Source: an archaeon BMS3Abin16 (GTDB taxonomy: Archaea > Hydrothermarchaeota > Hydrothermarchaeia > Hydrothermarchaeales > SZUA-236). From it: DNA of 34,655 nt. The stretch covers positions 1-34,655 of the forward strand of contig BDTI01000150.1 in NCBI GenBank assembly GCA_002923215.1. Reading direction: 5' to 3'. The notes under the pieces were generated by a model. The model saw only the letters and a list, made by a program, of their open reading frames with translations, was not told the origin of the DNA and ran no database searches. The translations under genes were made by a program, and so were the position numbers. Of this stretch, positions 1 to 34,655 are shown in pieces; position 1 is the stretch's first letter; every line of letters begins with the position of its first letter.

Positions 1-581
1 TACTTGATAAGATCAGTGGCGAGCTAAATTTTTTGGGAGAGGTAGTGGTTGCGATAAAAAACCTGCCCACAATAAAAGAAGGATACACCGTGGTTCTTGC
101 AGGCATGCCAAACGTTGGAAAATCATCGCTTCTCCGGGGGCTCACACCTTCAACGCCTGAGATACAAACCTATCCCTTCACCACAAAAAACATCCTCGTA
201 GGCTACATCCCGGTTGGACCACGTGAAATCCAGATAATCGACACACCCGGCATACTTGACCGCCCGCTTAAAGACCGAAACCCAATTGAAAAACAGGCTA
301 TACTCGCGCTTCGAGAGCTTGCAGACATCATCCTATTCATCTTCGACCCAACTGAAACCTGCGGCTACCCTCTGAACTCGCAAATCAGCCTCTACCGTGA
401 AATCGAATCTAACTTTCAACGTGTAAATCCGATTCTGAACAAATCAGACATTACAAGTGAAAAAACAGCCCGCAATGTTGAATTAGAAATAGGTAAACCC
501 GCGTTGAAATGCTCAGCCATAGAAAACGATGTTGATGAAGTTAAAAACTTTATCCTTCAATCCTCGAAAAACAGACTGTAG
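1..581 (+). CDS. NOG1/Obg-type TRAFAC GTPase, 3' portion (gene starts left of the window)
   Basis: Frame 3 is already open from nt 3 (LDKISGELNFLGEVV...), so nt 33 is not the true start. G1 GMPNVGKSS, G2 YPFTT, G3 DTPG and G4 NKSD occur in canonical order. Stop at 579-581. Confidence 0.75.
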   Translation, partial: LDKISGELNFLGEVVVAIKNLPTIKEGYTVVLAGMPNVGKSSLLRGLTPSTPEIQTYPFTTKNILVGYIPVGPREIQIIDTPGILDRPLKDRNPIEKQAILALRELADIILFIFDPTETCGYPLNSQISLYREIESNFQRVNPILNKSDITSEKTARNVELEIGKPALKCSAIENDVDEVKNFILQSSKNRL

Positions 582-3493
582 TCAGGTTCTTCCATTGGCG
601 CGTATGTGCCCCAGATTACGAAGCTTTCTTTTTTGGGTTTGCCACCAAAGAGTTTTTTGATCTTTATTGTGGCCACATCGGACAGAACCATTACATTGTC
701 AAAATGTCGCTCAAGCTCGTCGGTTGCGAGATCCGGGGCAAGTGTTATAATGCTTGTTACGTTCCACCGTCTGAATCCTTCAACTTGTTTTTTCACAAGA
801 TCCAGGATTTCATCGGTGTTCTGATATTTCGCAAGGTCGGTGTAGATGTCGAGAACTATTCTTTTATGCACATCTTTAGAGTGTTTCTTCACATCAGCCA
901 CAACAGCCTGCTTCACCTGTATCAGGCTTGTTGAGATGATCTGGCGATCGTCTTTTTTGATCGGAATATGCACAACATTGTCTGTGTGCGTGCTCAGGTA
1001 GAGATCGATTATTGAAAGATTCTCTTGACTGTCACTTACGCGGTTGAAAAGATCCAGCAGGTCCTTTGATGACACACGTGACGTTGCGAAAATCCCAGGT
1101 TCACCCTCCTTCAAACCTTCTGAGATAAACATGAAGAGGACATCGTTTTTCGCACGCCGCTCCTCAGTAAGAAACAAGGTGGATGTGCCCTTGATAAACC
1201 CGCCGTAAAGCACTTCATCAAGCTCTTTTACACCGCTTGGAACCACATTTAAGACATCGGCGCGGGTAAATCCATAGAGTGAAAGCCTGGTTTTAACCTC
1301 TGTTTGAACCGCCTCGCGAAGCAGCATGCGGTTAAAAGGAAAGGTGTCTCCAAGCCCCTTAATATAGAGCCGCAGATACTTTAAAAAACCCTTTCTACCA
1401 AGCTCAGCCGCCAGGTTAATTCTCACACCCTCCTCTGTAAAGATGATGTTTTTAAAGAACTCATCGACAGCGACCAAATTTTTAACCAGGCTGCTGTAAT
1501 CCTCAAGGGAGAGAAAAGGCTTTATAGCATCGTTTATCCGGGTGATTGTGGTCTCCAAAAGCTTGGTGTAATATTTGTCAGCCTTGAAATCCTTTGCAAG
1601 CTCAGGAGGGAGGAGCAGGAGTTTTTCGCCAAGGAGTTTTTCAATCTCAGCTTTCACATCATCGTCAAAGGGCACAACGGGCACGCCTCCACGGTTTGCG
1701 GCAGAATCCATTTTATACAGCATTGCAACCGCAGCCGCAGACCTTGCCTTCTCATTCACCATGCTCAGATCAAAGGTTCGCTCAGGAGCATAGAACCTGG
1801 CCTTCTCAAGATCAGGGTCAATGTCCTTATAGGATTCTACAACATCGTCCCACATCTCCTCAAGGACATCTGTTCTGAAAAAATGCCCGGCCACATGGTT
1901 GAGTAGATCCATAATATCTTTTTTCTCAGTATATTCTTTAACGCGGAGTGTTGTTGTGGAATAGACATCGGCGATAAGGATTGTGAAGTATCCGAAAAAG
2001 ACTAGGCCGAAGAATGGGAACTGGGACAGCAAGCCTTCCGGAAACTGAATGTACATAACAAAAACAGTGATAAAGACTCCGAGGCCGGCGAAATAGGAAA
2101 GCGTTGTAATCACACCGCGCTCCATAAGCTCCTCAAAACCTTTGTGCGTGCGCCTTAGAAATGTAAAATAGAAGAGGAAGAAGATGCCGATCAGTGTGAG
2201 CGGGAAAAAGGGGTATCTCCCCAAAAACACATCCAGTGTTGTTGTCTTACCCTGTGTAAGAATCACCAAGAAAAAGATTGTAAAGAACAGGGAAAAAATC
2301 GACACGGCATATCGAGCAATGTCCAGGGGATTGGGTTGCACCTTAACATTCAGGTCTCTCGTGAGCTTTCTAATATCAAGGGTCGTTGTAATATAGAAGA
2401 GCATTGAAAGACCAAAAAAGACACTGAAAAGGATTTTATCCGTAAATTCAAGGGAGTGCCATAAGACAGCGGCAACAGAGAGGATATAGAATGACAAAGC
2501 GAGGTGCGCTGTTATTTCAGCTTTAATATAGTTCCAGTATCCAAGCGTGGTTTCACCAGCAAAAGTCCGTGTATATAGAAATAGGATTGCCGCCGGAACA
2601 AAGAGAACGGCGCTTATCACGAGTGCCCAGCCTGGGATCGCAACGACAATCCCTAAATCTTTGAGTGTGAAATAAAGTGAAATCGAAAGGAAGGCAAGTG
2701 TAAGCGCCGTCGCTATACGGATAGGGTCAATCGGTAGATATGCCTTCCACTTAGGCTGAATAGCAGAAGGATAATCAACCACAAACCTCAGAAATTGGGT
2801 AACCGTTACAATAGACAATGCAGCGTAAAAAAATACATAGTAATAGAGAGCATTTAGCACTTCAGAGGAGGGGACATTAAGGAGGATGAAAATAGTTATC
2901 AAAACAGATATAAGGTACGATAATCCTCCAACGCTCCCTATTAAAAATGGTCTGTATACAAATCCCAAATCAGAATATCGCCCAGATACAATTTTAATTA
3001 AAGAAATAAAGTAGAAGAAAATCACCAATGTGAGGGCGACATAAGGGAAAAGCACTCCAATATTACTTTTAGGGAAAGGGATGCCAGTTAGAAGTTTCAC
3101 TGAAAAAAAGATGAATAACGGAAAACCTGTAAAAGCAGGAATATACTCTCTTTTGAATATGTTCAATGATTTCAATATCGGAGCTGCTAGATTATATGTC
3201 GTTAATAGAACTAAAAAGTGAGATAGTATATCAAAAAAGATGATGAGTATAAGGTATGTGGTCGGTACACCAATTTGAGAGAATCTGTAGAGAAGTAAAG
3301 ACAATGAAATCGCTAAAACTGCCCCCCAATTATTCCCATAAATTATGTTGTCCCAAATCCCGGAATGGATACTCTTTTTCGTTTCTTTCATCATTGCATA
3401 CAAAGCAGCATGGTATTGAGATTGTAAAATGATATATAGAAGGATATATGAAGGGAATTCAAACAAAAATCTGCTATAAATGCCTCCAGCCAT
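557..3493 (-). CDS. Large polytopic membrane protein with a cytoplasmic C-terminal KaiC/RecA-like domain lacking a Walker A motif (DUF835-like)
   Basis: 978-aa ORF. The N-terminal ~530 aa is a series of ~16 hydrophobic 20-25 aa segments. The C-terminal ~230 aa resembles the archaeal KaiC/RadA-type module (GVKELDEVLYGGFIKGTSTLFLTEERRAKN), but the position where GxxGxGK[ST] is expected reads TEERRAKN. The 3' end overlaps the convergent GTPase gene by 25 nt. Confidence 0.55.
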   Translation of the reverse strand: MAGGIYSRFLFEFPSYILLYIILQSQYHAALYAMMKETKKSIHSGIWDNIIYGNNWGAVLAISLSLLLYRFSQIGVPTTYLILIIFFDILSHFLVLLTTYNLAAPILKSLNIFKREYIPAFTGFPLFIFFSVKLLTGIPFPKSNIGVLFPYVALTLVIFFYFISLIKIVSGRYSDLGFVYRPFLIGSVGGLSYLISVLITIFILLNVPSSEVLNALYYYVFFYAALSIVTVTQFLRFVVDYPSAIQPKWKAYLPIDPIRIATALTLAFLSISLYFTLKDLGIVVAIPGWALVISAVLFVPAAILFLYTRTFAGETTLGYWNYIKAEITAHLALSFYILSVAAVLWHSLEFTDKILFSVFFGLSMLFYITTTLDIRKLTRDLNVKVQPNPLDIARYAVSIFSLFFTIFFLVILTQGKTTTLDVFLGRYPFFPLTLIGIFFLFYFTFLRRTHKGFEELMERGVITTLSYFAGLGVFITVFVMYIQFPEGLLSQFPFFGLVFFGYFTILIADVYSTTTLRVKEYTEKKDIMDLLNHVAGHFFRTDVLEEMWDDVVESYKDIDPDLEKARFYAPERTFDLSMVNEKARSAAAVAMLYKMDSAANRGGVPVVPFDDDVKAEIEKLLGEKLLLLPPELAKDFKADKYYTKLLETTITRINDAIKPFLSLEDYSSLVKNLVAVDEFFKNIIFTEEGVRINLAAELGRKGFLKYLRLYIKGLGDTFPFNRMLLREAVQTEVKTRLSLYGFTRADVLNVVPSGVKELDEVLYGGFIKGTSTLFLTEERRAKNDVLFMFISEGLKEGEPGIFATSRVSSKDLLDLFNRVSDSQENLSIIDLYLSTHTDNVVHIPIKKDDRQIISTSLIQVKQAVVADVKKHSKDVHKRIVLDIYTDLAKYQNTDEILDLVKKQVEGFRRWNVTSIITLAPDLATDELERHFDNVMVLSDVATIKIKKLFGGKPKKESFVIWGTYAPMEEPDYSLFFED

Positions 3494-3525
3494 GGTTAAA
3501 TAGAGTTTATTGCACTATTATAAAC

Positions 3526-4719
3526 CTATTGTTTTTTGTATCTTTTTAATATGATCTTTTTAAGAATGGAATAATCTAGTGTCTTAAGATGATTCAACTC
3601 TTCAAGAGAAAAAAGGTCTGATACAATGCCGACCCTAATGAGATGATACGTTTTTTCCGTTTTTTTCCCGGTTTCATACAAAATTTTTGTCAGCACATCT
3701 GAATATTCAAAAAAGTTCTTACATTTTTCTTCGATGGTTTTTACATATGATTCTAGTCCCTTTCCGTGTACAGCATATTCAGCAGCAGATTGCCCTGCGA
3801 TATCACCACATAATATGCCGGGTAGGAAGCCCTCCACAAAAGGCTTGAGGTTCTGATTTGCCGCATCACCAACAAACAAAATATTTCCGTAATGCCATTT
3901 TTCAGTTTGAGGGAGAAAAGGAACCAATCCTTCTTTTTCCTTAATGATTAAATTCTCGCCACCCAAAAGATTGTTTACTTCAGGCAGTTCTAAGAAGTTG
4001 TCGTAAAATTCCTTAATAGAATCTTTTTTAAATAGAGCCGCCACCCCCACATTGGCCCTATTATTGGAAAGGGGAAAGATATACCCATATCCCCCTGGAG
4101 CAAAATCTCCGAAAAACATATAATCCAGATTAGAGTTTACTTTCACGCCACTTAATTCAAAACTATAAACATACCCTGTTTTTTCTAAATCAACTTCAAA
4201 GCCCAGCAGGTTCAAGACAGTTGAGTCTACACCATCTGCAGCAATCACGACTTTTGGCTTAATTTCCGTTTCTACATTATTTGTTTTTACTCTAACAGTA
4301 GATACATGGTACCCTTCACGAGTTTCAACGTCGATAAGCTCGGTGTCCAAGAGTAATTTTGCACCAGCTTTTACTGCGTTATCCGCTAGCCATTTGTCAA
4401 ACTTTTCCCTATTTATTGCATAACCGGACCACATCCCCCCTTTTCTTTCGATTGTTATGTCATCTACATTGAAAGAAATTCCATCTATCTTCCAGAGCAG
4501 CTGGTCTTTTGGCATTTTAAATGGCAGATGAGATATGAGATAGCTTCCAATACCCTCAGCACACTGCACCGGCACACCAACTTCCTTCTTTTTGTCTATG
4601 AAAATAGTCTTAGCCCCACCTTTGGCTGCAGCCCACGCCGCACTTGATCCAGCCGGCCCTGCACCAACCACCAGAACATCACATTCAATAGTCAATATAC
4701 GTTGTCTCCCTGAAGTCAA
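3526..4719 (-). CDS. Geranylgeranyl reductase family FAD-dependent oxidoreductase (paralog 1)
   Basis: Rossmann motif CDVLVVGAGPAGSSAA, then VPVQCAEGIG, VVIAADGVDS and LFVGDAANQ, as in archaeal digeranylgeranylglycerophospholipid reductase-like proteins. The TTG start overlaps the upstream stop (TTGA). An alternative TTG lies at 4695. Confidence 0.8.
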   Translation of the reverse strand: MTSGRQRILTIECDVLVVGAGPAGSSAAWAAAKGGAKTIFIDKKKEVGVPVQCAEGIGSYLISHLPFKMPKDQLLWKIDGISFNVDDITIERKGGMWSGYAINREKFDKWLADNAVKAGAKLLLDTELIDVETREGYHVSTVRVKTNNVETEIKPKVVIAADGVDSTVLNLLGFEVDLEKTGYVYSFELSGVKVNSNLDYMFFGDFAPGGYGYIFPLSNNRANVGVAALFKKDSIKEFYDNFLELPEVNNLLGGENLIIKEKEGLVPFLPQTEKWHYGNILFVGDAANQNLKPFVEGFLPGILCGDIAGQSAAEYAVHGKGLESYVKTIEEKCKNFFEYSDVLTKILYETGKKTEKTYHLIRVGIVSDLFSLEELNHLKTLDYSILKKIILKRYKKQ

Positions 4720-5846
4720 TTGACACTCTTTCCACTTAACTGCCTTAAAATGGCATCTATGTCAGTCTTTTTATCTAGCTCAGTTATAATTTCTGCAATC
4801 AAGTCTAGATCGTCATTGGTTAGTGATTCAAAGACTCTCTCATATAGATAGGAGAGTCGTTTGTCAAATTTTTCCCGGACCATAGAATCATAGTTCTGCA
4901 ACAGTCCGAGGTCTTCTTCAAGTGCCCGCTTAATAGTTTGTCCTGCATAATAGCTGCTAACTATTGCCGAGGTCATCCCATATCCAAAAAATGGATCCAA
5001 TAATCCTGCCGCCTCGCCGATAAAAACCAGGTTTTCACTAACAAGAGAGTCAAGATCAAAGATTTGACCTTCGCCAAAGAATGGCGTCGAATCTTTCCCA
5101 ATCAAATCGGATACACTGGGATGTTTTAACATAAATGCTTGAAATGCGTCTTTAGCTTTTTGCTTCATATGCTCGGAGTCAATCACTATGCACGCCGTGG
5201 AAACCCCACTCTCCCCTGTTATAAGATAAAAATAACCTCCCGGTAACAGCTCAGCGTCAAAGTAAACGTTAGATGAATTAGGGTTTGTGTAGTTTTCTCC
5301 CGTAAGCCCATATCCGATCTTCTTTCGGCCTTCTGATTTTTTAGTGACAAATCGGTGAAACATTGAATTACCGCCGTCAGCAGCGATAACAACACAGGGT
5401 TTTATTCGTTTAACGTCTCCATTTATCTTGACAGTTAGAGAATCAATCTTTCCATCTTTCTCTAAAACATCCTCGATTTTTGAATTACAATAGACCCGGC
5501 AACCTGCCTCTTCCGCCTTTGCAACCGTATCCACTTCGAAGGAATCGCTATCAGGACCTCGCTTGAAGAAATATTCAGGTGAAGAGGATTCTAATTGAAA
5601 GTAGTTTCCAGAGGGCGGGTGCCACCGTGACGTGTAAACACGGTTTTCTACCTTTAGATTCAGCTCTTCAATTATTTTCGAAAGTTCGCCATCTGCGGAT
5701 GCATCTAGTTTAGTTTTTGTATGGCTTCCAACAGCCGTGTTTTTTTCCAGAAGTATTGTGTTCAACCCGTTTTTTGCACATATCAAAGAAACAACAGATC
5801 CTGCCGGCCCTGCCCCCACTACTAAAACATCGCATTCAATTGTCAA
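4716..5846 (-). CDS. Geranylgeranyl reductase family FAD-dependent oxidoreductase (paralog 2, divergent)
   Basis: CDVLVVGAGPAGSV, VVIAADGGNS and VFIGEAAGLLDPFFGYG motifs. TTG start at 5846, preceded by GAGGTG (5855-5860) with 8-nt spacing. Confidence 0.75.
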   Translation of the reverse strand: MTIECDVLVVGAGPAGSVVSLICAKNGLNTILLEKNTAVGSHTKTKLDASADGELSKIIEELNLKVENRVYTSRWHPPSGNYFQLESSSPEYFFKRGPDSDSFEVDTVAKAEEAGCRVYCNSKIEDVLEKDGKIDSLTVKINGDVKRIKPCVVIAADGGNSMFHRFVTKKSEGRKKIGYGLTGENYTNPNSSNVYFDAELLPGGYFYLITGESGVSTACIVIDSEHMKQKAKDAFQAFMLKHPSVSDLIGKDSTPFFGEGQIFDLDSLVSENLVFIGEAAGLLDPFFGYGMTSAIVSSYYAGQTIKRALEEDLGLLQNYDSMVREKFDKRLSYLYERVFESLTNDDLDLIAEIITELDKKTDIDAILRQLSGKSVN

Positions 5847-5883
5847 GCACTTAGCACCTCAGGACTGATTTTAATCATAAAAC

Positions 5884-5893
5884 AATATATAAA
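5884..5893 (-). promoter_or_regulatory. Candidate archaeal TATA box for the tandem reductase operon
   Basis: The minus strand reads AAAGGA-TTTATATATT, a purine-rich BRE-like stretch followed by a TATA box, 37 nt upstream of the TTG start. This would give a short 5' UTR that carries the GAGGTG RBS. Confidence 0.35.
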
Positions 5894-6104
5894 TCCTTTG
5901 CCGAAAATGGAAAAATAAACGTCGAAAACAGTGTTTTTAGGAAAAAATTTTCACCACACCCCCCCATTCTTACTAAAAAGCCAGGAAATCAAGCTACAAA
6001 CCACTGCCAAAACTTTTGAAAGTTCCTTGGAGAACACTCCGCCAGACTATAATATAAACCCAGAATGTGTAAGTTGATCTACAAACAAAAAGGCAAAAAT
6101 AAAA

Positions 6105-6638
6105 TCACTTCTCAGCAATCCTTTGCAGAACGTCTTTGATGCCCTTCAAGAGCACTGTATTCTCGCTTAGAATGCCGGTGTGTTCGTTCAGAATGCCGGA
6201 CTGTTCGCTTAGAATGCCCGTGTGTTCGTTCAGAATCCCTGTGTGCTCGCTTAGAATGCCGGACTGTTCATTTAGAATCCCCGTATGATCCCTCATTATA
6301 CCGATACCCACATCAAGCTTCTCGCCAATCTCCTCCCACTCGGTAGAAGCTATCTTAACAAACCTAGGCGGCAGGTCAATGTCCCTGGAGACCTCCCGCT
6401 TAACAACACCTTCGATCTCAGCCCCAATAGCCTCTGTCTTCTTCTCAACATCCTCAAAAAAAGAGTCTATTACATCATTCGCCCCTTCGATGATGACCTT
6501 CACAGTGCCGTCTATGTCATTAAATACAAAGCCCCTGAGCCGCTGAAAATTGGCAAGTTCTGTGATAAGCTCTCTGAGCCCAATGTCCTGAACTTTCCCC
6601 TGGATTACAACGTTATAGCGGTTAACCTGAACCTGCAT
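6105..6638 (-). CDS. Acylphosphatase-like domain protein with a C-terminal heptad-repeat array
   Basis: The N-terminal ~90 aa fits the acylphosphatase/HypF-N pattern (IQGKVQDIGLR...LRGFVFNDIDGTVKVIIEG). The C-terminus carries six tandem 7-aa units [HQ][TS]GIL[NS]E plus one degenerate unit. Confidence 0.6.
   Translation of the reverse strand: MQVQVNRYNVVIQGKVQDIGLRELITELANFQRLRGFVFNDIDGTVKVIIEGANDVIDSFFEDVEKKTEAIGAEIEGVVKREVSRDIDLPPRFVKIASTEWEEIGEKLDVGIGIMRDHTGILNEQSGILSEHTGILNEHTGILSEQSGILNEHTGILSENTVLLKGIKDVLQRIAEK
6162..6287 (-). repeat. Six tandem 21-bp units, in-frame coding repeat
   Basis: Units begin at 6162, 6183, 6204, 6225, 6246 and 6267 (e.g. ctcgcttagaatgccggtgtg / ttcgttcagaatgccggactg). 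Each encodes one xxGILxE heptad of the 6105-6638 ORF. Confidence 0.9.
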
Positions 6639-6663
6639 AGAGTATAAAAAAGCAGTTCAAGAG

Positions 6664-6672
6664 TATTTATAT
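6664..6672 (-). promoter_or_regulatory. Candidate TATA box, leaderless-type spacing
   Basis: The minus strand reads ATATAAATA, with 25 nt between the box and the ATG at 6638. Confidence 0.35.
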
Positions 6673-6937
6673 CTTTCTTTATGTTCACCTTCCCCTGATA
6701 GGCTCTAGAAAGTTGAATTTTCGGCTATATTCAAGTATAAATTTCAGAGCATACATGACAAAAACGATTACAGCGCACACCGCCATGTTGCAGACGGCAG
6801 TTTTTGTCTCCGTCTAAACCTTTTACTGTATTAACCCATCCAATAAACGCAGGGTTATGTTTGTTTAAAACAGTTTGTTTCCGCGATGGAAAAATTTAAA
6901 AATAGAAAATAACATTAGTTCTATTAGGTGTATATGC

Positions 6938-7240
6938 ATGACAGATAAAAAAGATGAGAAAAAAGTGTATGAACAGTTGAAGATGCTCTGGGAGCAAAAC
7001 ATCAAGCCCCACATACTCTTCATAGTCCTTAGGACACATGAGGACGGGGAGTTCTACAGGGGAAAATGGTTTGTGGACCAAGGTTATAATCTTACCGAAG
7101 TCTACGACGCCATCGAGATCCTGGTCGCTAAAGGCGACCTAACACGGCAGGGGAAAAAAACAAGGATAACACCAAAGGGACGTAGGACACTCAAGCATGT
7201 AGACGAGGCCATCGAAAGAACCTCAGCAATCATAGGCTAG
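6938..7240 (+). CDS. Small hypothetical protein, probable winged-helix DNA-binding fold
   Basis: ATG at 6938 is preceded by GGTG (6927-6930). The listed ORF start at 6875 has no RBS. The C-terminal half (LTEVYDAIEILVAKGDLTRQGKKTRITPKGRRTL) looks like a recognition helix plus wing. Confidence 0.45.
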   Translation: MTDKKDEKKVYEQLKMLWEQNIKPHILFIVLRTHEDGEFYRGKWFVDQGYNLTEVYDAIEILVAKGDLTRQGKKTRITPKGRRTLKHVDEAIERTSAIIG

Positions 7241-7416
7241 AGGCGCGGATGGAGGATCTGTTCTTTTGCCATAGACCAAGTGCACTGAGACATCTGGAAA
7301 GGATGACGCCTGCAGATTGATTTAAATATGTCTAAAAGGAGAATTATATAGTTTCAACTAGCCCTCATAGCTAAAAAGCAGCCATAGAGGGTTAGGAGAC
7401 GATAGTAGGTGAATGC

Positions 7417-9352
7417 ATGGTTGTGCGCTACATATTAGCTGTTTCTGTCCTGCTTCAATTTACTGCAGCTTTTTTAGCTTTGAAACTGATCCGAGTTACA
7501 GGGAGACGCGCGGCATGGATATTGATTGCAGCAGCCATTCTTCTCATGGCTGTCAGGCGCAGCATCACATTATACCGACTAGCCTCTGGACATGTGCTCC
7601 TCCAGCCCGACCCGACTGCGGAATTGGTCGCCCTGGTCATATCGGTGCTTATGGTGGCTGGGATAGCAAAGATTAGTTCGCTTTTTCTCTCCATCAAACA
7701 GTCGGAGGAGGCGCTGCGGGAGTCTGAAGAGAAATTTAGAGGTCTTGCTGAGAAGTCTCCCAACATGATCTTTATCAACATGAAAGGAAGGATCGTGTAT
7801 GCTAATGAGGCTTGCCAGGAGATACTTGGATACAGAAGAGAGGAGTTTTACTCTCCTGATTTTAATTTTCTCAGCTTGATCGCCCCGGAATGCGCGGATC
7901 TAGTTAAGGCAAATTTCGAAAGACATGCAAAGGGGAGGGAGGTGCCTCCAGTTGAATATACGCTTATCACCAAAGAGGGTAAAAGAATCGTGGGGCTGCA
8001 CACGACAAAACTGATACGATACGAAGGCGAAAGTGCTGTTCTCGGCATAATCGCTGACATCACCGAGCGCAAGCGGGCTGAAGAGGAACTGCGCAGAGTA
8101 AACCGGGGACTCAAGATGCTCAGTGCATTCAACCAGACATTGGTGCGCACCATGGACGAGCCCAGTTTACTGCGCAACACATGCCGCGTTATAGTTGAGG
8201 TCGGGGGATATCGATTTGCCTGGATCGGATTCGCCGAATCTGATGAAGAAAAGACTGTGCGGCCGGTGGCACAGGCAGGCTACGAGAAAGGCTATCTCGA
8301 TACAGTACACATTGTTTGGTCAGATACTGAACAAGGCCGCGGCCCCACAGGCACAGCTATCCGCACAGGTAAATCGATTGTTTGTAAAAAGATGCTAACT
8401 GATCCGCGGTATTCTCCATGGCGCTCTGAAGCGAGCGAGCGCGGATATGCATCGTCGATTGCCCTTCCTTTGATTGCTAGAGACCAAACCCTTGGAGCAT
8501 TAAACGTTTATGCAAGAGAGCCGGATGCCTTTGACTCAGAGGAGGTAAAGTTACTAGTGGAACTGGCAGACGATCTGGCCTATGGCATCATGGCACTTCG
8601 CACGCGCGCTGAGCATGAGCGCTCTGAAAAAGCATTGAAAACAGCCTGGCAAGAGCTGAAAAGCCTGGACGAGTTGAAAAGCAACATCATCACAAATGTG
8701 GGTCACGAGCTGCGCACTCCACTGACCATAGCCAACTCTGCCCTGGAGCTTGCAAGTGACGAAGAAGACCCAAAAGAAAAGAACATGCTTTTGAAGATGG
8801 CTGAAAATGCGCTTTCGCGACAGAACATTGTTGTGGAAAATCTCATAGAGGCTGCGAGCATGAAGCCTCATAAGATGAAGTTACCACCTGCTCCAGTGAA
8901 CATGGATCAAATCATAACCTTAGTATGTGATGAATTCATACGTACACTTAAAAAACATGATCTAACGATAGAGCTCAGAGTAGAGAAGGAGCTGCCCCTT
9001 GTTAAAGCGGACAACACAAAACTTAAACTCATCTTGCGAAACCTCCTGGAAAATGCGATAAAGTTCAATAAAAAAGGCGGGAAGATAGTCCTCAATGCAA
9101 GGAAAAAAGATGGCGTGGTAGAGGTCTGTGTGAGAGATACTGGCATAGGTATTCCGAAGGATGGATGAGCAAGAGAAGATCTTTGACCGCTTGTATCAAA
9201 TGGACAGCTCCACAAGCAGGGTCTACGGAGGCATCGGCATGGGGCTTGCAATAGCCAAAACGATAGTTGAAGGATTCGATGGAAAATTGACAGTGTCAAG
9301 TGAACCTGGGGAGGGGAGCAGTTTTTGCTTCACCCTGCCGATCTATGAATGA
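7417..9352 (+). pseudogene. Membrane-bound PAS-GAF sensor histidine kinase, frameshifted inside the HATPase_c domain
   Basis: N-terminal TM helices, then a PAS-like and a GAF-like region. HisKA H-box is NVGHELRTPL and the N-box is LRNLLENAIKF. The G1 box VRDTGIGIPKDG then hits a stop at 9166-9168. The rest of the domain (EQEKIFDRLYQ...GGIGMGLAIAK) continues in the +1 frame as ORF 9161-9352. The junction reads aaGGATGGATGag. Confidence 0.8.
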
Positions 9353-9368
9353 TGAGCAAGGGCTTATC

Positions 9369-9491
9369 CTATACTTGAAGGCCGATTAGATATAGGATAT
9401 AGATGATAATTCCACTTATGAGAATATTGTAGACAGCAGTTGCTTCAGCCTTTTTTCGTTTCCAACAAACCGCACCCACACCATTTATCAT
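9369..9491 (-). CDS. Small hydrophobic peptide ORF (40 aa), paralog A
   Basis: Not in the ORF track (<60 aa). Translation: MINGVGAVCWKRKKAEATAVYNILISGIIIYILYLIGLQV. TTTATAT (9515-9521, minus) lies 23 nt upstream of the ATG, a leaderless-type spacing. It is paralogous to 9577-9690. Confidence 0.4.
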   Translation of the reverse strand: MINGVGAVCWKRKKAEATAVYNILISGIIIYILYLIGLQV

Positions 9492-9576
9492 GCTAAATAA
9501 TATTATCTATATAGATATAAATAATTTTTCCAACTCCAAAAGTCCCCCATGCATTCCGAATGGCTGAAACCTGTAT

Positions 9577-9690
9577 TTATGCTCCGTTGTACATTAGCCA
9601 AAGGATTAGAAGGGCTGCGCCAAGATTTATGAGGATATTTTGGACTGCACTATCTTGAGCTTCCCCTCGCTTCCATAGATGATGACCCAT
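9577..9690 (-). CDS. Small hydrophobic peptide ORF (37 aa), paralog B
   Basis: Not in the ORF track. Translation: MGHHLWKRGEAQDSAVQNILINLGAALLILWLMYNGA. GGTG lies 7 nt upstream of the ATG. The ORF starts 27 nt after the stop of the reductase gene 9718-10971. Confidence 0.45.
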   Translation of the reverse strand: MGHHLWKRGEAQDSAVQNILINLGAALLILWLMYNGA

Positions 9691-9717
9691 ACTCACACAC
9701 CACAGGAGAATTGAGGA

Positions 9718-10971
9718 TTATAGTTTATAAATCTTATTGTTCACCGCTGCCTGGGCGTGAAGATAGATTATCGCCAGGCGTTCAGACGCGTTTGATAAAA
9801 ACTGTTTCAACCGACTCTTATTCCAGGATTCAAGCCGGGATGTGATGTCTTCCTCATCGCCCAGAGCCAGTTTCGACACCTCCCTCGGTGAGATCAGGTT
9901 TCCGCAGAGCCCTGACAGAAGAAGATAGCTTTTTCGGCCGCTGAGATCGCTGATGTCTTCAAGTAGGCTGATGAGCCTGTCAGACTCCCTGAGTATAAGC
10001 CCAAGCCTGCGATCCAGGTTTCGCTGATACCTGCTTAGAGACTCGCCATTTAGTAGGTGCCTTGCCGCAGTTTTCCCAGCCACATCACCGCAGATTATAG
10101 CAGGGAGAAAGCCCTCAACCAGGGGTTTGATATTTTGAGACGCCGCCTCACCTGCGAGGAGCACCGACCCATATTGCCTCCTCAGACTCAACGGCTCAAA
10201 GGACACGGTCCCGCTCTTCTCCAAGACCGGTCTGCCGTCTTTAAGCTGAGCCTTCACACGGGGGAGAGCGACAAAATCCTGAAAGCACTGCCTGAGGTCT
10301 GCATCAGATGCGATTGTACCAACGCCGATGTTCGCCCGATTATCTGAGAGCGGGAAGATGTGGGCGTAGCCGCCGGGCGCGAAATCACCGAAATATAGCT
10401 GATCCAACTCTGGAGACTCAAGGGTAACTCCTTCATATTCGTAGACAACGGCCTGCCCCATCCGGGCATCAGACACCCGCTCACCAAGCGTTTCGAGAAC
10501 ACGGGACCTTGCTCCGTCAGCTCCGATCATGACCTTAAAGTCAACCTCAATTATTTCATCTTTCTTTCTGATCTGCGCCCGTCCGCCGCTCCATGATTTG
10601 TCCAAGGTTGCATCAATAAACTCGGCTGACATAATTAGGTCAGCACCTGAATCGACAGCCCTCTGAGAAAGCCATTTGTCAAAGGCAGATCGGTCTATCG
10701 CATAGCTTGACCAGGGCCCTCCCCTCCGAACATATGAGACTTCGTCCACAATGAATTCAAGACCCTCAATACTATGCTTAAGCAGATTTTTCGGTGTTTT
10801 AAAGGGCAGATAAGGTAGCAGATAGCTACCTATTGCGCCTGAACATGTGATTGGAACACCGATCTCAGGCTTTCGCTCAACAACGATTGTCTTAAGCCCT
10901 GCAGCCCCGCATGCCGCAGCCGCGCTGCAACCGGCCGGCCCTGCTCCAACAACCAAAACATCACATTTCAT
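9718..10971 (-). CDS. Geranylgeranyl reductase family FAD-dependent oxidoreductase (paralog 3)
   Basis: MKCDVLVVGAGPAGCSAA, VPITCSGAIGSY, MIGADGARS and LLAGEAASQ motifs. It aligns along its whole length with paralog 1 (3526-4719). Confidence 0.8.
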   Translation of the reverse strand: MKCDVLVVGAGPAGCSAAAACGAAGLKTIVVERKPEIGVPITCSGAIGSYLLPYLPFKTPKNLLKHSIEGLEFIVDEVSYVRRGGPWSSYAIDRSAFDKWLSQRAVDSGADLIMSAEFIDATLDKSWSGGRAQIRKKDEIIEVDFKVMIGADGARSRVLETLGERVSDARMGQAVVYEYEGVTLESPELDQLYFGDFAPGGYAHIFPLSDNRANIGVGTIASDADLRQCFQDFVALPRVKAQLKDGRPVLEKSGTVSFEPLSLRRQYGSVLLAGEAASQNIKPLVEGFLPAIICGDVAGKTAARHLLNGESLSRYQRNLDRRLGLILRESDRLISLLEDISDLSGRKSYLLLSGLCGNLISPREVSKLALGDEEDITSRLESWNKSRLKQFLSNASERLAIIYLHAQAAVNNKIYKL

Positions 10972-10995
10972 TTCTCTTTGGCATGGACTAAAGGC

Positions 10996-11009
10996 TTATA
11001 AAAATATAT
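10996..11009 (-). promoter_or_regulatory. Candidate TATA box, leaderless-type spacing
   Basis: The minus strand reads ATATATTTTTATAA, with 24 nt between the box and the ATG at 10971. Confidence 0.35.
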
Positions 11010-11113
11010 CCATCGCCCAACAGTTTTTCAACTCCTCCTCTGGCTCTGGTTAAAATATCTGGCCACCCCTTTTACAGATGATGCCTGCGGCCTGCCCCAT
11101 TTTTGGTTAGTGG

Positions 11114-11254
11114 CTAGGGATTGGGGCAGGCTCTGAGGTCTTCAATAGTCCTGTAAGCGTAGGAGTAGATGCAGAGATCCTCGCCGCAACTGCACTCGTG
11201 GAAGCTGCAGGTCATGCAACCCCAGAGATTTGCCTTGAGATTGAGTTTTTTCAT
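11114..11254 (-). CDS. Small cysteine-rich ORF (46 aa)
   Basis: Not in the ORF track. Translation: MKKLNLKANLWGCMTCSFHECSCGEDLCIYSYAYRTIEDLRACPNP (6 Cys). GAGGT lies 8 nt upstream of the ATG. The ORF sits 117 nt downstream of the minD-like gene on the same strand. Confidence 0.35.
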   Translation of the reverse strand: MKKLNLKANLWGCMTCSFHECSCGEDLCIYSYAYRTIEDLRACPNP

Positions 11255-11371
11255 CTTCACAGACCTCAAGAGAGTTTAACTGTCATTGATTAAACCCCAC
11301 ATCTTATTTGAAGAATAGTTCAATTTTATTTAAAAAAACAGTCAACCCCCATCCTGAATAATGAAAAATAT

Positions 11372-12142
11372 CTATCTTCCCAAGATGCTTCCGAATCTGG
11401 TTTTTATCCTGCTAAAGACACCTTCTTCTTCAAACTCCATCTCCCGGCCTATGAGAGATGATGAAAGACGCAGAACTTCCCGTGAAACCCTGGCCGTGTG
11501 GAAGCGTGTGACAAAAGGCACCTCATAGGCAAGGGCGTCTTTAACCTCCTCGGAATCAGGCACAATAGAGATCACATGGGCGTCCAGCGTGCTTTCAATC
11601 TCAGCAACCGAAAGCTCTCTGGGCTTGTCCTCCACACGGTTCACAATCACGCCGATAATCTTTGCGCCCATGCGCTCTGCAAGTATCTTCATCTTCAGTG
11701 CGTCTGAAACCGATGAAACCGTGGGAAGCGTGACAATCAAAACCTCCTGCCCCTCGTCCATAACCATCGCTGCGTCCCGGCCTGCAGGCGCGTCGATAAC
11801 AAGGATCTCAATTTCACTTGGCACTTCTTTAAGCGCGGTTTTAAGCATGTCCATGTTCCGCTCGCTGAACCCGTCCAAAGTTATGCCTGCAGGAATTACT
11901 TTTACACCCTCAGGCCCCTCGTAGAGCACGTCTTCAATGCTGAGCCTGCCGCTGAGAGTGTCGATAAGCGCCACAGGCGGGTTACGAATCCCCATGATGA
12001 TTTCAAGATTTGCCATCACAACGTCGGCGTCAAGTACAGCCACGTTTTTCCCAAGCCTCGCAAGGGAGACGGCGATGTTTGCAGCAAGCGTTGTCTTACC
12101 AACTCCACCCTTGCCGGATGCCACTACAATTGTGCGTGTCAC
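11372..12142 (-). CDS. minD: MinD/ParA-family P-loop ATPase (archaeal MinD-like)
   Basis: Deviant Walker A SGKGGVGKTT, then LDADVVMANLE and a Walker B-like VLVIDAPAG. 4-nt overlap with the upstream pgk gene. Confidence 0.8.
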   Translation of the reverse strand: MTRTIVVASGKGGVGKTTLAANIAVSLARLGKNVAVLDADVVMANLEIIMGIRNPPVALIDTLSGRLSIEDVLYEGPEGVKVIPAGITLDGFSERNMDMLKTALKEVPSEIEILVIDAPAGRDAAMVMDEGQEVLIVTLPTVSSVSDALKMKILAERMGAKIIGVIVNRVEDKPRELSVAEIESTLDAHVISIVPDSEEVKDALAYEVPFVTRFHTARVSREVLRLSSSLIGREMEFEEEGVFSRIKTRFGSILGR

Positions 12143-13380
12143 TGTTCGCCTCCACCCGACTTTTTCATGACCTCAATTCCCGGCAGCGGCTGATCAGAGA
12201 GAAATGAAACAGTGGCCCCGCCGCCTGAACCAATATATGATATCTTGTCTCTGAGCCCTGCCCGTTTTGCAACGGTTGTGAGATGGCCGCCTCCGATAAC
12301 TGAAAGCGACTTTGAATCCGCTATTGACTGTAAAATCGACTCTGTCCCCAAGCCGAAGCCATTTATCTCAAAGACGCCTGCAGGCCCCTTTGCGATGACC
12401 ACGCTTGCATCTTTTATCGCCTTGGAAAATACCTTCATCGTCTCAGCCCCTATGTCCAGCGCCTTTTTATCTGGAAACCCATCAACAGATGCTTCAGACC
12501 TGCCGCCATTGTCTTCAAAGGCAAGGTCAACTGGCAGCTCGATCTGTCCTTTAAACCGCTTCAAAAGCTCCCCGGCCTCAGACACAAGCTCATTGTATCC
12601 CAGGTCTTTTACCATGTCTCTGTTCGCGCTGCCAATGTCTTTTCCAGAGGCCATGAGAAATATTAGCGCAGCAACGCCTGAGAGCAACACCTTGTCTGCG
12701 ACACCCTTTAAAAGCACGTTTTTCGTAATCAAAAAGGAGTCATCTGCCTTGGCTCCGCCTAGGGCAAAGACCTTTGGCGTCTCTTTTGACTTGAGCACCT
12801 TTGTAAGCGCGGTTATCTCTCGCTCCATGCTTGGCCCGATGCAGCAGGGGAGAACCATTGGAAATCCTACAACCGATGGCTGCGCCCTATGTGAAACTGC
12901 AAAGGCGTCGTTAACATAGAAGTCCACATAGCTTGAAAGCCTTCGCACAAGATGGGTCTTGGCCTGCTCGATGGGCGGCCTCCCACATATCCTTTTTGAG
13001 ACTTCTTCAGAGCAGAACCTCATGTTTTCAAGCACTAAAACCTCACCCGGGCTAAGGCTGTCTATCCCTTTTTTCGCGCATGATCCGAAGACATCATCAA
13101 TATAGCTTACCCTGCCCTTAACAAGGCGGTTTAAGACCTCGCTATGCCGCCGCAGGGTTGTGAAATCCCCTTTGCCCGGCCTGGACTGATGGGCAATAAG
13201 AATTACCTTTGAGTCTTTAAGCCGCTCCAGAGTCTGCACATAGCCCTTGATACGGCTGGTGTCCAGTATCTCGCCGCTCATGGGGTCAAGAGGCGAGTTT
13301 ATGTCCGCTCGCAAAAGAACCTTCTTACCTCTGAGATCAAAGTCGTCGAGAGTATGTAGCCCCACTGCCATGCCCCCCAT
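12139..13380 (-). CDS. pgk: Phosphoglycerate kinase (archaeal type)
   Basis: DLRGKKVLLRADINSP, LIAHQSRPGK, NDAFAVSHR, GGAKADD and YIGSGGGA motifs. The alternative start at 13371 (MAVGLH) sits 23 nt from an AAATATTATAA box. Confidence 0.9.
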   Translation of the reverse strand: MGGMAVGLHTLDDFDLRGKKVLLRADINSPLDPMSGEILDTSRIKGYVQTLERLKDSKVILIAHQSRPGKGDFTTLRRHSEVLNRLVKGRVSYIDDVFGSCAKKGIDSLSPGEVLVLENMRFCSEEVSKRICGRPPIEQAKTHLVRRLSSYVDFYVNDAFAVSHRAQPSVVGFPMVLPCCIGPSMEREITALTKVLKSKETPKVFALGGAKADDSFLITKNVLLKGVADKVLLSGVAALIFLMASGKDIGSANRDMVKDLGYNELVSEAGELLKRFKGQIELPVDLAFEDNGGRSEASVDGFPDKKALDIGAETMKVFSKAIKDASVVIAKGPAGVFEINGFGLGTESILQSIADSKSLSVIGGGHLTTVAKRAGLRDKISYIGSGGGATVSFLSDQPLPGIEVMKKSGGGEQ

Positions 13381-13429
13381 CTCGAACTACATCCTTATAA
13401 TATTTATTGAACCCTTTTTCAAGCCTTTT

Positions 13430-13807
13430 TCAGTTGTTTGCCGATATCAGGGATTCCGCTGTTTGCAGAAGCAGGCTGAAATCAACAGGCTTTGTCAGAT
13501 GATGGTCCGCGCCGGCGTATTCACGGCTGCGCTTTTGGTCCGCGGGATCAGATTTCACTGAGAGCATGGAGATTGGAATATCCGCGGTCTTAGGATTGTC
13601 TTTAATCGTTTTCGCAGTCTCCCAGCCATCCATTCCAGGCATCATGATATCCATGAAAATGAGATCTGGCCGTTCTTTTTTCACGATCTCAAGGCATTCC
13701 TCCCCGCTGTATGCCTCCCTCACAGAATACCCGTTCTTTGACAAAACGTTTTTTAAGATAAAGAGGATATCATCTTCATCATCTACGATTAGTATCATTT
13801 TCGGCAT
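13430..13807 (-). CDS. Stand-alone CheY-like response regulator receiver
   Basis: ILIVDDEDD, phospho-acceptor context DLIFMDIMMPGMDG, and a conserved K in HHLTKP. ATG at 13807 has AGGAG 8 nt upstream, so it is preferred over the listed GTG at 13816. Confidence 0.85.
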   Translation of the reverse strand: MPKMILIVDDEDDILFILKNVLSKNGYSVREAYSGEECLEIVKKERPDLIFMDIMMPGMDGWETAKTIKDNPKTADIPISMLSVKSDPADQKRSREYAGADHHLTKPVDFSLLLQTAESLISANN

Positions 13808-13846
13808 TATGGACACTCCTATTGTATTATTTGGGCCTCGGAAGTC

Positions 13847-13854
13847 TTATATAA
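13847..13854. promoter_or_regulatory. Palindromic TATA element in a divergent intergenic region
   Basis: TTATATAA reads the same on both strands. It lies 30 nt before the chorismate mutase ATG (13885) and 39 nt before the response regulator ATG (13807). Confidence 0.35.
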
Positions 13855-13884
13855 TTTCTTTCAAAATAAGTTGAACGTGGTTCT

Positions 13885-14142
13885 ATGGACATGTCAGAAT
13901 TGAGAGCTGAGATCGACAGGATTGACTCTGAGATAATTAGGCTTCTGAAAACCAGGTTTGATGTGGCGCGAGAGATCGGCGAGGCAAAGAAAGGTCTTGA
14001 TCTGGAGGTTGAGGACCTTAGCCGTGACAGACTTGTGCTTGAAAATTACAAAGAAAATGCGGGCAACGAGCTGGATGAAGATTTTATAGAAGAGCTGGTA
14101 TCACTGATTCTGCGATATAGTAAAGAGGTGCAGAAAAAATGA
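13885..14142 (+). CDS. Chorismate mutase (AroQ class)
   Basis: The 85-aa all-helical ORF has LRAEIDRIDSEIIRLLKTRFDVAREIGEAKK, typical of AroQ. It is translationally coupled (ATGA) to prephenate dehydratase. Confidence 0.8.
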   Translation: MDMSELRAEIDRIDSEIIRLLKTRFDVAREIGEAKKGLDLEVEDLSRDRLVLENYKENAGNELDEDFIEELVSLILRYSKEVQKK

Positions 14143-14954
14143 ATCACCGCCTCGCTCTTTTAGGTCCGAAGGGAACTTTTACAGAAGAAGCGGCGCTCAC
14201 GGCTGACCCGGAGGCGGAGAGGATTTATTGTCAAACCATTGAAGAGGTCTTTGAAACCGTTGCAGCGGGCGGCGCTGAAAAGGGGATTGTGCCTGTGGAA
14301 AACTCACTTGAAGGCAGCGTCTTCGCAACACTTGAAAAGCTCCTTTCAACAAATGTTTCCATCTGCCGCGAGGTTGTCCTTGATATCAGCCACTGCCTGA
14401 TGGCTCTCCCAGGAGTCGACGTGAGCGAGATAAAAGAGGTGGTCTCTCATCCGCACGCCCTTGCCCAGTGCAGGAATTTTCTAAAATCCATGCCCGGTGT
14501 TAAGACCCGGAATTTTCCCTCAACTGCGGAGGCTGCAAGGGAGGTTGCGGCCAAAAAGTTACTGTCAACTGCTGCGATTGCACCGCGCATTGCCGCAAAA
14601 ATCTATGGGTTAAACATCCTCCGAGAGGGTGTGCAGGACGAGGAGCACAATCAGACCAGGTTTTTTGTGATCTCAAACAACTGCCCGGAAACAGCGGGGC
14701 ATGTGAAGACCTCTATTGTTTTCGGGCTTAAAGACCGCCCCGGCGCGCTCCATGAGATCCTCGGCTACTTTGCAAAGGCCAAAATCAACCTTACAAAGAT
14801 CGAGTCCAGACCTACGAAAAAAAGCCTGGGCGACTACATATTTTTCATCGATTTCATGGGCGCAGCAGATGATAAGAAGATTGGAAGCCTCCTGGCAACG
14901 CTTGAGAGCCACACATCATATTATAAGGTGCTTGGAAGCTATTCAGTAGGATAG
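14139..14954 (+). CDS. pheA: Prephenate dehydratase with C-terminal ACT domain
   Basis: LGPKGTFTEEAA at the N-terminus, the TRF motif (NQTRFFVI), and ESRP (TKIESRPTKK) in the ACT domain. Confidence 0.85.
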   Translation: MNHRLALLGPKGTFTEEAALTADPEAERIYCQTIEEVFETVAAGGAEKGIVPVENSLEGSVFATLEKLLSTNVSICREVVLDISHCLMALPGVDVSEIKEVVSHPHALAQCRNFLKSMPGVKTRNFPSTAEAAREVAAKKLLSTAAIAPRIAAKIYGLNILREGVQDEEHNQTRFFVISNNCPETAGHVKTSIVFGLKDRPGALHEILGYFAKAKINLTKIESRPTKKSLGDYIFFIDFMGAADDKKIGSLLATLESHTSYYKVLGSYSVG

Positions 14955-14970
14955 GGGGCGGCGTGGAATT

Positions 14971-15513
14971 ATGGTTTTCGGCCGGTTGCTTCGAGGAGAG
15001 GGAAAGGCGCGTTTTAAGTGTGTTTACACTGAGTGCGGGAGCCTGTGCTGCAAAAAGAACCTGGTGGTTTTGAACGAGGATGACGCCGCGGCCTTCGAAA
15101 GACTTGGAATAAACATTGCCGAGGCAACAGTGAACATGGGTCTCAACGAGTTTCTCAGCCTTCTTGGCAGCAGCCAGATAAAGCAGCTTGAGGGTCTCGA
15201 GGTTGTATGTCTTACAAAAGACAGTGATGGCAACTGCGTCTTTCTGAATCTAGAGGAGGGCGGCTGCAAGATCTACGATGATCGCCCCTATTTTTGCAGG
15301 GAGTTTCCCTTCAAATTTTCAAAGGGAGGGATAAAGAAAAAAGACCCTATCTGCCCAGGGCTTGGGCAGGGTGAGGAGATGGATGTTTCAACATTGAAAG
15401 ATGTGCTCGGCCTCAGCAGGCTTGATGTGAAGCCTCCTCTGCTTGTGGGTGATGAGTCGAAGCTCAAGACGTCGAAGGCGCTTATGGGCATGGTCTTTCG
15501 GCTGATGCGATGA
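14971..15513 (+). CDS. YkgJ/UPF0153-family cysteine-cluster protein
   Basis: CVYTECGSLCC (CxxCxxCC-type) and a second cluster GGCKIYDDRPYFCREFPF. Confidence 0.65.
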   Translation: MVFGRLLRGEGKARFKCVYTECGSLCCKKNLVVLNEDDAAAFERLGINIAEATVNMGLNEFLSLLGSSQIKQLEGLEVVCLTKDSDGNCVFLNLEEGGCKIYDDRPYFCREFPFKFSKGGIKKKDPICPGLGQGEEMDVSTLKDVLGLSRLDVKPPLLVGDESKLKTSKALMGMVFRLMR

Positions 15514-16184
15514 TATCTGTTATCATCCCGGTTCTAAATGAGCAGGCCCAGGTTGGAGGTCTTCTGCGCTATCTGACAGATGTGGAGGGGGATTTTGAAA
15601 CTATCGTGGTGGACGGCGGGAGCATGGATAAAACCATAGATGTTGCGAGGGAATATGCCACAGTTATAGCGTCGAAAAGGGGCCGTGCAGTTCAGATGAA
15701 CACCGGCGCAGGCCGGGCAAATGGAGACATTTTACTATTTCTTCATGTAGACTGCCTGCCTGAAAAGGATGCCTTTTCAGAGGTTGAAAGTATTATGAAG
15801 GATTTCAGAGTGGCCGGAGGGGCGTTGAAGTACGATATCGACGATCCTTCGCCCCTATATCGAAATCATATGTTCTGGTCGAATCTTCGCGCCCGGCTCG
15901 CAGGAATCTATCTCGGCGACCACGGCATCTTTGTGAGGAGAACGGTGTTCGACAAGGTAGGGGGATTTCCAGCCCAGCCTCTCATGGAAGATGTGGAGCT
16001 ATGCAAAAAGCTTAAAAAAGAGGGCGGCCTCGTGCAGGCAAAATCAAAGATCACCTCGTCACCCCGGAGATTCAAGCAAAAAGGCTTCACCCGCACCGTG
16101 CTCCAGATGCAGGCGAACAGGCTGCTCTACGCAATAGGAGTCCCGGCCGAAAGACTTGCAAAACACTATGGAGATGTGCGATAG
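15510..16184 (+). CDS. Family 2 glycosyltransferase
   Basis: ISVIIPVLNE, VVDGGSMDKT and LFLHVDC (DxD-like), then PLMEDVEL. ATGA overlap with the YkgJ-like gene. Confidence 0.7.
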   Translation: MISVIIPVLNEQAQVGGLLRYLTDVEGDFETIVVDGGSMDKTIDVAREYATVIASKRGRAVQMNTGAGRANGDILLFLHVDCLPEKDAFSEVESIMKDFRVAGGALKYDIDDPSPLYRNHMFWSNLRARLAGIYLGDHGIFVRRTVFDKVGGFPAQPLMEDVELCKKLKKEGGLVQAKSKITSSPRRFKQKGFTRTVLQMQANRLLYAIGVPAERLAKHYGDVR

Positions 16185-16234
16185 TTACTTCAAAACCCCT
16201 GGGGCGATGAGTGAGAGCCGTGCGCGTCCTATGT

Positions 16235-16999
16235 TTAGCTGGCTTCCCTTTTTGCTTGCCGCCGGATAGCCTCCTCCAGAGTTATCTCACCCTTGACAAC
16301 TGCCTCTGCAAGCTCCTTAGACACAGTTAAATGTCTGCTTTTCTTTCTACTCTCACGCTGCATATTTCGAATCTCCCCCGGAGTTGTTGACACAGTGATT
16401 TTTTCTCGCAGCGGCCTGCCTTTTTTCAAGGCGATTCTTCGGGCTGATAACACGTCTTTTGAAACACCCAGTCTACGGCTCTCAGCCCTGGGACCAGTGG
16501 TTTTTTCCTCTGAGACAATCTCGATTTCACAGCCTAGATTTGCCTGTATGCCTGCGATTATACGGTCCCGATAGACACCACCCGCTGAGCCGATTCTGAC
16601 CACAACCCGCGGAGATTCAAAGCGCAGCATCAAGTCTTTTACAACCCTCCAAACATCTTCCGGCGCGTTCAGGAGGTCTTGAAAGAGTAGGCGCCGATTC
16701 CCGATTGCCGCGATTCCAATGTTTTTTCCTGGGTCGATTCCAATGCTCACAAAGTCGTATTTTTTCACAAGCCCAGATCTGCGTAGAAGTGCCTCTCTCA
16801 CCGCGGCTTGAGCTGACAGGGCTGAAACTACACAGGGAGATTCAATTCTCTCTCTTTCACCTTCGCTTGTTATCACAACATCAACGTTGGGCGGGACCGT
16901 GTCCCCTGGGCTGAGGCTGAGAAAGCTTTCGCCCAAACTGTCAAGCTCTGCCACCGCTTCATGATAGAACCTTGGATTGGATGTTACCAGCGCGAGCAT
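16235..16999 (-). CDS. Conserved hypothetical protein with an RNase H-fold (RuvC/YqgF-like) signature and a basic C-terminal tail
   Basis: 254-aa ORF. FVSIGIDPGKNIGIAAIG resembles the first beta-hairpin and catalytic Asp of RuvC/YqgF-type nucleases. The Arg/Lys-rich C-terminal ~90 aa suggests nucleic-acid binding. Confidence 0.35.
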   Translation of the reverse strand: MLALVTSNPRFYHEAVAELDSLGESFLSLSPGDTVPPNVDVVITSEGERERIESPCVVSALSAQAAVREALLRRSGLVKKYDFVSIGIDPGKNIGIAAIGNRRLLFQDLLNAPEDVWRVVKDLMLRFESPRVVVRIGSAGGVYRDRIIAGIQANLGCEIEIVSEEKTTGPRAESRRLGVSKDVLSARRIALKKGRPLREKITVSTTPGEIRNMQRESRKKSRHLTVSKELAEAVVKGEITLEEAIRRQAKREAS

Positions 17000-17056
17000 A
17001 TCAATAATTATTTAACTTATCAGATTTAAGGTTAGATGTAAGAACTGTGCGGGAGA

Positions 17057-17320
17057 ATGATATTTATGGATGATGTTTCTGAAAAAACAAGGTTTGAAAG
17101 TGTTGCGCGAAGCATTGAAACTGAGATGACGGTGAATGCCGAGCTAATCGAGCTTATCGCGGCAGGCGACTACCTCCTGCAGCTTGTTGACCCAGGGATG
17201 CGCAGGCAGTTTGAAGAGATTCTGCGGGATGCAAGCGGCGTGGAGGATGTGAAAAAGGTAATCGGACTCATCAAGCTTCAGATCGGCCAGCAGGCTGCGA
17301 AAAAGCTCTTCGGACTCTGA
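17057..17320 (+). CDS. Small hypothetical protein
   Basis: 87-aa ORF, predicted helical. GGGAG (17051-17055) is only 1 nt from ATG 17057 but 10 nt from ATG 17066, so 17066 may be the real start. Confidence 0.4.
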   Translation: MIFMDDVSEKTRFESVARSIETEMTVNAELIELIAAGDYLLQLVDPGMRRQFEEILRDASGVEDVKKVIGLIKLQIGQQAAKKLFGL

Positions 17321-17326
17321 GAGGGT

Positions 17327-17962
17327 TCAAAGATATTCGTCGATTTTTGGCTGAGCTATTCTTATCGCGGTCTTCCACCGCCTGCGCACACAACTTGGAA
17401 ATGAACCGTTCTCCTGAAAAAATTGTTTAAGATATTCCTGCGTCCGCGCGTCTGATGAGTATCCGCTCCCGAAATTGCCGTGGATTTTGTGGAGCCTCTG
17501 TATCTCCCGGTCTCTCTCGACCTTTGCAACTATGGATGCCGCTGAAACCACGGGGTAGCGCTCATCAGCCTTATGTTCAACAACCAGCTTCGGCCGCGAC
17601 TCGAGATACTTTAAAATCATAAGTTCAAAGTTTCGGCAGCTCACATCCGCAGCATCAACAAATGAAGTCTTAGGCCGCAAGGTCTCGATGACCGTTGCAT
17701 AACATTCTGCCTCGATTTCATTCAGGCTTTTAGCCGCCATCAAACGGTCAAGATCACACGCACGGAGATAGACAACGTGGGATTTGAAACGTTTTGTAAT
17801 CTCTTTGTAAAGCGCCTCTCTTCGAGCTGGAGAGAGCATCTTTGAATCCTTCACACCCAGCTTTGAAAGCGCGTCAATTTCATCTTCACATGCCATTACA
17901 CCGGCTACCACTAGAGGCCCGATAACAGGCCCCCTGCCCGCCTCGTCAACACCACATATCAT
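17327..17962 (-). CDS. rnhB: Ribonuclease HII
   Basis: GVDEAGRGPVIGPLVVAGV, KDSKML and ASIVAKVERD motifs. Confidence 0.9.
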   Translation of the reverse strand: MICGVDEAGRGPVIGPLVVAGVMACEDEIDALSKLGVKDSKMLSPARREALYKEITKRFKSHVVYLRACDLDRLMAAKSLNEIEAECYATVIETLRPKTSFVDAADVSCRNFELMILKYLESRPKLVVEHKADERYPVVSAASIVAKVERDREIQRLHKIHGNFGSGYSSDARTQEYLKQFFQENGSFPSCVRRRWKTAIRIAQPKIDEYL

Positions 17963-18024
17963 AGGTTCAGCCCAAAACCGCTACGTGAGAAAGCTTTAAT
18001 AATCCCTGGTTAAACTCTTTTGCA

Positions 18025-19299
18025 ATGGATATCTGCGTTGTGGGCACAGGATATGTGGGGCTGGTAACCGGCGTTTGCTTTGCAAGCCAAGGCCACACCG
18101 TCACCTGCGTGGACATTGACGAGAAGAGAGTCGATGACATAAATCAAGGTATTCCCCCGATATATGAGATTGGGCTTGAAGACCTGCTTAAGGAAGTCCT
18201 TGAGAAAAAAAGGCTTACTGCAACGACAGATTTGAAGGCTGCGGTGCAGGGTTCTGAAATATCATTTATCTGCGTGGGCACGCCCTCCGGCCTGCTCGGC
18301 GACATCGACCTGCGCTTTATCGAGCAGGTGGGCCGCGACATTGGAAGATACCTTATAGACAAGTACCATGTGATTGTGATGAAAAGCACGGTTGTCCCGG
18401 GTACAACAGAATTCTCCCTTATACCCCTCATTGAATCAACATCTGGGAAGAAGGCTGGAAAGGATTTCGGTGTTGCCATGAACCCTGAGTTTCTCAGGGA
18501 GGGAACGGCGATCGAAGATTTCCTGCATCCCGACAGAATCGTGGTGGGTGGAATCGATGAGCGCTCAACAGAGGCGGTAGCCGAGCTTTACAAGGGTTTT
18601 GACGCGCCCCTCATGCAGACAAATCCCAGAACCGCTGAAATGATCAAATACGCAACCAACTCTTTTCTGGCAACAAAGATCAGCTTTATAAACGAGATAG
18701 GAAACATCTCAAAATCGCTGGGCATTGACAGCTACGAGGTTGCCCGCGGCCTCGCACTTGACTCAAGGGTATCGCCCAGCTTTCTCAGAGCAGGTCTCGG
18801 CTTCGGCGGATCCTGTTTTCCAAAGGATGTGAAGGCCATTGTGGGCAAGGCCAAAGAGGTCTATTACCATCCATTGATTCTCAATGCGGCGCTCGCCCTG
18901 AATGAGACCCAGCCCCTGCGGCTTATCCGGCTCGCCGAAGCTAAGCTGGGCAGCCTGAAGGGAAGAGATGTAGTCGTCTTGGGTCTGGCCTTTAAGCCTG
19001 GAACAGATGACATGCGTGAGGCGCCGTCGATAAAGATTATCAGCTCGCTACTCAAAAAGGGCGCGGTTGTGCACGCAACGGATCCGCAGGCAGTCGACGC
19101 GGCGCGAGAGATTCTTGGTGAGAAGATCAGGTATTATAACGATCCCGTTGAGGCGACAGCGATGGGGGATATAGTCTTTATTGTTACAGAGTGGGATGAG
19201 TACCGGGACGAAGCGCTCTACAGGGAAAAGACTGTTTTTGACGGTCGAAACATCGCTGAGGCGCGGGCGGCCGATTATTATGAGGGCGTCTGCTGGTGA
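18025..19299 (+). CDS. ugd: UDP-glucose 6-dehydrogenase
   Basis: VVGTGYVGLVTG NAD-binding motif, NPEFLREG, and GFGGSCFPKD containing the catalytic Cys. Confidence 0.9.
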   Translation: MDICVVGTGYVGLVTGVCFASQGHTVTCVDIDEKRVDDINQGIPPIYEIGLEDLLKEVLEKKRLTATTDLKAAVQGSEISFICVGTPSGLLGDIDLRFIEQVGRDIGRYLIDKYHVIVMKSTVVPGTTEFSLIPLIESTSGKKAGKDFGVAMNPEFLREGTAIEDFLHPDRIVVGGIDERSTEAVAELYKGFDAPLMQTNPRTAEMIKYATNSFLATKISFINEIGNISKSLGIDSYEVARGLALDSRVSPSFLRAGLGFGGSCFPKDVKAIVGKAKEVYYHPLILNAALALNETQPLRLIRLAEAKLGSLKGRDVVVLGLAFKPGTDDMREAPSIKIISSLLKKGAVVHATDPQAVDAAREILGEKIRYYNDPVEATAMGDIVFIVTEWDEYRDEALYREKTVFDGRNIAEARAADYYEGVCW

Positions 19300-19305
19300 A
19301 ATTTT

Positions 19306-20157
19306 ATGAAGGCTGTGATTCCTGCTGCAGGTCTGGGGACAAGGTTTTTGCCTATTACTAAGGCGCAGCCTAAGGAGATGCTACCTGTTTACAACAAGCC
19401 CACGATCCAGTATGTGGTTGAGGAGATAATCCACTCCGGAATTGACGATATCCTGATTATTACAGGCAAGAACAAGCGGGCGATTGAAGACCATTTTGAC
19501 CGGAGTTTTGAGCTTGAGACGTCCCTTAAAAACAATGAGAAAACCGCTTTTCTCAGAGAGGTTGAGAAGATCTCCAGCGTCGATATCCATTATATCAGGC
19601 AGAAAGAGCAGCGGGGCCTCGGCGACGCTATAAACACCGCTCGAAAATATGTGGGCGACTCACCCTTTGCAGTGCTGCTTGGCGACACGATCACCACGGG
19701 AGATAGGCCTTGCACCCGGCAGATGATGGATCTCTATGAAAAGGTGAAGGCGCCGATTATCGCGGTTGAAAAGGTTCCCAGGGAGAAGACAGCGAGCTAC
19801 GGCATGATATCCTATGAGAAAAAGGATGAGGGCGTCTTTCTGATCGATGATCTTGTGGAGAAGCCGGCACCTGATGATGCGCCTTCTGAGTACGGCATTG
19901 TGGGCAGATACATCCTCACGCCTGAGATTTTTGATTGCCTTGACAGAACGGCCCCGGGTGTGGGTGGTGAGATACAGCTTACAGACGCGCTAAGGCTTTT
20001 GAATCAAGAGGGACCGATGTATGGCCTTGAGTTCACCGGCAGGCGTTATGACATTGGAAACCCGGCTGACTGGCTTAAGAGCACGATTGAGCTTGCCCTT
20101 GCAGACGCCTCGATAAATAAGGAGTTTACCCAGTTTCTGAGGGATGTGATTAAGTGA
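19306..20157 (+). CDS. galU: UTP--glucose-1-phosphate uridylyltransferase
   Basis: IPAAGLGTRFLPITKAQPKEMLPV, RGLGDA and VEKP motifs. Confidence 0.9.
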   Translation: MKAVIPAAGLGTRFLPITKAQPKEMLPVYNKPTIQYVVEEIIHSGIDDILIITGKNKRAIEDHFDRSFELETSLKNNEKTAFLREVEKISSVDIHYIRQKEQRGLGDAINTARKYVGDSPFAVLLGDTITTGDRPCTRQMMDLYEKVKAPIIAVEKVPREKTASYGMISYEKKDEGVFLIDDLVEKPAPDDAPSEYGIVGRYILTPEIFDCLDRTAPGVGGEIQLTDALRLLNQEGPMYGLEFTGRRYDIGNPADWLKSTIELALADASINKEFTQFLRDVIK

Positions 20158-21164
20158 AAACGATTGAAAAAGAGGTTTTAGATGTTTCTGATTCGCTTGA
20201 AAAAGCGGGTGTCAGCTTTAATGGGCAGAGAATACTGGTTACAGGCGGCGCAGGTTTTCTAGGCTCCTGGGTATGCGAGGTACTTGTCCGGCAGGGTGCA
20301 GCGGTTACCTGTATCGACAACCTCACATCAGGGCAGCAGGAAAACATTGAACACCTGATCAGAGGTGATGGCTTCACATACATGAACCATGATATAACAG
20401 ATCCCATCTATTTTGATTCCAAGTTTGACACTGTTTTTCACATGGCGAGCAGGGCGTCACCCTTCGAGTTCGCCGAGCATCCCATCCAAATCCTCAAGGC
20501 AAATACGCTGGGAATATGGGTCGCCCTGGGAATTGCTAAGGAGCATGGGGCGCGGTTTTTCTACACCTCCACAAGCGAGGTTTACGGCAACCCGGACCCG
20601 CGTTTTGTGCCCACGCCTGAATCCTATTTTGGGAATGTGAACTCTGTTGGACCGCGGGGCTGCTACGACGAGGCGAAGCGGGCCGGTGAGGCCTTTGTTA
20701 CCGCCTATCACACTCAGCATGGGTTGGACACGCGGATGGTGCGGATTTTCAACACCTACGGCCCCAGGATGCGAAGCGACGACATATATGGCCGTGTTGT
20801 GCCGCGCTTCATCGATCAGGCCTTGAAGAATGAGCCGATCACAATCTTTGGCGATGGGAGCCAGACACGGTCCTTCACCTATATTATGGATCAGGTTGAG
20901 GGCATCCTCAGACTCGCAGGAGCTGAAGGATTGCAAAACCCGGTTGTAAACATTGGAAACAACGTGGAAAAATCTGTTCTCCAACTGGCAGAGACAATCA
21001 TCTCGCTTACAGATTCAAAGTCTAAACTGTCCTTTCATCCTCTGCCCATTGACGACCCACTGCGAAGGAGTCCTGACATATCCCGGGCTAAGGAGCTTTT
21101 AGGCTGGGAGCCGAAGATAGGCTTTGAAGAAGGTCTCAAACGATTCATTGAATATATGAGGTGA
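20154..21164 (+). CDS. UDP-glucuronate decarboxylase (UDP-xylose synthase) type SDR
   Basis: VTGGAGFLGS, catalytic YDEAKR (YxxxK), and VRIFNTYGPRM, typical of UXS-type extended SDRs. The GTG start overlaps the galU stop (GTGA). Confidence 0.75.
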   Translation: MKTIEKEVLDVSDSLEKAGVSFNGQRILVTGGAGFLGSWVCEVLVRQGAAVTCIDNLTSGQQENIEHLIRGDGFTYMNHDITDPIYFDSKFDTVFHMASRASPFEFAEHPIQILKANTLGIWVALGIAKEHGARFFYTSTSEVYGNPDPRFVPTPESYFGNVNSVGPRGCYDEAKRAGEAFVTAYHTQHGLDTRMVRIFNTYGPRMRSDDIYGRVVPRFIDQALKNEPITIFGDGSQTRSFTYIMDQVEGILRLAGAEGLQNPVVNIGNNVEKSVLQLAETIISLTDSKSKLSFHPLPIDDPLRRSPDISRAKELLGWEPKIGFEEGLKRFIEYMR

Positions 21165-21173
21165 AATCCTTTT

Positions 21174-22367
21174 ATGGAGAAGACGACGGTCATTCGCGAC
21201 CCTGTTCACAAAGATGTCTTTTTGTCTGAGCTTGAGATGAGTCTCGTGGACACTCCTGTCTTTCAGAGGCTTAGGCGCATAAAGCAGCTCGGCGTTACAA
21301 ACCTTGTTTATCCCAGCGCGAATCACACCCGCTTTGAGCACAGCATCGGCGCGGCGCATATTGCAGGGCGCATTGCAGAGAGGCTTGAACTGGAGGGTGA
21401 CTGCGAGGTTCTCAGGGCGGCTGCGCTTCTCCACGACCTTGGACACGGCCCGCTCTCCCACACATCAGAGGAGCTTTTAGAGCGTTATCTGAATCATTCC
21501 CATGAGGACATAACCCTGAAGCTCATAAAAGAAGGCGAGATCGGAGATATGCTTTCACGAAGCACCTTCAGTGCAGATGAAGTTGTTTCAGTACTTTCGA
21601 AGAAGTCGGGTTTAAGCGGACTAATCTCCGGCGACGTGGACGTGGATAGAATGGACTATCTGGCCCGCGACGCCTATCACACAGGGGTCGCCTATGGTGT
21701 AATCGATGTGGACAGGCTTGTAAACACCCTTGATTTTGTTGACAATCAACTGGTTGTCACAACAAGGGGGCTTCGGGCCGTGGAAGGATTGCTTGTAGCC
21801 AGGTTTCTCATGACACCCACCGTCTATCTGCACCGGACCTCGCGAATAGTGGATGCCATGTTTCTGCGTGCAACGGAAAAGGCGATTGAGTCTGGCCTTC
21901 TCAAGCTTGACAGACTCTATAAGATGGATGACGTGGACGTGCACTGCCTCTACCGATGCGCTATGGGCTATGTGAAGGATATGGGCCGGCGCATCGATGA
22001 ACGAAGGCTGTTTAAAACTGCCTGGCATCAGGGTGCTGATGAGATGAGCGAAGGTCTTAACACCGCTTTTCACAGGGTTATGGCTGATGTGAAGCGGTGG
22101 AACAAAATCGAGCTTGAGCTTGCTGAGGACGCGGGTGTTGAGCCAGGCTATGTGATATTGGACATTCCCCCTAGGCCGAAGTATGAGGAGAAAAACGCCC
22201 TTGTCTTTGACGGCGAAAAAATCGAGCGCCTCGACACTGTGTCGCCCCTTGTGAAAATCCTGCAAAAGACGCAGAAAGCACAGTGGAGCGTGGGAGTCTA
22301 CACGCCCAGTGAACACTTGGAGAAGGTTGCCCCTGTCTGTGAGGGGATTGAAAGTTATCTTCTCTAA
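21174..22367 (+). CDS. HD-domain phosphohydrolase (SAMHD1/dNTP triphosphohydrolase-like)
   Basis: IRDPVH....LVDTPVFQRLRRIKQLG, NHTRFEHSIG, LLHDLGHGPLSH and DVDRMDYLARD motifs. Confidence 0.75.
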   Translation: MEKTTVIRDPVHKDVFLSELEMSLVDTPVFQRLRRIKQLGVTNLVYPSANHTRFEHSIGAAHIAGRIAERLELEGDCEVLRAAALLHDLGHGPLSHTSEELLERYLNHSHEDITLKLIKEGEIGDMLSRSTFSADEVVSVLSKKSGLSGLISGDVDVDRMDYLARDAYHTGVAYGVIDVDRLVNTLDFVDNQLVVTTRGLRAVEGLLVARFLMTPTVYLHRTSRIVDAMFLRATEKAIESGLLKLDRLYKMDDVDVHCLYRCAMGYVKDMGRRIDERRLFKTAWHQGADEMSEGLNTAFHRVMADVKRWNKIELELAEDAGVEPGYVILDIPPRPKYEEKNALVFDGEKIERLDTVSPLVKILQKTQKAQWSVGVYTPSEHLEKVAPVCEGIESYLL

Positions 22368-22402
22368 TATGGCCAAATTGAAGAGGGGAAATAAAAAAAA
22401 GA

Positions 22403-22429
22403 GGAGGGAGGGGAAGTAGTGTTCCCTCC
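22403..22429. terminator. Hairpin between convergent genes
   Basis: GGAGGGA (22403-22409) pairs with TCCCTCC (22423-22429) around a 13-nt loop. It is flanked by an A8 run (22393-22400) and a T-run (~22446-22451). Confidence 0.3.
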
Positions 22430-22459
22430 AGTATCGTGTAAAACCTTTTTTCTGCAGGT

Positions 22460-23433
22460 CTATTTCTTCTTGAGATACACTACAAGTCCTGCCGCAACTA
22501 AGAGAATTACCACAATTGCCGCAATACCTGTGGAACCGCCAGACTGTCCTTCAGCAGCCCCTATCTCTCTTTGTGTTGGACGGAAGTTATCACCCATAAT
22601 ATGCGCAAAAGAGGCGATCTGATCCTTTGACATTCCGATAAGCTCTTTTGCAACATGCCATTTCACACCTTCAGAACAGGGTGGTGTTGTAAGAGATCCC
22701 ATGAATCGATAGACACTCTTGTCTGAGGGAAGCAGTGTTTCAGGGTTGAATGCTTCATCAAGCACGTTTTCCTCTCCTGCAGCTGTTGGGAGCAGGTTTA
22801 CAATAGGCTTAATTGCTGTGTTCGAAGAGCCTTCTTCCACCATTACACTGATTACTGCAAGCCCGCCGGCACTGCTTTTGTGCACGAAATGGATCTCCAT
22901 TGGATAGTGTTTGCCTGCAATTGTGTTTTCGCTTACAGTGTGGAAGTGAAACTGTAAAAGATCATATTCCTCGCCGTCAACTGTTAAGGTGCTTCCAGGC
23001 TCAAGGCTTACTTGTAGTGTGTGCCCGTTGTTGAGCACTTTTCCGCCTGTTGCCTTGTAGTTGAGATTTAGATCTGAGAGGCTTGACGCATCAAATCCTG
23101 CGATGTTAACTGGTGACTGCTCGGTTCCCCTGATCCGCAGAGCGCGTAGTCTGGTGACAGTGTATGCCAGTTCGTCGGACCATCTTCTCCCTCATAGCCC
23201 CAGTGCGCGCCTCCAGACGAGGCCCATACTGTTCCAACCACCAATAGCCCGATGAAAAGGCCGACCAATATCGTTTTGTTTTTTAGAATTTTTCCACTCT
23301 TTTTTTCCAAGAATATTCCTCCATTGATTTTTTCCACCTTAATTGGAATTTTTTGATACCACCTCATGACATTTAAATATTTTGATACGAGGGTTATTAA
23401 CCCATAAAGAAAAACCAAACTAGACCCTTTCAC
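22460..23433 (-). pseudogene. Alpha-class carbonic anhydrase with signal peptide and C-terminal TM anchor, frameshifted at a G-run
   Basis: ORF 23068-23433 encodes a signal peptide plus HWGYEGEDGPTNW...YALCGSG, then goes out of frame. The adjacent frame continues TEQSPVNIAGF...NNGHTLQV...QFHFH...EIHFVH...TTPPCSEGVKW into ORF 22460-23038. The break is at CCCC 23127-23130. The likely start is TTG 23310, with GGAGG 7 nt upstream. Confidence 0.8.
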
Positions 23434-23600
23434 CCAGCTTCACATCGAACTGACCCAATTCACCCATAATCCACATCAAACAGGCATGATATACACATTG
23501 CTCATAGATACAAGCCCACAAACATGCATAACATCATGACCTCTGTGGCCGCGGTCTAGATTTGCCCAAGCCCCACCCACATCCTTCAAAGCAGGATTTT

Positions 23601-24860
23601 TCACCCCACAACCATGACATCAGGAAGTTCGATGCTTGGCGAGCGAATCGATGAATACTGTTTCACATCAGTTCCAAATCTCACGCCTGACTTCAGGAGT
23701 TCAAAAACATTTCCAGAGACAATCGCTTTTTTCACAGGTTTTCCGTTGAGAAAGGCGTTACGGGTTTCACAGGAAAAATCACCTGAAATAGGGTTAGCCG
23801 TGTGCGCGCCCACAAGCCCGTGCACAATAAGCGCGCCCTTTTCATCTTCAATCTTATTGCTGCCTGATACAATGAAATTCGAAGCGCTCACACCGGGAAG
23901 CCCGGCATAGGACGCCCTCCCAGCGTTTCCAGTGCTCACAGTTCCACCTTTATTCGCCGTATACGTATCATATAAAAATCCTTTGAGAACACCTTTTGTT
24001 ACAAGCCGGGTTTTCTCTGCAGAAACGCCTTCATCGTCAAAAGGCTCAGTCATAAGCCCGCCGGAAAGCGTTGCATCATCAACTATATCCAGCTTTGAAA
24101 AAATCTCTTCACCCACCTGATCGCCGAGCATTGATCTGCCCCTCTGCACGCTGTCAGCGCTAAAAGACGGGGCAAGTGTGTTTTCAAAGAGATCAGACAC
24201 TGCCATGGGCCTGAGAACGACGCGCGTGCGCCCAGTGTCAACTGGACCGGGATTAAGCGAGTCGCTTGCCAACCTGCATGCAGCATCCCCCACCTCATAG
24301 GCGTCAATGTCTTTTTCCCGTGACACCTCATAGTGAAATCCAGTAGACTGCTCCACACCAGTTGCAACTGTTCCAAGATAGGCTGCAAGTGTGAACTCCG
24401 ACTTCTCAGCCCACAACCCATGTGTGTTTGCAACAGTGATTTTTGACGTGCTCCATGAAACAGTTCCAGTCGTAGCATGAAGCTCTTTGTAATCCCCTGC
24501 TGGAGAGACGAGCTGCCTTGCCATCTCAATCCCTTCGTCAACAGTCATCACGATTTCAGACATGGTATTTTCCTCGGCCTTCACCTTCATCTGCTGCGCT
24601 AAACCTTGGAACTCATCCTTTTGCGACGCACCGGCAATCTTAACCGCTTTTTCAGCAGCCGTCAAATCAAGTTTGTTAGTGAAATAAAAACCCATCTTCG
24701 AGCCGATTATCACGCGAACCCCGTAGCCGGTTGTACTCTTCTCCTTGAAAGACTCGATTTCAGAGCGCGTCGTCTTTATGGTCGTGCTTTTTGATTTAAC
24801 TGAAAATATCTCAGCCTCATCAGCCGCCTCACTGAGCCGCTTTAAAACTGCTTCAATCAT
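23601..24860 (-). CDS. pmbA: PmbA/TldE-family metalloprotease subunit
   Basis: 419-aa TldD/PmbA-fold ORF without an HExxxH motif. 4-nt overlap with the upstream tldD gene. Confidence 0.8.
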   Translation of the reverse strand: MIEAVLKRLSEAADEAEIFSVKSKSTTIKTTRSEIESFKEKSTTGYGVRVIIGSKMGFYFTNKLDLTAAEKAVKIAGASQKDEFQGLAQQMKVKAEENTMSEIVMTVDEGIEMARQLVSPAGDYKELHATTGTVSWSTSKITVANTHGLWAEKSEFTLAAYLGTVATGVEQSTGFHYEVSREKDIDAYEVGDAACRLASDSLNPGPVDTGRTRVVLRPMAVSDLFENTLAPSFSADSVQRGRSMLGDQVGEEIFSKLDIVDDATLSGGLMTEPFDDEGVSAEKTRLVTKGVLKGFLYDTYTANKGGTVSTGNAGRASYAGLPGVSASNFIVSGSNKIEDEKGALIVHGLVGAHTANPISGDFSCETRNAFLNGKPVKKAIVSGNVFELLKSGVRFGTDVKQYSSIRSPSIELPDVMVVG

Positions 24861-26203
24861 CCTGCGCCCCCCACTGCGGCGGTTGTTCGGATATGGGCGC
24901 CGCCATCACCCACAGGCACGCTCTGACCTTCTTTACCGCAGAACCCGATGTGAGAATCAAAGTCACGGCCCACACCGTCAACCTCCCGAAGAATCTTGAG
25001 TATCTCGCCTGAAAGCGCTACATCCTTTACAGCCGATGTGATCTCGCCTTTTTCAATGAGAAATCCTTCCTCTGCGCTGAACTGAAAAACACCCTTCGCC
25101 GGGTCCACCTCCCCGCCCTTAGAACCAAGAAGATAAACACCATAGTCAATGCCTTCAAAAAGCTCATCCAGCTCCTGCCCCCTGGGCTCAAGAAATGTGT
25201 TACTCATCCGCACAATCGGCAGATAGTCAAAACCCTGGGCACGGGCGTTACCCGTGTTATCCCTCCCAAGTGTAGATGAAGTCTCACGTGAATGCAAAAA
25301 CCCTTTGAGAACACCGTCTTCAACAAGCATCGTCTTCCGTGCCCTCGTGCCCTCATCATCATAAAAGTAGAATCCAAAGCTGCCAGGGATCGTGGGATCA
25401 TCATAAATCGTCACCTGCTCTGATGCTATTGTCTCGCCAAGCCGGCCTTCAAGTATGGATTCACCCTGAATTATGTGGTCTGCCTCAACAGCGTGACCAA
25501 GCGCCTCATGTATAAAAACACCTGTGAGAAGCGGGTCGAGAACAACCTTGAATCTGCCGCTTGGAGCCTGTCTCGCGTCAAGGAGTCGAAGCGCCTTGTC
25601 AGCAGCACCCACGCCAAATGCCTCAGGATCTTTCAAATATTCGAAGCCCGCCGTTGCGCCCGCCCTCTCAGATCCGAACTGCAGGGCGCCGTTTTTCTTT
25701 GCAAAAACACCACCGAAAAATGCGACCTTCGTAGTCTCAGACTCGATTCGCGCACCCTCGGAACTGGCATAAAAACCTTTGATCTTGCTATCAAAATATG
25801 TAAATGACGAGCTCACCACGTGCTCACGGTCTTTAACCACATTATAAGCCCGCTGCCCAAACTCGATCTTCTCCTCAAGCGAAACATCAAGGGGTTCAAT
25901 TTTTACAGGTGTTTTCACCCTGTCCACCGGCCCCTCCACAGGTGTGAATGCAATCTCTTTTTTTCCTGCCTGAGCCGCTCGATGCGCCCGACCGACGGCA
26001 TCTAAAAGCTCACCAGGATTGTTTGCCGACGCAAAACCCCAAATCCTATCGAGAACCCGCACGCCAAAACCCGCCGTTGCGCCAAGGCTGATATCCTTTG
26101 CAACACCGTCCTTAGTCACAATACTTGTGCTCTCCCGCTCCTGAAAAGTAATATCAACAAATCGAGCGGAAATCTCAAGCGCCTTATCAAGTCCGTCGAG
26201 CAT
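24857..26203 (-). CDS. tldD: TldD-family metalloprotease
   Basis: HEALGHAVEADH (HExxxH) and GxC...GG C-terminal motifs typical of TldD. Confidence 0.85.
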   Translation of the reverse strand: MLDGLDKALEISARFVDITFQERESTSIVTKDGVAKDISLGATAGFGVRVLDRIWGFASANNPGELLDAVGRAHRAAQAGKKEIAFTPVEGPVDRVKTPVKIEPLDVSLEEKIEFGQRAYNVVKDREHVVSSSFTYFDSKIKGFYASSEGARIESETTKVAFFGGVFAKKNGALQFGSERAGATAGFEYLKDPEAFGVGAADKALRLLDARQAPSGRFKVVLDPLLTGVFIHEALGHAVEADHIIQGESILEGRLGETIASEQVTIYDDPTIPGSFGFYFYDDEGTRARKTMLVEDGVLKGFLHSRETSSTLGRDNTGNARAQGFDYLPIVRMSNTFLEPRGQELDELFEGIDYGVYLLGSKGGEVDPAKGVFQFSAEEGFLIEKGEITSAVKDVALSGEILKILREVDGVGRDFDSHIGFCGKEGQSVPVGDGGAHIRTTAAVGGAG

Positions 26204-26221
26204 TGCCTAGCCTCAACCAGC

Positions 26222-28135
26222 TTAAAGAACGTGTTTTTTAACGCCAACCTTTGGAAGGTTCTTTGGCTTTGGAATAAAGGTTTTAATCCGCTCCAAAAGC
26301 CCTTCTCTGTCTGCTCCGCTCGTAAGCGCATGCTCAAGAACCTCGGAGAGATTCTTCACAGCCACGATCTCAACCTTTGCCTTTGCCCTGCGCTCAATAA
26401 GTACATCCTTTGCATTCCCCGCAGGAATGATCACCGTCTTAATCCCTGCCGTAATCGCCGCCTCAACCTTGGCAGTTATACCGCCAACAGGCAGCACATC
26501 ACCGCGAACACTAAGCGAGCCTGTCATAGCAACGGTCTGCTTGATAGGAATGTTTTCAAGCGCCGAGATCACAGCGGTCGCAACAGAAATCGATGCGCTG
26601 TCCCCCTCCACGCCTTCATAGGTCTGAAGGAACTGAATATGAATATCATAGGCTGAAATATCCCGCTGAGTATGTTTTTTAATCAGAGCTGAAACATTCT
26701 GAATCGCCTCCCTTGCAATAGTTCGAAGCTTTCCAGTGGCTATTATCTTGCCTTCTTCACGGCTTTGAGCTGGTGCAACTTCAGCAACAATTGGAAGCAT
26801 CACACCGGAATCACCCATAACTGCAAGACCGTTCACACGGCCAACTTCATCACCCTTGGTGAGATAAACATCATATTCCTTTTTCACGCTGATATATCGA
26901 TCGGCAACCTGCTGCTCAAGAGACCGTGAAATCATCTTCGCCGCACGCACATGCTTTGCAGTAACAACCTCAGCATCCTCATTAACAGCAACATCACCTG
27001 CAGCCCGGATAAGACCGCCAAGCCCCCGGAGCATAAGCGTGATCTTACCCCTCCGGCCGCTCATCTTCTTGGCCATGCTGATAATCTCAACCACCGCGTC
27101 ACGCCGGAATTGCGGGATTTTACCGTCTTTTTTAACTTCTTGGGCAACGACACGCACAATCTTGTTGCGGTTATCAAGAGTGTCATCCATAACATCCTTC
27201 ATGTAAATTTCATAGCCATATCCACGGATTCGGGATCTGAGCGCTGGATGCATGTCTTTTATCGCGCCAAGATTTCCGGCGGCGACGAGCACGAACTCGC
27301 AGGGCACAGGCTGAGTTCGAACCATGGCGCCTGAGCTTCTCTCACTCTGGCCGGTAATCGAGTATTTCCTCTCCTGAAGCGCGGTGAGCAGACTCTGCTG
27401 AGAAGGAAGATCAAGTGTGCGTATCTCATCGATGAAGAGCACGCCTTTATTCGCCCGATGGATTGCGCCGGCCTCCACCAGTTCGTGAGACGCGGTTTCA
27501 AGCCCTCCTGACTGGAACGGATCATGGCGGACATCGCCGAGAAGCGCGCCTGCATGTGACCCTGTGGCATCTATAAATGGGACGGTAGTTTCCTTAGTGT
27601 TATTCACAAGCACCTTCGGAACCATAACCTCGTCTTTAACCTTCACATACTGACGGAGCATAAAGAGAAATGTGGTTGCAATGATGCCTCCGAAGAGGAT
27701 GAGGGGCTGCTGTAAAATGAGGGCGTAATAGATCACCATCACAAGTATGAGTAGAAGCGACATTTTGAAAAAAAAGTTGATCGGGGCTTCGGCCTTTCGC
27801 TTCTGCTCCTTATACTTATTAATTATCTTCTCACTCTCGCCTGCCTTCACACTCTCGATGCGCGGTGTGTTCTTATCATCAGGATTTGGATAAACCAATA
27901 TGTCCTCCAGCTCCTCAACAGGCAGAAGCTCACTCATACCCTGGCCGAGCATACTCTTACCTGTTCCAGGATCACCGATAAGCAGGATATGGCGTTTCTG
28001 CTTCGCCGCCTTCTTCATGATCTCAACAGCTGTTTCCTGGCCGATTACCTGGTCGATAAGCTTTTCAGGAACTTCAATGTCTTCTGTAGTCTCAAAATCC
28101 ATTAGCTTCAATTTATCTAGCCCCTTAACGTACAT
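26222..28135 (-). CDS. lonB: Archaeal membrane-bound Lon protease (LonB)
   Basis: Walker A GDPGTGKSML, two TM helices inserted in the AAA+ domain (FFFKMSLLLILVMVIYY..., LILFGGIIATTFLF), and the protease motif VAMTGSLSVRGDVLPVGGI. Confidence 0.9.
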   Translation of the reverse strand: MYVKGLDKLKLMDFETTEDIEVPEKLIDQVIGQETAVEIMKKAAKQKRHILLIGDPGTGKSMLGQGMSELLPVEELEDILVYPNPDDKNTPRIESVKAGESEKIINKYKEQKRKAEAPINFFFKMSLLLILVMVIYYALILQQPLILFGGIIATTFLFMLRQYVKVKDEVMVPKVLVNNTKETTVPFIDATGSHAGALLGDVRHDPFQSGGLETASHELVEAGAIHRANKGVLFIDEIRTLDLPSQQSLLTALQERKYSITGQSERSSGAMVRTQPVPCEFVLVAAGNLGAIKDMHPALRSRIRGYGYEIYMKDVMDDTLDNRNKIVRVVAQEVKKDGKIPQFRRDAVVEIISMAKKMSGRRGKITLMLRGLGGLIRAAGDVAVNEDAEVVTAKHVRAAKMISRSLEQQVADRYISVKKEYDVYLTKGDEVGRVNGLAVMGDSGVMLPIVAEVAPAQSREEGKIIATGKLRTIAREAIQNVSALIKKHTQRDISAYDIHIQFLQTYEGVEGDSASISVATAVISALENIPIKQTVAMTGSLSVRGDVLPVGGITAKVEAAITAGIKTVIIPAGNAKDVLIERRAKAKVEIVAVKNLSEVLEHALTSGADREGLLERIKTFIPKPKNLPKVGVKKHVL

Positions 28136-28289
28136 GAGAGGATAAGTCTAACGTAGTCAACTTTATGGAAATCACACTTATATAGCTTGTTATAGGTGTT
28201 TTCGAAACTTGGGCAGAGGGTTTGCGCAGGGGGTAGGAGGGGTGTTTCTTGTAAAGTTTTAAGTACTTCCATTTTCAGATAAAGAGCTT

Positions 28290-29153
28290 ATGATAGTTAT
28301 AGGTGGTGGCTCGTCACAAATGCTTGCGCGGGAGGTTGCTGGGGCGCTTGGCTGTGAGCTGGGCAGTGCTGTGATAAAGCGGTTTCCGGACGGCGAGAAA
28401 TATGTGAAGGTTGAGAGTAAGGTTGAAGGTGAGGATGTAGTTGTTGTTCAGTCTACATCGCGGCCGCAGGATGAAAATCTGATTGAGCTTTTTCTCATGC
28501 TTGACGCCCTGTCCGATCAGTGGGCGGATGTGACCGCTGTACTACCTTATTATGGCTATGGCAGACAAGACAAATCCTTTGCGGTGGGCGAGGCTGTTGC
28601 TGCTCGAACAATCGCTAAACACATTGAAGTCTCCGCCCGCAGATTCATCACAATCAACCCTCATAAAGAATATATCCTCGATTATTTCAAGATCCCCTCG
28701 GTCTCGGTTGATGCTTCAAGTTTGATCGGTGAATACTTCAAAAAGCGGGATTTGAACCAGCTTGTTGTGGTCGCGCCGGACGCAGGGTCGCGTGATATGG
28801 CCCAGCGTGTTGCCGACTCTCTGGGATGTGAGTGCGCGAACTGTGAGAAAAAACGCCTTGGACCAGGCAAGGTCATTACATCAGCAGATAACATCAGCCT
28901 CAGTGGAAACGACGTCTTGATAGTTGACGACATCATCGACTCAGGCGGAACCATCGTTGAATCGGCAAAGGCTCTTCGAAACCGTGGAGCCGGAAACATC
29001 TACGTTGCATGCGTGCATCCTGTGTTCACAGGGGCGGCGAGCGAGCGCATCAGCAAGATTGCAGACGAACTCGTGGCAACAAACACGATCCAGACAGAGT
29101 ACAGCAAAATCTCAGTGGCCGGGCTGATTGCGGATGCGATTAGAAAAAGATGA
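28290..29153 (+). CDS. prs: Ribose-phosphate pyrophosphokinase
   Basis: RFPDGE, YYGYGRQDK, VVAPDAGS and the PRPP loop VDDIIDSGGT. Confidence 0.9.
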   Translation: MIVIGGGSSQMLAREVAGALGCELGSAVIKRFPDGEKYVKVESKVEGEDVVVVQSTSRPQDENLIELFLMLDALSDQWADVTAVLPYYGYGRQDKSFAVGEAVAARTIAKHIEVSARRFITINPHKEYILDYFKIPSVSVDASSLIGEYFKKRDLNQLVVVAPDAGSRDMAQRVADSLGCECANCEKKRLGPGKVITSADNISLSGNDVLIVDDIIDSGGTIVESAKALRNRGAGNIYVACVHPVFTGAASERISKIADELVATNTIQTEYSKISVAGLIADAIRKR

Positions 29154-29246
29154 TCTGCCAGATATTATACGGCGGCGATATAAATAAGTCCTAGGGATGG
29201 GAGAAGCAAGGGAGTTAAAAAGTGGAAAAATATTGGAGGTTTTTAG

Positions 29247-29849
29247 ATGGGCAATATGGAAGAGTTTCTTAGAGCAATGCAACGCAATACAGATGCTAAA
29301 AAAGACGAATATGGTTCCGAAGCTCTGAACAAGTTTGATAAGAGTCAGTTTGAAAGGAACCTAAATGAACTTCTCAAAGAGATAAACCAGATTCAGGACG
29401 AGGATGCAATGTCTCACCTTCTTGAGAGGCTGTCTTTTCGCCTAAATAAATTTAAGATGTTTGATAAGAGTCTTCAGATAATAAATAAAATTTCAGAAAA
29501 GGAAAGAAAGGAATGGGCATATGTGGAAATTGCAACATCTTTTGCCAGCATCGGCAGATATAACGAAGCTGTTAAATTAATGAAAAAGGCTGGTTCCTCT
29601 CATCACCAATGGCCCCGGATTATCAAATACGCTATTGAATTGCAGGATTTCGATGCTGCTGAAGAAATAGCAAAGAACATAGATTCCCTAGACGAGCAAA
29701 GCAGACAGCTAAAGACAATTCGAGCACATAAAAACCGATACTGTCCGCTTATTAAAGACGATGATGAACTCTTCGTTGTTGTTTCCAATGAACTAGCTAA
29801 AAATCTCAGGCTAAGAAACGGCGATAAAGCAACCATCAGGATATTGTAA
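29247..29849 (+). CDS. Hypothetical protein: helical (TPR-like) repeats plus a C-terminal AbrB/SpoVT-like beta-barrel motif
   Basis: 200-aa ORF in AT-rich DNA, with GGAGG 7 nt upstream of the ATG. The C-terminus DELFVVVSNELAKNLRLRNGDKATIRIL resembles the swapped-hairpin (AbrB/VAT-N type) pattern ..IP.e....l.l..GD.v.i. Confidence 0.35.
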   Translation: MGNMEEFLRAMQRNTDAKKDEYGSEALNKFDKSQFERNLNELLKEINQIQDEDAMSHLLERLSFRLNKFKMFDKSLQIINKISEKERKEWAYVEIATSFASIGRYNEAVKLMKKAGSSHHQWPRIIKYAIELQDFDAAEEIAKNIDSLDEQSRQLKTIRAHKNRYCPLIKDDDELFVVVSNELAKNLRLRNGDKATIRIL

Positions 29850-29886
29850 AGATTTTCAATGAAGTTGTTTAAAGGGAGATGATGAA

Positions 29887-30840
29887 TTGACAAAGACATT
29901 AGAAGAAATTCTCACGGGAGTAATATTGTGTGATGGACAGGGTTATAATAAGAAATGTATGTTCCTAGAAAGGGGGAAGGATGGGAAACCGAAAAAGGGT
30001 AAAGATGGAAAAACGAAACGAACCCTTGATCCATCTGAGTTAAAGAATAAACATGACGGAGAATATAAAGACGAAAAAGATAATTCGGTTGGACTTAAAG
30101 AGTCAGATGTTGAGGATAGGTATCATGTTTATTCTACTGGTAATATGAAACCAGATTTCATGTTTATTATGGAAACGCCGGGAAAAAAAGAGAGTTACAA
30201 GAAAAAGAACAACGAGAATGAATTTGATAAATATGTCAGCAATGGTAAACTGATAAATCATGACAATCTTGAGGGATATGCAAAATTAAGGCAGAAGAAT
30301 TTTCTCAAATGGATATTAAAGCCGTCCGATAAAGACAATATTAAAGACAATATAATTGGCATTGTCAACCAAGAATTACTTGATAATCAAATTACACTAA
30401 ACTTAAAGGATAGACAGCCAGAAAAGAAAACGTTTGAATTTTTTGACTATGTTCATGTGACAGACGTGCGAAAATGTGCAGACGGAAAAACGAGTATATG
30501 CTTCAAGAAGTTTTTGAAAAAAGAAATTGAAATTTTGAATCCAAAACTCATATTTTGCTTTGGTGGTGAGGCGTGGAATCAAATATTTAAGGGATATGAA
30601 TCAGTAATTAGAAACGAAAAATGTAATGACGAAAAAATTAAAGAAATTGAAAAAGGAGGCAAAATCACCAAAATTTCTGACGTTCACGGCTATCTTTTCA
30701 AATTTAAAATTAAAGATGATGCAGATTCGATTTATATCCTTCCTTGCATCCATTTTAGCGGCACTGCACGCAATTCAGCACCCAGAAACAGTTACATAGA
30801 TTATTTCAAAAAAGGGTTAACAGAATATAGGGGAAAATAG
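29887..30840 (+). CDS. Divergent uracil-DNA-glycosylase superfamily protein (UDG-like 1)
   Basis: TTG start with GGGAG 8 nt upstream. FMFIMETPGKKE aligns to family-4 motif A (hhhhGE[AG]PG..E, here with G->M). HVTDVRKC aligns to the T-N-x-x-K-C segment. LIFCFGGEAW follows, and LPCIHFSG aligns to motif B (HPS-like). There is a Lys-rich N-terminal insert. Confidence 0.5.
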   Translation: MTKTLEEILTGVILCDGQGYNKKCMFLERGKDGKPKKGKDGKTKRTLDPSELKNKHDGEYKDEKDNSVGLKESDVEDRYHVYSTGNMKPDFMFIMETPGKKESYKKKNNENEFDKYVSNGKLINHDNLEGYAKLRQKNFLKWILKPSDKDNIKDNIIGIVNQELLDNQITLNLKDRQPEKKTFEFFDYVHVTDVRKCADGKTSICFKKFLKKEIEILNPKLIFCFGGEAWNQIFKGYESVIRNEKCNDEKIKEIEKGGKITKISDVHGYLFKFKIKDDADSIYILPCIHFSGTARNSAPRNSYIDYFKKGLTEYRGK

Positions 30841-30846
30841 GAAAAA

Positions 30847-30869
30847 TGACCTCTCTAACCTTCTATGGC
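30847..30869 (+). repeat. Direct repeat copy A, a gene 5' fragment (MTSLTFYGGVGYFN*)
   Basis: ATGACCTCTCTAACCTTCTATGG is identical over 23/23 nt to 33794-33816. It starts 6 nt after the UDG-like 1 stop. As an ORF it terminates after 14 codons. Confidence 0.9.
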
Positions 30870-30933
30870 GGTGTCGGCTATTTCAATTAACTTTTTATAC
30901 GGCATTAACATCAACATATATGTAGGTGATAGC

Positions 30934-31128
30934 ATGTATGTTCGAACCACTATAAAGCTAAGGGAAGACATATATCAGCGCCTCAAAAAAGAGGTTGGAG
31001 CGCGGGGGATGTCTGAAAAAATAAATAAAATACTTGAAGAGACCCTTATCAAGAAGAAGAAAACCCTTTATGGGACCATGCCAAAAGTTGATACAGGCGA
31101 TTTGAGGGACCACGAAGACCGGATGTGA
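30934..31128 (+). CDS. vapB: Ribbon-helix-helix antitoxin (VapB-type)
   Basis: ATG 30934 has AGGTG 5 nt upstream. MYVRTTIKLREDIYQRLKKE is an RHH beta-strand plus helix. The stop is 1 nt before the vapC ATG. Confidence 0.7.
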   Translation: MYVRTTIKLREDIYQRLKKEVGARGMSEKINKILEETLIKKKKTLYGTMPKVDTGDLRDHEDRM

Positions 31129-31129
31129 A

Positions 31130-31516
31130 ATGATGTTTATCGACTCCTTCGCATGGATTGAATATTTTATGGGCACGGAGAGGGGGAGAAAAGTAAAAAA
31201 AATAATCGAAGGCAATGTAATCACATATACATCGCCAACAGTTATTGCAGAGATCTTCTCAAAGTCGGTTAGAACCGACGGCCAGGATAAAGCCAGGGAG
31301 AGAGTGGATTTCATCGTTGACCGATGCGTGCTCATCCAAACAGACGAAAACATTGCTGTTGAAGCTGGAAGATTACACGGGGAGATGAAGCCGAAGATCA
31401 AGGATTTCGGGCTGGCCGACGCCTTTATCCTCGCATCGGCACGGAGCAAAGGAGCCAAAGTGGTGACTGGAGACCCCCATTTCAAAGACCTAGATGATAC
31501 AGTGTTTTTAGATTGA
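31130..31516 (+). CDS. vapC: PIN-domain toxin (VapC)
   Basis: FIDS (first acidic residue), AEIF, LADAFILASA and VVTGDPHF give the four conserved PIN acidic positions in order. Confidence 0.8.
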   Translation: MMFIDSFAWIEYFMGTERGRKVKKIIEGNVITYTSPTVIAEIFSKSVRTDGQDKARERVDFIVDRCVLIQTDENIAVEAGRLHGEMKPKIKDFGLADAFILASARSKGAKVVTGDPHFKDLDDTVFLD

Positions 31517-31562
31517 CCAAAATGACGAATGGATAAGCATGCGCCCCCGATATAACGTGGTT

Positions 31563-32246
31563 TTAGAGACAATTCTCTTTCTTAACAATCTGCATAAGCT
31601 CGCCGAGGTCATCAATCTCGTAATCTGCCCCAGAATCTATGCCCCCCTTCTTAGCCCCATATCTTGCAAAGGCAGTCTTCATGCCAAGGCTTTTGGCTCC
31701 TTGGATGTCTCTCTCTGGCCAGTCCCCGACCATGAGAACCTCTGAGGGTGCAAACCCCAGCTCTTTCAGTGCCTTTTCGAAGGGAAGCCCCTCGGCTTTG
31801 GTCTTACCGGTGTCCTCAAAGGCCACTACAACATCAAAGATGTGATGAAGCTTAAGGGGGCACAATCTTATTCAGGCCTGCAGCCGCGGGGCATCACTGA
31901 CCACGCCCAGCTTGATCCCAATCTTGGACAGCTTGGTGAGTGTCGGAGTGACATGAGGAAAAGGCTCCAGGTAGGCCAGTTTGGTCTTCCTGTAGACAGC
32001 TATGGCATTGCCCAGGATCTTATAATCAATACACCCCAGGACTTCTTTGAGGAAGTCATCAAAGATGTGCTGGTATTCTATACCGCGTCTCTCATAGAGC
32101 TCGTAGAGCTTTCTGATGGCATCATCCCGCTCCATATCGAGGCCTGCATCTATCATGGCGTCCACAGCAGCCTCCACGCTCATCCGCTTCATTTTGCCGA
32201 AATCTATGAGGGTGTTATCTAGGTCGAAGAGCACCCCTTTTATCAT
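31563..32246 (-). pseudogene. HAD-superfamily hydrolase interrupted by an in-frame TGA
   Basis: Motif I FDLDNTL, motif II GVVSDA, then ...PRLQA-TGA-IRLCPLKLHHIFDVVV... in the same frame (stop at 31872-31874). Motifs III/IV KTKAEG and MVGDWPERDI follow. Start is taken as MIKGVLFDLD at 32246. Confidence 0.75.
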
Positions 32247-32333
32247 CAAGTAGAATAGTGTCATCAGAAGGTAAATAGTTTTTCGAACCCTGTCCTCACA
32301 AAAATAAAATACTAGGAACCTCAACGGGTCTTC

Positions 32334-32369
32334 ATGGCGGCGCTCACCTTCTACGGAGGCGAGAGATAA
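32334..32369 (+). repeat. Degenerate copy B of the gene 5' fragment (MAALTFYGGER*)
   Basis: ATGGCGGCGCTCACCTTCTACGGAGGC matches copy A at 19 of 27 nt. The differences in the LTFYGG codons are synonymous third-position changes (CTA/CTC, TAT/TAC, GGC/GGA, GGT/GGC). It lies in the divergent promoter region of the HAD gene. Confidence 0.7.
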
Positions 32370-32402
32370 ATAAGATATAGGTGGGAGAGAAAGGAGTTAG
32401 CA

Positions 32403-33791
32403 ATGTTTAAGCATGAATGTGAGATGTATCCACTCGTGAAGGACTTTTTGATTAAGAAACAAGAATGTAATGAAGAAAAAACGGGGTATACCTCTGAAAA
32501 AAAATGTTTAACTGATGAGGGGAAAACCCTGTCTTTGGCGCTTTTCGGGAGAAGTATTGAACCGGATGTTTACGGTATCGATGACACTAAAGGTATAATC
32601 TATCTTGCAGAAGGTAAAATTACCCACGAAGGTAGATCTTTTGATGAGGCGATTGTTCAGGGTGTGACTTACCAAAGGTTCTCCCACTATGTTTATGTCT
32701 TCTTTCCAATAATAGAGGATGCGGATATTCTAAAACATCTAAAAGAGCTGTGTGAAGAATATGGCTTAGGACTTCTGTTAATAGATTACCAGCGACAGGT
32801 CGAGGAAATAGTTACTCCAAAACTTTCAAAATTTTACGGAGGGAATAACTGGTCTATTACTCGTGATAACATCAAAACAGCAGAAGAAAAAATAACAAGA
32901 TTATTATTGTTAGGTGGAGTGGGAAAAATAGGGCAGGTTCATTTGCCCATTTTAAGGGACATCTGCTATCTACTGGGCGAAAAAGTAAGTTGGAATAATG
33001 AAGAGACGTTTATTATTTTTTTAAGGAAGCATACGTTATTAGATAAATATCGGAGTCAAGGACTAAATGGGAAAGAAAGTAGTCTGAATTTACATGATGG
33101 GAGTGTTAAAAATCCATTGTTATTAAAGAAGATTAAATCGCGTAACAATTCTTCTAGAGGTGCTACTGTTGAAGAGGTATCGGACACCTTTAAAAAATTA
33201 ATCACGGAGACTCTTAACACGTTAGAATATCTTGGCTTGCTAAAAAGAGATAAAGAATCGATGAATCTAACTCCCCAAGGAATTAACTTCAGAAACGTTA
33301 TTAGAGGTGATAATAAGCAGAATCTATACAGAAAAGAAGTTGTCGACACAATTCAGAGAACATTTATTTCTATTCTGCTGGCCAAGGAAGAAGTTGAAGA
33401 AGAAATCCGGAAGATGTGTGAGATAATCAAAAGTGTAGAGCCACAACCGAGATTTAGATTTTGGTGCGATAAATGCGATTATAAAAAAGACTGGACAGTG
33501 AAAAAACTAGAAAAGGAAAAGTTATTAAATATTTACAAAAAATATGGAGAAATACATTGCCCGATATGCAATAATAAAAAGGTTCCTCAGCCGTATAACT
33601 TATTAATGGCGGCTAAGGATTTGGAAAACACTTATCGTTTGGAAGTTTTGCTGGAAGAAACAAAAATAATCGAAAAAGCACGGTCTTTTGACCAGCTTCC
33701 GCCTGAAATGAAGAGAAAATTTAGAATTAATGATCCAAAGCGAACCACTTACTGGTATCTTGGAAAAAACGCCCCTTATTTATCCGAGTAA
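32403..33791 (+). CDS. PD-(D/E)xK nuclease-like / winged-helix / zinc-ribbon protein
   Basis: GGAG lies 7 nt upstream of the ATG. The N-terminus has IEPDVYGIDDTKGIIYLAEGK (D...ExK spacing typical of restriction-endonuclease-fold proteins) followed by QGVTYQ. Mid-protein, LNTLEYLGLLKRDKESMNLTPQG looks wHTH-like. The C-terminus has CDKC-x26-CPIC. Confidence 0.5.
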   Translation: MFKHECEMYPLVKDFLIKKQECNEEKTGYTSEKKCLTDEGKTLSLALFGRSIEPDVYGIDDTKGIIYLAEGKITHEGRSFDEAIVQGVTYQRFSHYVYVFFPIIEDADILKHLKELCEEYGLGLLLIDYQRQVEEIVTPKLSKFYGGNNWSITRDNIKTAEEKITRLLLLGGVGKIGQVHLPILRDICYLLGEKVSWNNEETFIIFLRKHTLLDKYRSQGLNGKESSLNLHDGSVKNPLLLKKIKSRNNSSRGATVEEVSDTFKKLITETLNTLEYLGLLKRDKESMNLTPQGINFRNVIRGDNKQNLYRKEVVDTIQRTFISILLAKEEVEEEIRKMCEIIKSVEPQPRFRFWCDKCDYKKDWTVKKLEKEKLLNIYKKYGEIHCPICNNKKVPQPYNLLMAAKDLENTYRLEVLLEETKIIEKARSFDQLPPEMKRKFRINDPKRTTYWYLGKNAPYLSE

Positions 33792-33793
33792 TC

Positions 33794-33816
33794 ATGACCT
33801 CTCTAACCTTCTATGG
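33794..33816 (+). repeat. Direct repeat copy C, which forms the first 8 codons of UDG-like 2
   Basis: 23/23 nt identical to 30847-30869 and 2947 bp downstream of it. It starts 2 nt after the stop of ORF 32403-33791. Confidence 0.9.
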
Positions 33817-34655
33817 TGTTGACAAAATTAAAGCAGTTTACAGTTGCGTTAAGTGCGAAGAGTGTAAATTACGAGATAAGAATAGTAATGTAGATTTTGC
33901 ATTTTATAATAAAAACTGTGACCAGAAGCTAATGCTTGTCCTTCAAAACCCAGGAATTGAAAAAGGAACTAAAAAAGAGCTAAGGGCGTTAGAGCATGAT
34001 CTTATAGCTGCTGCTGATTTTCAAACGCTATTAGAGTTACATATGTATGGAATGGCTCGATGGCTTTTTATAAATAATAAAGAATTTTCCAGAGAATTTT
34101 TTAAGATATTAAAAAAACCCTTCACCGAAGAATATTTTTTTGGGAGCTATGGTTTATTAGAACTTAAGGATATAGTCAACGACCCTAGTAAAATTGATAA
34201 AATTAAAGGATTTATTAGCCAGCTCTTCGATGATTTTTATATAACTGATTTAGTAAAATGCAGAACCGAAACTCAGAGCTTAAAATGGAACAAAAAGTGC
34301 AATCATCTTAAAAATTGTTACGATCAGTTTTTAAAATATGAGTTAGAAGCTGTACAGCCAGATGTAATTTTTGTCTTCGGCACTAGGGCTTGGAAGCACT
34401 TCTTTTATGAAACGAAATCTAATAATCCTTTAATGATAATAAATCCGAGTCCAACCAAACCCGATAATATTGAAAAATATCGGAATGTGTCAAAAGCTCA
34501 TGGAATTTTATTTGAAAGTGGCCTTTTTGAAGAGAAAAAAATATGGATTATCCCATTAGGCCACTTCAGCCAAGCTATTTACAATTTTTACTTAAGGGAT
34601 AGTTATCACTGTTATCTAAAGAAGGCCGTGTCTAAACTAAAAAAAGTTGGAGTTG
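33794..34655 (+). CDS. Divergent uracil-DNA-glycosylase superfamily protein (UDG-like 2), 3' end outside the window
   Basis: My own translation is open for 287 codons to the window edge. The ORF is absent from the supplied track, presumably because it has no stop. N-terminal CVKCEECKL (family-4-like Cys cluster), LMLVLQNPGIEKG (N-P-G as in MUG/SMUG motif A), YITDLVKCR, VIFVFGTRAW and IPLGHFSQ (motif B-like). It is collinear with UDG-like 1. Confidence 0.55.
   Translation, partial: MTSLTFYGVDKIKAVYSCVKCEECKLRDKNSNVDFAFYNKNCDQKLMLVLQNPGIEKGTKKELRALEHDLIAAADFQTLLELHMYGMARWLFINNKEFSREFFKILKKPFTEEYFFGSYGLLELKDIVNDPSKIDKIKGFISQLFDDFYITDLVKCRTETQSLKWNKKCNHLKNCYDQFLKYELEAVQPDVIFVFGTRAWKHFFYETKSNNPLMIINPSPTKPDNIEKYRNVSKAHGILFESGLFEEKKIWIIPLGHFSQAIYNFYLRDSYHCYLKKAVSKLKKVGV

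Follow-up and report, generated by a model that had tools for sequence, protein, structure and literature searches.

Fe-S uracil-DNA glycosylase homologs in a cassette array of the archaeon BMS3Abin16 are candidate antiviral enzymes

The window that we analyzed is a stretch of 34,655 nucleotides from the archaeon BMS3Abin16. An array of low-GC cassettes occupies the interval from prs to an RNase-J-like MBL gene; the cassettes encode, in order, a helical repeat protein (partner A) together with a uracil-DNA glycosylase (UDG)-like protein (UDG1); a VapBC pair and a HAD hydrolase; an orphan protein of 462 amino acids; and a second UDG-like protein (UDG2). Full-length UDG2 and the gene 3' of it were read from the parent contig (L001). 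The features of the array are:

29164..29188, + strand: degenerate left boundary of the first cassette, a partial copy of the MBL gene's 5' repeat (TTATACGGCGGCG) and then the TATA-like motif ATATAAATAAG
29247..29849, + strand: partner A, 200 amino acids, a TPR-like helical repeat protein that shares its cassette with UDG1 (GC 0.38)
29887..30840, + strand: UDG1, 317 amino acids, TTG start (Pfam UDG, PF03167, 31.8 bits; GC 0.33)
30846..30878, + strand: repeat copy 1 (ATGACCTCTCTAACCTTCTATGGCGGTGTCGGC), codons 1-11 (MTSLTFYGGVG) of the MBL gene, which bound the A+UDG1 cassette on the right
30865..31516, + strand: VapB-like antitoxin and VapC (PIN) toxin pair, second cassette (Pfam: PIN, E = 6.5e-15; VapB-like, E = 9e-4)
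31563..32324, - strand: HAD-family hydrolase within the array (Pfam HAD_2, E = 6e-27 for the L001 copy, which is intact)
32334..32376, + strand: repeat copy 2 (ATGGCGGCGCTCACCTTCTACGGAGGCGAGAG) and TATA-like ATAAATAAGAT, left boundary of the 462-aa cassette
32403..33791, + strand: 462-aa orphan protein in its own cassette, called partner B in a preliminary description of the locus (GC 0.36)
33794..33819, + strand: repeat copy 3 (ATGACCTCTCTAACCTTCTATGGTGT), between the 462-aa ORF and UDG2
33794..34655, + strand: UDG2, 289 amino acids; its last two codons and stop codon lie past the end of the window (Pfam UDG, 43.8 bits; GC 0.32)

Every cassette closes with a direct copy of the initial 26-38 nucleotides of the MBL gene, and this boundary repeat starts exactly at the ATG of the MBL ORF. 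The repeat has three matches in the window, versus none in 100 shuffles. Several cassettes begin with a common TATA-like ATAAATAAG, and the junction of the repeat with (G)ATAAATAAG opens the 462-aa cassette (window position 32366) as well as cassettes in the sister strain (L024) and in another close relative (L026). The junction at repeat copy 1 recurs in L005, L024, and L026, and the VapBC pair also lies 3' of repeat copies in L024 and L026. Repeat copy 3 provides the start codon and codons 1-8 of UDG2 (MTSLTFYG). The UDG2 cassette is a single gene, and the MBL gene follows immediately, with overlapping stop and start codons (TAATG). The GC contents of UDG1 and UDG2 are 0.32-0.33, versus 0.49-0.51 for the flanking genes.

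UDG1 and UDG2 are homologous proteins with the UDG fold, as had been proposed. BLASTP aligns them at 27% identity across 256 columns (E = 1e-15), and both pass the gathering score for Pfam UDG (24.3 bits). The preliminary description also listed four collinear pairs of motifs (IMETPG/LQNPG, TDVRKC/TDLVKC, LIFCFGGEAW/VIFVFGTRAW, and CIHFS/LGHFS), a 200-aa ORF that ends 37 nucleotides before UDG1 at 29887-30840, and a Lys-rich N-terminal insert in UDG1, all of which we found. The insert spans residues 28-85 or so, includes a tandem GKDGKPKK/GKDGKTKR repeat, and has low pLDDT in the AF2 model of UDG1. The model as a whole has a pTM of 0.81 and the alpha/beta fold of UDGs; its best matches by Foldseek are the family-4 UDGs 4zbx, 4zby, 1ui0, and 1l9g, followed by UdgX, TDG, and MUG (probability 1.0, E values down to 5.7e-6). 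When a profile of the family was compared to the sequences in PDB, it matched 4zbx, the family-4 UDG of S. tokodaii, at E = 8e-11, and it had no matches outside the family-4 UDGs. UDG1 and UDG2 rank just 58th and 80th in each other's lists of family matches, so we rejected a local duplication as their source: they were acquired independently.

The four shared motifs map to the active site of UDGs in the alignment of the profile to 4zbx. CxxC corresponds to the Fe-S cysteines, QNPG or ETPG to GEAPG, TD to T-N82, and HFS to HPA. The cysteines that align to the Fe-S ligands are C15, C24 (C-x8-C), C197, and C205 in UDG1 and C21, C24, C156, and C175 in UDG2. UDG1 is thus a divergent Fe-S protein of the UDG superfamily, with METPG as motif 1, TD193VRKC, and H289FS; UDG2 has the motifs that are typical of the family (LQNPG, TD152LVKCR, and GH257FS). 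In the family-4 enzyme Tth UDGa, N80 makes both hydrogen bonds to N3/O4 of uracil, H155 stabilizes the leaving group, and motif 1 is defined as GE(A/G)PG, with the EG doublet (PMC5387724). Across an alignment of 58 members of our family, the uracil-reading Asn is replaced by Asp in 57 (D193 in UDG1 and D152 in UDG2), the motif-1 doublet is QN in 53, and the catalytic His is kept in 57 (H289 and H257), with Phe or Met in place of the Pro that follows it.

More broadly, the clade resembles the family-4 UDGs (Tth 1ui0 and Sto 4zbx) in its fold, in the CxxC...C...C pattern of Fe-S ligands, in the (T)-x-x-x-K-C strand motif, and in the catalytic His of motif 2. It differs in having (M/L)QNPG, or METPG in the subclade of UDG1, instead of GE(A/G)PG; Asp instead of the uracil-binding Asn; and H(F/M)S instead of HP(S/A). 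Motif 3 (RPPxN) of family 4 is missing from the clade, whose members are 60-90 residues longer than family-4 UDGs and fall under every curated family-4 cutoff. For UDG1 and UDG2, the scores were 32.4 and 32.6 bits against TIGR00758 (cutoff, 125.3) and 27.2 and 33.5 bits against NF040953 (cutoff, 250). Judging by these sequences, UDG1 and UDG2 belong to a rare, undescribed clade that derives from family-4 UDG. Because several uracil-specific residues of family 4 are replaced (Asn80/82 became Asp, RPPxN was lost, and the EG of motif 1 was altered), the main substrate is probably not uracil, which agrees with the preliminary description. Its related claim that both proteins replace the catalytic residues is correct for the doublets (QN in UDG2 and ET in UDG1) but only in part, since UDG1 keeps the Glu of motif 1 and both proteins keep the catalytic His. 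Given that Glu, some residual activity on uracil is possible for UDG1.

The family is rare. An exhaustive profile search identified 133 clusters at E < 1e-10 among 1.84 billion representatives. Word-seeded searches found just three relatives for UDG1, one for UDG2, and one for A; the family is visible only by the exhaustive profile search. A motif-seeded scan found members in 2 of 185,579 species genomes and none in the viral collection, but these scans, like that of metagenomes, used a subset of 14 sequences as the query, so all of these counts are limited by the motifs and divergent members may be missed. None of A, UDG1, UDG2, or the 462-aa protein had an informative match in PADLOC, PHROGs, or NCBIfam. 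The members that could be assigned to an organism are all archaeal (the lineage of the BMS3Abin16 MAG and two haloarchaea), and the rest are on unassigned metagenome contigs.

A survey of 17 other family loci for recurrent partner genes found no recurrent neighbor. At individual loci, the neighbor is a type I RM system in L015, Nmad3 in L007, and a WYL regulator in L016; in L010 and L011, a DUF4062-HEPN protein accompanies a type IIG RM enzyme. Tyrosine integrases lie beside members in L008, L009, and L022. At roughly one-third of the family loci, the neighbors are ordinary (FeoB, an iron repressor, an AMP-ligase, or DUF429). As for the slot between prs and the MBL gene, it is occupied by VapBC and McrB/McrC in the sister strain (L024), and it includes a Csa3-like regulator in L026.

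In four closely related contigs (L001, L005, L026, and L029), A and a UDG1-type gene share a single repeat-bounded cassette, with A 37-75 nucleotides upstream (37 in the window). The orthologs of A (69% identical in L005, 97.5% in L026, and 98% in L029) are found only upstream of UDG1-type genes, and A is missing from all 17 of the more distant family loci. The AF2 model of A, which was built from an alignment of two sequences, has a pLDDT of 78, with confident helices at residues 30-165 and a short beta-beta-alpha-beta tail at the C terminus (pLDDT of 44-62). In line with the proposal that A has TPR-like helices, Foldseek matched the model to TPR proteins only (E = 0.02-0.08); Pfam gave weak TPR matches, all of which were below threshold. 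We rejected the suggestion of a C-terminal AbrB/SpoVT-like motif, as neither the HMMs nor a confident structure supports it: PF04014 (SpoVT_AbrB/MazE) did not match A or its last 36 residues at E <= 1, and the single Pfam match for those residues was TOBE (E = 0.1).

Although A is 97.5% identical between two of the cassettes, the adjoining UDGs (UDG1 and P0007) are just 36% identical, and the DNA identity stops about 25 nucleotides past the stop codon of A. In L004, which contains the closest relative of UDG1, the UDG1-type gene lies between two repeats without A. On these sequence comparisons, the part that is swapped in the A+UDG1 cassettes is the glycosylase, not partner A. A is probably a regulator or adaptor that is not essential.

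We also considered whether A might form an obligate two-component system with UDG1, as might the 462-aa protein with UDG2 by analogy. In such systems, the upstream protein would detect infection or keep a potentially genotoxic glycosylase in check (as sensor and effector or as antitoxin and toxin). The constant position of A in one repeat-bounded cassette across four contigs fits this idea, as does its TPR-like fold, which is a common type of partner-binding fold; the Brig3-BapA operon is a precedent for a glycosylase with an accessory gene; and a UDG with Asp in place of Asn might, in principle, act on normal cytosine and require control. However, a conserved A beside a swapped UDG is unexpected for an inhibitor and an enzyme that coevolve tightly, the UDG1-type gene of L004 stands alone between its two repeats, none of the 17 other loci has a recurrent neighbor, and Pfam does not detect an AbrB/MazE domain in A. 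In addition, a cassette boundary (repeat copy 3) splits UDG2 from the 462-aa ORF. Obligate pairing is unlikely. The same observations at L004, at the 17 loci, and at repeat copy 3 do not bear out the earlier view of one enzyme core with swappable upstream partners. What survives of the proposed modular two-gene system is A+UDG1, as one cassette in four contigs; UDG2 is a single-gene cassette, and modularity lies in the cassette and in the allele of the glycosylase rather than in a sensor or effector partner.

Might UDG1 and UDG2 instead be ordinary enzymes of base-excision repair, that is, divergent UDGs of the family-4/5 type that clear host DNA of deaminated or damaged bases and that happen to lie in a variable region? 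The nearest solved structures and HMMs are indeed family-4 repair UDGs, and the Fe-S cysteines, the catalytic His, and (in UDG1) the motif-1 Glu are kept. But UDG1 and UDG2 score well short of the NCBIfam cutoffs for family 4 (32 versus 125 and 27-33 versus 250 bits), and they have lost both motif 3 and the Asn that binds uracil. Also, the distribution of the family is extremely patchy, the GC content is foreign, near-identical strains have hypervariable, mosaic UDG genes, and the slot is shared with McrBC and VapBC. The rarity of the family, its low GC content relative to the flanking genes, and UDGs of 36% identity beside an A of 97.5% identity all argue against a housekeeping function, and we consider a role in repair to be quite improbable.

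The explanation we favor, to which we assign a probability of roughly 0.55, is that UDG1 and UDG2 are independently acquired, stand-alone antiviral DNA glycosylases, analogous to Brig1/2/3, that are carried as cassettes in a hotspot. Antiviral DNA glycosylases (Brig1-3 and Dag1/2) were recognized only in 2024-2026. The case for defense rests on the precedent of the Brig proteins, on the McrBC, VapBC, and Csa3-like genes in the same slot, and on the RM and integrase neighbors elsewhere; on the other side are the ordinary neighbors at many of the family loci, the lack of matches in PADLOC and PHROGs and of sequence similarity to Brig1, and the motif-1 Glu that UDG1 keeps, and we know of no modified-base virus of archaeon BMS3Abin16. 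The enzyme would flip out and excise a noncanonical base that is present in viral but not host DNA, and the resulting abasic sites would block viral replication or be cut by host AP endonucleases. The UDG genes would be cargo at a hotspot where cassettes insert, namely the start codon of the RNase-J-like MBL gene, with each cassette bringing or regenerating the initial 26-38 nucleotides of that gene; UDG2 would be translated from the duplicated MBL start, and UDG1 would travel with A.

Under this antiviral explanation, the preferred base would be a substituted cytosine-type (4-amino) pyrimidine rather than uracil. The family-wide replacement of Asn by Asp, along with some 60-90 additional residues that form a helical insert above the pocket, favors such a base, so the substrate is probably a modified base of the cytosine type. 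A parallel is Brig1, in which an acidic residue, E147, occupies the place on the Watson-Crick face that is usually Asn in UDGs (PMC11078745); the argument from Asn to Asp is an analogy, as the acidic residue of Brig1 is at a nonidentical position in the alignment.

The known defense glycosylases of the UDG superfamily include the integron-cassette protein Brig2 and the Brig3-BapA operon (PMC11078745; bioRxiv 10.1101/2025.10.29.685425; PMC13160076). Brig1 has the UDG fold, with the S. tokodaii family-4 UDG as its best structural match, as for UDG1, and it has an acidic residue instead of Asn at the Watson-Crick face, as our clade does (Asp). Like Brig1-3, the clade's members are encoded by small genes (about 250-320 amino acids) in AT-rich, mobile, defense-rich DNA. 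Brig2 is integron encoded, much as UDG1 and UDG2 are cassette borne, and Brig3 has an accessory gene, as UDG1 does upstream (we compared Brig2 and Brig3 by their descriptions). There are also differences. The clade keeps four Fe-S cysteines, which the sequence of Brig1 does not have, and, unlike in Brig1-3, a large helical insert separates its motif 1 from its TD motif. Partner A is TPR-like, in contrast to the BapA-type hydrolase of the Brig3 system. The clade's members are archaeal where an organism is assigned, unlike Brig1-3. Using hhalign, the family profile matched Brig1 with a probability of just 0.06% (E = 0.76; the Brig1 sequence was taken from a supplementary PDF and might have small errors), so we rejected membership in the Brig1 family.

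To our knowledge, all of the antiviral DNA glycosylases that have been tested are bacterial. If the antiviral explanation is correct, then the clade would bring this principle to the archaea, on an Fe-S scaffold that derives from family 4. The switch from Asn to Asp would be diagnostic and predicts a class of substrates in a testable way, and enzymes that excise specific modified bases are useful as reagents for mapping DNA modifications. The hotspot is also a natural experiment, with near-identical strains that differ only in a cassette (UDG alleles, McrBC, or orphans), and it hints at cassette capture in archaea that is aimed at the start codon of a gene.

How the cassettes might move is a separate question. 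The array resembles those of integrons: short, mostly one- or two-gene, low-GC cassettes are in tandem at a single chromosomal site; the boundaries are repeated sequences; the contents vary between near-identical strains; the cargo is rich in defense and toxin-antitoxin genes; and some cassettes lack their own promoter. However, the attC site of integrons is an imperfect palindrome, while the boundary here is a direct copy of 26-38 nucleotides from the start of the MBL ORF. Also, in integrons the IntI integrase is adjacent to the array, whereas we found no integrase family among the genes within 10 kb on either side of UDG1 (on a contig of 99.8 kb). The att-repeat arrays that integrative elements leave behind, as in tycheposon islands, are similar to the prs-MBL array as well. 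We rejected a tRNA-type integration site, as there are no tRNAs in the window, and a search of the viral collection with the core of the repeat gave no match.

Tentatively, the prs-MBL interval might be an archaeal cassette platform, integron-like but with a different mechanism, in which small circular or imported cassettes recombine with the first 30-38 nucleotides or so of the MBL gene. The recombinase would be encoded elsewhere and act in trans. Each insertion would regenerate the start codon of the MBL gene, which would stack defense genes in tandem: the cargo would be hypervariable UDG-like glycosylases, McrBC, VapBC, and orphan proteins, many with their own TATA-like promoter. UDG2 would then be a fusion to an MTSLTFYG leader, and the clade could be the first archaeal family of Fe-S immunity proteins that excise modified bases. 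Circular cassettes would show the junction ...GGCGAG followed directly by AGATAAATAAG...

It is very unlikely that the UDG-like proteins serve the mobile cassettes rather than host defense, by making lesions or nicks at the target that promote insertion or homing. UDG-type genes do adjoin the MBL start or an att-like repeat in L004, L023, L026, and L001, and the lack of integrases within 10 kb of UDG1 would fit as well. But identically bounded cassettes exist without a UDG (VapBC, the 462-aa protein, McrBC, and a 196-aa protein), most family members elsewhere are not beside an MBL gene or repeats of its start, and we know of no strand-transfer chemistry by glycosylases.

Finally, two other genes in the array are worth describing. 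The 462-aa protein clusters as a singleton, and it has no match in Pfam, PADLOC, NCBIfam, or the sequences in PDB; searching its N- and C-terminal parts separately against Pfam gave nothing significant either. By eye, it has a PD-(D/E)xK-like motif (PDVYG...LAEGK) and, near its C terminus, CxxC...CxxC. We rejected its annotation as a PD-(D/E)xK nuclease with a Zn ribbon, as the motifs were seen by eye only and sequence searches of Pfam and PDB found nothing significant. The gene for the HAD hydrolase has a GC content of 0.49, like that of the host. In the window, it carries an in-frame TGA at 31872-31874 (a SNP), while the copy in L001 is intact.

The two UDG-like genes, UDG1 and UDG2, encode homologous proteins (27% identity over 256 columns, E = 1e-15 by BLASTP) that both exceed Pfam's gathering score for UDG, and the four motifs quoted in the preliminary description are collinear in them. 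An AF2 model of UDG1 (pTM 0.81, from an alignment of 58 sequences) best matched the family-4 UDG of S. tokodaii (4zbx, E = 5.7e-6), followed by the family-4 UDGs of T. thermophilus and T. maritima and then by UdgX, TDG, and MUG. A profile of the family also matched the sequence of 4zbx (E = 8e-11): the N-terminal CxxC pairs with Fe-S cysteines, (M/L)QNPG with GEAPG, vTDlvKCr with IT-N82-VVKCR, and IPLxHFS with FPTYHPA. Thus, the shared motifs lie within the UDG active site, and the preliminary description survives the refutation check set for it.

Across the 58 members, the position of the uracil-binding Asn holds Asp (57) or Glu (1), the Lys of K-C and the catalytic His are each present in 57, and HG and one Pro are invariant. 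The motif-1 doublet is QN in 53 members, and by alignment columns ET is limited to the UDG1 subclade. In T. thermophilus UDGa, N80 makes a bidentate contact to N3/O4 of uracil, H155 stabilizes the leaving group, and N89 of the RPPxN motif positions the water (PMC5387724). In contrast, our family has Asp at the N80 position and lacks the RPPxN Asn, but it keeps the His of H155. The earlier claim that canonical family-4 residues are replaced therefore holds for the uracil-binding Asn and for RPPxN, but not for the catalytic His. UDG1 and UDG2 reach about one-quarter or less of the cutoffs of NCBIfam's family-4 models. The clade is derived from family 4 without itself being a family-4 UDG. Plain repair UDGs, which would fit the fold and the retained His but not the altered uracil-binding position, are an improbable reading. 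UDG1 also has a Lys-rich insert, specific to its subclade and poorly modeled, in which GKDGKPKK/GKDGKTKR is encoded by a tandem 24-nt repeat (29970-30016).

Both genes lie in an array of tandem, low-GC cassettes between prs, the PRPP synthetase gene, and an RNase-J-like gene whose product is an MBL/RMMBL protein of 602 aa. The start of this MBL gene (26-38 nt, ATGACCTCTCTAACCTTCTAYGGCGGTGTCGGCGAG, encoding MTSLTFYGGVGE) is copied in direct orientation at the cassette boundaries, so we read the interval as four cassettes: A (a 200-aa ORF) with UDG1, VapBC with a HAD-family hydrolase, a 462-aa ORF, and UDG2.

Features of the array, in window coordinates
29164-29188, degenerate MBL 5' repeat, after the prs stop codon
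29180, TATA-like (G)ATAAATAAG
29247-29849, + strand, A, ORF of 200 aa
29887-30840, + strand, UDG1, ORF of 317 aa, TTG start with GGGAG before it
30846-30878, MBL 5' direct repeat
31563-32324, - strand, HAD-family hydrolase
32334-32365, MBL 5' direct repeat
32366, TATA-like (G)ATAAATAAG
32403-33791, 462-aa ORF
33794-33819, MBL 5' direct repeat
33794 to beyond the window end, + strand, UDG2, 289 aa at full length in the parent contig

The repeat occurs again at the true MBL start, at 14777-14825 of L001, the parent contig at ENA (window position = L001 position + 19886). Its core pattern matched 3 times in the window and 0 times in 100 shuffles. Repeats always start exactly at the MBL ATG, and they were also seen in the related contigs L004, L023, L024, and L026. 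In several cassettes, the repeat is directly followed by the TATA-like element (also at ~740 in L024 and at ~7690 and ~8395 in L026) and then by a GGGAGA-rich leader, which together may form a cassette-borne archaeal promoter. UDG2 lacks this TATA-like leader, and its start is borrowed: the repeat at 33794-33819, a duplicated MBL start, supplies the ATG and the opening eight codons (MTSLTFYG), making UDG2 an in-frame fusion to an att-like repeat. Its stop codon overlaps the real MBL start (TAATG). Because the window's own MBL start (MNPSVSLTFYGG) resembles the internal copies less than the MBL starts of sister strains do, the sequences suggest that cassettes bring their own att-like copy on arrival. 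No integrase was found within 10 kb on either side of UDG1.

The window comes from an uncultured deep-sea archaeon: the genes flanking the array (LonB, PRPP synthetase, and others) are archaeal, and the MBL protein has the accession GBE18027.1 ('archaeon BMS3Abin16'). The window and L001 differ by 34 SNPs across 14.8 kb, with none inside A, UDG1, the 462-aa ORF, or UDG2. GC content is 0.38 in A, 0.33 in UDG1, 0.36 in the 462-aa ORF, and 0.32 in UDG2, versus 0.49-0.51 in LonB, prs, and the HAD gene. The GC of the HAD gene (0.49) resembles that of the host and sets it apart from the other cassettes; the gene has an in-frame TGA at 31872-31874 where L001 has TGG (Trp), so this change is strain-level pseudogenization or polymorphism. 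Elsewhere in the window, a gene partly within a low-GC stretch (0.35-0.42) encodes a 978-aa protein (557-3493, - strand) in which Pfam recognizes nothing but a KaiC-like ATPase domain at the C terminus; about 750 N-terminal residues are unannotated.

For the 462-aa ORF, an orphan and the supposed partner of UDG2, no match to any family or PDB entry was found. A boundary repeat stands between it and UDG2; transcription from the leader of its cassette may nevertheless cover both genes. By eye alone and without database support, the protein has a PD-(D/E)xK-like PDVYG...LAEGK near its N terminus and a zinc-ribbon-like CDKC...CPIC at its C terminus.

A does lie 37 nt before UDG1. In its model, residues 30-165 form a confidently predicted helical repeat that matches TPRs weakly, in line with the preliminary description, but the proposed AbrB/SpoVT-like motif gave no AbrB/MazE signal, and the C-terminal beta-beta-alpha-beta is of low confidence. 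Orthologs of A were found solely upstream of UDG1-type genes, in L005 (69% identity), L026 (97.5%), and L029 (98%), and in L026 repeats flank the pair on both sides, so A and its UDG form one cassette. Between L001 and L026, the leader and A (682 nt, equivalent to 29208-29888) are 97.9% identical, similarity ends ~25 nt past the A stop codon and resumes, at 81%, just in the final ~110 nt of the UDG genes; the UDG proteins are 36% identical. UDG genes are also mosaic in L029, L004, and L023. It is thus the glycosylase that recombines and is hypervariable, while A stays constant. An obligate two-component system of A and UDG would fit this exclusive pairing but is unlikely: L004 has a UDG1-type gene without A, so A is dispensable for carriage.

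Even near-identical strains differ in their cargo, which comprises UDG alleles, VapBC, McrBC, and orphan genes. L004 has prs, a repeat, a lone UDG1-type gene, and the repeat-MBL; in L023, a UDG1-type gene immediately precedes MBL. L024 has VapBC between repeats, then small ATPase fragments with McrB and McrC, and the repeat-MBL. In L026, repeats delimit five units, of which A with the UDG P0007, before MBL, is the last; its slot also holds a Csa3-like regulator. That UDG-like proteins act in cassette mobility is highly improbable beside such mixed cargo.

Scanned exhaustively with HMMER, a collection of 1.84 billion representatives yielded 133 family clusters at E < 1e-10, of which 49 remained at E < 1e-30; most have lengths of 240-270 aa. 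A motif-seeded scan, limited by its motifs, found the family in 2 of 185,579 species genomes (both haloarchaea), in 15 metagenome loci, and in no viral contigs. UDG1 and UDG2 rank 58th and 80th in each other's match lists, which implies that they were acquired separately. Recurrent partner genes were absent from 17 further loci beyond close-relative synteny (all-against-all neighbor comparison). Some neighbors are RM genes: a type I operon in L015 and, together with a DUF4062-HEPN protein, a type IIG enzyme in L010 and L011. Others are Nmad3 (L007), a WYL regulator (L016), tyrosine integrases (L008, L009, and L022), and, at some loci, ordinary genes.

The best-supported reading, to which we give a probability of roughly 55%, is that UDG1 and UDG2 are immunity glycosylases like Brig1/2/3, excising a virus-specific modified base. 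It draws on the fold, the retained catalytic His with a retooled recognition pocket, the extreme patchiness and allelic turnover, and the colocation with McrBC, RM, and TA genes. The family profile has no similarity to Brig1. By likeness of the Asn-to-Asp change to E147 of Brig1, the predicted substrate would be a cytosine-type base; similarly, the N204D mutant of UNG is a cytosine glycosylase. UDG-superfamily defense glycosylases are already known, some cassette-borne and one with an accessory gene. The novelty lies in the sequence family, with an Asp switch and a putative Fe-S scaffold, in its occurrence in archaea, and in a cassette array apparently targeted to a start codon.

The prs-MBL hotspot of L026 also has a third, more divergent UDG-like gene (3238-4179, - strand, 313 aa), with a subthreshold Pfam UDG match (E = 0.006) and a C terminus of ...ILPVYHPSS. 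L021, a metagenome contig of 405 kb that is unrelated, has a distant UDG-like family member ~1.3 kb downstream of an ortholog of this RNase-J-like MBL gene (the pair spans 6988-8373 and 9689-10357), which may be a coincidence or a wider link between the MBL gene and the UDG-like family.

Follow-up and report, generated by a model that had tools for sequence, protein, structure and literature searches.

At the 3′ end of the window, as we call the whole 34,655-nt stretch of chromosomal DNA analyzed here from the uncultured archaeon BMS3Abin16, a gene for a nuclease-like protein (ORF1) ends 2 nt (TC) before a gene for a UDG-superfamily protein (UDG2). This arrangement raises the question of whether the two form a dedicated defence pair, in which the glycosylase would mark modified invading DNA and ORF1 would cut it, as a preliminary description of the sequence had proposed. 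The features on which the answer depends are listed here.

29247-29849, plus strand: TPR-like protein, 200 aa, upstream of UDG1
29887-30840, plus strand: UDG1 (P0007), 317 aa, paralog of UDG2 (27% identity, E 8e-16)
30846-30890, plus strand: 15-codon remnant of a beta-CASP 5′ end, MTSLTFYGGVGYFN, ending in a stop; contains the left copy of a 23-nt direct repeat (30846-30868)
30934-31516, plus strand: VapB (RHH antitoxin) and VapC (PIN toxin, 31130-31516)
31563-32264, minus strand: HAD-family hydrolase, directly upstream of ORF1 and divergent from it
32403-33791, plus strand: ORF1, 462 aa, ATG to TAA
32403-32837, plus strand: predicted Hjc-like PD-(D/E)xK domain of ORF1 (about aa 1-145; E5, D55, E70, K72, Q86)
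about aa 255-305 of ORF1: probable central winged helix
33465-33569, plus strand: C-terminal CxxC...CxxC zinc ribbon of ORF1 (aa 355-389)
33794-33816, plus strand: right copy of the 23-nt direct repeat, perfect, ATGACCTCTCTAACCTTCTATGG
33794-34655, plus strand: UDG2 (P0005), 289 aa, its final 8 nt lying past the window
Cys21, Cys24, Cys156 and Cys175 of UDG2: Fe-S ligands, from the alignment to family 4
33944-33955, plus strand: motif A of UDG2, VLQNPG
34247-34249, plus strand: Asp152 of UDG2, in place of the uracil-reading Asn
34562-34570, plus strand: HFS of UDG2 motif B (GHFS), with His257 at 34562-34564
10870-12678 of locus L001, just outside the window: RNase J-like beta-CASP gene, 602 aa, whose ATG overlaps the UDG2 stop by 1 nt

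Setting and variability of the islet

A single low-GC block (32-40% GC; flanks 49-52%) comprises ORF1, UDG2 and the beta-CASP gene; it is bordered by the HAD gene and a CBS gene, both of host GC. The GC content of this islet was 15 points below that of the host, and the remaining genes in the window were an ordinary archaeal chromosomal set. The window and the 10 kb downstream contained no gene for an integrase, a capsid protein, Orc1/Cdc6 or a tRNA. The islet is not a provirus.

UDG1, the overlapping third gene and the boundary repeat had been missed in the preliminary description. The TPR-like gene was conserved with UDG1 in strain L011 (69% aa identity) and missing from L010, and the C-terminus of its product showed a weak match to an AbrB/antidote-type domain. 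The vapBC genes had host-like GC; vapB was called from 30865, and its probable true start is at 30934. The HAD gene carries an in-frame TGA (31872-31874).

Also absent from the preliminary description is the mosaic structure of the islet, which is hypervariable even among closely related strains. In L011, the flanks were 96-100% identical to the window in nucleotide sequence, while the body of UDG1 was 41-76% identical. In L010, amino acid identity to the window was 90% for prs, 51% for UDG1 and 39% for the beta-CASP protein.

Further searches of the window were negative. Rfam gave no match, and a scan for sigma-70 promoters and terminators, a type of scan unsuited to archaea, performed no better than on shuffled sequence. 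PADLOC (2023 library, without Brig models) gave no match for ORF1, UDG1, UDG2 or the beta-CASP protein.

ORF1 and the 23-nt repeat

From its conserved signature, ORF1 appears to be an Hjc-like PD-(D/E)xK nuclease with a winged helix and a zinc ribbon, although profile matches were weak. Residues E5, P54-D55, E70-G-K72, Q86, C355/C358 and C386/C389 were invariant in 4 close homologs, bearing out the nuclease signature and the CxxC pairs noticed earlier. Across 44 distant relatives, D55, E70, K72 and Q86 varied little or not at all, and the same was true of E5 (25-44 relatives). The predicted order of secondary structure fits an alpha-beta-beta-beta-alpha-beta core (AF2 model, pLDDT 45), and the C-terminal tail is conserved as YWxLGxNAP. 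The winged helix, also proposed earlier, is less certain. It is suggested by sub-threshold winged-helix-type Pfam matches at aa 250-315, by a helix, beta-hairpin and helix at aa 256-301 in the low-confidence AF2 model, and by poorly scoring Foldseek matches to winged helices of the MarR/MukE/E2F type. Apart from winged-helix proteins, the Foldseek matches of this model, built with the 4 homologs, were meaningless and were discarded, and the model was unusable for matching ORF1 to a known fold.

Hjc resolvases (PF01870; 2eo0) share with ORF1 the E..PD..ExK..Q signature in a domain of ~140 aa. They gave the only recurrent Pfam match of the family, in 4 of 25 members and below the cut-off (best E 0.0015); the PDB match to 2eo0 was weak (E 0.25). 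No Pfam, PADLOC or NCBIfam family was assigned to ORF1, a profile of the 44 relatives matched nothing in PDB and no Pfam family, and PHROGs gave nothing useful. Unlike Hjc, ORF1 has 462 aa, with the additional wHTH, zinc ribbon and conserved tail, and its family is found in a different context.

This family is normally part of integrative elements, beside Orc1/Cdc6 and integrase genes. The conserved neighbours of the homologs were a gene for Orc1/Cdc6 and a small HTH gene, and their settings included a low-GC island beside tRNA-Gly and an element that carries a tyrosine integrase gene together with two genes for Orc1/Cdc6. The gene downstream of the homolog encoded an Orc1/Cdc6-like ATPase in L003-L006 and L092, and was a small convergent gene in L008. 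L092 was the one locus retrieved in a metagenome scan with 12 sequences of ORF1 relatives. Around the L003 island, att-type repeats were sought and not found.

The loci with ORF1 homologs represent three distinct contexts (L003-L006 with L092; L007; L008), and none had a UDG nearby. Conversely, an ORF1 homolog was present at 0/3 of the other UDG loci (L009, with the sole further UDG2-type gene, and UDG1-type L010 and L011), and at L009 no nuclease was adjacent. As homologs of the two genes were never adjacent at these other loci, the view of ORF1 and UDG2 as a tightly coupled, co-evolved system was not supported.

Their adjacency here is explained by the 23-nt repeat. Its two copies match exactly, with 0 copies expected by chance, and flank a 2948-nt segment that contains vapBC and the HAD gene. 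The right copy provides the start codon and the first 8 codons of UDG2 (MTSLTFYG), which are homologous to the N-terminus of beta-CASP proteins (in L010, MTSLTFYSGVGEIGGN). The left copy lies within the beta-CASP remnant, which begins 5 nt past the UDG1 stop and is also present in strain L011. The start of UDG2 is thus chimeric, its start codon and first codons being borrowed from a beta-CASP gene. Because the ORF1/UDG2 boundary is a repeat copy derived from the 5′ end of a beta-CASP gene, we regard it as a recombination joint, and because the repeat has its edge exactly at the 2-nt spacer, the juxtaposition reflects a rearrangement. Therefore, we concluded that ORF1 was brought to UDG2 by rearrangement at the repeat; it is an orphan here and no dedicated glycosylase partner.

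A rare UDG subfamily and its beta-CASP neighbour

The UDG2 frame opens at the ATG at 33794 and continues for 287 codons before running off the window. The full-length protein, now recovered, has 289 aa, so just 2 codons and the stop lie outside. Its assignment to the UDG superfamily, with QNPG and HFS as altered motifs, was confirmed by Pfam UDG PF03167 (cut-off, 24.3 bits), which scored 43.8 bits for UDG2 (E 3.4e-11) and 31.8 bits for UDG1. The two proteins have their insertions, TD..KC and HFS in common, and motif A of UDG1 is METPG. In a HMMER alignment of UDG2 with the family-4 UDG of T. thermophilus (1ui0), the CxxC, VKC and fourth Cys all paired; VGEGPG paired with VLQNPG, and ITN80IVKC with ITD152LVKC. 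The AF2 model of UDG2 was of low confidence (pLDDT 54, pTM 0.58), and its top Foldseek matches were all UDG-superfamily proteins (best 4zbx, prob 1.0, TMt 0.58, E 4e-3).

On the basis of these alignments, we assign UDG1 and UDG2 to a very rare Fe-S subfamily of the UDG superfamily derived from family 4. About 5 members (P0005-P0009) were found among 5.8 billion proteins. No relatives were found in IMG/VR viral contigs, PHROGs gave nothing useful for either protein, and tblastn of UDG2 against sequenced phages gave one partial match (35% of the query, 29% identity, E 2e-4). Residues T151, D152, K155, C156, C175, H257, F258 and S259 were invariant in 5/5 members, and C21 and C24 were kept wherever the N-terminus exists. 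All five therefore have Asp for the uracil-reading Asn of the (I/V)TN(I/V)VKC segment. Motif A was LQNPG in UDG2, MQNPV in P0006 and METPG in the UDG1 type, and never GE[AG]PG.

The best sequence and structure matches of UDG1 and UDG2 are thus family-4 enzymes (1ui0, 4zbx and 1l9g of T. maritima), with which they share the four Fe-S cysteines, the VKC segment and the motif-B His. They differ from family 4 in having LQNPG or METPG for GE[AG]PG, ITD.VKC for ITN.VKC, HFS for HPS, and two insertions of ~62 and 27 aa. The NCBIfam family-4 models, whose cut-offs are 125 and 250, gave scores of 32-33 bits.

Since the Fe-S cysteines are kept, as are Asn or Glu in motif A and His in motif B, UDG1 and UDG2 are probably active glycosylases. 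The invariant Asp, together with an unrecognizable PF stacking motif and ~60 aa of inserted helices, suggests a target other than uracil, most simply a cytosine-type or modified base. Recognition of an unusual or modified base had already been proposed from the altered motifs, and the Asn-to-Asp change in the family members argues for a non-uracil substrate. In S. tokodaii UDG, the residue reading the Watson-Crick face is N82; Glu takes its place in Brig1 (PMC11078745). In family-1 UDG, a change of Asn to Asp allows cytosine excision (PMC3989344). As applied to UDG1 and UDG2, the argument is one of analogy, borrowed from family 1 and from the equivalence of positions with family 4.

It is not ORF1 but a beta-CASP gene that recurs as the nuclease neighbour of these UDGs. 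At this locus, UDG1 and UDG2 each lie directly upstream of a beta-CASP gene or its remnant, with stop and start codons that overlap or nearly do, and L010 likewise shows an overlap between the stop of UDG1 and the ATG of beta-CASP. The beta-CASP genes of the window and of L010 belong to different subfamilies. These adjacencies are not independent, because all come from one chromosomal locus in one narrow lineage. The UDG2-type gene of L009 has no beta-CASP neighbour, and such a UDG was found within 8 kb of beta-CASP at 0/80 beta-CASP loci from other genomes.

The beta-CASP protein encoded by the third gene has the MBL motif SHAHFDH, and its Lactamase_B_2 and RMMBL domains scored above the Pfam cut-offs. 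Its best PDB and NCBIfam relatives are in the RNase J family (EF2904, 2az4; RNase J; Cas14 of type VII CRISPR), with which it shares HxHxDH and a C-terminal RMMBL. It differs from RNase J in its length of 602 aa and an insertion of ~150 aa, and its scores were far under all curated cut-offs (for example, 54 bits with the RNase J model, cut-off 400). It represents an unnamed subfamily found mainly in MAGs of Bathyarchaeota and Thermoplasmatales. The closest homolog (L012, 59%) sits between DrmMI-like, PLD+SNF2 and OLD/GajA-like genes. The family is widespread, with more than 563 matches in species-representative genomes, mostly without defence neighbours, and the homologs in Bathyarchaeota adjoin ABC transporters. 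A general link of beta-CASP to defence was rejected, since only the closest homolog was clearly in a defence cluster. No relatives of the protein were found in IMG/VR, and PHROG gave a generic MBL match only. In the literature, we found no pairing of a UDG with an MBL protein and no family-4 UDG in archaeal defence.

Defence reading and comparison with known systems

The best explanation of the whole, to which we give a probability of about 0.45, is that the chromosome acquired the AT-rich, strain-variable islet at the 3′ end of the window horizontally, and that this islet would encode a glycosylase of the Brig kind, directed at a base other than uracil and locally coupled to a beta-CASP nuclease. 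UDG1 or UDG2 would excise this base from invading DNA in the manner of Brig1-3. The resulting abasic sites would block replication; alternatively, they might be processed by host AP endonucleases and possibly also by the coupled beta-CASP nuclease. We infer the substrate, the role in defence and the cooperation with beta-CASP. Several observations weigh against a defence function: VapBC is the sole known defence gene adjacent, the position of UDG1 after prs is the same in three related genomes, as would equally be expected of a resident, lineage-specific repair gene, the UDG/beta-CASP adjacency comes from a single locus of one narrow lineage, and the structure models of UDG2 and ORF1 (pLDDT 54 and 45) are of low confidence. 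A more specific form is doubtful, namely that of a new archaeal anti-virus system in which an Fe-S, family-4-derived glycosylase with an Asp pocket would remove modified bases of the cytosine type from the DNA of viruses, and a translationally coupled RNase J-like beta-CASP nuclease would degrade the abasic product. In this form, the 5′ end of the nuclease gene would act as a recombination hot spot at which strains exchange alleles.

UDG1 and UDG2 might instead be lineage-specific BER glycosylases acting on uracil or some other lesion, and the beta-CASP protein an RNase J-type ribonuclease, the gene order being incidental. The retained Fe-S cysteines and motif-B His, the kinship with family 4, the position after prs, and a widespread beta-CASP family with RNase J as its best named relatives and mostly no defence neighbours are all consistent with housekeeping repair. 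We consider it rather unlikely, because identity falls from 90-100% in prs to 51% in UDG1, the edges of the mosaic being sharp, and because the GC of the islet is so far below that of the host. The near absence of the subfamily from protein databases, the Asp in all its members and its scores far under the family-4 cut-offs also argue against such a role.

Decayed plasmid or virus cargo, or a replication module, could likewise account for the low-GC genes (ORF1, UDG2, beta-CASP and perhaps TPR and UDG1), with the UDG having served genome maintenance of the element itself. The low GC, the direct repeats, the TA pair and the occurrence of ORF1 homologs in integrative elements with integrase and Orc1/Cdc6 would fit this origin. 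It is nevertheless improbable: hallmark genes are missing from the window and the 10 kb downstream, none of the three proteins has an IMG/VR relative, phages and plasmids gave just one weak partial match to UDG2 and PHROG a generic MBL match, and the elements with ORF1 homologs carry no UDG. Least probable, and disfavoured, is the ORF1-UDG2 defence pair. Although only 2 nt separate these same-strand genes, both low in GC and with both catalytic signatures kept, and a structure-specific nuclease like Hjc could in principle act on damaged DNA, they are adjacent in this genome only, no UDG lies near the ORF1 homologs of L003-L008 and L092, and the boundary is the edge of the repeat that bounds the 2948-nt segment. 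Rearrangement can thus create what looks like a tightly coupled gene pair, which calls for caution in guilt-by-association calls from a single genome.

So far, to our knowledge, descriptions of glycosylase-based immunity (Brig1-3, Dag1/2) have come from bacteria. The locus is a concrete archaeal candidate for such immunity, with a changed base-reading residue and a strain-variable islet. If the more specific form given above is true, no glycosylase-based defence would have been described in archaea before it, nor any with a nuclease as its dedicated partner. Excision of a modified base would further suggest that such bases occur in archaeal viruses of hydrothermal sulfide deposits.

That glycosylase-based defence is established in bacteria, as the preliminary description had stated, is documented by Brig1 (PMC11078745), Brig2 (bioRxiv 10.1101/2025.10.29.685425) and Brig3 (PMC13160076), anti-phage DNA glycosylases of the UDG superfamily. 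Brig2 homologs favour AT-rich regions (bioRxiv 10.1101/2025.10.29.685425), and Brig3 and an accessory protein are encoded together in a small operon (PMC13160076). UDG1 and UDG2 resemble Brig1-3 in a predicted UDG fold related to family 4, divergent sequence, patchy distribution, an AT-rich and apparently horizontally acquired context, and an altered base-reading residue, which is Glu in Brig1 and Asp here. UDG1 and UDG2 are putative defence glycosylases, and no membership in the Brig group was detected for them in a comparison that covered the descriptions of Brig1-3 and a 2023 PADLOC library without Brig models. Unlike Brig1-3, UDG1 and UDG2 are from an archaeal host, keep the Fe-S cysteines, carry a helical insertion of ~60 aa, and occur as two paralogs in one locus with local coupling to beta-CASP.

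Layout of an AT-rich islet

The window belongs to a 99.8-kb contig; its source, 'archaeon BMS3Abin16', is unclassified. ORF1, UDG2 and a beta-CASP gene form a single block with a GC content of 32-40%, flanked by HAD and CBS genes with 49-52%. A second AT-rich block lies about 3 kb upstream, after prs; vapBC and the HAD gene, both of host-like GC content, separate the two blocks. Elsewhere the window holds ordinary genes of an archaeal chromosome, among them PGK, UDP-glucose dehydrogenase, geranylgeranyl reductases and Lon. The window had no Rfam matches, and the region is not a provirus.

29247-29849: TPR-like gene, in the AT-rich block after prs
29887-30840: UDG1, a second UDG gene, in the same block
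32403-33791: ORF1, 462 aa, ending in TAA

As the preliminary description had it, UDG2 starts with ATG at 33794, 2 bases past the ORF1 TAA, and its frame exits the window. The full protein (P0005) has 289 aa, with just 2 codons and the stop lying beyond. The final base of the UDG2 stop codon is also the first base of the third gene, whose product is a 602-aa protein of the metallo-beta-lactamase/beta-CASP type (Lactamase_B_2 and RMMBL). This protein is most closely related to EF2904 (2az4) and RNase J, and it scores far under every curated family cut-off.

Several further features were seen around the islet. The HAD hydrolase gene has an in-frame TGA (31872-31874, minus strand) where L001 and L002, two other assemblies of the locus, read TGG (Trp). 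Over 10.9 kb these assemblies depart from the window at 32 and 61 positions, so that the TGA reflects either a consensus error or microdiversity among strains, one allele being pseudogenised. The C-terminal segment of the TPR-like protein, CPLIKDDDELFVVVSNELAKNLRLRNGDKATIRIL, resembles AbrB/antidote-type DNA-binding domains (weak NCBIfam match), and between strains the 5' half of its gene is variable and the 3' half conserved. Two more patches of about 33-35% GC occur, one at window 3001-4000, at the junction of a gene for a 977-aa KaiC-like ATPase and a geranylgeranyl-reductase-like gene, and one downstream of the islet at L001 17000-18000, spanning a 207-aa hypothetical gene.

A repeat at the ORF1/UDG2 boundary and strain variability

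The 23-mer ATGACCTCTCTAACCTTCTATGG is present in exactly two copies, at 30846-30868 and 33794-33816 (0 expected by chance). The left copy starts 5 nt past the UDG1 stop and opens a 15-codon remnant of a beta-CASP gene (MTSLTFYGGVGYFN*). In L010, a UDG1-type locus of a related genome, an intact beta-CASP gene does start with the remnant sequence (MTSLTFYSGVGEIGGNKILLE) and overlaps the UDG1 stop. UDG2 begins with the right copy, so its first 8 codons, possibly 12, are borrowed from a beta-CASP gene. The UDG2 homolog P0006 does not have this N-terminus, and no alternative start codon in UDG2 would retain Cys21 and Cys24. The 2948 nt between the copies hold vapBC, HAD and ORF1. The juxtaposition of ORF1 and UDG2 and their 2-nt spacing thus result from rearrangement, and the boundary is a recombination joint. 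The called vapB ORF (30865-31128) has its ATG inside the repeat and reads through the remnant; its true start is probably ATG 30934, because the Pfam antitoxin match begins at residue 29.

A nucleotide-level comparison with a sister sample (L011) gave 96-100% identity for prs and the intergenic region, 66-78% for the 5' part of the TPR gene and 41-76% for the body of UDG1, then 97-99% for the last 60 nt of UDG1, the remnant and the start of vapB. Between L010 and the window, amino acid identity was 90% for prs, 51% for UDG1 and 39% for the beta-CASP protein; UDG1 of L010 is likewise AT-rich (GC 30-34% vs 50%). The pattern is one of allelic replacement at a variable locus.

ORF1 and its homologs

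The nuclease signature proposed for ORF1 is real: E5, P54-D55, E70-x-K72 and Q86 are invariant in four close homologs, as are both CxxC pairs of the zinc ribbon, while the wHTH of the same proposal is indicated weakly. Over its whole length, ORF1 matched nothing in Pfam, NCBIfam, PADLOC or the PDB sequences. An exhaustive profile search brought up 82 related representative clusters, most sharing just the N-terminal 150 aa, a domain that carries the classic E..PD..ExK..Q pattern; D55, E70, K72 and Q86 are still kept among 44 distant relatives. Hjc was the sole recurrent Pfam match of this domain (4 of 25 members, best E 0.0015) and 2eo0 its sole plausible PDB match (E 0.25, alignment spanning PD..ExK..Q). 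An AF2 model from four sequences failed (pLDDT 45). The best description of ORF1 is a putative Hjc-like PD-(D/E)xK nuclease that also has a Zn ribbon and probably a wHTH. UDG1 and ORF1 share a 31-nt imperfect repeat (81%; 30607-30637 and 32451-32481) and a weak BLASTP match (ORF1 aa 97-180 vs UDG1 aa 182-267, 27% over 92 aa, E 6e-4), a similarity that is probably compositional, both being Lys/Glu/Asn-rich products of AT-rich genes.

ORF1 and UDG2 had been described as a tightly coupled candidate defence module, and a conserved pair was not borne out: other loci with ORF1 homologs had no UDG and other UDG loci no ORF1. Downstream of the homolog P0004 (46% identity; on four contigs) comes an Orc1/Cdc6-like ATPase gene, the pair lying in a low-GC island that adjoins tRNA-Gly. 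At L092, the block made up of a small HTH gene, the ORF1 homolog and Orc1/Cdc6 is separated by 2 kb from a tyrosine integrase gene, and another Orc1/Cdc6 gene lies further on. A convergent small gene follows the homolog P0003, and a small wHTH gene precedes P0002. The UDG-subfamily HMM found no member near ORF1 homologs in the retrieved loci other than L092, and the L092 ORF list held no UDG-like gene. At L009, the locus of the other UDG2-type gene, the preceding gene has a C-terminus unlike that of ORF1 and a signal-peptide protein gene follows; at L010 and L011 the UDG gene is of the UDG1 type and ORF1 is absent.

L092 1-10755 and L003 8100-17300 are integrative elements with a common block (small HTH gene, ORF1 homolog, Orc1/Cdc6, 80-aa gene). 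L092 additionally carries a tyrosine integrase with a Zn ribbon, two RNase H-like/PolB-exo-like fragments, a metallophosphatase and the second Orc1/Cdc6; no att repeat was found at the L003 element beside tRNA-Gly. L008 has a 153-aa gene (1560-2021, minus strand) that converges on the ORF1 homolog and encodes a PD-(D/E)xK-like motif of its own (DDRGIDLVV...IQVKS), with only marginal PADLOC matches.

The UDG subfamily, its beta-CASP neighbours and possible functions

UDG2 belongs to the UDG superfamily (Pfam UDG, 43.8 bits; cut-off 24.3), and its altered motifs A (VLQNPG) and B (GHFS) were confirmed. UDG1 and UDG2 are paralogs (27% identity, E 8e-16). Against 5.8 billion proteins, UDG2 as query retrieved one relative, and a three-member profile only the five members P0005-P0009 and one marginal fragment. 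IMG/VR had no relatives of the subfamily; sequenced phages gave a single weak partial match to UDG2, covering 35% of the query.

Residue equivalences were taken from a HMMER alignment to the T. thermophilus family-4 UDG (1ui0). The Fe-S ligands aligned (N-terminal CxxC, the Cys of VKC and a fourth Cys), VLQNPG paired with VGEGPG, and ITD152LVKC with ITN80IVKC; insertions of about 62 and 27 aa set the conserved blocks apart. All five members keep T151, D152, K155, C156, C175, H257, F258 and S259 unchanged. The families are tiny. Structure models, built from only a few sequences, were therefore of low confidence: that of UDG2 had pLDDT 54 and pTM 0.58, and every top Foldseek match to it was a UDG-superfamily protein, the first being the S. 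tokodaii family-4 UDG. In that enzyme it is the equivalent Asn, N82, that reads the Watson-Crick face of uracil; the residue of Brig1 at this position is Glu (PMC11078745); in family-1 UDG, Asn to Asp permits cytosine excision (PMC3989344). From the replacement of the base-reading Asn by Asp152, together with these precedents, we infer by position equivalence that the subfamily would be an active glycosylase with a target other than uracil.

At this locus each of the two UDG paralogs is coupled to a beta-CASP gene, and the two beta-CASP genes come from different subfamilies: the L010 gene clusters with ~550-aa forms from Thermoplasmata and Methanomicrobia MAGs, and the window gene with ~600-aa forms from Bathyarchaeota and L012. 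Such coupling of two different subfamilies hints at a functional link, which is possible; all the couplings represent one locus in one narrow lineage, and none of 80 beta-CASP loci elsewhere had such a UDG. The closest homolog (59%), at L012, is flanked by DrmMI-like, PLD+SNF2 and OLD/GajA-like genes; Bathyarchaeota homologs adjoin ABC transporters. L012 (179-12914, Thermoplasmatales MAG) is a DISARM-like cluster in the order type IIG/DrmMI-like methyltransferase, 281-aa gene, PLD+SNF2 helicase, beta-CASP, OLD/GajA-like ATPase-TOPRIM and unknown 329-aa gene. A HAD-family hydrolase often adjoins ~550-aa beta-CASP genes in Thermoplasmata-type MAGs (L025-L031, L057 and L013); the window HAD gene, on the opposite strand, also borders the block, perhaps as a vestige of an older gene neighbourhood.

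The reading that we prefer, at a probability of roughly 45% for the whole, is a Brig-like glycosylase acting on a non-uracil base, in a variable islet and with a locally coupled beta-CASP nuclease, ORF1 being an orphaned mobile-element gene. Defence and other conflict genes typically show allelic replacement as seen here, which does not prove such a role. Housekeeping repair specific to this narrow lineage is a less probable account that we take seriously. That the islet is a mobile-element remnant seems improbable. Least credible is a system made of ORF1 and UDG2, adjacent here across a recombination joint and found one without the other at the other loci.

Most contigs related to the locus are only 1-2.5 kb long. 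A literature search found no paper linking a UDG with an MBL/beta-CASP gene and none on such defence in archaea. The precedents are the UDG-superfamily defence enzymes Brig1-3 (Brig1: PMC11078745), to which the UDGs of the window are likened on published descriptions; of these, Brig3 acts with an accessory protein.
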